The translations under genes were made by a program, and so were the position numbers. From a virus (lineage: Duplodnaviria; Heunggongvirae; Uroviricota; Caudoviricetes), in the IMG/VR virus record IMGVR_UViG_2778261498_000001, positions 1-7,909 of that record: a DNA stretch of 7,909 nt; one strand, 5' to 3'. This document shows, piece by piece, positions 1 through 7,909 of this stretch. Numbering within the stretch: position 1 is the stretch's first letter; each line of letters begins with the position of its first letter. Under the pieces are notes generated by a model. The model had not been told where the DNA came from and did no database searches. It was given only the letters and a program-made list of their open reading frames with translations.

Positions 1-2337
1 GGCGCGCCGTTCCGCTACAGCTTCAGCGCCCTGAAGGACCGCCATAATGCCGTTGAGGTGAACTGGATTGACCCGGACAACGGCTGGGAGACGGCGACAG
101 AGCTTGTGGAGGACACGCAGGCCATTGCCCGTTACGGTCGTAACGTCACGAAGATGGATGCCTTTGGCTGTACCAGTCGGGGGCAGGCACACCGCGCCGG
201 GCTGTGGCTGATTAAAACAGAACTGCTGGAAACGCAGACCGTGGATTTCAGCGTCGGCGCAGAAGGGCTTCGCCATGTACCGGGCGATGTTATTGAAATC
301 TGTGATGATGACTATGCCGGTATCAGCACCGGTGGTCGTGTGCTGGCGGTGAACAGCCAGACCCGGACGCTGACGCTCGACCGTGAAATCACGCTGCCAT
401 CCTCCGGTACCACGCTGATAAGCCTGGTTGACGGAAGTGGCAATCCGGTGAGTGTGGAGGTCCAGTCCGTCACCGACGGCGTGAAGGTGAAAGTGAGCCG
501 GGTTCCTGATGGCGTTGCCGAGTACAGCGTGTGGGGGCTGAAGCTGCCGACGCTGCGCCAGCGCCTGTTCCGCTGCGTGAGTATCCGTGAGAATGACGAC
601 GGCACGTATGCCATCACCGCTGTGCAGCATGTGCCGGAGAAAGAGGCCATCGTGGATAACGGGGCGCACTTTGACGGCGACCAGAGCGGCACGGTGAATG
701 GTGTCACGCCGCCAGCAGTGCAGCACCTGACCGCAGAAGTCACCGCAGACAGCGGGGAATACCAGGTGCTGGCGCGCTGGGATACGCCGAAGGTGGTGAA
801 GGGTGTGAGCTTTATGCTTCGCCTGACCGTGGCAGCGGATGACGGCAGTGAGCGGCTGGTCAGCACGGCCCGGACGACGGAAACCACATACCGATTCACG
901 CAACTGGCGCTGGGAAACTACAGGCTGACAGTCCGGGCGGTAAATGCGTGGGGGCAGCAGGGCGATCCGGCATCGGTATCGTTCCGGATTGCCGCACCTG
1001 CAGTGCCGTCGCGGATTGAGCTGACGCCGGGCTATTTTCAGATAACTGCCACGCCGCATCTTGCGGTTTATGATCCGACGGTACAGTTTGAGTTCTGGTT
1101 CTCGGAAACGCGGATTACCGATATCAGGCAGGTTGAAACCACAGCGCGCTATCTTGGCACGGCGCTGTACTGGATAGCTGCCAGTATCAATATCAGGCCG
1201 GGCCATGATTATTATTTTTACATCCGCAGTGTGAACACCGTTGGCAAATCGGCATTTGTGGAGGCTGTTGGCCAGCCGAGTGATGACGCATCCGGCTATC
1301 TGGATTTTTTCAAAGGAGAGATAGGGAAAACCCATCTGGCTCAGGAGTTGTGGACGCAGATTGATAACGGTCAGCTTGCGCCTGACCTGGCTGAAATCAG
1401 GACGTCCATTACGGGTGTCAGCAATGAAATCACGCAGACCGTCAATAAGAAACTGGAAGACCAGAGTGCAGCGATCCAGCAGATACAGAAGGTTCAGGTT
1501 GATACAAATAATAACCTGAACAGCATGTGGGCTGTGAAGCTGCAGCAGATGCAGGACGGACGCCTTTATATCGCGGGTATCGGTGCCGGTATTGAGAACA
1601 CCCCCGACGGTATGCAGAGTCAGGTGCTGCTGGCGGCAGACAGGATTGCGATGATTAATCCTGCGAATGGCAACACAAAGCCGATGTTTGTTGGTCAGGG
1701 CGATCAGATATTTATGAATGAAGTGTTCCTGAAATATCTGACGGCTCCCACCATTACCAGCGGCGGTAATCCTCCGGCATTTTCCCTGACACCGGACGGG
1801 CGGCTGACGGCAAAAAATGCCGATATCAGCGGTAACGTGAATGCGAACTCCGGGACGCTCAACAACGTCACGATTAACGAGAACTGCCGGGTTCTGGGAA
1901 AACTGTCCGCGAACCAGATTGAAGGTGATCTCGTTAAAACAGTGGGCAAAGCTTTCCCCCGTGACTCCCGTGCACCGGAACGGTGGCCATCAGGGACCAT
2001 TACCGTCAGGGTTTATGACGATCAGCCGTTTGACCGGCAAATTGTTATTCCGGCGGTGGCTTTCAGCGGTGCCAGACATGAACGGGAGAATAGCGATACT
2101 TATTCGTCATGCCGCCTGATAGTGAAGAAAAACGGGGCTGAAATTTATAACCGAACGGCTCTGGATAATACTCTGATTTACACGGGTGTTATTGATATGC
2201 CTGCAGGCAGTGGCGTAATGACACTGGAGTTTTCGGTATCAGCATGGTGGGTAAATGGCTGGTATCCCACAGCAAGTATCAGCGATTTGCTGGTTGTGGT
2301 GATGAAGAAAGCCACCGCAGGCATCAGTATCAGCTGA
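1..2337 (+). CDS. J: Host specificity (central tail fibre / tip) protein J, C-terminal ~779 codons; 5' end lies upstream of the window
   Basis: Frame 1 is open from base 1 to the TGA at 2335-2337, so the ATG at 58 is internal. The translation is long and non-repetitive and matches what I recall of lambda J, including its C-terminal receptor-recognition segment (…[13 protein letters not shown]). Immunoglobulin/fibronectin-like segments also appear, e.g. …[24 protein letters not shown]…. Confidence 0.9.
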
Positions 2338-2356
2338 ATTTTATAACCCCAATACG

Positions 2357-2383
2357 GGCGTCAGAAATGACGCCTTTTTTATT
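2357..2383 (+). terminator. Intrinsic terminator downstream of J
   Basis: Stem GGCGTCA (2357-2363), loop GAAA, stem TGACGCC (2368-2374), followed directly by TTTTTTATT. It starts 20 bp after the J stop codon. Confidence 0.65.
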
Positions 2384-2404
2384 GCAGAAAAGCGAGAGGT
2401 AATT

Positions 2405-3004
2405 ATGCGTAAATTATGTGCTGTTATTCTGTCCGCAGTAGTCTGGCTGGTTGCCGCTGGTACGCCAGCGAGCGCAGCAGAGCATCAGTCCACACTAAGC
2501 GCCGGGTATCTTCAGGCCCATACTGATATGCCAGGCAGTGATGACCTGAAGGGCATTAACGTGAAATACCGTTATGAATTTACGGACACGCTGGGGCTGG
2601 TGACGTCATTCAGTTATGCCAATGCCAAAGATGAGCAAAAAACGCATTACAGCGATACCCGCTGGCATGAAGATTCAGTGCGTAACCGCTGGTTCAGCAT
2701 GATGGCGGGGCCATCTGTACGCGTGAATGAATGGTTCAGTGCTTATGCGATGGCAGGTGTGGCTTACAGCCGTGTTTCGACGTTCTCCGGGGATTATCTC
2801 CGCGTAACTGACAACAAGGGGAAAACGCACGATGTGCTGACCGGAAGTGATGACGATCGCCACAGCAACACGTCTCTGGCGTGGGGAGCTGGCGTGCAGT
2901 TTAACCCGACCGAATCCGTGGCCATTGATATTGCTTATGAAGGCTCCGGCAGTGGCGACTGGCGCACTGACGGTTTCATCGTGGGTGTCGGTTATAAGTT
3001 CTGA
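2405..3004 (+). CDS. lom: Ail/Lom/PagC-family outer membrane beta-barrel protein (lambda Lom homologue)
   Basis: 199-aa ORF with an N-terminal signal peptide (MRKLCAVILSAVVWLVAAGTPASA/AE). Alternating hydrophobic beta-strand pattern and a C-terminal …GSGSGDWRTDGFIVGVGYKF ending in aromatic-X-Phe, as in lambda Lom. GAGAGG Shine-Dalgarno about 7 nt upstream of the ATG. Position between J and stf matches lambda. Confidence 0.9.
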   Translation: MRKLCAVILSAVVWLVAAGTPASAAEHQSTLSAGYLQAHTDMPGSDDLKGINVKYRYEFTDTLGLVTSFSYANAKDEQKTHYSDTRWHEDSVRNRWFSMMAGPSVRVNEWFSAYAMAGVAYSRVSTFSGDYLRVTDNKGKTHDVLTGSDDDRHSNTSLAWGAGVQFNPTESVAIDIAYEGSGSGDWRTDGFIVGVGYKF

Positions 3005-3031
3005 TTAGCCAGGTAACACAGTGTTATGACA

Positions 3032-3060
3032 GCCCGCCGGTTCAGGCGGGCTTTTTTGTG
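3032..3060 (+). terminator. Intrinsic terminator downstream of lom
   Basis: GCCCGCC (3032-3038), loop GGTTCA, GGCGGGC (3045-3051), then TTTTTTGTG. The T-run abuts the Shine-Dalgarno of the next gene. Confidence 0.65.
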
Positions 3061-3068
3061 GAGTGGAT

Positions 3069-5426
3069 ATGGCAGCAGTAAAAATCTCAGGTGTGCTGAA
3101 AGATGGTGCGGGAAAACCAATACAGAACTGCACTATTCAACTGAAGGCAAAGCGTAACAGCACCACGGTACTGGTGAACACGGTGGCCTCTGAAAATCCT
3201 GATGAAGCCGGGCGTTACAGTATGGACGTTGAGTATGGCCAGTACAGCGTCATCCTGCTGGTTGAAGGTTTTCCGCCTTCACATGCCGGGACCATTACCG
3301 TCTATGAAGGTTCCAGTCCGGGGACGCTGAATGATTTTCTCGGTGCCATGACGGAAGATGATGTCATGCCGGAGGCATTGCGTCGTTTTGAGGAAATGGT
3401 GGAAGAAGCGGCACGCAACGCCGAAGCCGCCTCTCAGAGCGCAGCGGCGGCAAAGAAATCCGAAACTGCAGCGGCATCATCGAAGAACGCGGCGAAAACC
3501 TCAGAAACGAATGCAGCTAACAGCGCACAGGCGGCAGCGACCTCACAGACTGCATCGGCAAACTCCGCGACAGCAGCCAAAAAATCAGAAACCAACGCGA
3601 AAAACAGCGAGACAGCCGCAAAGACGAGCGAAACCAACGCAAAGTCCAGCCAGACGGCAGCGAAGACCAGCGAAACGAATGCCAAAGCCAGTGAAACTGC
3701 GGCAAAAAACAGCCAGGTTGCAGCAGCCGAAAGCGAGAGCGCGGCAGCCGGTTCTGCGACTTCAGCAGCTGGATCAGCAACTGCTGCGGCTAACAGCCAG
3801 AAAGCTGCGAAGACGAGTGAAACTAACGCAAAGTCCAGCCAGACGGCAGCGAAGACCAGCGAAACGAATGCCAAAGCCAGCGAAACTGCGGCAAAAAACA
3901 GTCAGGATGCAGCGGCCCAAAGCGAGAGTGCCGCAGCTGGTTCTGCAAGTGCGGCAGCTAATAGCCAAAAAGCTGCAAAAACCAGTGAAACTAACGCAAA
4001 GACGAGTGAAACAAAAGCAGCAGCCAGCAAGACAGAAGCAACGTCAGCCGCAACAAGAGCAGAGAATGCAGCCCGGATTGCAGAAGATGCCGCTGATCCT
4101 GCTTCTGTCCCTCCGCTTCCTGATATCTGGCTACCCTTGAATGATTCTCTGGAAGCGATAACAGGGTATGCCCCGGGCTATAAAACAATAACCATCGGCA
4201 GTGATGAAATCACTGTACCTGTTAATGGCATATGCCAATTTAGCCGCGCTTCATCAGCAACTTATATTGATAAGTCCGGGCATATTACCGTAGCAGGTAA
4301 TAACGTTCCTCGTTTTGAAAAATATGGTTTGCTGATAGAGAATCAGCGAACAAACATGTTCGTAAATAGTTTTAATCCTGATGCGTGGAATAAAAGCGGT
4401 GGTATATCTGTAACATCATCAACAGATGAATTTGAGTTTAAATATGGACGTTTCACAGTAGGAAGTGAGATAGCAGGAACGACAACAGGGAGAAATATAT
4501 GCACAGTTGCTGGTAATAAAGGCATAGATGTGACTGGCGATGATCAATACAGTAAAGGTCCGTATGTTACCGCGTCGTTCAGGGTAAGAAGTGATCTCAA
4601 TGTTCGCGCACGTATCCGTTTTGAAGGGTATAACTCGGAAGGATACACTTTCCTTTGTGACGCCTATTTGTCATTACAGACTCATGAACTACAAATTACG
4701 GGTGGTAATGCCCAGCTATTAACAGCAAACTTTGAAATCGACCCTGGTAGTGGATGGATATATTTTCAGGCAACACTGAAATGTCTGCCAGAATGGGGAA
4801 TGGTTGGTACGCAGCTGCAAATTGCAGCCGACAGAGCAGTGGGGGCTTTTGCAACAGGTGACTGGATAGAAGTAACCACCCCGCAATTCGAGTATGGTGC
4901 CTGTGCAACTTCCTTTATCATAACGACAACAGAGCCAGCGACTCGTGCATCAGATTTATGTAAATTTCCGCTGATGAAAAATATGTATACCATGCCTTTT
5001 ACGTTCATGGTGGAAGTCCATAAAAACTGGTTTATTTCTCATAATGCTGCACCGCGAGTAATTGATACAGAAAACCATCAGTCAGGTGCTCCATTTATCA
5101 TGGGATTTGGCTCTTCTGGAACTATCAGTCAGGACGGTTATCCCTATTGTGATATAGGCGGGGCTAACCGACGTGTATATGAGTCATGCGGAGTAAGAGA
5201 TCTCGTTATGGGATTCAGGGTTAAGGCTGACGGCATGACATGCTCATTTGCAAATAAGCATATAAGCACAGAAACAAAAACAGTATGGAAATATATTCGT
5301 GAAGCTGCTGTGATTCGTATCGGGGGACAAACGACGACAGGATTACGACACCTTAATGGTCATATAAAAAACCTCCGTTTCTGGAACAGAGCATTGTCAG
5401 ATACGCAGCTTAAGGAATACGTATAA
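3069..5426 (+). CDS. stf: Mosaic side tail fibre protein: lambda Stf-like N-terminal domain, Ala/Ser/Thr-rich repeat shaft, and an unrelated lower-G+C C-terminal domain (possibly concanavalin-A/LamG-like)
   Basis: N-terminus MAAVKISGVLKDGAGKPIQNCTIQLKAKRNSTTVLVNTVASENPDEAGRYSMDVEYGQYSVILLVEGFPPSHAGTITVYEGS… matches my recollection of lambda Stf. GGAG lies 6 nt upstream of the ATG at 3069; the ORF track's GTG at 3063 is in frame but less likely. The C-terminal ~445 residues differ in composition and end in …LRHLNGHIKNLRFWNRALSDTQLKEYV, which resembles the terminal strand of LamG/ConA-like jelly-roll domains. The His-rich HxH motifs of the lambda Stf C-terminus are absent. Confidence 0.85.
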   Translation: MAAVKISGVLKDGAGKPIQNCTIQLKAKRNSTTVLVNTVASENPDEAGRYSMDVEYGQYSVILLVEGFPPSHAGTITVYEGSSPGTLNDFLGAMTEDDVMPEALRRFEEMVEEAARNAEAASQSAAAAKKSETAAASSKNAAKTSETNAANSAQAAATSQTASANSATAAKKSETNAKNSETAAKTSETNAKSSQTAAKTSETNAKASETAAKNSQVAAAESESAAAGSATSAAGSATAAANSQKAAKTSETNAKSSQTAAKTSETNAKASETAAKNSQDAAAQSESAAAGSASAAANSQKAAKTSETNAKTSETKAAASKTEATSAATRAENAARIAEDAADPASVPPLPDIWLPLNDSLEAITGYAPGYKTITIGSDEITVPVNGICQFSRASSATYIDKSGHITVAGNNVPRFEKYGLLIENQRTNMFVNSFNPDAWNKSGGISVTSSTDEFEFKYGRFTVGSEIAGTTTGRNICTVAGNKGIDVTGDDQYSKGPYVTASFRVRSDLNVRARIRFEGYNSEGYTFLCDAYLSLQTHELQITGGNAQLLTANFEIDPGSGWIYFQATLKCLPEWGMVGTQLQIAADRAVGAFATGDWIEVTTPQFEYGACATSFIITTTEPATRASDLCKFPLMKNMYTMPFTFMVEVHKNWFISHNAAPRVIDTENHQSGAPFIMGFGSSGTISQDGYPYCDIGGANRRVYESCGVRDLVMGFRVKADGMTCSFANKHISTETKTVWKYIREAAVIRIGGQTTTGLRHLNGHIKNLRFWNRALSDTQLKEYV
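3572..4010. repeat. Nested in-frame tandem repeats inside stf: 42-bp (14-aa) units inside a 189-bp (63-aa) higher-order repeat
   Basis: Peptide units AAK(T/K)SETNAK(S/A/N/T)S(Q/E)T recur many times. At DNA level, 3621-3651 (aagacgagcgaaaccaacgcaaagtccagcc) recurs at 3810-3840 (aagacgagtgaaactaacgcaaagtccagcc), an offset of exactly 189 bp, with near-identity continuing for over 120 bp. Confidence 0.8.
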
Positions 5427-5695
5427 TGCGGGATATAACATTACGATTCGATAACAGAGAACAGTTTAACGCAATTGTATATGACAGTGGCCTGTTCAGT
5501 CTTGAAGAAGAAAATGGGGTTCTTGTTGATGTTATTGGCTGCATTATTGATTACGAGGAGCCAGAAAACGAAAGATGTACAGGCATTGATCGCGGTGGTT
5601 TTTTCGTAAACATGAGGATTGTTGATGGCAGTAAAAACATATCTTCTTTAATGCCTTTCATTACGACAGATCAGCATGTAAGGACATGGGCTTAA
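5426..5695 (+). CDS. Hypothetical 89-aa acidic protein, translationally coupled to stf; function unknown (possibly fibre-associated chaperone or adaptor)
   Basis: The ATG overlaps the stf stop codon by one base (TAATG at 5424-5428). AAGGAA Shine-Dalgarno at 5412-5417, 8 nt upstream. Non-repetitive sequence with the same low G+C as its neighbours. The next gene starts 12 bp after its stop. I recognise no family. Confidence 0.55.
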   Translation: MRDITLRFDNREQFNAIVYDSGLFSLEEENGVLVDVIGCIIDYEEPENERCTGIDRGGFFVNMRIVDGSKNISSLMPFITTDQHVRTWA

Positions 5696-5707
5696 TGGAG
5701 TAAGACA

Positions 5708-6748
5708 ATGGTTACAAAAACAGTAATTCCTGATGACATCAAAACGCTAAAATCCGATGTTAGTAAACTACAAAACGATCAAGGAAGCTACGCAACAAAA
5801 TCATATGTAGACAGCAAAGATGAAACCGTTGGTGACTGGTCTGCTTCATGGTATCAGCAGGTATTGCCAACTAGCGGAGCTATATTTGGGCGAAAACTTC
5901 GCTCAACTCACAGGACGGCAGGTGTTGAGGATGCGTATTGCGAACTATACCTTAAAAAATGGATAGACAGTCCAGGGAACGCAATGGCGCGCCTTAACCT
6001 GAACGATAACGGTGAAAATATTTGCTGGGATTTTACCAACCTTTACGGCGGAACAATGATCTTCCCTGGTACTTCAGGTTATCTGAAAATGGGGAACTGT
6101 CTCATGTCGTATGGTGTGCGGGGAAGTAACGCGCTTATTAAGTTTGATAATACAGACACATTACAAATCAAATACGCTAATCATGGGTCAACCATGACAT
6201 TAAACACGCAAGGTACGGCGTATTCTGGTGTGTCGACGTTATTATGGGGAAATTCCAGTCGTCCAGTTGTTTATGAAATTAGGGATGATGGCGGGCTTTT
6301 TTTGTTTTATGCACAAAGGAACCCAGATAAAACCTATCAGCTTGAGATAAACGGGCCATGCAAGGCAACATCATTCGACCAGGTGTCGGACAGAGATCTT
6401 AAAGAAAACATTCAGGTTATTGATAATGCCACTGAGCGCATCAGATTAATGAATGGGTATACTTACCGTCTCAAGTCTAATGGTATGCCTTATGCTGGCG
6501 TTATTGCGCAAGAGGCACTTAATGCAATCCCTGAATCAGTTGGTAGCACAATAAAGTACAAGAGCGGGGACAATGGGTCTGATGGAGAAGAGGGAGAAAG
6601 ATACTATACCGTCGATTACTCAGGCGTAACGGGTTTGCTTGTTCAGGTAGCCAGAGAGTCAGACGACAGGATAACAGCACTGGAAGAAGAAAACGCAGAA
6701 TTAAGACAAAGATTATCTGCAATTGAGGCGGCGCTTGCGTCTAAATAA
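5708..6748 (+). CDS. Tail fibre / tail spike-like protein with a C-terminal intramolecular chaperone, autoproteolytic (peptidase S74-type) domain
   Basis: GGAG at 5697-5700, 7 nt upstream of the ATG. The C-terminal ~120 aa carry what I recognise as S74 hallmarks: …QV-SDRDLKENI… (Ser codon at 6386-6388; Ser/Lys dyad at the predicted self-cleavage site), …YAGVIAQEALNAIPE…, …YTVDYSGVTGLLVQVARE…, and a terminal heptad-like helix ITALEEENAELRQRLSAIEAALA. The N-terminal ~226 aa look like a short helical stretch followed by a beta-rich globular domain. Confidence 0.8.
   Translation: MVTKTVIPDDIKTLKSDVSKLQNDQGSYATKSYVDSKDETVGDWSASWYQQVLPTSGAIFGRKLRSTHRTAGVEDAYCELYLKKWIDSPGNAMARLNLNDNGENICWDFTNLYGGTMIFPGTSGYLKMGNCLMSYGVRGSNALIKFDNTDTLQIKYANHGSTMTLNTQGTAYSGVSTLLWGNSSRPVVYEIRDDGGLFLFYAQRNPDKTYQLEINGPCKATSFDQVSDRDLKENIQVIDNATERIRLMNGYTYRLKSNGMPYAGVIAQEALNAIPESVGSTIKYKSGDNGSDGEEGERYYTVDYSGVTGLLVQVARESDDRITALEEENAELRQRLSAIEAALASK
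6386..6745 (+). other. Predicted S74-type intramolecular chaperone domain, expected to be released by self-cleavage N-terminal to the Ser encoded at 6386-6388
   Basis: Motif SDRDLKENI plus the downstream conserved blocks described for the fibre-like CDS. Domain boundary is from motif position only. Confidence 0.65.
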
Positions 6749-6754
6749 TATTAA

Positions 6755-6778
6755 GGGGCCGAGCGCCCCGTTTTATTG
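6755..6778 (+). terminator. Possible weak intrinsic terminator between the fibre-like gene and the membrane-protein gene
   Basis: GGGGC (6755-6759), loop CGAGC, GCCCC (6765-6769), then GTTTTATT. The stem is short and the T-run is interrupted. Confidence 0.4.
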
Positions 6779-6790
6779 GGTAGGATGAAA

Positions 6791-7078
6791 ATGGATATAA
6801 CACCTTTCCTTCATGCGCTTTGTGCTGTGGCTGCGCAGCTACTGATTGGTCTTTTTACCGGGAACTGGGCTTACGGAGCGATAGCCGGTTGTACGTTCTT
6901 CATTGCGCGTGAACACACCCAGGCAGAATATCGCTGGATTGAAATGTTCGGGCATGGCAAGCGGATTAACATGCCGTGGTGGGGTGGTTTTGATCCACGT
7001 GCATGGGATGTGGCAAGCCTGATGGATTTTGCTGTGCCGGTGGTGGCGTGTCTGCTGATCTGGATGTTGATCCGTTAA
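6791..7078 (+). CDS. Small integral membrane protein (~95 aa, about three predicted transmembrane helices), unknown function; candidate prophage cargo gene
   Basis: Hydrophobic segments FLHALCAVAAQLLIGLFTG, WAYGAIAGCTFFIA and VASLMDFAVPVVACLLIWMLI. AGGA at 6782-6785, 5 nt upstream of the ATG at 6791; in-frame alternatives are ATG 6785 and the ORF track's TTG 6776. No lipobox. G+C is higher than the preceding two genes. It is the last gene before the att arm. Confidence 0.6.
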   Translation: MDITPFLHALCAVAAQLLIGLFTGNWAYGAIAGCTFFIAREHTQAEYRWIEMFGHGKRINMPWWGGFDPRAWDVASLMDFAVPVVACLLIWMLIR

Positions 7079-7095
7079 ATATAAAAAGTAAAAAG

Positions 7096-7127
7096 CCGCA
7101 GTAACTTGTCATGACAGGATACTGCGG
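7096..7127. other. 32-bp near-perfect palindrome 18 bp after the membrane-protein stop; terminator hairpin or protein-binding site
   Basis: CCGCAGTAACTTGTCA | TGACAGGATACTGCGG pairs at 15 of 16 positions (one A/A mismatch, one G-T wobble). Followed by TTGGCTGGTT, so no clean U-tract. Confidence 0.4.
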
Positions 7128-7341
7128 TTGGCTGGTTAACTTTCGATAGTGCGAGTATTGAATAATTTCCAGCCGTTACCGATTTTATATAACTGCAGTG
7201 GAATTATTCAACACACAGGCAAAACGGAATAAGCTGAGAAAAAAGCGTGCTTTCCCAATCTGGGGCAAATCACGTCTGAATGACACCTGAAAACAGGTGG
7301 TGGACTCAAGAAGGCTTGGAATATTCTTCTTTAATGTTATG

Positions 7342-7354
7342 TAATTCATTGATT
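7342..7354 (-). promoter_or_regulatory. IHF-consensus match in the presumptive attR P-arm
   Basis: TAATTCATTGATT fits YAANNNNTTGATW exactly (complement of WATCAANNNNTTR). It overlaps the first copy of the direct repeat TTGATTTTTCG (7349-7359). Confidence 0.4.
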
Positions 7355-7396
7355 TTTCGTGTACGATTTTAAGACATTTATTCCAAGAAAAATTTT

Positions 7397-7409
7397 TAAC
7401 TCTTTGATT
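7397..7409 (-). promoter_or_regulatory. Second IHF-consensus match in the presumptive attR P-arm
   Basis: TAACTCTTTGATT fits YAANNNNTTGATW exactly. It overlaps the second copy of TTGATTTTTCG (7404-7414), 55 bp from the first and about 20 bp from the tRNA-derived core. Confidence 0.4.
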
Positions 7410-7426
7410 TTTCGACTCTGTATCAT

Positions 7427-7488
7427 CGGTCTCGAAAACCGGAGTAGGGGCAACTCTACCGGGGGTTCAAATCCCCCTCTCTCCGCCA
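7427..7488 (+). tRNA. Partial tRNA-Ser(CGA) gene, 3' portion only (anticodon arm through CCA); presumptive att core / prophage-host junction
   Basis: CGGT-CTCGAAA-ACCGG (anticodon loop with CGA), long variable arm AGTAGGGGCAACTCTACC (class II tRNA), T-arm GGGGG-TTCAAAT-CCCCC, then acceptor 3' strand TCTCTCC-G-CCA. No complementary 5' acceptor strand (GGAGAGA) or D-arm exists upstream, so it is a fragment. It matches my recollection of the E. coli serU 3' half. Confidence 0.75.
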
Positions 7489-7770
7489 CTTTATCAATGA
7501 CTTATCTCCCGACTTCCCGCCTTGCTTTTCCTAAACAGAACAATCGTAGAATATTCTTGAAGGGTTAGATCGTCACTGTTTTCTGTTCGATACTGTGACA
7601 TTCAGCACTTGATTCGCTATGGATCTGACAGGAAGGTTTCGAGCGAAAATCTGCAATTATTCAGTCGTTTTCTTATCGGTCACCATTATTCTTTTAGACA
7701 TTGATCCTACAAAGCTGCCGCAAAGTTGGTGGTGGGAACTGAAGTTGCGTAGAGAAGGGGTCAATAATTG

Positions 7771-7809
7771 AGCAAAAAAAGGAACGCGGCCGTCAGATTA
7801 AAGCCGCGG
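7771..7809 (-). terminator. Possible intrinsic terminator on the minus strand in the flank
   Basis: On the minus strand: CGCGGC, a 12-nt loop, GCCGCG, then TTCCTTTTTTTGCTC. The stem is GC-rich with a strong T-run; the loop is long. Confidence 0.4.
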
Positions 7810-7909
7810 GACAAAGTCCATAATTTCCAAGAGTTGTTGAATTTCCCAGCTTTTTTGAAAGCCTTTGTATCATACTAACAAGTAAAAAAGGTTTAAATAC
7901 CAAAATTAA

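Follow-up and report, generated by a model that had tools for sequence, protein, structure and literature searches.

A lambdoid side tail fibre locus carrying a widespread three-gene module and its probable role in a composite fibre

The window, that is, the whole stretch of 7,909 nucleotides that was analysed, contains four consecutive genes on the plus strand: a side tail fibre gene (stf), a small overlapping ORF (orf89), a second fibre gene and the gene of a small membrane protein. This gene content, established from ORFs and Pfam profiles, matches the description given in an earlier note on the same DNA. The features are the following:

3063-5426, plus strand: stf, 787 aa
3063-4112, plus strand: virion-proximal part of stf (PF08400, lambda orf-401 identity, TRF arrays); G+C 0.545
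4113-5426, plus strand: stf tip module, aa 351-787, starting at the PLPDIWLP joint; G+C 0.426
4332-4949, plus strand: RcGTA head spike fibre-like domain of the stf tip, aa 424-629 (NF048003)
5426-5695, plus strand: orf89, 89 aa, acidic, pI 4.4
5708-6748, plus strand: second, short fibre, 346 aa (PF13884, phrog_4563)
5708-5770, plus strand: conserved N-terminal anchor peptide of the second fibre, aa 1 to about 21, followed by a variable body
6386-6541, plus strand: S74 intramolecular chaperone of the second fibre, aa 227-278 (PF13884, Peptidase_S74)
6755-6769, plus strand: terminator-like G+C-rich hairpin with a T-rich tail after it, downstream of the second fibre gene and upstream of the membrane gene (consensus scan and direct reading)
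6791-7078, plus strand: small membrane protein; 95 aa if started at the ATG (6791), 100 aa if counted from the TTG that opens the ORF (6776)

The virion-proximal part of Stf is closely related to lambda. Residues 5-134 correspond to the lambda-type N-terminal anchor domain (PF08400, E 1.5e-66), 82% identical to that of lambda over 132 aa, and the similarity to lambda orf-401 (61% identity) is confined to residues 5-285. The shaft, from about residue 115 to 350, is made of Ala/Ser/Thr-rich repeats, and 189-nt tandem repeats are detected by TRF at 3603-4019. The locus resembles the Stf/Tfa system of Ur-lambda in its position after J and lom, in the N-terminal anchor domain and in the Ala/Ser/Thr-rich shaft, but it lacks the orf-314 part and Tfa, and its tip belongs to another fold family, without a Caudo_TAP chaperone. 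No homologue of lambda orf-314, the distal half of Stf, was found in the window by BLASTP (best E 1.3) or tblastn (none better than E 4). PF02413 is not matched by any ORF of the window, and lambda Tfa and a P2-type Caudo_TAP protein, compared by tblastn with all six frames, produced nothing better than E = 2. The earlier note, which had reported that no Tfa-like chaperone is present and that the lambda-type Stf C-terminus and tfa are replaced by different content of lower G+C, is borne out on both points. It had weighed its reading against an ordinary conserved stf/tfa pair; such a pair is not what the locus contains, while a milder form of that objection, an ordinary conserved alternative module, holds.

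The composition of the region changes within stf, G+C falling from 0.548 at 1-4090 to 0.437 at 4091-7078, as had been noticed previously from about 4090. The best single change-point lies between nt 3933, when GC3 within stf is used, and nt 4179, when all bases are used, and its likelihood ratio was equalled in 0 of 500 permutations. GC3 is 0.50 in the N-terminal part of stf, 0.34 in its C-terminal part, 0.34 in orf89 and 0.40 in the S74 fibre gene. At the protein level, the boundary is the PLPDIWLP motif, at Stf residue 351 (nt 4113). A G+C of about 0.40-0.44 is the module's own, and is retained in lambdoid, P2-like, Nonagvirus and T5-like hosts. The designation of the region as a lower-G+C cassette is appropriate for the stf tip, orf89 and the S74 fibre, and fails for the membrane gene (G+C 0.515, GC3 0.535).

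The tip module of Stf, 437 aa in length, matches profile NF048003 with 50 bits, compared to a cut-off of 36, and Rcc01080 of the RcGTA head spike fibre (PDB 6TB9) with a phmmer E of 0.0025. Over its full length, it is 42-53% identical to the tips of phage 21, Tritos, JenP1, a P2-like prophage, KS_S14 and IrisVonRoten. [quoted passage not shown] An AF2 monomer model has a mean pLDDT of 49 and is confident only for about residues 436-606, the C-terminal 180 residues being unmodelled; the confident part is a beta-sandwich resembling, by Foldseek, phage tail-fibre chains and carbohydrate-binding modules. Profile match and model together indicate a homologue of the RcGTA head spike fibre domain, whose predicted beta-sandwich is lectin/CBM-like. 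In RcGTA, this domain binds capsular polysaccharide (PMC7296036) and is part of a single-subunit fibre located on head vertices, whereas here it terminates a tail fibre whose anchor domain and shaft are of the lambda Stf type. By analogy with RcGTA and the CBM-like Foldseek neighbours, the Stf tip domain may bind polysaccharides as well.

The ATG of orf89 shares one base with the stf stop codon (TAATG). Its product belongs to the phrog_1361 family (E 1.9e-30). Searches with the single sequence gave 4 word-index matches and 6 representative clusters; the family, amounting to 186 phage records and 372 Escherichia protein clusters, was recovered only with a profile built from six diverse members. 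Two matches to cadherin/Ig-repeat proteins (E about 1e-6) were discarded as compositional, and another one as a frameshifted read of the same locus. In scans of one genome per species, the small ORF was found in Escherichia only, plus one probably mis-binned MAG, and a structural search with orf89 returned no informative structural relative. The alleles of the small ORF do not co-vary cleanly with either neighbour: comparing Tritos with the P2-like locus, the tip is 95% and the small ORF 48% identical, and comparing Tritos with PhiR49_1 the corresponding values are 57% and 97%.

The second fibre, preceded by a GGAG Shine-Dalgarno sequence 7 nt upstream of its start, matches phrog_4563 over its full length. 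Its N-terminus, MVTKTVIPDDIKTLK, fits the pattern M.T.T.IP.DI..LK. The PF13884 Peptidase_S74 domain is recognized with 47.4 bits (E 2.4e-12; cut-off 22) and contains an SDRDLK motif, S227/K232; a coiled-coil-like tail forms the C-terminus. In endosialidase chaperone domains, a Ser/Lys dyad is located at the cleavage site, within an SDxxxK motif.

The trio formed by the tip, the small ORF and the second fibre was found in the lambdoid phages Tritos, 2G7b and PhiR47_1, and also in Nonagvirus/Seuratvirus, T5-like and P2-like phages. Tritos, 2G7b, PhiR47_1, PhiR49_1, JenP1, ESCO3, the P2-like prophage, KS_S14 and IrisVonRoten share this gene order, and the small ORF has relatives also among T1-like, Dhillonvirus and rV5-like phages. 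The protein of about 90 aa is very common, and lies beside the tip in nearly every locus: within a set of 124 loci, mostly near-identical E. coli prophages and hence not independent samples, the tip is upstream of the small ORF in 123, with a conserved stop/start overlap, and a fibre gene with the M.T.T.IP.DI..LK motif, the rest of the fibre being freely variable, follows downstream in 108. Loci without such a fibre are contig ends, phage 21-type loci or deletions.

A query with the 44-aa anchor region identified 14 phage records, and the 8 distinct phages whose locus was read or searched all carry the trio; the anchor peptide was located here only beside the tip and the small ORF. A single anchor peptide is joined to bodies of three sorts, S74, Gp34_trimer plus Tfa, and collar-type. 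Even where tip and orf89 are 98-100% identical, the slot of the second fibre is occupied by at least 4 different alleles or is empty. The second fibre of the plaque-forming phage PhiR47_1 carries a premature stop at codon 295, and is therefore dispensable on at least one laboratory host.

The closest parallel with published structural models is IrisVonRoten (Bas32, T5-like). Its tip is 51% identical to that of the window over 441 aa, a 92-aa ORF of the small-ORF family, at the Gp23 position, overlaps the fibre stop in the same way, and the distal fibre has the same anchor start, MVTKTVIPTDITKLK, and an S74-type chaperone end. AlphaFold models place the distal receptor-binding protein Gp24 on the proximal fibre Gp22, which has a galectin-like domain (Humolli et al. 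2025, PMC11990801); the 92-aa protein is not discussed in that paper. The lateral fibres of IrisVonRoten depend on O16 O-antigen (PMC11990801, PMC8594841). The two systems differ in the virion anchor, of the T5 LtfA/LtfC type in IrisVonRoten and a lambda Stf N-domain here, and in the distal protein, a T-shaped two-domain protein of 574 aa in the former and a single-body fibre of 346 aa in the latter.

Phage 21 (OL657228) encodes a side tail fiber, a hypothetical protein of 92 aa and a putative membrane protein. It shares with the window the lambda-type Stf N-domain, a tip with 46% identity overall and a small ORF (32%) overlapping the fibre stop; it has no second fibre, and the membrane gene directly follows the small ORF. 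The logic proposed here is also that of the branched L-shaped tail fibres LtfA/LtfB of DT57C and DT571/2 and of gp14/gp15 in phiEco32, where a virion-anchored first fibre bears a second one that docks by a short conserved N-terminus and adds a second specificity; DT57C LtfA/LtfB (PMC4728585) is a precedent for such docking. Keyword searches of the DT57C and phiEco32 papers (PMC4728585, PMC10713586) gave no small ORF between the fibre genes. Since DT57C and phiEco32 are not among the 14 records obtained with the anchor query, their docking sequences appear, as judged from these matches, to differ from those of the window. The gene order observed here thus already occurs in sequenced phages, and partly in the classical phage 21, so that the new fibre-maturation arrangement envisaged by the earlier note does not stand. 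On sequence comparison, the module belongs to a kind already known, rather than being a new system: it is widespread, horizontally mobile and little studied, nothing on it having been found in the literature on lambdoid stf chaperones and ECOR phages.

Taken together, sequence comparisons and the analogy with known systems suggest that this part of a lambdoid prophage serves receptor recognition, and that the mobile three-gene module probably forms a composite side fibre in which two units bind receptors. Its attachment to a lambda-type tail would be provided by the N-domain and shaft of Stf. The tip would act as a first glycan-binding unit and, alone or jointly with the 89-aa protein, as the docking site for the second fibre. 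The latter would be assisted in trimerisation by the S74 domain that it carries, and self-cleavage after Ser227 would yield its mature form, a distal receptor-binding protein of about 227 aa. The outcome would be a serial or branched composite side fibre, whose two units most likely target surface glycans such as O-antigen. The branched or dual-specificity adhesin proposed previously is consistent with this comparative evidence, namely the anchor conserved across unrelated tails and the published IrisVonRoten models.

For the 89-aa protein, which is still present where the second fibre is absent, the most likely role is therefore that of an assembly factor or a tip partner. A less likely alternative is a structural connector, a small hinge or socket with a role like that of T4 gp35/gp36; it would stay in the virion and join the second fibre to a Stf tip needing no chaperone. 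A broader and slightly more speculative proposal, in our opinion unlikely, is that the protein of about 90 aa and the conserved end of the tip form a universal plug-and-socket, able to accept any distal fibre provided with the IP.DI..LK peptide of about 20 residues. If so, distal receptor-binding proteins would be tradeable as cartridges among lambdoid, T1-like, Dhillonvirus, Queuovirinae, T5-like, P2-like and rV5-like coliphages, and the proteins of about 90 aa would represent a family of small connectors not described before and a handle for retargeting lambda-based particles.

Several separate fibre sets are common in phages, and the second fibre could accordingly sit on the tail tip rather than on Stf, providing two parallel adhesins. 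This is improbable, as the same anchor is shared by siphoviruses (lambdoid, Nonagvirus and T5-like) and a P2-like myovirus with unrelated tail tips and baseplates, and is seen only beside the tip and the small ORF, which places the expected docking partner within the module. More improbable still is that the cassette is inert cargo of a decaying prophage with incidentally intact frames: stf is annotated in RefSeq as two partial pseudogenes in the closest records, one of them 100% identical to the window, the PhiR47_1 fibre has its stop codon and laboratory lambda can do without side fibres, but the four ORFs of the window are uninterrupted, so that no stop or frameshift backs the pseudogene calls, a cassette with 97.9% identity is present in an induced, plaque-forming phage, and allele turnover behind conserved joints is as expected under selection.

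Side tail fibres determine which O-antigen or capsule types are within reach of a temperate coliphage, and the cassette is carried by prophages of clinical lineages, including ST131-type strains. It represents one allele of a module common to at least six coliphage groups, with fixed recombination joints at PLPDIWLP in the first fibre and at the anchor of about 20 residues in the second. A shared module with fixed joints explains the local mosaicism, and both joints offer natural sites for fusions when lambda-derived delivery particles are engineered.

Outside the module, the window lacks a tRNA gene; a tRNA-like 3' fragment at 7434-7490 is all that is present, and the tRNA site mentioned by the earlier note is not confirmed. 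PADLOC assigned no defence system to orf89, the second fibre, the membrane protein or a 54-aa ORF on the minus strand. The membrane protein (phrog_1443) has two hydrophobic stretches, at residues 3-27 and 71-95. Its gene, previously counted as a member of the cassette, does not adjoin the trio in Nonagvirus, T5-like and P2-like loci; phage 21 and many lambdoid phages carry it with about 93% nucleotide identity, and of 5426 E. coli genomes about 1900 contain a match. By composition and distribution, it is an independent lambdoid accessory module, outside the fibre cassette.

The 7,909 nt of the window form the right end of a prophage of E. coli, lambdoid in type, and are matched at 98-100% by ST131-type and other clinical chromosomes. 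The features needed here are listed below.

58-2337, plus strand: J, last 759 codons
between J and stf, plus strand: lom
3063-5426, plus strand: stf, 787 aa
5426-5695, plus strand: orf89, 89 aa
5708-6748, plus strand: second fibre, 346 aa, with a Peptidase_S74 domain
6776/6791-7078, plus strand: hydrophobic ORF (membrane gene), 95-100 aa
7434-7490: tRNA-like 3' fragment ending in CCA, with weak Rfam matches, about 350 bases past the membrane gene

This gene content agrees with the earlier note, and full-length PHROG family matches were obtained for all four genes. The drop in composition noticed near 4090 is borne out by three measures: G+C is 0.548 upstream of 4090 versus 0.437 in 4091-7078, GC3 falls from 0.50-0.64 (J, lom, N-terminal part of stf) to 0.34-0.40 (C-terminal part of stf, orf89, second fibre), and the break itself is best placed between nt 3933 and 4179. 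For GC3 within stf, the observed likelihood ratio was reached by none of 500 permutations. The drop is seen because the module retains its own G+C (tip 0.40-0.44, small ORF 0.33-0.43, second fibre 0.40-0.45) in any surrounding phage, be its value 0.39 or 0.52. The membrane gene, originally included in the low-G+C cassette, lies outside the drop (G+C 0.515); since it has its own composition and adjoins fibre genes in lambdoid phages only, it was treated as a separate accessory gene. It is preceded by a terminator-like hairpin (6755-6769) and followed by a long inverted repeat near 7095-7128. In phage Tritos, a PinR-type serine recombinase gene (L004 7626-8216) lies directly past the fibre cassette and membrane gene.

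PF08400 was recognized at the Stf N-terminus, where the match to lambda orf-401 is confined to aa 5-285. No counterpart of the lambda distal half (orf-314) or of Tfa was found in any frame of the window, in agreement with the proposal that the lambda Stf C-terminus had been replaced and that a Tfa-like chaperone is missing. A conserved joint, PLPDIWLP (aa 351, nt 4113), opens the tip, which contains, at aa 424-629, the NCBIfam GTA head spike fibre domain (50 bits, cut-off 36). The tip also weakly matches (E 0.0025) the PDB sequence of RcGTA Rcc01080, a single-subunit fibre binding capsular polysaccharide (PMC7296036). Modelled by AF2, the tip scores poorly as a whole (pLDDT 49) but has a confident beta-sandwich core at about Stf aa 436-606, for which Foldseek returned first the tail-fibre chains of Pseudomonas phages Pa193 and E217, then carbohydrate-binding modules.

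In the Stf shaft (3603-4019) a 189-nt unit occurs about twice; it is composed of 21/42-nt sub-repeats and encodes KTSETNAK-type Ala/Ser/Thr-rich repeats. Shaft length varies among otherwise near-identical loci (171 versus 209 aligned residues). In the closest RefSeq records, 98-100% identical to the window (L001 9069-11426 and L002 7069-9426, corresponding to 3063-5426), PGAP splits stf into two 'incomplete' pseudogene pieces, or annotates it, truncated, as a 'phage head spike fiber domain-containing protein'. In the window itself the 787 codons run without interruption, and it is probably the repeat-rich shaft that misled the annotation.

At least three kinds of virion anchor carry the tip: the lambda-type Stf N-domain, which Nonagvirus JenP1 has as well, the P2 gpH N-domain (PF12571 plus PF03406), and the T5 LtfA type, adjoining LtfC. 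With every anchor type, the tip is followed by an ORF of about 92 aa with overlapping stop and start, and in the examined loci of each anchor lineage the second fibre comes next. The bodies of these second fibres are unrelated and their folding aids differ, an S74 domain in the lambdoid, Nonagvirus and T5-like fibres, Gp34_trimer/gp37_trimer domains plus a separate Caudo_TAP gene in the P2-like one, yet all open with the same anchor peptide (MVTKTVIPDDIKTLK in the window, MATVTTIPADITNLK in P2-like and MVTKTVIPTDITKLK in T5-like phages). Among 124 loci with a small-ORF homologue, which are mostly closely related E. coli prophages and hence, unlike the four lineages, not independent of each other, the upstream gene carries the tip in 123 and the downstream gene the anchor motif in 108, the remainder being contig ends, phage 21-type loci or deletions. 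The anchor is retained across phages with unrelated tails and was seen nowhere but next to tip and small ORF, which suggests that the second fibre docks to a partner within the module.

The classical phage 21 shares this kind of tip (overall identity 46%) and has a 92-aa ORF 32% identical to orf89 and a membrane gene about 93% identical in nucleotides; unlike the window, it lacks the second fibre. The T5-like phage IrisVonRoten has all three components: the tip of its proximal fibre Gp22 is 51% identical to that of the window over 441 residues, bas32_0023 belongs to the orf89 family, and Gp24 opens with the anchor motif, like the second fibre of the window. In AlphaFold models, the distal receptor-binding protein Gp24 is attached to Gp22, whose C-terminal galectin-like domain was proposed as an additional receptor-binding domain; the 92-aa protein is not discussed (Humolli et al., PMC11990801). 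The O16 O-antigen was suggested as the target of these lateral fibres (BASEL papers). Genetic support for a second fibre docking on the first via a short conserved N-terminus, thereby adding a second specificity, comes from LtfA/LtfB of DT57C, a case linked to phiEco32 gp14/gp15 (PMC4728585, PMC10713586). The window thus adds a lambdoid case to a type of composite lateral fibre that is already known. The observation in the earlier note is confirmed and its interpretation partly supported: the replacement and the lack of Tfa are borne out, and the comparative evidence and the model of a relative favour the dual adhesin, while its novelty does not stand, the arrangement being widespread and already modelled.

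The second-fibre ATG is preceded, at 7 nt, by GGAG. The S74 domain is bona fide (47.4 bits), and its SDxxxK Ser/Lys motif (S227/K232) predicts an autocleavage that would leave 227 aa in the mature protein and release the other 119 aa as chaperone. In loci where tip and orf89 are 98-100% identical, the slot behind the anchor holds the window allele, variants 60-74% identical over the first 226 residues, which comprise anchor and body, a very different fibre of 227 aa, or nothing. A 44-residue N-terminal query retrieved 14 phage records, and tip, small ORF and second fibre occur together in all 8 distinct phages among them whose locus was read or searched. In PhiR47_1, the second fibre (L003 7619-8662) is 98-99% identical to the window gene, except that codon 295, within the chaperone domain, is a premature stop; on at least one host, plaques can hence form without this fibre, much as laboratory lambda does without Stf. 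The second fibre of the Seuratvirus VogelGryff (L126 4267-5433) is annotated 'putative lateral tail fiber chaperone', presumably owing to its S74 domain; from its likely true start it reads MAKTITNIPKDITNLK, a variant of the anchor motif. In loci with a deleted second fibre, a 347-aa ORF downstream of the membrane gene (L032 5973-7016) looks at first like the last part of the Stf N-terminal anchor region (VYEDSQPGTLNDFL, LRRF), then continues differently; it could be a fibre gene belonging to an adjacent element.

The start of orf89 has one base in common with the stf stop (TAATG). The protein, assigned to phrog_1361, has no Pfam, NCBIfam or PADLOC match; its family includes 372 clusters, all of about 92 aa and every one 'hypothetical', and was limited to Escherichia in a one-genome-per-species scan. 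By tblastn it is carried by 186 phage records, spanning lambdoid, T1-like Drexlerviridae, Dhillonvirus, Queuovirinae, T5-like and, more weakly, rV5-like phages. A role as assembly factor or tip partner has a modest edge, because orf89 occupies the usual site of fibre chaperones, its start overlaps the stop of the fibre, and the small ORF persists without a second fibre (phage 21; deletion loci L032 and L034). A connector between the two fibres is the alternative, favoured by the position of the small ORF, everywhere between both fibre genes. Allele comparison does not decide between assembly factor and connector, as small ORFs 48% identical stand behind tips 95% identical, and small ORFs 97% identical behind tips 57% identical. 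Only this uncharacterised protein of about 90 aa would merit experimental work. Its first ~39 residues are also matched by P0003, a 64-aa E. coli protein named by its source 'CP4-44 prophage; predicted disrupted hemin or colicin receptor', which suggests a cassette remnant in a cryptic prophage and a legacy name that misleads.

Within 5426 complete E. coli genomes, the whole cassette (coverage of at least 80%) was found in 84, this tip and orf89 allele in 141, the second-fibre family in 708 and the membrane gene in about 1900. The sequenced phage PhiR47_1 (listed host ECOR13) has a cassette 97.9% identical, Tritos and PhiR49_1 show the same gene order, and 2G7b, HannyBb, PhiR63_1 and PhiR46_1 were grouped with them by part-length DNA and protein matches.

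ARAGORN found no complete tRNA in the window. The megablast match to strain GN02100 stops at 7488, near the end of the tRNA-like fragment, where that strain has another element with DUF6387, H-NS and RepL genes; in ST131 strain 2822 the flank continues to zinT. Because a second strain diverges exactly there, 7434-7490 looks like the attachment-site end of the prophage and like a site serving more than one element. Sequence shared with PhiR47_1 stops near 7188, and the low-G+C stretch from there to the fragment holds a candidate 54-aa ORF (7185-7349, minus strand) without PADLOC match; a promoter-like site (7211-7182) falls inside it, not upstream of its start.

At the other end of the window, J follows lambda J at about 97% identity as far as its residue ~420, then diverges (break near nt 1300-1330), and G+C drops from about 0.62 to about 0.51 around nt 1050-1200. 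Because of this fall and of a C-terminal receptor-binding domain clearly unlike that of lambda, the central fibre likewise has a non-lambda receptor-binding end.

Follow-up and report, generated by a model that had tools for sequence, protein, structure and literature searches.

Horizontal transfer of tail fibres reportedly has a classic literature, to which Haggard-Ljungquist and Hendrix and Duda, both in 1992, are said to belong. In the lambda stf family the proximal part of the side tail fibre is conserved, the distal part is variable, and exchange goes via flanking homology; in lambda stf/tfa, Rac stfR and Qin the locus lies after J and lom, and the fibre begins with a PF08400 anchor. Lambda recombines homologously with the stf/tfa genes of the defective prophages Rac and Qin, which gives varied hybrids (De Paepe et al. 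2014, PMC3945230). In the T5-like phages DT57C and DT571/2, two tandem genes, LtfA and LtfB, encode branched lateral tail fibres with a helical trimeric proximal part (PMC4728585, PMC10713586); in the second DT57C fibre the N-terminal peptide is conserved and an S74 chaperone domain is present. The host range of these two phages was switched experimentally by recombining a divergent distal segment of ltfA (PMC4728585). For the lateral fibres of T5-like and T1-like phages O-antigen binding has been proposed or shown, and conservation of their loci is limited to the far 5' end (Maffei et al. 2021, PMC8594841). The head spike fibre Rcc01080 of RcGTA (PDB 6TB9), which an alphaproteobacterial gene transfer agent bears on a capsid vertex (PMC7296036, PMC10218006), binds capsular polysaccharide (PMC10218006).

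The stf gene described here belongs to an E. coli lambda-like prophage and lies in a window of 7,909 nt, the whole stretch of DNA that was analysed (Table 1). A comparison with the lambda family shows the same gene order, with stf directly after J and lom in a lambdoid tail operon, and the same 'prophage tail fibre N-terminal' anchor. The J part matches Ig_J, Ig_J_second, Phage_Tail_Tip and Ig_GpJ_C in Pfam and is labelled gpJ in RefSeq. In contrast to lambda, the lambda/T4 gp37-type tip with its Tfa (Caudo_TAP) chaperone is absent; the head is of a different family and is followed by a protein of ~90 aa (PHROG 1361) and a second fibre gene. The tandem arrangement of these fibre genes, in which the second has a conserved N-terminal docking peptide and an S74 domain, is of the DT57C LtfA/LtfB type, and the helical trimeric proximal part probably also has its counterpart here. 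DT57C-type fibres are branched, and the likeness of the prophage to them is one of gene layout. At the C-terminus DT57C LtfA has an S74 chaperone domain; Stf has a putative LamG-like motif there and a separate small gene downstream. We therefore rejected direct homology between LtfA and the head, and regard LtfA as an analogue in architecture only. The lateral fibre loci of the BASEL phages, namely T5-like (Markadamsvirinae), T1-like (Drexlerviridae), Dhillonvirus and Queuovirinae, have heads ~50% identical to this one from the PLPD motif to the C-terminus, the same order of fibre, small protein and second fibre, and the same confinement of conservation to the far 5' end. The fibre of IrisVonRoten has an Ala-rich shaft homologous to the shaft here. 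Unlike the prophage, the BASEL phages are virulent and use other N-terminal anchors, and the likeness is an ancient one (~50% at the amino acid level) without nucleotide-level identity. With Rcc01080 only one domain is held in common, distantly, the central head domain being like it via NF048003.

Table 1. Features of the stf locus, in nucleotide positions of the window.
Feature	Position	Strand	Remarks
J (tail tip protein), C-terminal part	58..2337	+	gene begins upstream of window
lom (Ail/Lom outer-membrane protein)	2405..3004	+	PF06316, E = 2e-127
stf, intact side tail fibre gene	3069..5426	+	785 aa from likely ATG 3069
N-terminal anchor (virion attachment)	3075..3464	+	PF08400 phage_tail_N, residues 5-134, E = 1.5e-66
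Shared Ala-rich heptad-repeat shaft	3465..4016	+	left homology arm; 21-nt repeats
Left crossover interval of this allele	4003..4017	+	within last shaft heptads
Allele-specific neck (KAAASKTEATSAATRAENAARIAEDAADPAS)	4018..4106	+	30 aa; last helical segment before head
Head, 439-aa globular distal domain	4107..5426	+	putative glycan-binding receptor-binding module
GTA head-spike-fibre-type jelly-roll domain, within head	4332..4949	+	NCBIfam NF048003
C-terminal ConA/LamG-like motif	5265..5411	+	PF13385 Laminin_G_3, E = 4.4e-4, below threshold
orf89, putative fibre assembly/accessory factor	5426..5695	+	start overlaps stf stop (ATGA); PHROG 1361
Right crossover interval	5696..5712	+	intergenic spacer and start of next gene
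Second fibre gene, 346 aa	5708..6748	+	S74 intramolecular-chaperone domain PF13884 (C-terminal); PHROG 4563; right homology arm

The mechanical ORF of stf runs from a GTG start at 3063 to 5426, 787 codons without interruption, and its PHROG 1419 match spans the full length. The shaft, which is probably trimeric and alpha-helical, has a periodicity of 21 nt (one heptad) across 3555-4054 and contains a duplication of 189 nt (3564-3752 versus 3753-3941). Ala makes up 33% of its residues and A/S/T/K/E/N/Q together 97%, while the head has 7% Ala, and the transition to the head reads ...AENAARIAEDAADPAS|VPPLPDIWLPLNDSLEAITGYAPGYKTI, with V349 at nt 4107. A tRNA scan found no tRNA gene, and an Rfam scan gave just one tRNA-like fragment.

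Alignment with stf homologues shows that the gene is a mosaic. Six related phages are 97-100% identical in nucleotide sequence up to nt 4003-4017, fall to ~50% until nt ~5700, and are back at 90-100% where the next gene starts. In sliding comparisons with 2G7b and PhiR46_1 the identity is 0.97-1.00 to ~3950-4016, 0.3-0.7 over 4017-5700 and 0.9-1.0 from 5710. On the left, the breakpoint by maximum chi-square comes after nt 4003 for 2G7b and after nt 4006 for PhiR46_1 (chi-square 475 and 617, permuted maximum ~20), base-level alignment loses identity past ~4016, and blastn alignments stop at 4012 for PhiR49_1 and at 4013 for PhiR63_1. On the right, identity to 2G7b and PhiR46_1 climbs at ~5708-5712 from 0.35-0.38 to 0.88-0.90 and reaches 0.93-1.00 by ~5800. 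Silent sites are discordant in the same way: against these two phages dS is 0.09-0.10 in the anchor and 0.14-0.16 in the shaft, which is 97-100% identical, and above 2.3 (saturated) in neck and head, with a neck pS of 0.72-0.82. Both breakpoints are thus abrupt and lie amid high-identity tracts, and the parts are found recombined elsewhere. The exchanged cassette, ~1.7 kb, comprises the 30-codon neck, the head, orf89 and the intergenic spacer. Even the shared arms differ by ~3% (dS ~0.1-0.16), so the exchange event is not recent.

An earlier note, made from the DNA letters, had placed an in-frame domain swap at 4060-4160 and supposed that the virion-attachment domain was kept. The swap is real and the attachment domain was indeed kept, since anchor and shaft have homologues at 97-100% nucleotide identity that collapse to ~50% distally. 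The position is not that of this allele, whose crossover lies 45-60 nt upstream of the proposed interval and 90-100 nt upstream of VPPLPD; 4060-4160 coincides instead with the junctions of other allele pairs (~4107-4160). The distal part was exchanged in frame as supposed, but the unit is larger than a domain and ends at ~5700-5710. Homologues with unbroken identity do exist, in PhiR47_1, PhiR11_1 and PhiR55_1 (Stf genes 97-98% identical in nucleotides) and in 130 genomes; they carry the same recombinant allele, so that they do not speak against the swap.

Of 5426 complete E. coli genomes, 1003 contain the anchor and shaft and 137 the head cassette; the two are joined in 130. The cassette is portable. 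In the siphophage contig L009 the head, neck and orf89, 95% identical in nucleotides over window positions 3566-5751, stand on another anchor (MWYREGTINL...), and the 2G7b-type head is found in a P2-like prophage with 92.6% nucleotide identity beginning exactly at the QPLPD codon. Across six lambdoid phages at least five head alleles are joined to one anchor, shaft and neck. That common neck (...ASEDAAREYASQAAEPYKYVLQ), present in six other lambdoid Stf proteins, differs from the neck of this allele, which among complete E. coli genomes is never seen apart from this head. Other combinations of the parts are those of L009, L010 and the six phages, and related heads are carried by P2-like, T5-like and T1-like fibres. 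Three low-coverage head matches in E. coli genomes (H148, H149, H150) were considered as recombinants with alternative anchors and rejected, being deletion or IS-disrupted remnants.

Taken together, stf is very probably a recombinant mosaic, in which a conserved anchor and shaft were joined by recombination to an exchanged neck-head-orf89 cassette with a probably glycan-binding head. We consider it real but ordinary, textbook tail-fibre mosaicism of a kind that is well documented and to be expected. Homologous or relaxed-homology recombination most likely put the cassette in place: the left arm would be the 21-nt shaft repeats, which preserve both reading frame and heptad phase, and the right arm the second fibre gene at its conserved 5' end. 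Site-specific recombination by a tail-fibre DNA invertase of the Gin/Cin/Pin type is a very unlikely maker of the exchange. This mechanism has been cited for the ancient spread of stf-like genes (PMC3945230), and a Pin-type serine recombinase is encoded somewhat further downstream in some relatives (L007, PhiR63_1), but there the gene lies past the second fibre gene and orf100. Fibre segments switched by Mu Gin, P1 Cin or e14 Pin have a serine invertase next to them and inverted crossover sites on either side; positions 3000-7909 contain neither an invertase ORF nor long inverted repeats, and both junctions lie inside long high-identity tracts, as expected of homologous recombination.

The fall in G+C, which the earlier note had seen at the same point as the swap, is significant and far beyond chance. 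The best single change-point, both in the gene and in the whole window, is nt 4179 (support interval of 2 log-likelihood units, 4111-4208), where G+C drops from 54.4% to 42.1% with a log-likelihood ratio of 17.7; 200 shuffles gave at most 7.6. Every codon position takes part (GC1.55 to.48, GC2.59 to.46, GC3.49 to.34), and the head has 42.8% G+C with a GC3 of 34%. Third positions by themselves step down sooner, after codon 290 (nt 3932, support 3857-3956), where GC3 goes from 0.53 to 0.33, a step matched in none of 500 permutations. The GCN codons of the Ala-rich shaft and neck hold the fall in total G+C back to the start of the head. 'The same point' is accurate to within ~100-250 nt, depending on the measure. 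All head alleles examined, in lambdoid and P2-like contexts, have 39-44% G+C beside 49-55% in the pre-head part; since low G+C is common to all of them, the step marks a module boundary and not this swap, and we rejected it as proof or date of this particular exchange.

These data also bear on whether there was any exchange at all. One could suppose a single, vertically inherited gene whose composition and character change simply where an Ala-rich (GCN) coiled coil passes into a globular domain. The Ala content of the shaft and its GC2 of 0.68 do inflate G+C, the change-point at 4179 tracks the structural boundary rather than the homology breakpoint, and low G+C is seen in every head allele. 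But GC3 falls as well, identity to six relatives collapses abruptly with saturated dS, and the head is found on other anchors. As a full explanation this reading is refuted, and we regard it as highly improbable; what is left of it is a partial account of the place of the total G+C step.

Divergence of the head in place, under diversifying selection and without recombination, is likewise most improbable. Positive selection is well known to act on receptor-binding domains, and the relatives differ in the distal part only. In the same pair, however, synonymous sites are saturated in the head (dS above 2.5) while dS is ~0.1 in anchor and shaft, and a head dN/dS of ~0.15-0.27 points to purifying selection. 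The change is abrupt on both sides and the divergence takes in another gene besides stf; among 5.8 billion sequences we found no protein 55-98% identical to the head, hence no intermediates; and the identical head stands on a different anchor. An artefact or decayed gene (assembly chimera or pseudogene), for which one could cite the truncated or IS-disrupted copies in several genomes and the RefSeq/PGAP record, where stf is broken into a partial pseudogene with an 'incomplete' N-terminus and a separate 429-aa CDS with the shaft unannotated, is refuted by an unbroken ORF that is 100% identical in the complete genome of strain G749, full length in 130 complete genomes and a single annotated CDS in four isolated phages.

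The head, an anciently diverged allele that is rarer than the anchor and shaft, is to judge from its sequence probably a sugar-binding tip. It falls in PHROG 1419/5939, opens with the family-wide motif PLPD(I/V)W(L/I)P.NDSL at 4113-4151, and shows ~50% amino acid identity to lateral tail fibres of T5-like, T1-like and Queuovirinae phages in alignments that start at the first head residue. The jelly-roll profile NF048003 scores 50 bits over Stf residues 424-629, against a cut-off of 36, and a sequence search of the PDB gave one weak match, 6TB9 (E = 0.0024). An AlphaFold2 model of the head, built on a 28-sequence alignment, is confident only at head residues 85-265 (~180 of 439; mean pLDDT 52.8) and has low confidence in the C-terminal third. 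With Foldseek the model has weak matches in the PDB to the Pa193/E217 tail fibres, carbohydrate-binding modules and lectins. These fold matches, though weak, point to a jelly roll like that of carbohydrate-binding modules and lectins in the central head domain. The Laminin_G_3 match at the C-terminus reaches 20.9 bits, against a gathering cut-off of 27.6, and covers only the last 48 profile positions.

The PF08400 anchor and shaft, common to many lambdoid phages, attach the fibre to the tail tip, and the head family circulates among lambdoid, P2-like, T5-like, T1-like and Queuovirinae phages. The head most likely binds a surface glycan, for example O-antigen, LPS core or capsule. Its exchange would change receptor specificity, as the earlier note had assumed, in the sense that primary adsorption is retargeted; J would still set the terminal receptor.

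In lambdoid, T5-like, T1-like and P2-like loci the head is followed by an ~90-aa homologue of the orf89 product. In L009 it is 98% identical, while the PhiR46_1 and 2G7b versions are only ~29% identical to it. The orf89 product has nothing significant in Pfam or NCBIfam and no Caudo_TAP match, and is a putative assembly or accessory factor of the fibre. PhiR46_1 and 2G7b share small proteins that are 95% identical, but their heads are only 44% identical, which makes a strictly cognate pairing of head and orf89 less likely. The N-terminus of the second fibre, MVTKTVIPDDIKTLK, is conserved in IrisVonRoten, swan01 and L010, and the peptide is kept in T5-like, T1-like and P2-like loci.

A bolder reading, which we hold only tentatively and think rather doubtful, is that the shaft repeats and the neck/PLPD...NDSL motif evolved as a universal adaptor for in-frame, heptad-in-phase exchange of three genes, that lambdoid E. 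coli prophages have branched side fibres of dual specificity, and that orf89 represents a new type of assembly factor, specific to the head. The three-gene module would consist of the glycan-binding head, a cognate ~90-aa protein and a second fibre docking by its N-terminal peptide, and would pass between temperate phages (siphophages and P2-like myophages) and the virulent T5-like and T1-like ones.

Returning to the mosaic itself, tail-fibre heads set which E. coli surface glycans a phage first grips, and frame-preserving crossovers are a natural recipe for retargeting lambdoid phages, the usable points being, on the left, the shaft heptads or the neck motif and, on the right, the beginning of the second fibre gene. 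Knowledge of such crossovers helps to predict prophage host range from sequence. Current RefSeq annotation breaks these genes at the low-complexity shaft, which would hide mosaics from protein-based surveys.

The window is 100% identical to NZ_CP014488.1 (E. coli strain G749) and represents the tail-fibre end of a lambdoid prophage of this strain. In the RefSeq annotation the host gene zinT lies ~1 kb beyond orf100. RefSeq/PGAP cuts the intact stf ORF in two (AVR74_RS30060 and AVR74_RS30055), giving a 'partial' N-terminal pseudogene at 3069-3435 and, from 4137 on, a second CDS of 429 aa, with the 700-nt repeat shaft left unannotated. This split is an annotation artefact, and it conceals the mosaic stf from protein-level surveys.

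Genes of the tail-fibre locus (window coordinates)
Feature	Position	Remarks
J, C-terminal part	58-2337	
lom	2405-3004	
stf	3069-5426	starts at ATG; intact ORF, 785 aa
orf89	5426-5695	small gene; start overlaps stf stop
Second fibre gene	5708-6748	with S74 chaperone domain
orf100	6776-7078	small membrane protein

The earlier note placed a recombination junction at 4060-4160 in stf and called for an alignment of homologues. The whole gene is found at ~97% identity in four isolated phages (PhiR47_1, PhiR11_1, its variant PhiR11_1_star, and PhiR55_1) and in 130 complete E. coli genomes. Identity runs unbroken through the junction in these carriers, which have the same allele and are therefore uninformative on it and no refutation. 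The informative comparators are phages with identity on one side of the junction only. Against 2G7b and PhiR46_1, related lambdoid phages with other heads, 60-nt windows show 0.97-1.00 nucleotide identity between 3000 and ~3950; past an indel of one heptad (21 nt) at 3954, identity holds to ~4016, falls to 0.3-0.7 until ~5700, and recovers to 0.9-1.0 once the second fibre gene's start codon is reached. By the maximum chi-square method, the left breakpoint follows nt 4003 for 2G7b and nt 4006 for PhiR46_1 (chi-square 475 and 617; permuted maximum ~20), and the alignments of PhiR49_1 and PhiR63_1 stop at 4012 and 4013. Thus, the loss of identity at 4003-4016 places the crossover of this allele in the last shaft heptads. 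This is 90-100 nt before VPPLPD and 45-60 nt before the interval first proposed, and the exchanged unit of ~1.7 kb takes in the neck (30 residues), the head (439 residues), orf89 and the spacer. The junction is well localised, within about 100 nt.

The proposed interval holds for the family. At least five head alleles, 42-65% mutually identical, are present in six lambdoid phages with a common anchor, shaft and neck (...ASEDAAREYASQAAEPYKYVLQ followed by PLPDVWIPFNDSLD), and these alleles have their junction at the neck/PLPD motif. Between PhiR46_1 and 2G7b, identity is lost at the equivalent of ~4160 and regained at the stf stop. Thus 4060-4160 is the usual junction zone of the family, while the window's allele carried its own neck along, crossing over slightly further upstream. 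PhiR46_1 and 2G7b have small proteins at 95% identity but heads at only 44%. Heads are thus also exchanged by themselves, and the pairing of small protein with head allele is not strict; orf89 is ~29% identical to both small proteins.

Anchor and head assort independently. Anchor plus shaft (3063-4016) is found in 1003 of 5426 complete genomes at ≥80% coverage, and the head cassette (4020-5695) in 137. In a siphophage contig (L009), the same set of head, neck and orf89 follows another N-terminal anchor (MWYREGTINL...), with 95% nucleotide identity over 3566-5751. The 2G7b head recurs at 92.6% nucleotide identity in a P2-like prophage contig, beginning exactly at the QPLPD codon. Divergence of the head in place is ruled out by the following contrast: against 2G7b or PhiR46_1, dS is 0.09-0.16 for anchor and shaft and saturated (>2.3) for neck and head, head dN/dS is low (~0.15-0.27), and no head relatives between 55% and 98% identity exist among 5.8 billion proteins. 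The heads are thus old alleles under purifying selection, joined by exchange. The in-frame domain swap suggested earlier is borne out by the identity collapse, the dS contrast and the occurrence of the head on other anchors.

In the P2-like contig (JAKWSV010000018.1, 1-3468), a P2 H-type tail fibre bearing the 2G7b-type head is followed by a small ORF, an uncalled 303-aa homologue of fibre 2 (2557-3468) and a Caudo_TAP gene. The module seems to have passed fairly recently between a lambdoid siphophage and a P2-like myophage. Decayed copies are also observed. One (P0001, a Logan contig, 585 aa) has major capsid protein E fused to the head at '...PVPDIWLPL'; another has an internal shaft deletion, and others have IS3 or IS21 insertions adjoining orf89.

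The Ala-rich repeat shaft gives way to different sequence as described from the DNA alone: 21-nt (seven-residue) periodicity extends over 3555-4054, the shaft contains a 189-nt duplication, and Ala content is 33% in the shaft versus 7% in the head. The translation reads ...AENAARIAEDAADPAS followed by VPPLPDIWLPLNDSLEAITGYAPGYKTI, with V349 at nt 4107. The best G+C change-point, for stf and the whole window alike, is nt 4179 (support 4111-4208; 54.4% to 42.1%) and is significant (log-likelihood ratio 17.7, shuffle maximum 7.6), with G+C lower afterwards at all codon positions. The third-position-only step is at nt 3932 (support 3857-3956; reached by 0 of 500 permutations). The total step comes later because Ala-rich GCN codons keep total G+C high until the head start. 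The drop noticed earlier is therefore real, but not a signature of this swap: every head allele has 39-44% G+C (GC3 0.28-0.37), and the pre-head part of lambdoid and P2-like fibres has 49-55%. What the step marks is the edge of a module family that has its own history of base composition. Head G+C in the T5-like phage IrisVonRoten matches the 40% genome, and low head G+C would fit a long stay in low-G+C virulent phages. The allele-specific neck is spanned by an imperfect hairpin at 4031-4109 (22-nt arms, 82% complementary), whose end coincides exactly with the first codon of the head; folded as RNA, it has a minimum free energy of -30.8 kcal/mol (z = -3.1; equalled by 2 of 200 shuffles), and it may be a chance feature.

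The head, from its first residue on, shares ~50% identity with the lateral tail fibres of T5-like, T1-like and Queuovirinae phages; its family also occurs on P2-type fibres. In the centre of the head there is a match to NCBIfam NF048003 (GTA head spike fibre domain; 50 bits, cut-off 36) and a weak one to PDB 6TB9. The centre is the sole part confidently modelled by AlphaFold, weakly resembling phage fibre tips and carbohydrate-binding jelly rolls; a Laminin_G_3 motif at the C-terminus is below threshold. The RcGTA head spike fibre binds capsular polysaccharide (PMC10218006). For lateral fibres of T5-like and related siphophages, O-antigen binding has been proposed or shown, and conservation of the loci is confined to the far 5' end (PMC8594841). 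The head most likely binds glycan, and the primary receptor would hence be changed.

Both cassette junctions border long high-identity tracts, and neither an invertase gene nor long inverted repeats are present in 3000-7909, which makes homologous or relaxed-homology recombination the likeliest route. Experiments have demonstrated such recombination between lambda stf/tfa and defective prophages (PMC3945230) and in ltfA of DT57C (PMC4728585). The 21-nt repeats offer many crossover points, in-frame and heptad-in-phase. Accordingly, the ends of nucleotide alignments to other phages and genomes are scattered over the shaft (350-362, 414, 476, 582-602, 633 and 897 of the gene). Mosaic stf is a textbook phenomenon for which ordinary modular exchange suffices, and the allele is already in databases (PHROG 1419, the four isolated phages). 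Its anchor and position make the gene a lambda-type Stf, whereas its distal part is not a lambda/T4 gp37-type tip with Tfa chaperone. The arrangement of fibre, small protein and second fibre is that of BASEL siphophages and is reminiscent of branched LtfA/LtfB fibres.

The second fibre gene is also mosaic. Against PhiR46_1 and 2G7b it is 90-100% identical over 5710-6040 and 6640-7030, and 57-78% over most of 6040-6640 (up to 0.90 at 6130-6219). Conservation of its N-terminal 17-37 residues (MVTKTVIPDDIKTLK...) across T5-like, T1-like and P2-like loci suggests a docking peptide. In J, several phages are 93% identical over 1-1354, unaligned over 1355-1523 and 73% identical over 1524-1958, and the patch 1355-1958 is a probable further mosaic segment in the tail tip protein. 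Directly after orf100, a 21-nt palindrome (7096-7127) may be a terminator or binding site. A tRNA-like fragment at 7434-7485, in low-G+C, ORF-poor DNA between orf100 and zinT, has sub-threshold Rfam matches, one of which covers 18 nt of the tmRNA 3' end; ARAGORN calls no tRNA there, and the fragment is probably an attachment-site remnant at the prophage end.

Follow-up and report, generated by a model that had tools for sequence, protein, structure and literature searches.

A conserved small protein encoded behind LamG-ended phage fibres, most likely a hitherto undescribed accessory factor of the fibre

Tfa-type chaperones combine a fibre-binding N-domain with a conserved C-terminal helical trimerisation domain, and fibre-chaperone complexes of 3:3 are known (PMC9608196). 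Modules consisting of a fibre and its cognate small downstream protein move between distantly related phage families, and the chaperone may stay bound to the distal fibre end, as for gp27 and gp9 (DUF4376) of the Alteromonas phages V22 and A5 and for Pam3 gp25 (PMC10579305, PMC9608196). In their build, a helical bundle with tentacles, these three are similar to Tfa or to intramolecular chaperones of the S74 type. A different architecture is found in the T5-like phage DT57C, whose branched lateral fibres are built from the tandem pair LtfA and LtfB rather than from one protein; the first fibre bears the virion attachment domain and the second is thought to be attached to the first (PMC4728585, PMC10713586). 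Both DT57C fibre proteins have their own S74 chaperone domain (PMC4728585), and the protein table of this phage lists LtfB and LtfA consecutively as gp107 and gp108, with no small protein named between them (PMC10713586).

The window, by which we mean the whole stretch of 7,909 nucleotides of caudovirus DNA that was analysed, encodes on its plus strand, to which all coordinates refer, a stand-alone acidic protein of 89 amino acids (ORF89, 5426..5695) between two fibre genes. The ATG start codon of ORF89 (5426-5428) overlaps the TAA stop codon of the preceding stf-like gene (5424-5426) in a TAATG (5424..5428), and a Shine-Dalgarno-like AAGGA (5412..5416) lies 9 nt upstream of the ATG, as the initial annotation had correctly read. 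From this stop/start overlap we infer that ORF89 is translationally coupled to the fibre gene, an arrangement that would keep its synthesis in step with that of the fibre protein. At homologous loci, the fibre gene and the small gene overlap by 1, 4 or 8 nt or are separated by 0-18 nt. The TAATG is identical to the one shared by the stf stop and the tfa start of phage lambda, which bears out the earlier suggestion that ORF89 sits where lambda carries Tfa. Like Tfa and other Caudo_TAP proteins, which are encoded directly downstream of the fibre they serve and translationally coupled to it, ORF89 follows its fibre gene immediately.

The small gene occupies the Tfa slot in lambdoid prophages. The window itself holds no tfa gene, no Caudo_TAP match and no tfa remnant; in related prophages only a 3' remnant of 36 codons is left of a lambda-type tfa, which the cassette thus displaced. 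In a P2-like prophage (L043), the genes run baseplate J, gene I, fibre and small gene, the fibre joins a P2 H N-terminus (PF12571) to a LamG-type end, and the small gene takes the slot that belongs to gene G in P2.

In spite of this shared position, ORF89 is unrelated in sequence to the recognised fibre chaperone families. It has no similarity to lambda Tfa, P2 gene G or Mu U: PF02413 (Caudo_TAP) was not matched in a Pfam search at E <= 0.1, and hhalign of a 78-sequence ORF89 family alignment against lambda Tfa returned a probability of 0.1%. Neither ORF89 nor the first fibre matches PF13884 or DUF4376, and PF13884 was found in the second fibre only. Whereas Tfa comprises about 160-200 aa in two domains, ORF89 is half that size and is predicted by AF2 (pLDDT 82) to form a single small alpha/beta sandwich domain of beta-alpha-beta4-alpha topology, without the helical trimerisation domain. 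Comparison of this model with PDB structures gave no meaningful neighbour and no relative of solved structure. The ORF89 cassette shares with the V22 gp27, A5 gp9 and Pam3 gp25 modules the combination of a mobile fibre and a small downstream protein, but ORF89 itself differs from these proteins in its predicted fold and its lack of a Pfam match. The 10.2-kDa protein is acidic and non-repetitive, as initially described, with a pI of 4.38 (about 4.4), 16 D+E against 8 K+R and no repeats.

The profile search that the initial annotation had proposed placed ORF89 in PHROG 1361 (E 1.9e-30), with residues 1-89 aligned to profile positions 1-92 of 92 and thus over the full length. The impression that the protein belongs to no family therefore holds for Pfam (no match at E <= 0.1) and NCBIfam (no match), but not for PHROG 1361. 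Since this PHROG is a family of unknown function without functional annotation, membership is uninformative on what ORF89 does. Profile searches recovered well over 100 protein clusters of stand-alone proteins of 85-123 aa, and among them there was no intact fusion to a fibre. Single-sequence searches were insufficient for this purpose: a search of a 5.8-billion-protein collection and phmmer against a 1.84-billion-protein representative library returned only fragments and two matches to repeat proteins (one cadherin-like, one S-layer-like), which we rejected as spurious. Scans of species-representative genomes gave essentially nothing, with a single misbinned MAG fragment.

ORF89 is a real conserved phage gene and more than a chance open reading frame. 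Homologues at 25-45% identity keep its length, its termini and six invariant residues (D3, F8, G38, R64, R86 and W88), and 74 allele pairs give a dN/dS of about 0.15, so that the lack of conservation or of coding constraint that the initial annotation had named as a ground for dismissing the gene is the opposite of what we found. The gene is under purifying selection, without sign of diversifying selection. Of 5426 complete E. coli genomes, 141 contain the exact sequence or one at least 95% identical to it, as do four sequenced ECOR-derived phages; other alleles are carried by many more E. coli genomes. The family is widespread in phages and prophages of E. coli and Salmonella and is annotated everywhere as hypothetical. 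A literature search on accession numbers, locus tags and the PHROG identifier of the family found no paper, and the protein is uncharacterised in the papers on DT57C, BASEL, AKFV33 and E. coli HS phages and in the chimeric-stf work (Brodel et al., Nature 2024).

The stf-like gene in front of ORF89 (3063..5426) encodes a fibre of 787 aa, hereafter fibre 1, that carries the lambda Stf N-terminal attachment domain (PF08400, residues 5-134, E 1.5e-66) and matches phrog_1419 over its full length. Behind the attachment domain come a repeat shaft rich in Ala, Ser and Thr and, at the C-terminus, a globular module of about 440 aa; an S74 domain was not matched in the Pfam search. In BLASTP comparisons of the window's Stf with 30 fibre-1 proteins, the alignment runs from about residue 330-351 to the C-terminal end, and we place the shared module at residues 351-787 (4113..5423, beginning PLPDIWLPLNDSL). 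Attachment domains of different kinds precede it in phages of the lambdoid, P2-like, T5-like and Queuovirinae groups. GC content drops from 54% to 42% near position 4200. The module includes a head-spike-fibre-like domain (4332-4949; NF048003 GTA_spike_fiber, E 4.8e-13) and weakly matches the RcGTA head spike fibre 6tb9. It ends in a LamG-type strand region (QTTTGLRHLNGHIKNLRFWNRALSDTQLKEYV, 5328..5423), the terminus common to the surveyed loci, where PF13385 (Laminin_G_3) matches homologous fibres (E 4.6e-08 in L045). The putative client tip of ORF89 is thus a LamG-type module and differs from the tips of lambda and P2.

A fibre gene with this same LamG-type terminus precedes the small gene at all 58 surveyed loci that carry it, and the check on co-occurrence that the initial annotation had proposed is accordingly positive at each of them. 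These loci belong to lambdoid, P2-like, Mu-like, T5-like and Queuovirinae phages, SU10-like podophages and one phage-like plasmid. SU10-like podophages and an environmental phage contig of 127 kb carry relatives of 25-30% identity, and the terminus lies upstream of these as well. At one locus (L006), two tandem LamG-ended fibre paralogues are followed by one small gene, which fits a trans-acting factor; the phage genes of a lambdoid prophage (L021) end with the small gene, and host corA and dbpA come next. The small gene and the final codons of fibre 1 are physical neighbours on the DNA, which could account for part of their linkage. Distance matrices for the small protein, the C-terminus of fibre 1 and the N-terminus of fibre 2 are all three correlated, at rho 0.27-0.66, in a comparison that is confounded by mosaicism.

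This constancy bears on the question of whether ORF89 belongs to the fibre at all. A small, acidic protein without a recognisable domain could be unrelated cargo, be it a moron or a gene of immunity or regulation, or else a reading frame between fibre genes that is spurious, and a probable moron does lie in the same cassette: ORF100 (6776..7078; phrog_1443, E 8e-58), a hydrophobic protein probably outside the fibre proper. ORF100 accompanies the cassette in temperate phages only, being placed after fibre 2 in L001, L005, L011, L012 and L053 and directly after the small gene in the P2-like loci L043 and L046. The ORF89 family, however, also occurs in strictly virulent T5-like and Queuovirinae phages, within the late fibre operon, and its partner fibre gene is constant across at least seven genome types. 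Translational coupling, strict synteny with one fibre type and purifying selection led us to reject the cargo reading, which we regard as very improbable. Within the window, a terminator-like scan detected no site between stf, ORF89 and fibre 2, and a GC-rich hairpin 3' of fibre 2 (6755..6769) is a possible end of their common transcription unit; the window contains no tRNA.

A position directly after a fibre gene and a tie to its distal module would also suit a receptor-binding adhesin at the fibre tip, comparable to gp38 of T2- or S16-type phages, and the strong divergence between subfamilies (25-45% identity) is in keeping with such a function. Within subfamilies, however, the protein is conserved at the low dN/dS given above and has no hypervariable segment; the variable regions fall instead in the loops of fibre 1 and in fibre 2. 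One allele of the small protein is moreover paired with different LamG alleles (L013 and L015), and ORF89 is conserved while fibre 2 differs between the phages AKFV33 and IrisVonRoten, whose reported host or O-antigen specificities differ (O157:H7 and O16-restored K-12, respectively). An adhesin is therefore an improbable reading of ORF89.

The gene behind ORF89 (5708..6748) encodes a second fibre of 346 aa, fibre 2, that matches phrog_4563 over its full length, is preceded by a GGAG Shine-Dalgarno (5697..5700) 7 nt upstream of its ATG, and carries a C-terminal Peptidase_S74 intramolecular chaperone domain (6386-6541; PF13884, E 2.4e-12). Near its N-terminus lies the sequence TKTVIPDDIKTLK (5714..5752), which follows the family pattern TxTxIPxDIxxLK. 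This motif opens every fibre-2 gene located after a small gene, at a spacing of 9-12 nt, and is the sole conserved part of otherwise unrelated fibre-2 proteins, which makes it a probable docking peptide. Conversely, a small gene lies directly upstream of every fibre-2 gene with the motif that we examined, including those of all five phages found through the motif alone. Recombination breakpoints coincide exactly with this putative plug, falling either at the stop codon of ORF89 or directly behind codons 15-35 of fibre 2.

These observations invite the idea that ORF89 is a tip adaptor or cap that the virion retains at the far end of fibre 1 and whose socket takes the TxTxIPxDIxxLK peptide of fibre 2 and so yields an extended or branched fibre. 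A precedent for such a joint is the long tail fibre of phage T4, in which the order gp34-gp35-gp36 is that of proximal fibre, small connector and distal fibre, and gp35 is a separate non-fibrous protein of about 370 aa between two trimeric fibre segments. We know of no relationship between gp35 and ORF89; the gene order is alike, but many ORF89 loci lack a distal fibre. In the two-fibre loci, fibre 1 has no extra docking domain and differs in shaft length only, and the absence of intact fusions to either fibre would be expected of a distinct subunit that has a stoichiometry of its own. Branched lateral fibres of two proteins are documented for DT57C (PMC4728585, PMC10713586), and in the T5-like phages AKFV33 and IrisVonRoten the fibre/small gene module sits at the locus matching DT57C LtfA/LtfB. 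Compared with LtfA/LtfB, the window's fibre 1 is LamG-ended and lacks S74, and the 10-kDa ORF89 lies between the fibre genes. The one proteomic study found, on AKFV33, covered four gel bands only and is thus uninformative on a protein of 10 kDa.

The distal fibre is not a constant companion, however. Fibre 2 is optional: about 20 loci, from lambdoid, P2-like and Mu-like phages, podophages and environmental sequences among others, carry the small gene but no second fibre in downstream sequence of 1.2 kb or more. Docking of fibre 2 can therefore not be the general or ancestral role of ORF89. Furthermore, fibre-2 N-termini that are 93-98% identical are paired with small proteins of only 33% identity (window and L011), which speaks against an adaptor. 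As the main alternative to a chaperone, the adaptor is possible, if rather unlikely, and we keep it in play because every motif-bearing fibre 2 has the small gene upstream.

Given its constant LamG-ended fibre neighbour and its place in the chaperone slot of lambda and P2, ORF89 most likely represents an accessory protein of the fibre that has so far gone undescribed. There is good support for a role associated with the fibre, so that of the functions first considered for ORF89, namely fibre chaperone, adaptor or cargo, the link to the fibre stands while cargo falls. More specifically, we see about an even chance that ORF89 is an accessory protein or chaperone of the LamG-tipped fibre that is Tfa-like in role and non-homologous in sequence. 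The conserved face of its beta-sheet and its invariant C-terminal R-x-W-A tail would bind the conserved framework of the fibre-1 C-terminal module and help the distal fibre end to fold and to register as a trimer, a putative counterpart of the help that lambda Stf receives from Tfa and the P2 fibre from gene G. The conserved face of ORF89 takes in D35-I37-G38, G58-R64 and R86-x-W88. An intramolecular S74 chaperone comes with fibre 2, whereas fibre 1 is without one and also without a Tfa partner. On the other hand, LamG-type heads may be independently folding domains that need no trimerisation chaperone, and a retained adaptor would account equally well for the perfect co-occurrence of motif and small gene. 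Because roughly 20 loci have no second fibre, the evidence leans more to a partner of fibre 1's LamG-type tip than to a pure adaptor.

Fibre-tip accessory proteins determine whether fibres fold and whether chimeric fibres function. Engineering the host range of lambda-, P2- and T5-type phages therefore requires knowledge of which small downstream gene has to accompany which tip. If LamG-ended fibres have their cognate chaperone or cap in ORF89, the protein would represent a third solution to tip assembly beside Tfa-type and S74-type chaperones, and this would explain the mobility of one fibre cassette among sipho-, myo- and podophages. Slightly less likely than the adaptor itself is the wider proposal that ORF89 stays at the tip as a subunit and makes LamG-ended fibres a universal socket for second fibres with a TxTxIPxDIxxLK plug. 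Were it true, lambdoid, T5-like and Queuovirinae phages and a phage-like plasmid would share one plug-and-socket system, and thereby a way to add or swap a second receptor-binding fibre. Should ORF89 also serve as such a socket, it would offer a simple handle for building branched fibres of dual specificity.

The window spans the tail end of a lambdoid prophage of E. coli, and an identical locus adjoins zinT in E. coli G749. In order, the window comprises J's C-terminal part (58-2337), lom (2405-3004), a hairpin resembling a terminator (3031-3052), an stf-like gene for a fibre of 787 aa (fibre 1, 3063-5426), the 89-aa ORF89 (5426-5695), a second fibre gene (fibre 2, 346 aa, 5708-6748), another hairpin (6755-6769) and, on the plus strand, ORF100 (6776-7078), a hydrophobic ORF of 100 codons in phrog_1443, for which no function is annotated. 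GC content within the stf-like gene is 54% at 3063-4200 versus 42% at 4200-5426; this drop, and the start of a shared fibre module, place a mosaic joint at about 4113-4200. ORF89 (39%) and fibre 2 (43%) have a low GC content like the 3' part of stf, which argues that all three were imported as one cassette. In G749 (locus L001, 6638-9001, identical to window 3063-5426) the stf reading frame is continuous over 787 codons; RefSeq splits it into a truncated pseudogene and a separate 'phage head spike fiber domain-containing protein' CDS. ORF100, a candidate moron or exclusion factor, accompanies the cassette in temperate phages only, following fibre 2 in lambdoid prophages and in a locus where the module lies on a 106-kb plasmid (L012), and directly following the ORF89 homologue in the P2-like loci L043 and L046. 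A tRNA-like 3' fragment on the minus strand at 7434-7485 (weak Rfam match, 40.9 bits) is probably an attachment-site remnant that marks the prophage end; ARAGORN found no complete tRNA there, the opposite strand gives a tmRNA-end match, and its translation holds the GGFEPP signature.

ORF89 is a real gene. As the initial annotation described, its ATG (5426-5428) overlaps the stf stop codon TAA (5424-5426), a Shine-Dalgarno-like AAGGA lies 9 nt upstream, and the product (10.2 kDa, pI 4.4) is acidic and non-repetitive. Its placement in the position of the Tfa chaperone is literally correct, since in lambda, too, a TAATG links stf to tfa. The view that it belongs to no recognised family holds for Pfam and NCBIfam, where no model matched, but not for PHROG, where it is a full-length member of family 1361 (E 1.9e-30). 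The protein is identical in phages PhiR11_1 and PhiR11_1_star and near-identical in PhiR55_1 and PhiR47_1, and profile searches gave relatives in well over 100 clusters (drawn at 90% identity), none containing a named protein. The members are all stand-alone proteins 85-123 aa long, the exceptions being obvious fragments and two longer aberrant products (P0005 and P0132) with the look of frameshift or deletion artefacts. D3, F8, G38, R64, R86 and W88 are invariant across 78 members, which almost always end in R-x-W-A. Over 74 allele pairs the median Nei-Gojobori dN/dS is 0.15 and the highest value 0.34; the pairs were limited to dS 0.03-2 and are not mutually independent, but none of the 74 is near neutrality. 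Lack of conservation or of coding constraint had been named as evidence against the gene; the family clusters and dN/dS values show the opposite on both counts. Cargo or artefact is excluded by this constraint together with synteny in virulent phages. We found no paper on the family.

An AlphaFold2 model of ORF89, built from a 78-sequence alignment (mean pLDDT 82, pTM 0.72), predicts a single compact alpha/beta domain with strands at 2-8, 32-38, 41-44, 52-55 and 59-65, helices at 11-19 and 73-78, and a less ordered C-terminal tail. Foldseek returned no PDB neighbour at E <= 0.001, a profile search returned no PDB sequence relative, and the family contains no solved structure; matches in BFVD were solely other uncharacterised phage proteins of 64-105 aa, and the fold therefore gives no lead on function. 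Among these, proteins of uncultured freshwater Caudovirales (A0A6J5L008, A0A6J5PC21 and others, 64-105 aa) have the predicted fold in common (TM about 0.65-0.7, identity 12-22%), and the family may thus reach well beyond enterobacterial phages.

We surveyed 59 loci from annotated phages, E. coli genomes, IMG/VR and metagenome assemblies; 58 carry a homologue of ORF89 (the small gene), the remaining one being the lambda reference (L056), taken for comparison. The proposed co-occurrence with a LamG-like fibre tip was borne out in all 58, where the gene upstream ends in a LamG-type terminus (G-x-RHLFGH-I/V-RN-F/L-R-I/V-W-x-x-x-L-x-D-x-Q-x-x-E-x-V), with -8 to +18 nt between the fibre-1 stop and the small-gene start. 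Pfam Laminin_G_3 matches this region in several of the fibres. The linkage is kept for relatives of 25-30% identity in SU10-like podophages (L006, L059) and a 127-kb environmental phage contig (L057), where the terminus reads ...I-x-x-x-x-Y-Y-P-x-x-L-S-N-x-x-L-Q. One of these podophage contigs (L006, 1276-6267) encodes tandem paralogous LamG-ended fibres of 781 and 783 aa (36% identical), with a single small gene after the second. The fibres share their C-terminal 440 aa or so (window residues 351-787), a module that starts at PLPDIW and holds a domain that NCBIfam names GTA head-spike-fibre-like. It is preceded by different attachment domains, such as the lambda Stf N-terminus (window, VogelGryff), the P2 H N-terminus (L043), the T5 Ltf N-terminus (AKFV33, IrisVonRoten) and others. 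Among the BASEL Markadamsvirinae phages, IrisVonRoten alone infects K-12 whose O16 antigen has been restored, which indicates that the module it carries is in functional use.

In the P2-like prophage L043 the small gene comes after baseplate J, gene I and the fibre gene, in that order, and so takes the place that P2 gives to its chaperone gene G. It closes the phage part of the lambdoid prophage L021, ahead of host corA and dbpA, and in L039 the fibre/small-gene pair lies beside a Mu-type baseplate gene. All that related prophages keep of a lambda-type tfa, downstream of an ORF100 homologue, is a 3' remnant of 36 codons (…LLEAWKKYRVLLNRVDTS.APDIEW; L011 6418-6528, L053 5305-5415), a scar indicating that the cassette replaced an older Stf tip and Tfa; the window itself contains neither tfa nor a remnant of it. 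In another E. coli prophage type (L008-L010, 3986-7390), fibre 1, small gene and fibre 2 lie not at the tail-tip end but between head genes (portal, protease-capsid fusion) and a tail tube gene; this placement and the 'head spike fibre' similarity raise the question of where the fibre is mounted on those virions.

To fold, trimeric fibres as a rule require help at their C-terminus, either in cis (S74-type) or in trans (Tfa, gp38, gp57A, DUF4376 proteins) (PMC9608196, PMC10579305). An S74 domain is present in fibre 2 and absent from fibre 1. ORF89 is the sole candidate partner. It is coupled to fibre 1, lies where two classical genome types keep the chaperone gene, and is retained beside the LamG-ended fibre even where the rest of the cassette is missing. 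From this genomic linkage, ORF89 would bind the LamG-ended fibre and thereby assist its folding. We rank first, at about an even chance, that it is a Tfa-like, non-homologous accessory or chaperone of such fibres. Functionally, lambda Tfa and P2 G are its closest counterparts; membership among them fails on sequence and architecture. Of the three roles initially proposed, fibre association is upheld and cargo dropped, and the choice between chaperone and adaptor leans towards a partner of the first fibre.

L013 and L015 share one small-gene allele (91% identical) and differ in the LamG allele joined to it. Given such exchange, the small protein would have to recognise a conserved framework and not the variable, presumably receptor-binding surfaces. 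That ORF89 is itself an adhesin is unlikely, given its conservation within subfamilies and its uncoupling from these variable alleles.

Where at least 1.2 kb of sequence follows, roughly 28 loci have fibre 2 and roughly 20 lack it. The body of fibre 2 (231-586 aa) is mostly unrelated between phages, and its first 15 residues, where it is present, always fit TxTxIPxDIxxLK (the plug). A search of phages with this motif alone yielded further genomes, and all five that were opened (JLBYU40, APCEc03, BRET, SP15, SelmaRatti) encode a family member immediately upstream of it (HMM E 1e-35 to 1e-42). These dependencies are thus asymmetric: a LamG-ended fibre accompanies every small gene, and the small gene every plugged fibre 2, but fibre 2 may be lacking where the small gene is present. 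Several hundred E. coli genomes contain residues 1-130 of the window's fibre 2 at about 90% DNA identity, behind small-gene alleles too diverged for DNA alignment (33% protein identity to ORF89 in L011, the single such genome opened). The breakpoint for this segment is the ORF89 stop codon, and in other E. coli genomes it falls just after fibre-2 codons 15-35 (observations covering window 5689-6099 and 4800-5813), which makes the conserved plug motif a recombination joint.

The perfect co-occurrence of plug and small gene, and fibre-1 proteins that carry no extra docking domain in two-fibre loci, support the main rival reading, a cap that would stay on fibre 1 and double as a socket for fibre 2. 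The many loci without a second fibre show that this cannot be the sole or ancestral role. We give the retained adaptor clearly less than an even chance. The gene order of T4 gp34-gp35-gp36 is comparable to that of fibre 1, small gene and fibre 2. The closest described two-fibre arrangement is the branched fibre of DT57C-type T5-like phages, in which both fibre proteins have an S74 domain and the protein table lists gp107 and gp108 consecutively, naming no small protein between them (PMC4728585, PMC10713586). In AKFV33, ORF136 is an ORF89 homologue; the AKFV33 paper notes two novel fibre proteins (ORF137, ORF135) and does not discuss ORF136. The published gel band of ORF137 (L004), the fibre-1 homologue, is at 95.8 kDa versus 83.1 kDa predicted, and the small protein has 10.2 kDa; anomalous migration of an acidic fibre protein is the most likely explanation, with a stable adduct as the alternative.

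The ORF89 family is new and undescribed, and it probably fills a known kind of role. The chaperone and plug-and-socket readings are compatible, as a chaperone that remains bound could have been co-opted as a socket.

Follow-up and report, generated by a model that had tools for sequence, protein, structure and literature searches.

The side tail fibre encoded in the window, by which we mean the whole 7,909-nucleotide stretch of DNA analysed here, carries a helical shaft whose coding DNA is a tandem array, and copies of a 63-aa unit of this array number one, two or three in homologous prophages and phages. The best explanation overall, and one that we hold to be very probably correct, is that this Stf shaft contains an old 189-bp duplication, and that occasional misaligned homologous recombination changes its length in frame. 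The route to fibre length variation proposed in a first-pass annotation of this DNA thus holds up, as the number of units in homologous prophages is not identical throughout. The repeat shaft is at the same time an ordinary, mostly stable feature of a known protein family.

The fibre gene and its neighbourhood

The protein is shown here to be a lambda-type side tail fibre (Stf) of an E. coli lambdoid prophage. Its gene stands in a tail module with the lambdoid order J-lom-stf (58-2337, 2405-3004 and 3069-5426), and the features of this module and of the fibre are as follows.

58..2337, + strand: gpJ tail-tip / central fibre gene, 3' part (Pfam Ig_J, Ig_J_second, Phage_Tail_Tip and Ig_GpJ_C)
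2405..3004, + strand: lom, Ail/Lom outer-membrane protein (PF06316, E = 2e-127)
3069..5426, + strand: stf-like side tail fibre gene, lambda-type, intact, 785 aa (ORF list; phrog_1419 end to end)
3075..3353, + strand: N-terminal collar domain, aa 3-95, by which the fibre is fixed to the tail (E = 2e-49 to PDB 9e7m/9mgh, lambda 'Tail fiber protein')
4098..5423, + strand: distal fibre part, putatively receptor-binding (lower G+C; GTA_spike_fiber-type beta-sandwich at aa 422-627)
5426..5695, + strand: 89-aa ORF that accompanies the fibre C-terminus (phrog_1361)
5708..6748, + strand: second fibre protein with a C-terminal Peptidase_S74 intramolecular chaperone (PF13884, E = 2.4e-12; phrog_4563)

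The first of these genes is annotated as gpJ in an identical genome (G749). The stf ORF can also be read from a GTG at 3063, and a protein of 785 aa that is 98% identical to the window fibre (P0001) has the N-terminus MAAVKISG. The PF08400 match covers aa 3-132 of the fibre (E = 1.5e-66); past aa 132 Pfam gives no match, and a gp37-like distal domain is absent. The GTA_spike_fiber match (NCBIfam NF048003, E = 4.8e-13) lies at aa 422-627, and the G+C content along stf is 0.56, then 0.38-0.47 beyond nt ~4100, which is the 3' end of the array. A tfa assembly chaperone gene was not found 3' of the fibre, where the phrog_1361 gene and the fibre with the S74 chaperone stand instead; a phrog_1361 gene follows the fibre in three related loci as well (L081, L082 and L156). 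With neither the gp37-like domain nor tfa, the window fibre would be an Stf-type proximal half joined to a different distal module. The AF2 model of the C-terminal part has a pLDDT of 47, with low confidence outside aa ~440-605; Foldseek matched this model weakly to phage tail fibres (9b45 and 8env) and to CBM4, which is no more than suggestive. ARAGORN reports zero tRNA genes in the window, and a manual six-frame reading of 7080-7909 for an invertase revealed none.

RefSeq annotates the intact stf gene of the identical source genome as two features, a 'pseudogene' and a separate CDS, and leaves the repeats unannotated; among the top 40 complete genomes, half have listed features that suggest the same split. 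The fibre is thereby under-called as broken, which is a practical lesson for annotation.

The heptad array and its higher-order repeat

The elements of the array are given below with the evidence for each.

3405..4097, + strand: heptad array of 33 uninterrupted heptads, predicted coiled-coil shaft (heptad print-out, position composition, AF2, lambda Stf homology)
3615..3803, + strand: higher-order unit 1, 189 bp, nine heptads, 63 aa (TRF period 189; unit alignment)
3804..3971, + strand: higher-order unit 2, 168 bp, eight heptads, 21-bp gap (unit alignment, 89% identity to unit 1)
3972..4013, + strand: third unit, partial, beginning only, AAKTSET NAKTSET (TRF; heptad print-out)
3636..3691, + strand: 56-bp exact repeat, copy 1 (identical to 3825..3880, offset 189)
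3825..3880, + strand: 56-bp exact repeat, copy 2 (identical to 3636..3691)

In TRF the 189-bp period appears twice, at 3603-3946 (1.8 copies with 90% matches, free of indels; score 590) and at 3617-4019 (2.1 copies, 82% matches, 3% indels). The program also reports 21-bp repeats and two local repeats of 42 bp, at 3588-3676 and at 3794-3881, each of 2.1 copies (80%). The repeat had earlier been placed at 3572-4010 with a unit of 189 bp, both of which TRF bears out, but the periodic region is larger and extends over 33 heptads (nt 3405-4097). Its smallest repeating element is one heptad, 21 bp long, of the form [A/N]-A-[K/A]-x-S-[E/Q/A]-T. The earlier reading of the 189-bp unit as nested from 42-bp subunits was mistaken, because 189 bp is 9 x 21 bp and so 4.5 x 42 bp, no whole number of such subunits; the 42-bp period is merely a local alternation of AAKTSET with NAKxSxT. 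Unit 2 is without one heptad of the AAAGSAT type. Self-identity of the array is 0.53 at an offset of 21, 0.50 at 42 and 0.63 at 189, and falls to 0.34 at in-frame offsets outside the multiples of 21. The 189-bp repeat is well above chance: the best 168-nt window has 146/168 positions matching, and 300 shuffles of heptad order, in which the 33 blocks were kept, averaged 104 and peaked at 123. The 56-bp repeat is the longest exact one in the window's array, and is as such the longest substrate there for unequal homologous exchange. All of the repeat periods (21, 42, 168 and 189 bp) lie inside the ORF and are multiples of 3, as had been pointed out before for 42 and 189 bp.

The heptad and coiled-coil analysis that the first-pass annotation had suggested places all 33 heptads in one register, corresponding to aa 113-343 of the 785-aa fibre, without a stutter or skip over 231 residues. 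Position 2 is Ala in 32/33 heptads, position 5 is Ser in 29/33 and position 1 is Asn in 7/33, so that conserved small residues (Ala, Ser) are spaced 3/4 apart and the candidates for the core are small or polar, not Leu, Ile or Val. Coiled coils seldom have a core of Ala and Ser; the same pattern is found in lambda Stf and in LtfA, both reported to be three-helix bundles. AF2, run on the monomer, gives one unbroken helix at aa 99-338 with a pLDDT above 90 over about 130 residues, and fibre aa 154-346 align with chain 37-227 of DT57C LtfA (PDB 8hqz) at E = 1e-5, a structure in which the helix from T40 forms a three-helix coiled coil projecting from a dodecameric collar. In the Ur-lambda structure paper gpStfN comprises residues 1-91 and is followed by a linker, 92-101, and residues 102-393 of lambda Stf are the proximal trimeric coiled coil (PMC12617516). 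That the array encodes the proximal alpha-helical shaft of the fibre is shown here by the modelled helicity together with the heptad register; the earlier assignment of the region to a fibre shaft is upheld by the collar match, the lambda homology and AF2, which identify it as the proximal coiled coil of a lambda-type Stf. By analogy with the lambda and DT57C structures, we infer that the shaft of the window fibre would be trimeric.

Codon differences between units 1 and 2 in the Stf frame are 15 synonymous and 3 non-synonymous, which we count as evidence for probable purifying selection on the units in this frame; given this ratio, alternative-frame ORFs over the array (3358-4140 on the + strand, 3434-3874 on the - strand and others) were rejected as genes. 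When units 1 and 2 are compared over 60 distinct DNA arrays, the 147 paralogous sites include 15 shared polymorphisms and 1 fixed difference, a pattern that points to gene conversion between units, although recurrent synonymous mutation could contribute.

Length variants and their origin

The one-unit alleles (L082, L088, L089 and P0081) include those of the complete E. coli genomes MSB1_4I and CB209, and one in a protein that carries the window's own tail (P0081). The isolated phage IdasGreatGrand also has a one-unit allele, of 731 aa, and its single unit is a unit-1/unit-2 chimera, as is predicted by unequal crossing-over. Three proteins (P0066, P0067 and P0068), all from draft assemblies, are three-unit alleles of 854 aa, exactly 63 aa above the 791-aa alleles. 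In each of them a private substitution is doubled in the new copies (AMANSQK x2, ATANSQK x2 and NTKSSQT x2), from which at least two independent duplications follow. At the DNA level a three-unit locus (L081) has 3.2 copies, with a 257-bp exact run at offset 189. A three-unit DNA query against complete E. coli genomes gave a top 60 that were all two-unit (an 812-bp span in two pieces), with no three-unit allele among them; as the ranking is blind to unit class, three-unit alleles below 96.4% identity could hide. A synthetic five-unit protein query returned two-unit proteins only and missed the known three-unit ones, and so is uninformative on the maximum copy number. A species-spread scan of genome contigs found just Escherichia and Shigella, plus about 20 phage lambda-contaminated assemblies.

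Smaller changes are seen in relatives as heptad indels, of -7 aa at several different sites, +7, -28 and -49 aa. To follow the register we compared the distance from an anchor to the first Pro within each C-terminal class. These distances are 151, 193, 207, 228, 249, 256 and 319 in the AEPY class, 182, 245 and 252 in the PASVPPL class, and 283 and 388 in the lambda class. All within-class length differences are multiples of 7, the sole exception being P0087, in which a change of -16 aa, not a multiple of seven, results from a deletion that spans the array end. Length steps of 14 or 63 residues had been anticipated; the latter is what separates the one-, two- and three-unit alleles, whereas none of 14 residues was seen among the length variants of relatives, the small steps being 7, 28 and 49 aa.

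These variants are rare. About 95% of sampled alleles are two-unit, and two standard lengths account for 160/171 protein clusters and 77/79 measurable IMG/VR loci. Relatives at 98% identity have a fibre of the window's length in 40/40 top complete genomes and about 75 protein clusters, as do 27/28 IMG/VR loci that share the window's C-terminal domain. The description of the array as recombination-prone is consequently true on evolutionary time scales only, near-identical relatives having the same length. Short-read assembly collapse, which had been thought likely, is not seen for the window's allele: dozens of incomplete copies, lying on short contigs that are mostly 2-10 kb in size, span the array at full length, and the contigs end in the C-terminal domain. 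'Partial' database proteins were considered as possible contig breaks in the repeat and rejected, as all begin at Met1, span the array and end at aa 550-690. Collapse would be a realistic worry only for recently expanded three-unit alleles, on account of their 257-bp exact repeat.

A plausible account of these observations is that the shaft lies between the N-terminal collar, the putative clamp on the tail tip, and an exchangeable distal part that would bind the receptor. As the shaft is built of 7-residue turns, its DNA repeats every 21 bp. An ancient duplication would have doubled a run of nine heptads (189 bp and 63 aa, or some 9 nm of helix), with purifying selection preserving both blocks. 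Being still 89% identical, with exact 56-bp runs, the blocks would occasionally misalign in homologous recombination, catalysed perhaps by RecA of the host or by a Red/RecT-type enzyme of a phage. Such misalignment would give rise to the one-unit and three-unit alleles, to gene conversion between units and to the smaller inter-heptad deletions, with the heptad register being kept in every variant that survives within the array. The conserved repeat DNA may also serve as a homology arm for exchange of distal, and sometimes proximal, fibre modules between phages. Shaft length may have an effect on adsorption.

Were the repeat instead a static structural one, an ancient frozen duplication, the one-unit and three-unit alleles would have to be assembly artefacts of collapse or over-expansion. 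The dominance of the two-unit form is in keeping with this, as are the 18 differing codons between the units, which mean that the duplication is old, and the occurrence of three-unit alleles in draft assemblies only, with none in the top 60 complete genomes. However, an isolated phage and two complete chromosomes that are independent of each other carry one-unit alleles, in differing backgrounds, and 56 bp of exact identity leaves a modern assembler no ambiguity by which a unit would be lost. Artefactual expansion would also need to carry private substitutions from at least two different parents, which is unlikely, the heptad indels at many positions keep the register, and a 15:1 excess of shared polymorphisms over fixed differences requires genuine exchange; we therefore regard a static repeat as highly improbable. 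Slightly more improbable again is programmed high-frequency variation, in which a contingency locus would rapidly tune or switch the fibre within populations. In-frame tandem repeats in a host-range protein, with several independent gains and losses, are what such a locus would have, but repeat lengths that are all multiples of 3 make on/off switching impossible, close relatives (98% identity, hundreds of genomes) share one length, a divergence of 11% between units misfits frequent homogenising turnover, and the window shows no enzyme or site dedicated to such variation.

A serious possibility, which we stop somewhat short of favouring, is that the conserved repeat DNA matters in evolution mainly as a joint for swapping host-range cassettes, copy-number change being a by-product; it is complementary to the occasional misaligned recombination that we favour. 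Identity to other phage stf genes ends at several positions inside the array (476, 582-588, 633 and 897 of the query), although these breakpoints are BLAST end points from a small sample, read off outside any formal recombination analysis. The G+C shift at the 3' end of the array is in line with such a role, and so is the attachment of the PASVPPL and AEPY distal modules to near-identical arrays, the eight-heptad unit 2 occurring with both tails. At the other end, one protein in a different tail module (P0072) has an unrelated N-terminal domain joined to the array within the repeats. Exchange of this kind is also known experimentally, lambda recombining with Rac and Qin across stf/tfa via Red-beta (PMC3945230). 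Against this, any conserved segment beside a variable one will resemble a joint. It is a good deal less likely, and we offer it only as a speculation, that shaft length is itself the selected trait, with the nine-heptad quantum (about 9 nm) and single-heptad steps matching the reach of the fibre to the depth of O-antigen or capsule relative to the central gpJ fibre, and that the predominance of two units reflects stabilising selection on a 'ruler' and not a low mutation rate.

With misaligned recombination between old units as the preferred explanation, the array offers a checked example of a phage fibre shaft that changes length yet keeps its fold, in whole heptads only and with a nine-heptad block as the preferred large step. 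It also marks the repeat array as a joint for host-range module exchange; since fusions at this joint are required to be in register, this should be useful for engineering chimeric lambda-type fibres. A limited search of the literature found no earlier description of the 63-aa unit polymorphism.

Comparison with known systems

The closest known system is gpStf of lambda (Ur-lambda), which like the window fibre has a homologous collar domain (PF08400; 9e7m, E = 2e-49), is encoded after J and lom, and has an [x-A-x-x-S-x-x] heptad array following a short linker. Between the lambda array and its counterpart in an E. coli homologue of 1120 aa (L124) there is a difference of exactly 15 heptads. The shaft of the window fibre is shorter, at about 231-240 helical residues compared with 292 in lambda gpStf, and has a 63-aa internal duplication of which the lambda array examined shows no sign. 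Distally the two fibres are unrelated: the window fibre has a GTA_spike_fiber-type beta-sandwich and lacks a gp37-like domain, and its stf gene is followed by the 89-aa ORF and the second fibre with the S74 chaperone in place of the tfa of lambda. The T5-family lateral fibre (DT57C LtfA, T5 pb1; 8hqz) likewise has a helical region rich in Ala, Ser, Lys and Glu. LtfA differs in its attachment, as its N-terminal strands insert into a separate collar protein, LtfC; it is without the PF08400 domain, and its distal parts differ from those of the window fibre.

Repeat number is known to vary in other fibres. In the adenovirus fibre the number of shaft repeats sets the length and varies between related viruses; the adenovirus shaft is a triple beta-spiral of 15-residue repeats, unrelated in sequence to the alpha-helical coiled coil of the window. 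The streptococcal M protein is a surface fibre formed by a heptad-based coiled coil, in which higher-order tandem DNA blocks are gained or lost whole and in frame, changing the length of the fibre. Hollingshead, Fischetti and Scott are said to have described in 1987 how its size variation arises via homologous recombination between intragenic repeats. M protein, a dimer on the bacterial surface, is subject to immune selection, and cultures and infections readily yield size variants of it, whereas length variants of the window-type fibre are rare.

The fibre gene and its heptad array

The sequence of the window recurs with 100% identity inside a lambdoid prophage of E. coli G749 and GN02100. 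The window carries these genes:

58-2337: 3' part of J
2405-3004: lom
3069-5426 (+): fibre gene, 785 aa, which holds the repeats
5426-5695: 89-aa ORF (phrog_1361), of unknown function
5708-6748: second fibre, 346 aa, with a Peptidase_S74 intramolecular chaperone

Because of N-terminal matches to PF08400 (first 132 residues, E = 1.5e-66) and to the solved lambda Stf collar domain (9e7m; residues 3-95, E = 2e-49), we identify the 785-aa gene, by homology, as a lambda-type side tail fibre. The ATG of the 89-aa ORF overlaps the stf stop codon, and the trio of stf, this ORF and the S74-chaperone fibre is found again in four related loci (L081, L082, L089 and L156).

Printed in sevens, the fibre protein contains 33 heptads in one unbroken register (aa 113-343, nt 3405-4097) with the consensus [A/N]-A-[K/A]-x-S-[E/Q/A]-T, position 2 being Ala in 32 and position 5 Ser in 29 of them. 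Tandem Repeats Finder calls a 189-bp period at 3603-3946 (90% matches, no indels) and again at 3617-4019, confirming the 189-bp repeat of the first-pass annotation, and also calls a 21-bp period and, at two local sites with 2.1 copies each, a 42-bp period. The 42-bp repeat, previously taken to be nested in the longer one, is not its subunit, 189 being 4.5 x 42; it arises where AAKTSET and NAKxSxT alternate locally, and the real block is the 21-bp heptad. The higher-order copies are as follows:

3615-3803: unit 1, nine heptads, 189 bp
3804-3971: unit 2, eight heptads
3972-4013: third copy, begun only

Identity of the array DNA to itself is 0.53, 0.50 and 0.63 at offsets of 21, 42 and 189 bp, and 0.34 at in-frame offsets outside the 21-bp series. 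The 189-bp match is 146/168, and since shuffling the 33 heptad blocks into new orders 300 times never gives more than 123/168, the higher-order repeat is more than a by-product of the heptads. The two units are 89% identical, with a 56-bp exact run in common (3636-3691 = 3825-3880), and their differing codons comprise 15 synonymous and 3 non-synonymous changes; the duplication is therefore old and the Stf frame is under selection. That selection rules out as genes the other-phase open frames over the array (3358-4140, +; 3434-3874, 3517-3780 and 3774-3968, all -), which owe their length to the absence of stop codons from the repeats in these phases. Inside the array the database protein P0092 slips into the +1 frame, which is Arg/Pro-rich; a sequencing frameshift is the probable cause.

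In Ur-lambda gpStf, residues 1-91 are the collar, 92-101 a linker and 102-393 a trimeric coiled coil in proximal position; a hinge and the distal part follow (PMC12617516). The same x-A-x-x-S-x-x heptads recur in lambda's own array, which was read from a contaminated assembly, and residues 154-346 of the window's fibre align (E = 1e-5) to DT57C LtfA, whose long helix, starting at T40, packs as a three-helix coiled coil in the solved structure (8hqz). AlphaFold2 on aa 90-366 predicts a single helix over aa 99-338 (mean pLDDT 80, above 90 over ~130 residues). We conclude that the repeats code for the proximal coiled-coil shaft, which, judging from these relatives, would be trimeric. At a helix rise of ~0.148 nm per residue the array measures ~34-35 nm, a 63-aa unit ~9.3 nm and a heptad ~1 nm.

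Length alleles among homologous fibres

Copy number varies among homologues, as had been anticipated, but it does so rarely. Two standard lengths account for 160 of 171 protein-cluster representatives and 77 of the 79 measurable IMG/VR loci picked by the N-domain; the window's length is seen in 27 of 28 IMG/VR loci with its C-terminal domain, and a length of exactly 2364 bp is shared by all 40 best complete E. coli genome matches. A one-unit query returned, as its best 60 complete-genome records, 56 two-unit alleles, 3 one-unit alleles (two strains) and 1 with a 28-aa deletion, and a three-unit query returned no three-unit allele among its best 60, all being two-unit.

Three-unit homologues (P0066, P0067 and P0068) are 854 aa long, exactly 63 aa more than the common 791-aa form, and each carries a private substitution twice, in units 1 and 2 (AMANSQK, ATANSQK and NTKSSQT respectively). 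ATANSQK or NTKSSQT is also found in unit 1 of some two-unit alleles, and there have therefore been at least two separate expansions; the one in P0066 is recent, its DNA (L081) showing 3.2 copies and, at offset 189, an exact run of 257 bp. One-unit alleles occur in the isolated phage IdasGreatGrand (731 aa), in the complete chromosomes of E. coli MSB1_4I and CB209, and in P0081 together with the window's own tail. The single unit of IdasGreatGrand is unit-1-type in its 5' part and unit-2-type in its 3' part, a chimera as predicted for unequal crossing-over.

The 63-residue step put forward in the first-pass annotation is thus seen in both directions; in place of its 14-residue step, the small steps found are 7, 28 and 49 aa, plus one of -16 aa. 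Losses of 7 aa lie at several different heptads (P0077, P0083, P0095, P0162 and L066), L093, a window-type allele, has gained 7 aa, and L069 has lost 49 aa. In E. coli EFF60 (L090, NZ_CP086678.1) a loss of 28 aa (four heptads) joins AAKNSQ to K, and because it is flanked by AAxNSQ heptads (AAKNSQ / AAANSQ), slippage between short direct repeats is likely. At this locus, whose annotation is fragmented, an IS200 lies upstream and an IS3-family element downstream of the fibre gene.

Anchor-to-first-proline distances (aa) by class of C-terminal junction following the array
AEPY: 151, 193, 207, 228, 249, 256, 319
PASVPPL: 182, 245, 252
Lambda: 283, 388

Within each class the distances differ by multiples of seven only, the single exception being P0087 (-16 aa; distance 240), whose deletion spans the end of the array. 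Steps of seven are a requirement of a continuous coiled coil. A phase-variable contingency locus was also considered and rejected, having failed both the test for frame or spacing shifts and that for length differences between close relatives.

Signs of exchange between units and between modules

Of the 147 paralogous sites that could be aligned in 60 distinct DNA arrays, only 1 is a fixed difference between units 1 and 2, and at 15 the identical two bases segregate in both. Such a pattern is classically left by gene conversion or unequal exchange; recurrent synonymous mutation could contribute. Pairs such as AAKNSQV-AAAQSES and AAKSSQD-AAAESES lie in either unit depending on the allele, so inter-unit exchange is visible at the protein level too. 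The mechanism first proposed, in-frame length change by slippage or unequal recombination, is largely right.

Megablast identity to other phage stf genes stops within the array (query positions 476, 582-588, 633 and 897), G+C drops from 0.56 to 0.38-0.47 directly 3' of it, and near-identical arrays carry two unrelated distal modules. The 718-aa fibre P0072 (L156 6001-8157) has an unrelated N-terminal domain (first ~150 residues without a Pfam match) joined within the heptads to a window-type unit 2, tail and C-terminal domain; its gene belongs to a siphophage tail module of another make-up (L, K, I and a 1386-aa J, with lom missing) and is followed by the same 89-aa ORF and S74-chaperone fibre. 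Lambda recombines with Rac and Qin across stf/tfa via Red-beta, which tolerates diverged sequence (PMC3945230). Taken together, these patterns suggest that the array is a joint for module exchange, on which a recombinase presumably acts.

The distal part (4098-5423) has no Pfam family; it includes a GTA_spike_fiber-type beta-sandwich (NCBIfam GTA_spike_fiber domain at aa 422-627), of which AlphaFold2 is confident only for the core (~aa 440-605). Weak Foldseek matches are to tail fibres of Pseudomonas myophages (9b45, 8env) and to CBM4.

Assembly, annotation and known systems

The assembly collapse that had been thought likely is not borne out, as copies on short contigs (mostly 2-10 kb) run right through the array and no collapse of the window's allele is seen among their 'partial' proteins. 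Dozens of these, at contig ends, all begin at residue 1, span the whole array and stop at aa 550-690 (window ~4720-5130); the breaks therefore lie outside the array, in the C-terminal domain, and may be due to sequence common to another prophage's fibre gene. Ordinary reads can resolve units whose exact identity extends over no more than 56 bp. Recently expanded alleles with the 257-bp exact repeat could collapse, and short-read data may therefore under-count them.

A scan of genome contigs also placed lambda stf, 86% identical to the query, in ~20 unrelated bacterial assemblies (L128-L145), including Pseudomonas, Shewanella, Kitasatospora, Oceanobacillus, Bradyrhizobium and Vibrio; the contigs are low-coverage, several are 48.4-48.5 kb long, and phage lambda control DNA is almost certainly the contaminant.

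The practical artefact found at this locus is one of annotation. In E. coli G749 (NZ_CP014488.1, L155 4507-6864) RefSeq/PGAP splits the intact 785-aa ORF into two features and leaves the repeat array between them without annotation:

3069-3435: N-terminal 'pseudogene, missing C-terminus'
4137-5426: 'phage head spike fiber domain-containing protein', a separate CDS

Both names also stand under the gene in 20 of the 40 best complete-genome matches, which suggests that the split is repeated there.

All testable Stf features are found in the proximal half of the fibre, and the domain and gene annotation of the window reveals neither a gp37-like domain in the distal half nor a downstream tfa gene. 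The fibre thus resembles lambda Stf in collar, gene position and heptad shaft, but differs from it in the distal half and tfa. The streptococcal M protein varies in size by recombination between intragenic repeats, to which the variation of this array is mechanistically similar.

Follow-up and report, generated by a model that had tools for sequence, protein, structure and literature searches.

A short S74 fibre protein of a lambdoid E. coli prophage as the probable distal subunit of a two-part side tail fibre

Known two-part lateral fibres and the gene order of the locus

The closest relative of the fibre locus analysed here is found in the Tequintavirus IrisVonRoten (Bas32), whose genes bas32_0022, bas32_0023 and bas32_0024 are gene-for-gene homologues of three consecutive genes of our locus. 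In the AlphaFold-Multimer models of the IrisVonRoten authors, Gp24 sits on the proximal fibre Gp22, which was modelled with a protruding galectin-like domain; the small protein Gp23 is not discussed in their paper (10.1101/2024.09.12.612763). For phage DT57C, genetics has proven that LtfB requires LtfA to attach to (PMC4728585; PMC10713586). The LtfA-LtfB pair of DT57C and DT571/2 and the gp14/gp15 pair of phiEco32 follow the same principle as proposed here, with an anchorless second fibre that ends in an S74 chaperone and is borne by the first fibre. Our literature searches found no paper describing such a two-part arrangement for the Stf of lambdoid phages.

The DNA stretch analysed (7,909 nt, hereafter the window) comes from an E. 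coli lambdoid prophage, of which it forms the right end, adjoining zinT. It was 99.6% identical to the chromosomes of strain G749 and of an ST131 strain. All genes, gene parts and signals named below lie on the plus strand. The C-terminal part of J (58-2337) is followed by lom (2405-3004), by stf, which encodes the 787-aa proximal side tail fibre (3063-5426), and by an 89-aa ORF (5426-5695), in which the A of the ATG is also the final base of the stf stop codon. Next comes the distal fibre gene, with 346 codons and a stop (5708-6748). A GGAG Shine-Dalgarno sequence was read from the sequence at 5697-5700, 7 nt upstream of its ATG. Seven nt past its stop codon, a terminator-like GC-rich hairpin with a following T-run (6755-6769), recognised by consensus match only, probably marks the end of the late (tail) transcription unit. 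It is followed by a membrane-protein ORF of 100 aa (6776-7078) and by the junction of prophage and host, where a 3' fragment of a tRNA-Ser starts at ~7427. ARAGORN detected no intact tRNA in the window, and the tRNA-like sequence is this 3' fragment only.

The lambda-type anchor domain phage_tail_N (PF08400) takes up aa 5-134 of Stf (3075-3464; Pfam E 1.5e-66). After the anchor, there is a shaft of Ala/Ser-rich repeats and a conserved C-terminal module (aa ~345-787; 4095-5423), which ends in ...RHLNGHIKNLRFWNRALSDTQLKEYV and contains a GTA_spike_fiber domain (aa 424-629; 4332-4949). The genome position after J and lom and the N-terminal anchor domain of Stf are the same as in the Stf-Tfa system of lambda, and the gene after stf resembles tfa of lambda in its overlap with the stf stop codon. 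However, the Stf of the window ends in another C-terminal module, the place of Tfa is taken by the 89-aa protein, which is unrelated to it, and one more fibre gene comes next.

IrisVonRoten Gp22 and aa 133-787 of the window Stf were 45.5% identical (E 0), with the C-terminal ~650 aa in common, and Gp23 (92 aa) and the 89-aa ORF product are homologous (33% identity). Gp24 starts with MVTKTVIPTDITKLK and ends in an S74 chaperone. The two systems differ in their anchors, which is the T5 Ltf N-terminus (with LtfC) in IrisVonRoten and the lambda phage_tail_N domain in the window. They also differ in the size of the outer fibre: Gp24 has 574 aa and a T-shaped double receptor-binding domain, whereas the tip of the window distal fibre is single and small (~190 aa). 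The likeness to DT57C is one of principle, and the docking parts are not homologous to those of the window. DT57C LtfB starts with MSRPLMPKSGAMAPYVVV... and is devoid of the N-terminal peptide described below, and its N-terminus (MSRPLMPKSGAMAPYVVVNRD...) showed no similarity to that of the window distal fibre, which lacks the N-terminal 45 residues of the LtfB/gp15 type. In DT57C there is also no ~90-aa ORF between ltfA and ltfB, and LtfA has an S74 tip of its own.

The 346-aa protein probably represents, in a lambdoid setting, a type of two-part lateral fibre that had been recognised before. The definition of a 15-residue peptide, the obligatory ~90-aa partner and the breadth across different anchors are absent from the literature searched.

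Domains and conservation of the 346-aa protein

The ORF at 5708-6748 is intact and starts with an ATG at 5708. PHROG phrog_4563 ('tail fiber protein') covered the encoded protein end to end (1-346 of 346, E 4e-208), and its RefSeq annotation is 'tail fiber domain-containing protein'. Of 5426 complete E. coli genomes, 708 gave a megablast match to the gene, and in 431 the match extended over 80% or more of the gene. A protein 79% identical to its product is encoded by the virulent phage JenP1 (Queuovirinae). Pairwise dN/dS values ranged between 0.11 and 0.22 for the whole gene, including the N-terminus, and the gene is under purifying selection. The C-terminal ~200 aa matched the ends of fibres of 1000-1500 aa, and the C-terminal half is common to the tips of many long E. 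coli phage fibres.

A preliminary description of the sequence had assigned the protein to the self-cleaving S74 fibres, and the searches bore this out. The S74 intramolecular chaperone spans aa 227-346 (6386-6745), as delimited by Pfam, alignment, AlphaFold and profile search. Pfam Peptidase_S74 (PF13884) matched aa 227-278 (6386-6541) over profile positions 1-57 of 58, with an E value of 2.4e-12 and a score of 47.4 bits against a gathering cut-off of 22. The predicted catalytic dyad is at the codons pointed out in that description: Ser227 (TCG, 6386-6388) is followed by D-R-D-L-K-E-N-I, which places Lys232 (6401-6403) five positions on (Ser-x4-Lys). In an alignment of 50 sequences, Lys232 was invariant and Ser227 was kept in at least 90%. 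T5 pb1 is cut between Thr1263 and Ser1264, with Lys1269 assisting (PMC4690869), and the spacing of Ser227 and Lys232 equals that of the Ser1264/Lys1269 dyad. On the basis of this equal spacing, the cut is predicted to fall at Val226|Ser227 and the mature part to comprise aa 1-226, the size of ~226 aa given previously.

A long C-terminal helix is predicted by AlphaFold at aa 304-345 (6617-6742). A profile search with the family reached the S74-like end of phage S16 gp37 (6f45, E 7.7e-9) and also the MyRF chaperone domain (7dc3). A phmmer search of the 346-aa protein against PDB sequences gave no match, and S16 gp37, T4 gp34 and MyRF were reached by profile search only. The T5 pb1 tip and the K1F endosialidase likewise have a C-terminal chaperone with a Ser-x4-Lys dyad and then a long helix such as the one predicted here, and by analogy with them trimerisation-dependent self-cleavage is the expected mechanism for the 346-aa protein. 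These two are, however, single chains of >1000 aa with their own particle-attachment parts, unlike the 346-aa protein, in which the chaperone makes up one third of the chain and the mature part has 226 aa.

AlphaFold and a profile match delimited a beta-rich tip at aa 37-226 (5816-6385), which presumably binds the receptor in the mature fibre. From T5 pb1, the expected receptor would be O-antigen or a different surface glycan. The ~50 aa at the end of the tip, just before the predicted cut (WGNSSRPVVYE...FYAQRNPD...INGP), resemble the trimer repeat of T4 gp34 (4uxe, profile E 2.4e-8). The helix predicted by AlphaFold secondary structure at aa 9-30 (5732-5797) is probably a short trimeric coiled-coil stalk, and relatives have varying numbers of TLKSDVS-like heptads in this region. 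The AlphaFold monomer of the whole protein was of moderate quality (pLDDT 69.8), and a Foldseek search with it gave no significant match.

The phage_tail_N domain, present in the upstream Stf, was absent from the 346-aa protein, in agreement with the initial view that it lacks a lambda Stf-like anchor. The wider claim that it has no recognisable tail-attachment domain held for known domains, but not for the N-terminus, where an invariant peptide is present at aa 1-15.

The N-terminal peptide and the three-gene cassette

The conserved peptide, MVTKTVIPDDIKTLK (aa 1-15; 5708-5752), was recognised in an alignment of 16 distal fibres. M1, T5, I7, D10, I11, L14 and K15, plus one glycine, were invariant among these 16 diverse proteins, and the rest of their sequences was 19-45% identical or unrelated. 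No entry of the profile libraries names this element. As the only part common to all 16 distal fibres compared, aa 1-15 likely form the attachment (docking) element. The tips behind the peptide are of more than one type: S74 was found in 14 of the 16 distal fibres, and the remaining two have gp34/gp37-like tips with their own Tfa-like gene on the 3' side.

Exchange of distal alleles was evident from closely related prophages. Those whose Stf is ~96-97% identical and whose 89-aa protein is the same have another distal allele, of 227 aa, and DNA homology to them stops at 5751 or 5767 (codon 15-20) and restarts at 6774-6782. In IrisVonRoten Gp24, residues 27-75 are also found inside single-chain fibres, for example DT57C LtfA, and residues 1-26 were found only in phages with the cassette. 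This is the pattern expected if the peptide swaps a covalent for a non-covalent junction.

The cassette comprises, in this order, a proximal fibre gene, a ~90-aa ORF and a distal fibre gene, represented in the window by stf, 5426-5695 and 5708-6748. Its sequence features are present in the window: Stf has the C-terminal motif ...GH[IV][RK]N[LF]R.W..., the small ORF follows, and the distal gene bears, 12 nt past the 89-aa ORF, the window version of the consensus peptide M-x-T-x-T-x-I-P-x-D-I-x-x-L-K. Of 62 loci, 59 had an upstream ORF ending in the conserved C-terminal motif and 55 a downstream gene beginning 2-12 nt past the small ORF with the consensus peptide; nearly identical E. coli prophages account for many of the 62, and independent support comes from ~20 peptide variants and ~5 phage lineages. 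The peptide-bearing distal genes encode 227-586 aa. The same order and spacing were found in lambdoid phages and prophages, in the Tequintavirus phages IrisVonRoten and AKFV33 and in the Seuratvirus VogelGryff. The cassette also occurs in T1-like and other contigs, and in a prophage lineage in which it lies between the head and tail-tube genes. Taken together, it is present in lambdoid prophages and in T5-like, Queuovirinae, T1-like and further siphophages, and PhiR11_1 and Tritos are among the phages that have it.

The C-terminal ~440 aa of the window Stf were 34-45% identical to IrisVonRoten Gp22, AKFV33 orf137, VogelGryff gp22 and the proteins of T1-like contigs. The proximal fibres (~600-1070 aa) are homologous from ~aa 345 to their end, ...RHLFGH[IV]RNFRIW..LTD.Q..E.V, and unrelated before that point, with at least five kinds of N-terminus. 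The lambda Stf domain is found in the lambdoid phages and VogelGryff, and the T5 Ltf type (MAITTKIIVQQ...) in IrisVonRoten, AKFV33 and a metagenomic T5-like contig. The T1-like contigs have MAIYRQGQASMD..., one further locus (L061) has MIYTIGSIAVSGN..., and the prophage lineage with the cassette between head and tail-tube genes has MQSLQHKRSGVAGK.... At L061 and at another locus, L062, the distal S74 fibre starts with MSITTQGKITAEKG instead of the consensus peptide, which is therefore not the sole solution. A 500-aa S74 fibre with this second type of N-terminal peptide is preceded by an 88-aa homologue of the small protein and a 1065-aa proximal fibre.

In a reciprocal test, seven distal-fibre relatives were picked from a protein search without reference to the small ORF. 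All seven had a ~92-aa ORF directly upstream. A large fibre gene upstream was called for five, cut by the contig end for one, and present as an uncalled frame for the last. As a control, a self-anchored S74 fibre located directly after J (MIYTTGTIAINGN...) had neither the small ORF nor a proximal fibre upstream.

The small ORFs encode 88-93 aa and begin within the proximal stop codon or directly next to it. Ten positions were invariant in the family alignment of the 89-aa ORF. The ~90-aa family comprises 349 clusters and had no annotation in the records and libraries searched. Fold prediction for the 89-aa protein gave a generic small alpha/beta domain and was uninformative. When compared with 1.84 billion representatives, the protein had six matches; two weak ones, to cadherin-like/Ig-like repeat proteins, were regarded as chance. 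A relationship to T5 LtfC was rejected (hhalign probability 0.3%). Distal fibres without S74 have their own Tfa-like gene on the 3' side, yet they retain the ~90-aa gene upstream, which argues that the small protein serves the junction or the proximal fibre and not the distal tip. We regard the 89-aa protein as a candidate assembly factor or adaptor of the fibre junction.

The distal gene is missing or damaged at some loci. It was lost by deletion at two of them (L039 and L041, with window positions 5700-6623 missing) and disrupted at a third (L049). Two others (L051 and L053) have the proximal fibre and the small ORF but no distal fibre, with the membrane-protein gene directly next. In PhiR47_1, a phage that forms plaques, the chaperone is interrupted by a nonsense codon (G6590T, E295*), so the distal fibre is dispensable on at least one host. 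Together with the deleted, disrupted and absent copies, this indicates that the distal fibre is accessory. In laboratory lambda, Stf itself is likewise dispensable.

Proposed attachment of the distal fibre and its possible meaning for host range

From the comparative sequence evidence, we infer that the 346-aa protein is probably the outer (distal) and exchangeable subunit of a side tail fibre in two parts, and that it binds the receptor and is docked on Stf. Mounting on the upstream fibre had been one of two options in the preliminary description, and it is the option that the comparison of loci favours. Stf would be held at the tail tip by its lambda-type N-terminal domain. Three distal chains would trimerise, aided by the C-terminal chaperone (aa 227-346), and once the tip was correctly folded, Ser227, activated by Lys232, would cut the Val226-Ser227 bond. 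The chaperone would then depart, and the tip (aa 37-226) would be exposed. The peptide and the short coiled coil (aa 1-30) would dock non-covalently on the Stf trimer at its distal end, which is formed by the conserved C-terminal module. This module has no chaperone of its own, and the 89-aa protein may act as an assembly chaperone of the Stf end or as a socket between the two fibres. The outcome would be a longer lateral fibre, possibly of dual specificity, with an outer tip that could be replaced by recombination after codon 15-20.

The role of the 89-aa protein is where the nearest alternative departs from this scheme. It could be a virion component, a socket at the Stf tip that receives the three peptides, similar to the T4 gp35/gp36 junction, with little contact of the peptides to Stf itself. 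The invariable position of the small gene between both fibre genes, its translational coupling to the proximal gene, its retention whatever the distal tip or chaperone type, and the large family with ten invariant positions are all consistent with a socket. However, the small protein also accompanies a proximal fibre alone (L051 and L053), and a Tfa-like chaperone of the proximal C-terminal domain fits equally well. No fold or sequence link of the 89-aa protein to known adaptors was found, and the published IrisVonRoten models have Gp24 on Gp22, with the small protein unmentioned (10.1101/2024.09.12.612763). We therefore consider a socket of this kind possible but doubtful.

The second option of the preliminary description, an independent receptor-binding protein, is disfavoured, as the constant partners of the peptide are the proximal C-terminal module and the ~90-aa protein. 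The peptide would in that case bind the tail tip (J or another baseplate-like protein) instead of Stf or the 89-aa protein, and the particle would carry two separate lateral fibres. The distal gene does have its own start and Shine-Dalgarno sequence, and phages with two independent receptor-binding proteins are common. Yet the peptide occurs in phages with differing tail tips (lambda J, T5 pb3/pb4/LtfC, T1-like, and the prophage lineage with the cassette between head and tail genes), and always the distal gene lies directly downstream of the shared proximal C-terminal module and the ~90-aa ORF. Moreover, S74 fibres that are self-anchored carry long N-terminal anchors that can be recognised as such, and they lack the small ORF. 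Independent attachment is thus improbable.

That the distal gene is a non-functional leftover, either what recombination left of the 3' part of a longer fibre gene or a spare, silent cassette, with a product that is not assembled, is hardly credible: the match of its C-terminal ~200 aa to the ends of 1000-1500-aa fibres and the truncated or deleted copies (PhiR47_1 E295*, the L039/L041 deletion) would fit, but the dN/dS of 0.11-0.22 extends over the whole gene including the N-terminus, the 346-aa length, the start codon and the spacing to the small ORF are conserved, the N-terminal peptide is its own and family-wide, and the same architecture is found in virulent phages of compact genome such as JenP1 and the T5-like phages.

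Docking of the 346-aa protein on Stf could also be an instance of something more general. The peptide, the ~90-aa protein and the proximal C-terminal module might together form a universal, lineage-independent plug-and-socket, with the ~90-aa family as a new virion structural adaptor; we put this forward tentatively, as an idea that may well prove wrong. If true, any peptide-bearing distal fibre could be mounted on lambda-like, T5-like, T1-like and Queuovirinae tails, and the cassette would offer a ready-made standard for reprogramming host range.

Side tail fibres set which strains lambdoid phages or lambda-based delivery particles reach. If a 15-residue peptide holds the outer tip as a protein in its own right, host range could be changed by one small gene swap after codon ~15, with Stf left untouched. 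The analysis also points to a widespread family of ~90-aa proteins as a putative part of fibre assembly. With a separate outer tip, predicting the host range of the many cassette-bearing E. coli prophages would require the distal gene in addition to stf.

The proximal fibre and the small ORF behind it

The stf reading frame (3063-5426) is intact, at 787 aa, both in the window and in the record of E. coli G749. RefSeq splits the G749 gene (L002:3670-6027) in two, calling one part a pseudogene fragment and the other a 'phage head spike fiber domain-containing protein'; the annotation pipeline was probably misled by the Ala/Ser-rich repeats of stf. Within the Ala/Ser-rich shaft, direct repeats of ~230 nt were found at 3603-4001 (3603-3833 against 3792-4001, ~80% identity), and recombination between them likely alters the length of the shaft.

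The ~90-aa ORF that follows (5426-5695) and its homologues form a family of 349 clusters, every one 88-93 aa long and labelled 'hypothetical', with neither a Pfam nor an NCBIfam model. In T5-like, Queuovirinae, T1-like and lambdoid phages alike, its members always separate a pair of fibre genes.

In one E. coli prophage lineage (L058:2697-6080, L059 and L060), the whole cassette of proximal fibre, small ORF and distal fibre is not placed after the tail tip. It is flanked by head genes (protease-capsid fusion, head completion) on one side and by tail-tube and tape-measure genes on the other, and the proximal fibre begins with MQSLQHKRSGVAGK... This position and the match of window Stf aa 424-629 to the NCBIfam 'head spike fiber' domain prompt the question of where on the particle the fibre of this lineage is attached.

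Downstream of the cassette and the prophage end

A 100-aa ORF at 6776-7078, located 3' of a terminator-like hairpin, encodes a predicted multi-pass membrane protein (phrog_1443; no match in a Pfam search). It trails the fibre cassette in lambdoid loci, including two from which the distal gene is deleted (L039, L041) and two with a proximal fibre and small ORF, without a distal fibre (L051, L053). Possibly, it is a lysogenic-conversion or exclusion gene. In phage Tritos, a PinR-type site-specific recombinase gene (L003:6737-7327) is found directly 3' of the same four-gene arrangement.

Almost every E. coli genome has, at its tRNA-Ser locus, a match to the window from ~7427 onward, and from this match we place the right prophage/host junction (attR) at ~7427, adjoining zinT. 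A 3' fragment of the tRNA-Ser gene spans 7427-7488, with host DNA continuing to 7909; ARAGORN detected no intact tRNA in the window.

Variation of the distal fibre

The plaque-forming phage PhiR47_1 carries a GAG>TAG change in the chaperone domain of its distal fibre (E295*; L001:7528, equivalent to window 6590), and GenBank annotates two ORFs at this locus. The protein is presumably not produced, yet the phage grows on ECOR13 despite the stop codon.

A second type of distal-fibre N-terminus, MSITTQGKITAEKG..., was found in L061 (515-5503) and L062, on a 500-aa S74 protein. Upstream are an 88-aa homologue of the small ORF and a 1065-aa proximal fibre with an anchor of yet another type.

Two further loci (L043:581-1994 and L044:3961-5512) encode distal fibres with the same conserved N-terminal peptide as that of the S74 distal fibres, M-x-T-x-T-x-I-P-x-D-I-x-x-L-K, without S74 and with gp34/gp37-like tips. 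These peptide-bearing fibres are followed by a Tfa-like gene (139 or 175 aa), and the distal slot therefore takes both chaperone strategies.

Follow-up and report, generated by a model that had tools for sequence, protein, structure and literature searches.

A tail-fibre-adjacent accessory membrane protein of the phrog_1443 family at the right end of a lambdoid Escherichia coli prophage

Several small inner-membrane proteins are encoded by phages, among them Imm of T4, SieA of P22 and gp15 of HK97, the last being the product of a moron within the tail gene region, and all three are produced either from the prophage or early in infection. Cor (of phi80, HK022, N15 and T1) and Llp (of T5) are FhuA-specific outer-membrane lipoproteins, and their genes close the structural cluster, beside or after the gene for the receptor-binding protein. 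A moron is an autonomous unit with its own promoter and terminator, and lom and bor of lambda are accessory genes of deviant composition among the late genes; in lambdoid phages the tail-fibre/att end holds both cor, an exclusion gene, and the moron lom. The stand-alone phage accessory proteins Gnarl1-3 alter the O-antigen, and they were proposed to exclude superinfection or to prevent re-adsorption to debris (PMC12373910).

We analysed a small gene in a 7,909-nt stretch of phage DNA, hereafter the window, which is the right end of a lambdoid E. coli prophage and is 100% identical to ST131 strain 2822. All listed genes of the window, from the J part through the small-membrane-protein ORF, are on the + strand, and its features are as follows:

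58-2337, + strand: J, C-terminal part
2405-3004, + strand: lom, 3.8 kb upstream of the small membrane gene
3063-5426, + strand: side tail fibre, 787 aa
5426-5695, + strand: 89-aa protein, phrog_1361 (unknown function)
5708-6748, + strand: short tail fibre, 346 aa, with a C-terminal Peptidase_S74 intramolecular-chaperone domain (PF13884, phrog_4563)
6755-6776, + strand: terminator-like hairpin GGGGC-CGAGC-GCCCC followed by GTTTTATT (terminator scan and fold)
6791..7078, + strand: coding sequence (stop codon included) of the 95-aa membrane protein, with an ATG start
7096-7127 (element 7083..7127), - strand: inverted repeat with 16-nt arms (fold)
7427-7488, + strand: att arm, a 62-nt repeat of the 3' part of the serU tRNA-Ser (alignment with the intact tRNA)

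The short tail fibre matches Pfam PF13884 (E 2.4e-12) and phrog_4563 'tail fiber' (E 4e-208). About 40 kb to the left lies the left end of the prophage, with an intact tRNA-Ser gene (serU) and a frameshifted integrase gene, and the interior holds a Q antiterminator, a class II holin-lysozyme-Rz cassette, HK97-type head genes and lambda-type tail genes. The prophage is integrated at serU, ARAGORN found no complete tRNA within the window, and host DNA continues to the right of the att repeat toward zinT. The small membrane gene is the final + strand gene of the prophage; a preliminary description, made from the letters of the window, had called it the last gene before the att arm, and indeed only an unannotated 54-aa minus-strand ORF lies between the gene and the serU repeat.

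Comparison with the described proteins gave likenesses and differences in each case. The window protein is, like Imm, SieA and gp15, a small phage-encoded and predicted inner-membrane protein, but no sequence or profile similarity to these three was detected, its gene has no detected promoter, and its family, phrog_1443, differs from them in that a polar motif is strongly conserved and some members are chromosomal rather than phage-borne. The position of the gene is that of cor and llp, whereas the protein has neither lipobox nor signal peptide and is predicted to reside in the inner membrane; moreover, the sequence of the family is conserved regardless of the preceding tail fibre, unlike that of Cor and Llp. 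Composition unlike the flanks and presence or absence between related phages are moron traits that the gene shows, and it resembles lom and bor in being an accessory gene of deviant composition among late genes. In contrast with the definition of a moron, no promoter was detected for it, and the hairpin downstream is predicted to terminate transcription of the opposite strand. The likeness to Gnarl1-3 is one of concept and an analogy only, namely small single-gene effectors that act on conserved envelope biogenesis, and the conserved peptide motifs of phrog_1443 are absent from the supplementary files of that study (PMC12373910). For now the product of the small gene is a hypothetical protein, well delimited but short of a discovery, and we class it as a tail-fibre-adjacent phage accessory membrane protein.

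The gene, its family and a conserved polar segment

The small membrane gene at 6791-7078 is genuine and under constraint. The longest ORF extends over 6776-7078 from a TTG at 6776 and would give 100 aa, but the ATG at 6791 is the most likely start, because PGAP uses it in the 100%-identical ST131 record, because homologues begin with M-D-[IL]-[ST]-P, and because a ribosome-binding site, AGGA at 6782-6785, lies 5 nt upstream of it. The phrog_1443 profile is matched with an E of 6.8e-58, residues 1-95 falling on profile positions 1-95 of 97, and comparison with four E. coli or Escherichia copies gives a dN/dS of 0.12-0.24, indicating purifying selection. The G+C content of the gene is 52.1%, compared with 38.9% and 43.2% for the two preceding genes, and the difference in composition described earlier is thus borne out.

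By this full-length profile match the protein is assigned to phrog_1443, an uncharacterised Proteobacteria-wide family that is known solely as an unnamed PHROG of hypothetical proteins; all of 68 diverse relatives matched the same profile. A single-sequence query returned 569 homologous clusters at 90% identity and a profile returned 2275, and an HMM search of 1.84 billion representatives gave 422 clusters at 50% identity; the 150 of these 422 that were listed are all stand-alone proteins of 58-142 aa, with no added domain or informative fusion. Relatives occur in Alpha-, Beta-, Gamma- and Deltaproteobacteria and in their phages, copies from E. coli, Aeromonas and Comamonas share 56-66% identity, and the gene is present in 1900 of 5426 complete E. 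coli genomes (35%), with a median of 2 copies and a maximum of 7.

The query had no match in Pfam, NCBIfam or PADLOC, a Pfam scan of the 68 diverse relatives gave scattered chance matches only, and profile searches of PDB sequences with two family alignments found nothing. Neither a GtrA nor an acyltransferase Pfam match, nor a conserved partner gene, of the kind expected for seroconversion membrane proteins, was found. Holin profiles of Pfam and PHROGs were matched neither by the query nor by the 68 relatives, and BLASTP against the class II holin of the same prophage gave no alignment. A literature search found no paper on the phrog_1443 family.

An AlphaFold2 model (21 homologues, mean pLDDT 91.6) has helices at aa 4-23, 26-53 and 74-94, in agreement with the hydropathy maxima, so that the earlier description of a protein of about 95 aa with about three transmembrane helices stands; the second span is short, with 14 hydrophobic residues by hydropathy. 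The parts of the protein are:

6800..6907, + strand: TM1 (aa 4-23), turn G24-N25 and TM2 (aa 26-39), a helical hairpin carrying H8 (AlphaFold2, hydropathy, conservation)
6908..7009, + strand: conserved polar segment, aa 40-73 (invariant or nearly invariant columns, K+R counts)
7010..7072, + strand: TM3, aa 74-94, with conserved D79 and invariant P83 (AlphaFold2, hydropathy, conservation)

The polar segment begins with R40-E41-x-x-Q44-A45-E46-Y47-R48-W49-I50 (aa 40-50), which is a helical extension of TM2, and continues as a loop, G-x-R-x-x-M-P-W-W-G-G-F-D-P-R-x-W72. A broad alignment of 68 sequences with 29-56% identity to the query shows no variation at E41, W72 and P83 and at least 90% conservation of H8, R40, Q44, A45 and E46, and a closer set of homologues also conserves Q16, C34, T43, Y47, R48, W49, M-P-W-W-G-G-F-D, D79 and C87. 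The family consensus can be written H...(TM1)...G-R-E-x-A-Q-A-E-Y-R-W-I...G-x-R-x-x-M-P-W-x-x-G-F-x-P-R-x-W...S-x-L-D...P. The conserved residues are charged or polar and lie at helix ends, outside the lipid-facing core. Two distant members, P0147 and P0198, carry a soluble insertion of ~45 aa (KPFxxxAxYAEWHY...) between R-W-I-E-x-F-G and M-P-W; the loop of aa 40-73 tolerates a 45-aa insertion in these natural variants, which are not tandem fusions.

Lysine and arginine are concentrated in the same segment (mean K+R of 5.3 in aa 40-73, and at most 0.7 in each other segment), which by the positive-inside rule places aa 40-73 in the cytoplasm and suggests an inner-membrane topology with the N-terminus in and the C-terminus out. 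The TMHMM call that the depositors of phage 21 gave for its homologue differs, with two TMDs and both termini in the cytoplasm. The secondary structure of the model implies an antiparallel TM1/TM2 hairpin with its turn at 24/25, in which H8 would face E41, and we infer that the polar residues H8, R40, E41, Q44 and E46 cluster at the cytoplasmic membrane interface. Such polar conservation at the interface points to a binding or catalytic site and is unlike a holin or a simple hydrophobic plug, so that a specific binding or catalytic site is predicted to be more likely than pore formation. The C-terminal tail has 1 residue (family mean, 3-4 residues with 0.4-0.7 K+R), and a charged C-terminal tail, which is a holin trait, is absent. 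A reading as a lipoprotein or a protein with a signal peptide was tried and rejected, since the protein lacks a basic n-region and a lipobox, and C11 shows no conservation.

Gene neighbourhoods and transcription signals

In E. coli lambdoid prophages, as in other phages and prophages, the gene shares its strand with tail-fibre, tailspike or J genes and begins 0-42 nt past the preceding late gene, with an overlap in phiHAP-1. The contexts are:

Phage 21: side tail fibre, 92-aa ORF, then the small gene; gap of 12 nt
phiHAP-1: tail-fibre assembly gene, small gene, sheath gene; 4-nt overlap with the preceding gene
Leclercia P2-like prophage: a 939-aa fibre with Peptidase_S74 precedes; gap of 0 nt
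Comamonas lambda-like prophage: J, 72-aa ORF, then the small gene; gap of 16 nt
Other beta- and gammaproteobacterial prophages: tail, fibre or tailspike proteins precede

The phage 21 protein, CPT_21_24 ('putative membrane protein'), is 90.5% identical to the window protein and also follows side-tail-fibre genes, and in the Comamonas prophage three more small + strand genes come after the small gene. No lysis gene adjoins the copies of phage 21, phiHAP-1 and Leclercia, and in the examined loci the gene is never beside an endolysin or holin gene. Three unrelated sequences precede the gene in a set of 86 close copies of the E. coli type, joined to it at the RBS and start codon, and the sequences behind it sort into 12 clusters. 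That the gene so consistently follows receptor-binding genes suggests a part in the interplay between phage and envelope.

The commonest downstream context begins with a remnant of the 3' end of tfa, ...EAWKKYRxLLNRVDTSTAPDIEW (L002 5295-5400; L005 and L006 6295-6400), and hence the greater part of tfa seems to have been replaced by the small gene, joined in phage 21 and L006 by the 92-aa ORF. Beyond its small gene, phage 21 carries sitABCD, a complete operon for an iron/manganese transporter, on the opposite strand (L002 5386-8835), and this confirms the region as a hot spot for cargo. The virulent T1-like Escherichia phage HC6 has an unannotated, decayed fragment of the family (L156 2965-3120), ending in ...RRRANIPWWGGFDWRAWDLPSLLD and a stop codon; it closes the structural cluster, directly behind an 859-aa S74-type tail-fibre gene and ahead of ssb and recombinase genes of convergent orientation, and the 3' end of the fibre gene and the small gene may have moved there as one recombination module. 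In the virulent Aeromonas jumbo phage AVP1 a full-length 87-aa copy follows a terminase gene, and the left genome end of Aeromonas phage 62AhydR11PP has a copy amid a group of small hypothetical genes. Copies in virulent phages indicate that the benefit of the gene is not restricted to lysogeny.

Copies are also present in chromosomes, outside prophages. In Aeromonas species a non-prophage copy is flanked by pirin and RIO1, with polB and two genes for lipid A acyltransferases in the vicinity, and the order pirin-gene-RIO1 is common to several species of the genus; these copies are 56-58% identical to the window protein, and alignment of the DNA upstream of them gave no recognisable regulator box. 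Their positions are:

L158, 6001-6309: Aeromonas chromosomal copy
L010, L011, L013 and L017, 6001-6285: Aeromonas chromosomal copies

In Sphingomonas arvum the gene lies between ligA and prmA (L068 6004-6282). Other sphingomonad or alphaproteobacterial copies stand among housekeeping genes with phage genes absent nearby (L055, L057 and L045, ~5900-6300), where the neighbours are a methyltransferase gene and an OMP gene, or an S1/P1 nuclease gene and a peptidase M15 gene, or a gene for an FAD-binding flavoprotein of the succinate dehydrogenase/fumarate reductase type; the sphingomonad contexts lack overall synteny. The location of chromosomal copies between housekeeping genes suggests a general cellular role, not necessarily phage exclusion. 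These copies were not part of the preliminary description, and the same is true of the conserved polar motif and of the opposite-strand terminator described below.

The possible terminator that had been noted upstream of the gene was found by the terminator scan at 6755-6776, between the stop codon of the tail fibre gene and the small gene. This hairpin has 5 G:C pairs and a 5-nt loop, ends ~20 nt from the start codon, and is present in 33 of the 86 close copies, those with the upstream context of the window. Ordinary upstream transcription would end at this hairpin, whereas Q-modified late transcription, by the established biology of lambda, would pass it. A consensus scan found no sigma-70-like + strand promoter upstream of the gene in the window, in L008 or in phage 21; such a scan misses weak or non-sigma-70 promoters, and weak lysogenic expression of the small gene is possible. 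The lack of a detected promoter in three contexts, together with the close spacing to late genes, argues for a terminal late-operon gene and not for an autonomous, lysogen-expressed moron. On these sequence grounds the small gene reads as the putative terminal cistron of a Q-antiterminated late operon.

The large palindrome that had been seen after the gene is confirmed at 7096-7127, with 16-nt arms, 88% complementarity and a z of -3.7; an Rfam scan of 6500-7909 gave tRNA-fragment noise only. On the + strand the palindrome is preceded by an A-run and followed by TTGGCTGG, and on the minus strand it is followed by CTTTTTACTTTTT, which suggests that it is an intrinsic terminator for leftward transcription. 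It is kept with the small gene across several downstream contexts and shows a compensatory stem change, GTCATGAC to GCCATGGC. L076 and phage PhiR47_1 have an integrase gene on the minus strand ~430 nt beyond the small gene, with its 3' end toward the latter, and in PhiR47_1 a dinI-like gene lies between the two. The junctions are:

L076, 5290-5716: small gene to integrase gene
L162, 3289-3716: small gene to integrase gene

Because the integrase genes are convergent with the small gene in these phages, the hairpin is best read as a leftward terminator of the int region at the junction with the late operon, and integration of the serU prophage of the window is best read as having parted int from the palindrome. 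This arrangement would resemble that of tI/sib in lambda. The T-run of the hairpin is confined to the minus strand, but the hairpin may also impede transcription of the + strand.

Possible functions of the protein

The explanation that we put first, while holding it to be somewhat short of probable, is that of a late-expressed inner-membrane protein whose cytoplasm-facing conserved site acts on a membrane component and whose probable benefit concerns the envelope state of the infected cell. The small gene would be the last cistron of a rightward operon that runs through Q, lysis, head, tail, J, lom and side tail fibres, and its protein would be placed in the inner membrane with the N-terminus in and the C-terminus out. 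Synthesis would take place mainly in lytic growth, when Q-antiterminated transcripts could pass the small upstream terminator, and would not arise from a promoter of its own in the lysogen. The conserved site would bind or chemically alter a conserved inner-membrane component, either a protein complex or a lipid-linked intermediate, and no pore would be formed. The likeliest pay-off would be that the envelope of the infected or lysing cell is shielded from entry of more phage DNA or from unproductive re-adsorption, and leaky expression in the lysogen would also exclude other phages. Points against this explanation are the discrepant TMHMM call, the chromosomal copies, the genomes with several copies, the decayed fragment of HC6, and the lack of a biochemical relative.

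The main rivals are exclusion in the lysogen and a captured host-type function. The first holds that the protein is expressed in the lysogen and, like T4 Imm, P22 SieA and HK97 gp15, blocks DNA injection from the inner membrane. A small inner-membrane protein at the tail-fibre/att end would fit it, as would the deviant composition, the mosaic junctions at gene borders and the phiHAP-1 copy between tail-fibre-assembly and sheath genes. The same composition, junctions and phiHAP-1 position bear out the part of the preliminary description that regarded the gene as cargo, here accessory and horizontally exchanged; its other part, expression in the lysogen, finds no support, with no promoter detected and with the coupling to late genes. 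Exclusion from the lysogen is further opposed by the terminator-like hairpin 20 nt ahead of the start codon, by three upstream contexts that are all devoid of a detected promoter, by tight coupling to late genes in other phages, by the lack of a match in PADLOC and Pfam, and by copies in virulent phages and in non-prophage chromosomes. Moreover, E. coli genomes hold up to 7 copies, which indicates that carriers are not excluded by one another, at least not from the prophage state. We consider this explanation rather unlikely.

The second rival, which seems to us equally doubtful, is that phages captured a host-type gene with a general membrane function, for example that of a small enzyme or of a metal- or lipid-binding protein, and that its benefit is physiological rather than one of exclusion. 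It draws on the pirin/RIO1 synteny in several Aeromonas species, on the order ligA-gene-prmA in S. arvum and on the other sphingomonad copies by housekeeping genes, and also on the predicted facing of H8 and E41 with D79 nearby, which would resemble a metal or catalytic site. On the other side, no homologue among known enzymes or transporters was found, the sphingomonad contexts are not syntenic overall, and the recurrent adjacency to receptor-binding genes in unrelated phage types speaks for a phage-specific use.

An accessory role in lysis or virion release, in which a protein co-expressed with the tail fibres would modulate holin timing or membrane integrity, is improbable: although a membrane protein is encoded by the final gene of the late operon, and the Comamonas copy precedes three small + strand genes, the examined loci have no endolysin or holin neighbour, the prophage has its complete holin-lysozyme-Rz cassette elsewhere, ~20 kb upstream of the small membrane gene, and chromosomal copies exist without any phage. 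The holin-like abortive-infection effector of the preliminary description, or a membrane toxin that kills the cell upon infection, would suit a small protein with hydrophobic and partly glycine-rich helices, but we find it very improbable and do not retain it, given that no holin family of Pfam or PHROGs is matched by 68 diverse members, that the protein is unlike the prophage's own holin, that its C-terminal tail is uncharged, that conservation centres on polar interfacial residues, that no sensor or antitoxin partner is conserved alongside, that the gene is stable as a lone chromosomal gene, and that the lysis cassette is ~20 kb away.

The conserved site may be taken one step further, and speculatively so: phrog_1443 might be an unrecognised class of miniature membrane enzymes or ligand binders, with three helices, probably oligomeric, bearing a His-Glu-Arg-Gln site at the cytoplasmic face, chromosomal in Aeromonas and some sphingomonads, and repeatedly captured by unrelated phage types beside their receptor-binding genes. 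If that were true, a new target-specific mechanism, for envelope alteration or a block to genome entry, would be present in one of every three E. coli strains. The small gene is among the commonest unannotated genes of E. coli prophages and its conserved polar site offers a precise handle for mutagenesis; with its function assigned, thousands of genomes would gain an annotation, and a new mechanism of exclusion or envelope modification might come to light.

Minor features of the prophage end

The att repeat differs from the intact tRNA-Ser (L155 15814-15903) by two mismatches, GTGGGG...CTCCAC against GTAGGG...CTCTAC, and the two positions are mutual partners in the stem of the variable arm of the tRNA. 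The integrase gene beside the intact serU (L155 15931-16981) is annotated as frameshifted, and thus the prophage is perhaps unable to excise. The spacer between the downstream hairpin and the att repeat has a G+C content of 36.4% and holds no ORF but the 54-aa one on the minus strand (7185-7349), which has a promoter-like site at 7211-7182 and is left unannotated by PGAP; this ORF is probably due to chance within the attP arm.

The side-tail-fibre gene at 3063-5426 is a single intact ORF with an AT skew of up to 0.73 and with tandem repeats rich in Ala, Ser, Thr and Lys, which have periods of 189 nt and 42 nt at 3588-4019. PGAP divides the identical sequence into an 'incomplete' N-terminal pseudogene and a separate CDS, and this split looks like an annotation artefact. 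The phrog_1361 protein of 89-92 aa (window 5426-5695; L002 4710-4988) overlaps the stop codon of the side-fibre gene wherever that fibre type occurs, and is a candidate fibre chaperone in place of Tfa.

Follow-up and report, generated by a model that had tools for sequence, protein, structure and literature searches.

Williams, in 2002, reportedly described sublocation classes of the tRNA genes used by tyrosine integrases, among them a class in which the crossover takes place in the anticodon loop. For the phage side of an attachment site, the elements are named here after those of lambda attP, P1-H1-P2-X1/X1.5/X2/F-H2-COC'-H'-P'1-3 (Laxmikanthan et al., PMC4880445). In the authentic lambda attP, which phage ev099 carries together with lambda int and which was scanned in the same way as the sites described below, P1 (+) lies at -133, H1 at -118, P2 (-) at -104 and H2 at -40, and past the core H' lies at +40 on the opposite strand, with P'1-3 (+) at +63, +71 and +82. 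The gene serU, which encodes tRNA-Ser (CGA) in E. coli, is known from STEC genomes as a site of prophages and is a frequent one in E. coli, where its prophages include those carrying Stx2d and LT-II (PMC8767318).

The DNA analysed here (the window) is the whole stretch of 7,909 nucleotides from IMG/VR virus record IMGVR_UViG_2778261498_000001. With a probability of roughly 85%, positions 7305-7426 are read as the P arm at the attR of a lambdoid prophage in serU, preceded by a non-conserved spacer (7140-7304), with a mechanism that follows the lambda model. As an attachment arm of lambda type it is ordinary, and the searchable literature, which is incompletely covered, yielded no dissection of its integrase (Int) family or of this attP.

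Prophage/chromosome junction

The late genes of the window are lambda-like and lie on the plus strand (Table 1), and the region after them is AT-rich (35.5% G+C). The side tail fibre gene contains, at window positions 3400-4030, long imperfect tandem repeats rich in Ala/Ser/Thr (recurring ...KTSETNAKSSQTAAKTSETNAKASETAAKNSQ...). The empty site of E. coli K-12 MG1655 aligns to positions 7427-7909 only (97.5%), where zinT and msrQP are the chromosomal genes downstream of the junction, and positions 7427-7488 correspond to the 3' 62 nt of serU, so that the junction comes with a core held in common with the empty bacterial site. ARAGORN did not find a complete tRNA in the window, and an Rfam scan of 6700-7909 returned just partial tRNA-like or T-arm matches over the serU fragment, all below the gathering scores.

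The attL was read from relatives standing in for the window's own, namely M7424 and ST131 strain 2822, whose junctions are 99.4-99.7% identical to that of the window. In both genomes an intact serU occupies the other prophage end, and the 3' end of a tyrosine integrase gene (int) is 27 bp away from it; the 67-aa ORF upstream of int is of the DUF4224/excisionase type (phrog_1266). PGAP calls int frameshifted in both genomes; its 341-aa ORF is full length relative to relatives. Since the K-12 match starts at 7427 and the intact serU with int lies at the other end, 7426|7427 is attR, a true phage/chromosome junction beside the 3' half of serU; because this junction is on the tail-gene side, the phage DNA at it is the P arm, as the first-pass annotation had proposed. 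The arm is present in 968 of 5426 complete E. coli genomes (~18%).

In E. coli GN02100, a prophage end (locus L095, 7389 onward) is 100% identical to window positions 4100-7488. Directly after the serU CCA, the usual chromosomal flank is replaced by another element, which carries DUF6387, HTH and H-NS-family genes. This arrangement suggests that a second element integrated in tandem at or near the tRNA 3' end.

Table 1. Window features and elements of the serU-type attachment site. Positions refer to the window, and offsets are counted from the core start in the attP lineages compared.
Feature	Position	Strand	Offset in attP lineages	Remark
J	58-2337	+
lom	2405-3004	+
Side tail fibre	3063-5426	+
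Tail-fibre protein with S74 chaperone domain	5708-6748	+
100-aa phage ORF (phrog_1443)	6776-7078	+		function not known
Non-conserved mosaic spacer, including imperfect inverted repeat	7140-7304	.
Conserved P arm, from just left of P1 to the core	7305-7426	+		shared boundary in attP variants
P1, candidate Int arm-type site, direct	7315-7327	+	-110 to -113, direct (phage's own arm word)	CTTGGAATATTCT; 11-mer in common with P' repeats
H1, IHF-like site	7342-7354	-	-84 to -86, orientation as in window	AATCAATGAATTA; exact WATCAANNNNTTR match, then T tract
H1-P2 spacer TTTCGTGTACGATTTTAAGACATT	7355-7378 (24 bp)	.		no other free stretch in the arm
P2, candidate Int arm-type site, inverted	7379-7391	-	-47 or -48, inverted (arm word; all attP lineages examined)	TATTCCAAGAAAA; 13-mer in common with P'
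H2, IHF-like site	7397-7409	-	-29 to -31, orientation as in window	AATCAAAGAGTTA; exact consensus match, then T tract
Core: serU 3' 62 nt, anticodon stem to CCA	7427-7488	+		K-12 identity from 7427
Interval holding strand exchange (overlap)	7427-7445	+		allele segregation
Anticodon loop CTCGAAA	7431-7437	+
Third exact IHF consensus, TATCAATGACTTA	7492-7504	+		chromosomal B' flank just past the tRNA end
H', near-consensus IHF site		opposite	just past the tRNA end	serU types only
P'1-3, three tandem arm words			about +46, +56, +69, direct
AGAATATTCT, chromosomal flank	7548-7557	.		present at the empty K-12 site

Core and crossover interval

The sequence becomes identical to attB at 7427, which is the anticodon stem's second base. 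Phage-borne copies of serU, at attL and in every true attP, carry G at the equivalent of 7446 and C at the equivalent of 7457, and the window itself has the bacterial alleles (A at 7446, T at 7457). Across the loci compared, all 46 attL and 6 attP copies with the P' type of this phage carry the G/C alleles, and every attR or attB copy with E. coli flank carries the A/T alleles. As the variable-arm alleles always go with the right flank, exchange always takes place left of 7446, and together with the attB identity from 7427 this confines the crossover to 7427-7445; strand exchange is probably in the anticodon loop. The site thus has the features of the anticodon-loop class of tRNA sites, with a core that takes in the tRNA gene from the anticodon stem to its 3' end and a crossover within the stem-loop. 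The two substitutions (A to G at 7446, T to C at 7457) compensate each other and turn an A-U pair of the variable arm into G-C. The tRNA-Ser(CGA) expressed in lysogens is therefore a variant one, and the displaced bacterial 3' half stays at attR.

Related attP sites and arm words

With Int as the tblastn query, phages at 47-61% identity were retrieved, and true attP sites were identified in ST64B (Salmonella, serU), KpF5 (Klebsiella), Chris1 (Citrobacter), BUCT708 (serT-type core) and mEp390 (a different tRNA). Further attP contigs came from IMG/VR: two with the arm of the window (L026 and L042), four variants (L047-49 and L058) and two distant ones (L080 and L091). In L026 and L042 the P arm, core, P' and int are contiguous, which makes each a real attP. 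The ten attP lineages (Int identity 47-100%) have one layout, kept within 1-3 bp (Table 1). In this comparison, which had been recommended at first pass, IHF-like sites and arm words keep fixed positions in sequences that are otherwise unalignable. The arm words themselves differ by phage (TTGGAATA, TGAGAAAA, TTGGTATA, TTAGAATA, AAGAATA and TTCGCCAT). mEp390 has four P' arm words, placed further downstream, and BUCT708 has no P1 match with at most one mismatch at the expected position.

Other candidates for a related attP were set aside. The Int of vB_EcoS-689R5 and vB_EcoM-606R7 is 99% identical, and both records are prophage cut-outs with bacterial flank that hold attL only. About ten IMG/VR loci (L077, L079, L082-84, L086, L087, L090 and L066; Int ~60%) have cargo genes between int and att. 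Phages ev099, PhiR70_1 and mEp332 carry lambda int and lambda attP, and their serU copy has the A/T alleles and 276 bp of chromosome, which makes it a fossil attR and not a working attP. This fossil corresponds to window positions 7232-7766, lies in the b region (4001-4535 of locus L001 in ev099 and 4001-4535 of locus L002 in PhiR70_1; also in mEp332) and is made up of P-arm sequence from 7232 on, the serU 3' fragment and 276 bp of E. coli DNA, followed by an AraC-family gene and IS2 fragments. It looks as if a phage captured a prophage junction, in the way specialised-transducing phages do, and later exchanged its int module.

The attP core of BUCT708 (locus L013) is what we take to be the 3' part of enterobacterial serT (tRNA-Ser UGA). 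Its source, Stenotrophomonas phage vB_SmeS_BUCT708, has an Int 61% identical to the E. coli serU Int, and the host assignment looks odd. Phage Evi (locus L012) has a serT-like core and TTGGTATA arm words in a site that is flipped as a whole relative to int, so that its three tandem repeats are on the far side from int.

The attP of the phage was reconstructed by joining the P arm of the window to the attL of M7424. The longest direct word common to P and P' is the 11-mer CTTGGAATATT (7315-7325), which includes the P1 core word TTGGAATA at 7316-7323, and the longest inverted one is TATTCCAAGAAAA, the reverse complement of TTTTCTTGGAATA, at P2. TTGGAATA thus occurs at 7316 (+), at 7379 (-) and in three tandem copies in the P' arm, as CTTGGAATTA, CTTGGAATATTTTC and TTGGAATATTTTC, which overlap the end of int; repeats of the arm type, distinct from the core, are therefore present in both P and P'. 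The first-pass annotation, which had expected integrase arm sites in this region, had not identified these words as such sites, neither the direct copy nor the inverted one at 7379-7391. The three tandem repeats sit inside the C-terminal coding end of int (...ENIPRKYSK*; about 33110-33200 of locus L006), and in L058 a fourth P' repeat alters the Int tail.

IHF-like sites

Two exact matches to YAANNNNTTGATW had been reported beside the core, and both are there, at 7342-7354 (TAATTCATTGATT) and 7397-7409 (TAACTCTTTGATT). A short IHF consensus in an AT-rich region counts against reading these matches as sites. Dinucleotide shuffles of 7140-7426 (n=5000) gave an expectation of 0.042 exact matches, with at least two in 9 of the 5000 shuffles. 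The whole 7,909-bp window holds three exact matches against 0.37 expected, all of them within 7342-7504 (163 bp). The third, in the chromosomal flank, is present in K-12 too, and phage P' arms have a one-mismatch IHF site (ATTCAAnCACTTA) in the same place and orientation. About the first 16 nt past the CCA are alike in the E. coli flank and in several P' arms.

At H1 (-84 to -86) a site with at most one mismatch is found in eight of the nine other attP lineages, and at H2 (-29 to -31) in seven of nine; the matches are weaker in ST64B (two mismatches at both positions) and in KpF5 (two mismatches at one). Nine of the 12 IHF positions in the six distant lineages are within one mismatch of the consensus (background 0.1% per position); this count, like the binomial P values that go with it, measures conservation and not independent recurrence, as the lineages share ancestry. 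Once the relatives are aligned by anchored position, conservation outside the arm words is limited to two blocks, TAA.t.aTTGA (H1) and TAa.t...TGaTt (H2), and the substitutions at H2 of close variants fall in N positions and after TTGATTTT, sparing the consensus positions. Both matches at attR coincide exactly with the two positions at which related attP sites keep an IHF-like site. At the level of sequence, the two IHF-consensus matches are real, unlikely to arise by chance and conserved in position, and they place putative IHF sites between the arm-type sites and the core.

IntA, another integrase, which is chromosomal, reportedly recombines ST64B attP with attB in vitro when neither IHF nor Fis is present (PMC12455584), so IHF dependence should not be assumed for every recombinase acting at a serU-type site.

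Sequence left of the conserved arm

About 60% of the interval flagged at first pass lies outside the conserved site. The variant attP contigs L047-49 and L058 (Int 95-99% identical) and the SerU-LTIIb prophage share window sequence only from about 7305-7311 rightward, and many E. coli matches begin at 7304-7305; other phages have sequence in common with the window only left of 7187, or right of 7232 or 7311. Three sharp mosaic breakpoints (7187-7191, 7232 and 7305-7311) are found within the 125 bp left of the attachment site, and sharing among phage groups stops at them or starts from them.

It is unlikely that 7140-7304 has a function of its own, as a minus-strand gene (7185-7349), a promoter, or an int retroregulator of the sib/tI kind formed with the hairpin at 7094-7127. 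The gene would correspond to an ORF annotated as hypothetical in ev099, but this ORF has no Pfam or PHROG match, and the breakpoints at 7187 and 7232 lie inside it; a small minus-strand ORF at 7346-7489 likewise has no Pfam or PHROG match. A promoter-like match is present on the minus strand (7211-7182), but such matches are no more numerous than in shuffles. A U run comes after the hairpin (minus strand, dG -14.8 kcal/mol, z -3.4), which in the attP configuration would lie past the attachment site downstream of int, where lambda has tI/sib; in other phages, however, it goes along with the module of the 100-aa ORF and may be the terminator of that gene. Finally, the whole stretch is conserved in the true attP contigs L026 and L042, which speaks for such a function, and replaced in the attP variants with the same Int, which speaks against it.

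The inverted repeat noted in this stretch contains an exact 10-bp pair, TTGAATAATT (7158-7167 and 7202-7211), whereas the 13- and 12-mers first described pair only with a 1-nt indel. Its frequency in shuffles is marginal (P about 0.035 for non-overlapping arms with a gap of at most 60), and its left arm has 1-2 uncompensated substitutions in L026 and L042. Placed at -269 to -216 relative to the core start, it falls left of about 7305, where attP variants with the same Int have unrelated sequence, and it is not part of the conserved attachment site.

Direct repeat and palindrome

The direct repeat TTGATTTTTCG overlaps the two IHF matches, as had been described (7349-7359 and 7404-7414). It seems very improbable that it is a protein-binding repeat in its own right, whether an integrase arm-type site or an excisionase site. 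In favour of such a role, the repeat is exact over 11 bp (P about 0.017 in shuffles), TGATTTTT occurs once, inverted, in P' at +35, and an overlap with Xis sites is possible. The repeat is not independent of the IHF matches, though, because it contains TTGAT: in close variants the copy at H2 becomes TTGATTTTGCG or TTGATTTTACG with every consensus position kept, distant relatives retain only TAA....TTGA followed by varied A/T tracts, and the tandem P' words, which occupy the place where arm-type sites are expected, are TTGGAATA. As a separate element it therefore dissolves outside the IHF consensus, and by its sequence TTGATTTTTCG is best described as the IHF half-site TTGAT with a T tract, and not as an integrase site.

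The palindrome AGAATATTCT, said to occur on both sides of the core, is exact at 7548-7557 (not 7549-7558), whereas the sequence at 7319 reads GGAATATTCT. Only GAATATTCT (7319-7327) is common to both copies, and the left one belongs to P1. The right copy is chromosomal DNA that the empty K-12 site also contains, which rules it out as a phage arm site, and it is consistent with chance. The E. coli flank past serU was also considered as a decayed P' arm or int remnant, an origin that would account for a palindrome on either side of the core, and this was rejected: tblastn found no int remnant in it (all E above 0.2), and relic arm words at the P' offsets in the flank were not significant, as 433 of 5000 shuffles did as well.

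The view that all of these motifs arose by chance in AT-rich intergenic DNA and serve no site-specific function is hardly tenable, for although the base composition, the marginal inverted repeat and the chromosomal right-hand palindrome would agree with it, the excess of exact IHF matches, their clustering around the core and the fixed positions of IHF-like sites and arm words in otherwise unalignable attP sites all speak against it. Conservation excludes chance for 7305-7426; for the inverted repeat and the right-hand palindrome, chance is the best reading.

Proposed function of the arm

On the model of lambda, attP of the free phage would be made up of the P arm, the 62-nt 3' segment of serU and a P' arm that extends into the 3' end of int. 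The tyrosine integrase, as a heterobivalent protein, would use its N-terminal domain to contact TTGGAATA at P1, at P2 and in the three tandem P' copies, and its C-terminal domains to contact the inverted repeat that the anticodon stem provides. Bends made by IHF at H1, at H2 and at H', which comes just after the tRNA, would carry arm-bound Int to the core, where strand exchange within 7427-7445 would remake an intact serU at attL. Integration would use the full attP. In the prophage, the arm would serve for excision together with the DUF4224-type excisionase, mainly through P2 and H2, and P1 and H1 would not be required until the phage next integrates. The binding of Int, IHF and Xis and the allotment of sites to the two reactions are thus predicted by analogy.

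The Int of these prophages aligns with lambda Int over residues 1-313 (MGRRR..LPPN.Y at residue 1; E 1.7e-12). Its N-terminal 60 residues have no match to a Pfam arm-binding family, and their homology rests on the lambda Int alignment. They are the most divergent part of Int, and identity within them follows the arm word and not the core specificity: M7424 and ST64B both have a serU core with unrelated arm words, and the N-terminal identity is 31%, whereas M7424 and BUCT708 have different cores with related words, and the N-terminal identity is 48%.

In the position-anchored comparison of relatives, no conserved repeat assignable to an excisionase was seen in the arm. The spacer between H1 and P2 may possibly, at low confidence, be an excisionase or A-tract region; relatives show there a loose GTGT...A-tract pattern and no conserved block.

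The base-level map of the site should help to call prophage boundaries exactly and to design integration vectors or assays of excision and integration, and it supplies paired Int N-terminal domains and arm words for studying how arm specificity evolves.

Comparison with known systems

Every element found at the serU-type site has the order and orientation of its counterpart in lambda, and in both systems the P arm is on the tail or b-region side and so ends up at attR. The differences are in dimensions and in parts. In lambda a 15-bp core lies in the gal-bio intergenic region; here a tRNA gene supplies its 3' 62 nt as the core, and the crossover falls in the region of the anticodon stem-loop. 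The present P arm is also the shorter one (P1 at -111 versus -133 in lambda), the arm word TTGGAATA is unrelated to the lambda word GTCACTAT, the P' arm sites overlap the coding end of int, and the excisionase is of the DUF4224 type. The gap between P2 and H2, which in lambda measures ~55 bp and holds the Xis and Fis sites, is 5 bp here. A tentative and rather doubtful extension of this last point is that serU-type sites are a compact variant of the lambda intasome, in which P2 abuts H2 and leaves no room for an excisionase between P2 and the core-proximal bend. If so, the DUF4224-type excisionase would act from 7355-7378, distal to P2, or without a dedicated site, and the P-arm geometry for the control of directionality would differ from that of lambda.

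The attP sites of ST64B, KpF5 and Chris1 belong to the same Int family as the site in the window (57-59% identity), and their elements lie within 1 bp of the same positions. Their cores also start in the serU 3' half, and the core is identical in KpF5 and Chris1 and has the Salmonella allele in ST64B. They differ in the arm words (TGAGAAAA or TTGGTATA) and in the Int N-terminal domains (31-48% identity), and ST64B differs further in its weaker IHF matches.

With respect to the anticodon-loop class of tRNA integration, the locus is a typical case, and no difference was found: attP carries the tRNA 3' part starting in the anticodon stem, the tRNA is remade at attL, and the 3' fragment is left at attR. 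In concept, the site adds nothing beyond the lambda paradigm, which is here kept position for position in a tRNA-targeting integrase family.

Follow-up and report, generated by a model that had tools for sequence, protein, structure and literature searches.

The tRNA-Ser(CGA) gene serU is an established integration site for mobile elements in Escherichia coli. It is the insertion site of prophage Sp14 of O157:H7 Sakai (PMC8190617), a lambdoid prophage locus in STEC O145:H28 and O121:H19 (PMC7067040, PMC8767318), and the site of an island of UPEC and EPEC that carries H-NST/Hfp (PMC7074111). In the general arrangement, the element lies 3' of a regenerated tRNA gene, with int adjoining that gene and the displaced 3' fragment of the original gene at the far end (PMC4383910; bioRxiv 10.1101/2020.11.02.365908). 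The regenerated target and the displaced fragment mark the two ends of an island, and the class of attP centred on the anticodon is a common one (PMC4383910).

We analysed a stretch of 7,909 nucleotides (positions 1 to 7,909 of the IMG/VR virus record IMGVR_UViG_2778261498_000001), which we call the window. We conclude, with a probability of about 95%, that its positions 7427-7488 are the attR core of a lambdoid prophage integrated into E. coli serU. A serU attR scar is an already known, ordinary feature. Judged by the published insertion sites, the prophage resembles Sp14 and the STEC serU prophages in its target gene and in the lambdoid architecture int-xis ... J-lom-stf-attR, and the attL junction is 100% identical in the O157:H7 genome H87. 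It differs from other serU prophages in that cargo and structural modules are mosaic; head, terminase and immunity regions differ even among the three genomes used below as surrogates. The serU island with H-NST/Hfp shares the same tRNA gene, but in the window CCA is followed instead by a flank of the K-12 type. ST64B of Salmonella and phages of Klebsiella and Citrobacter contain matches of 77-84 bp to the serU-type 3' segment, at 82-95% identity. These matches are consistent, at the sequence level, with an attP core for the orthologous tRNA; the arms differ, so that only the core is similar, and the integrases are presumably different.

The 62 bases at 7427-7488 (+), CGGTCTCGAAAACCGGAGTAGGGGCAACTCTACCGGGGGTTCAAATCCCCCTCTCTCCGCCA, are identical at 62 of 62 positions to nucleotides 29-90 of K-12 serU, a 90-nt gene, and span it from the anticodon stem to CCA. 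No other match to the 62-mer occurs in the window when up to three mismatches are allowed, and 200 shuffled sequences yielded none. When the fold is mapped onto the plus strand, four of the five bases of the 5' strand of the anticodon stem fall at 7427-7430 and the 3' strand at 7438-7442; between them, with the stem inverted repeat on both sides, is the 7-nt anticodon loop (7431-7437) with the anticodon CGA at 7433-7435. The long variable arm follows at 7444-7459, and the T arm, the 3' strand of the acceptor and CCA extend from there to 7488. The 28-nt 5' half of serU is absent from the whole window, even with three mismatches allowed, the window gives no ARAGORN tRNA call, and no cloverleaf appears in the fold of the 90 nt ending at 7488. 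These three results rule out a complete or non-canonical tRNA at this position. The complete cloverleaf of a functional tRNA gene, with acceptor stem and D arm, is missing, and the 62-base fragment is not a gene. The preliminary description had recognized here the elements of a class II tRNA-Ser from the anticodon arm to CCA lacking a 5' half; the identity to serU and the missing 5' half bear this out, and ARAGORN did not find the complete tRNA with a non-canonical 5' half that would have contradicted it.

Rfam searches of 7000-7909 at E values up to 10 returned only partial matches to the T arm or variable arm, all under the gathering scores; these were to a plastid 3'UTR model (on the opposite strand), tmRNA and sX4, and they add nothing beyond the statement that this is the 3' part of something tRNA-like. 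A promoter and terminator scan of 6700-7909 gave counts at the level of shuffled sequence, with no hit associated with the fragment.

To the right, the alignment with the uninterrupted serU locus, which had been proposed as a check, runs without a break: over 7427-7909, 471 of the 483 positions agree with K-12 without a gap, and the mismatches are confined to the part beyond 7626. Because of this collinearity we read 7489 onward as the sequence of the unoccupied serU site, and we assign 7489..7909 (+) to the B' arm, that is, the host chromosome 3' of serU toward yodB and zinT, since the ungapped match to the unoccupied K-12 site reaches the end of the window. Downstream, zinT, msrQP, hiuH and hprRS are found in junction-sharing genomes (L001 and L030). 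The fragment is thus flanked as an attR is, with lambdoid J-lom-stf to its left and, to its right, the DNA that natively lies downstream of serU.

Some other features of this flank were observed. The distance from the fragment to zinT is about 670 bp in CE0007a and ST131 strain 2822 (L001 6190-6858; L030 47502-48170), as against 1443 bp in K-12; no yodB is annotated in these two genomes, and the gene appears to be absent from their lineages. A 50-aa ORF starting with ATG at 7619-7771 (+) is open in K-12 as well. By a hand count from the alignment, about eight of the nine substitutions between window and K-12 in this ORF are non-synonymous, and on that account it is probably not a gene. The idea that the B' flank derives by decay from a P' arm or an integrase gene was considered as well and rejected: when the flanks of K-12 and of the window were searched by tblastn with the integrase and by short-word blastn with P' plus int, no match was significant (best E = 0.12 and 0.03, both tiny matches).

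The DNA to the left of the fragment is the right arm of a lambdoid prophage. All its genes are on the plus strand. The C-terminal part of the tail-tip protein J occupies 1..2337, identified from its ORF, from gpJ in collinear genomes and from phage matches; the gene continues past the left edge of the window. It is followed by lom (2405..3004), an ORF for a 199-aa outer-membrane protein of the Ail/Lom family that is annotated as such in L001, L004 and L030, and by the side tail fibre gene stf (3063..5426), an uninterrupted 787-aa ORF with a match to PF08400 (Prophage tail fibre N-terminal, E = 1.5e-66). A 346-aa protein with a tail-fibre domain (5708..6748) carries the Peptidase_S74 intramolecular chaperone domain (PF13884, E = 2.4e-12) and is annotated as 'tail fiber domain-containing protein' in junction-sharing genomes. 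After this gene come small ORFs and then about 350 bp of non-coding DNA. Internal repeats were seen in stf, where 3603-3851 and 3792-4001 of the window match overlapping targets. In GN02100 (L004 40691-43048) stf is annotated as two partial pseudogene pieces, whereas that of the window is uninterrupted; since GN02100 is 100% identical over the stf stretch, the split is probably, judging by this identity, an annotation artefact.

The window is too short to contain the far end of the prophage, and we therefore used three complete genomes that share the junction as surrogates: GN02100, ST131 strain 2822 and CE0007a. GN02100 is 100% identical to window positions 1-7488, the match ending exactly at 7488 with a different island beyond; ST131 strain 2822 is collinear with the entire window at 98%; and CE0007a is 99.8% identical to 7300-7909, across the junction. 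Within the collection searched, no complete genome matches the whole window at 100%; the best matches reach 98% when the full length is counted and 100% for 1-7488. All three surrogates have the same gene order, consisting of mtfA, an intact tRNA-Ser(CGA) gene on the strand of the fragment, 27 bp, a tyrosine integrase gene on the opposite strand, a gene for a DUF4224 protein, and the rest of the prophage. The intact serU lies 40-44 kb to the left of the fragment in each of them, and ARAGORN calls the GN02100 copy (L004) as tRNA-Ser(cga). The preliminary description had predicted just this, an intact tRNA-Ser(CGA) gene in the same orientation next to an integrase at the left end, and the prediction was realized in all three surrogates. 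Its wider claim, that the fragment is the int-distal junction left by a tRNA-targeting integrase, is sustained by the K-12 flank, by these far ends and by the matching attP described below. Both junctions are frequent: among 5426 complete E. coli genomes, attR was found in 945 and the serU/int attL in 1147.

The ORF adjoining serU in GN02100 is intact, encodes 341 aa, and contains a tyrosine recombinase catalytic domain (PF00589, E = 1.7e-11) together with PF22022 and PF14659 (SAM-like and central integrase domains); an N-terminal arm-binding domain was not among the Pfam hits for this protein. PGAP, the annotation pipeline of NCBI, labels the serU integrase as 'frameshifted' in all three genomes (L004 963-2013 (−); L002 14769-15819; L030 7931-8981), although the 341-aa ORF with the catalytic domain is intact. 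The usual box of tyrosine integrases is HxxR; the conserved box of this one reads HDLK. The tandem CTTGGAAT repeats of the P' arm double as the coding sequence for the C-terminal residues PENIPRKYSK of the integrase. Another feature of the serU prophages, outside the stretch covered by the window, is a tRNA gene cluster located between Q and the lysis genes, with three or four members (Ile, Lys, Thr, Gly; L002 30354-30663; L004 16665-16974; L030 20934-21243).

A scan of IMG/VR with the joint between P arm and core found this joint in 23 contigs, in which three classes of sequence follow CCA: the flank of K-12, giving attR as in the window; some other island; and the integrase-side arm. The last class, where the core is followed by the integrase-side arm to form P-O-P', is represented by contigs L014, L016 and L023, and the phage DNA that these contigs have in common with the window to the left of the core defines the P arm at 7236..7426 (+). 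The P-O-P' joints of these three contigs may instead be joints of tandem lysogens rather than attP. Two GenBank phages with the same integrase, vB_EcoS-689R5 and vB_EcoM-606R7, were tried as an attP source and set aside; because they include the host serU 5' half, they are prophage cut-outs and not attP. The set of four sites is complete and of the textbook pattern, consisting of attB in K-12 (B-O-B'), attP in L014, L016 and L023 (P-O-P'), attL in CE0007a, GN02100 and ST131 strain 2822 (B-O-P'), and attR in the window (P-O-B').

The identity block shared by attP and attB opens at gene position 29, where the anticodon stem has its second base. Of the 62 positions, phage and host cores disagree at two (60/62 identical), the phage having G for A at gene position 48 and C for T at 59. 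In the fold, 48 and 59 form a base pair of the variable arm, so that the phage G..C allele is a compensatory change; the host and phage versions fold alike. In each of the 24 copies the allele goes with the right-hand arm, all six copies followed by P' carrying G..C and all 18 followed by B' carrying A..T. The identity block of the window (7427..7488, +), made up of the 3' 62 nt of serU, has A at 7446 and T at 7457, and hence the host allele; it is counted among the B' copies. Because the alleles track the right-hand arm without exception, we place strand exchange in the anticodon stem-loop at 7427..7445 (+), an interval limited on the left by the start of identity and on the right by the first segregating polymorphism, within which the exact cleavage positions would lie.

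It follows from the position of the crossover that host DNA starts inside the fragment, at 7446 at the latest, rather than at 7489. The earlier statement that 7489 onward is host flank stands as far as it goes, given the collinearity with K-12, but was slightly too conservative in its boundary, as the segregation of the alleles shows. It follows likewise that the working serU of the lysogen is a host/phage chimera; chimeric genes with G48 and C59 adjoin the integrase at L002 14652-14741, L004 846-935 and L030 7814-7903. By its sequence limits the crossover interval would correspond to the anticodon-centred attP class of Islander. Anticodon-centred, class 'A', tRNA-gene attachment sites of tyrosine integrases were reportedly described by Williams in 2002, and from these the present site differs in nothing substantive, cleavage here being bounded to the interval just given.

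Several elements near the core are candidates for a role in recombination. The expected number of copies of the 8-mer CTTGGAAT in the window is 0.25; it has two, both in the P arm, and the P' arm has a further three in tandem. The two P-arm copies, at 7315..7322 (+) and, inverted and within inverted repeat I3, at 7380..7387 (−), are by their recurrence candidate arm-type Int-binding sites. The IHF consensus WATCAANNNNTTR has three matches in the entire window, none of them farther than about 85 bp from the core; a rough chance expectation would be about 0.24. Two of them are putative IHF sites in the P arm, at 7342..7354 (−) and 7397..7409 (−), in the two copies of direct repeat D2; the third lies in host DNA directly 3' of CCA, at 7492..7504 (+), and is similar at 10 of 12 positions to the same position of the P' arm. 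This host-flank match, TATCAATGACTTA, is a perfect one, and it resembles both TTCAATCACTTA at the same position in the phage P' arm and AATCAATCACTTA in the island arm. About 60 nt past CCA, GAATATTCTT at 7549-7558 repeats a 10-mer of the P-arm site at 7319-7328. The DUF4224 gene sits upstream of int, in the position of an excisionase gene. Taken together, the arm sites, the IHF sites and the DUF4224 protein suggest, as a prediction from sequence, an intasome in the style of lambda.

The attB of lambda is intergenic, between gal and bio, and its identity block is 15 bp. The serU system is like the Int/attP/IHF/Xis system of lambda in that a tyrosine recombinase gene adjoins attP, repeated candidate arm sites are present in both arms, sites with the IHF consensus are present in the P arm, and a small putative excision factor is encoded upstream of int. 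It is unlike lambda in its tRNA-gene target, in its identity block of 62 bp (60/62), in having a DUF4224 protein as putative excision factor, and in that protein binding is here a prediction.

The course of events that we propose starts from a phage attP containing a 62-bp copy of the serU 3' end that differs from the host at two mutually pairing positions. The phage tyrosine integrase recombined this attP with serU as attB, with the exchange in or adjacent to the anticodon loop; Int would bind the arm-type CTTGGAAT sites, IHF would bend the arms, and the DUF4224 protein may act as the excision factor. At the int-proximal junction an intact chimeric serU was regenerated from the host 5' part and the phage 3' part. 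The int-distal junction, captured in the window, consists of the P arm, a few core bases, the original 3' part of the host serU and its native flank, and the fragment would be one of the two substrates for Int/Xis-mediated excision.

An objection to this interpretation is that the fragment might be a fossil attR, riding as passenger DNA in the b region of some lambdoid prophage whose own insertion site is not serU, in which case 7489 onward would be phage-borne. Such joints do exist: the free phages ev099, mEp332 and PhiR70_1 hold window positions 7232-7766 at 98-99% identity, and the same joint is found in 524 of 5426 E. coli genomes (~10%), the copy of NCTC9064 lying in a decayed prophage near dsdA/intS. 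However, the phage copies part from the window at 7766, whereas the collinearity of the window with the K-12 serU flank continues to 7909, and for this reason we dismiss the possibility that 7489 onward is phage-borne. Moreover, in genomes with a junction of the window type, the flank leads on to zinT-msrQP, and serU plus int are found at the opposite end. The divergence at 7766 and the continuation into zinT in junction-sharing genomes lead us to reject a fossil attR for the window, and we regard it as very improbable.

A truncated tRNA pseudogene, in which a deletion or rearrangement had removed the 5' half of serU with no site-specific recombination, would account for the window taken by itself, where just a 5'-truncated tRNA is visible. 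It would not account for a left breakpoint that coincides exactly with the attP boundary between P arm and core in 23 viral contigs and 945 genomes, nor for the intact serU at the other end of the prophage in related genomes, the existence of P-O-P' joints, or alleles that segregate as predicted for reciprocal recombination. This explanation is effectively refuted, and the chance that it is correct is negligible. We give scarcely any credence, either, to the proposal that the fragment is a functional small RNA of phage or host, a transcript resembling a tRNA half that is under selection for an activity of its own. The anticodon, variable and T hairpins are retained, and they are conserved even in free phages, as that proposal would have it; yet the scan gave no promoter-like site upstream on the plus strand, no Rfam family scored above threshold, and the conservation is fully accounted for by the role of the segment as att core and by recent common descent. 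Integration of a lambdoid prophage into serU, with attR at 7427-7488, is accordingly the reading that we retain.

The fossil attR of the free lambdoid phages consists of the P arm, a serU fragment with the host allele and 278 bp of K-12-type serU flank. It forms a 535-bp module that corresponds to window positions 7232-7766 and is found at 8370-8904 of ev099 (L006), 8623-9157 of mEp332 (L005), 46157-46445 of PhiR70_1 and ~9001-9535 of L031. In the phages the module lies in the b region, upstream of a gene of the AraC family, of IS remnants and of a different int/xis pair; the fossil copy stops at 7766, immediately ahead of the stop codon of the 50-aa ORF. The module looks like host DNA captured via imprecise excision or recombination. 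That it is more than a passive scar of imprecise excision, and has been kept because it is functional, seems to us unlikely; it could in that case serve as a secondary attachment or homology site for recombining into occupied or empty serU loci, or it could carry a regulatory element. A related and likewise unlikely possibility is that what counts as 'host' flank 3' of serU in E. coli is the remnant of an ancient element; this is suggested by B', which has both an IHF-consensus match and an arm-like motif, GAATATTCTT.

A second kind of element was seen next to the fragment. In GN02100, CCA is followed (L004 45111 onward) by another island, with DUF6387, HTH and H-NS-family genes, and the same island adjoins CCA in eight IMG/VR contigs, including L009, L011, L013, L017, L018, L024 and L027. 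The island-followed copies of L013 and L024 carry the G..C allele of the phage type. This arrangement agrees with a tandem insertion of the published serU island beside the prophage.

The finding brings no scientific novelty, as the signature of a displaced 3' fragment is textbook knowledge and is used by tools such as Islander. It does show that what the preliminary description drew from the letters of the window was trustworthy. For the prophage itself, the right boundary is now fixed to the base, and the two substrates of excision are identified, which is useful for prophage delineation and for strain typing.
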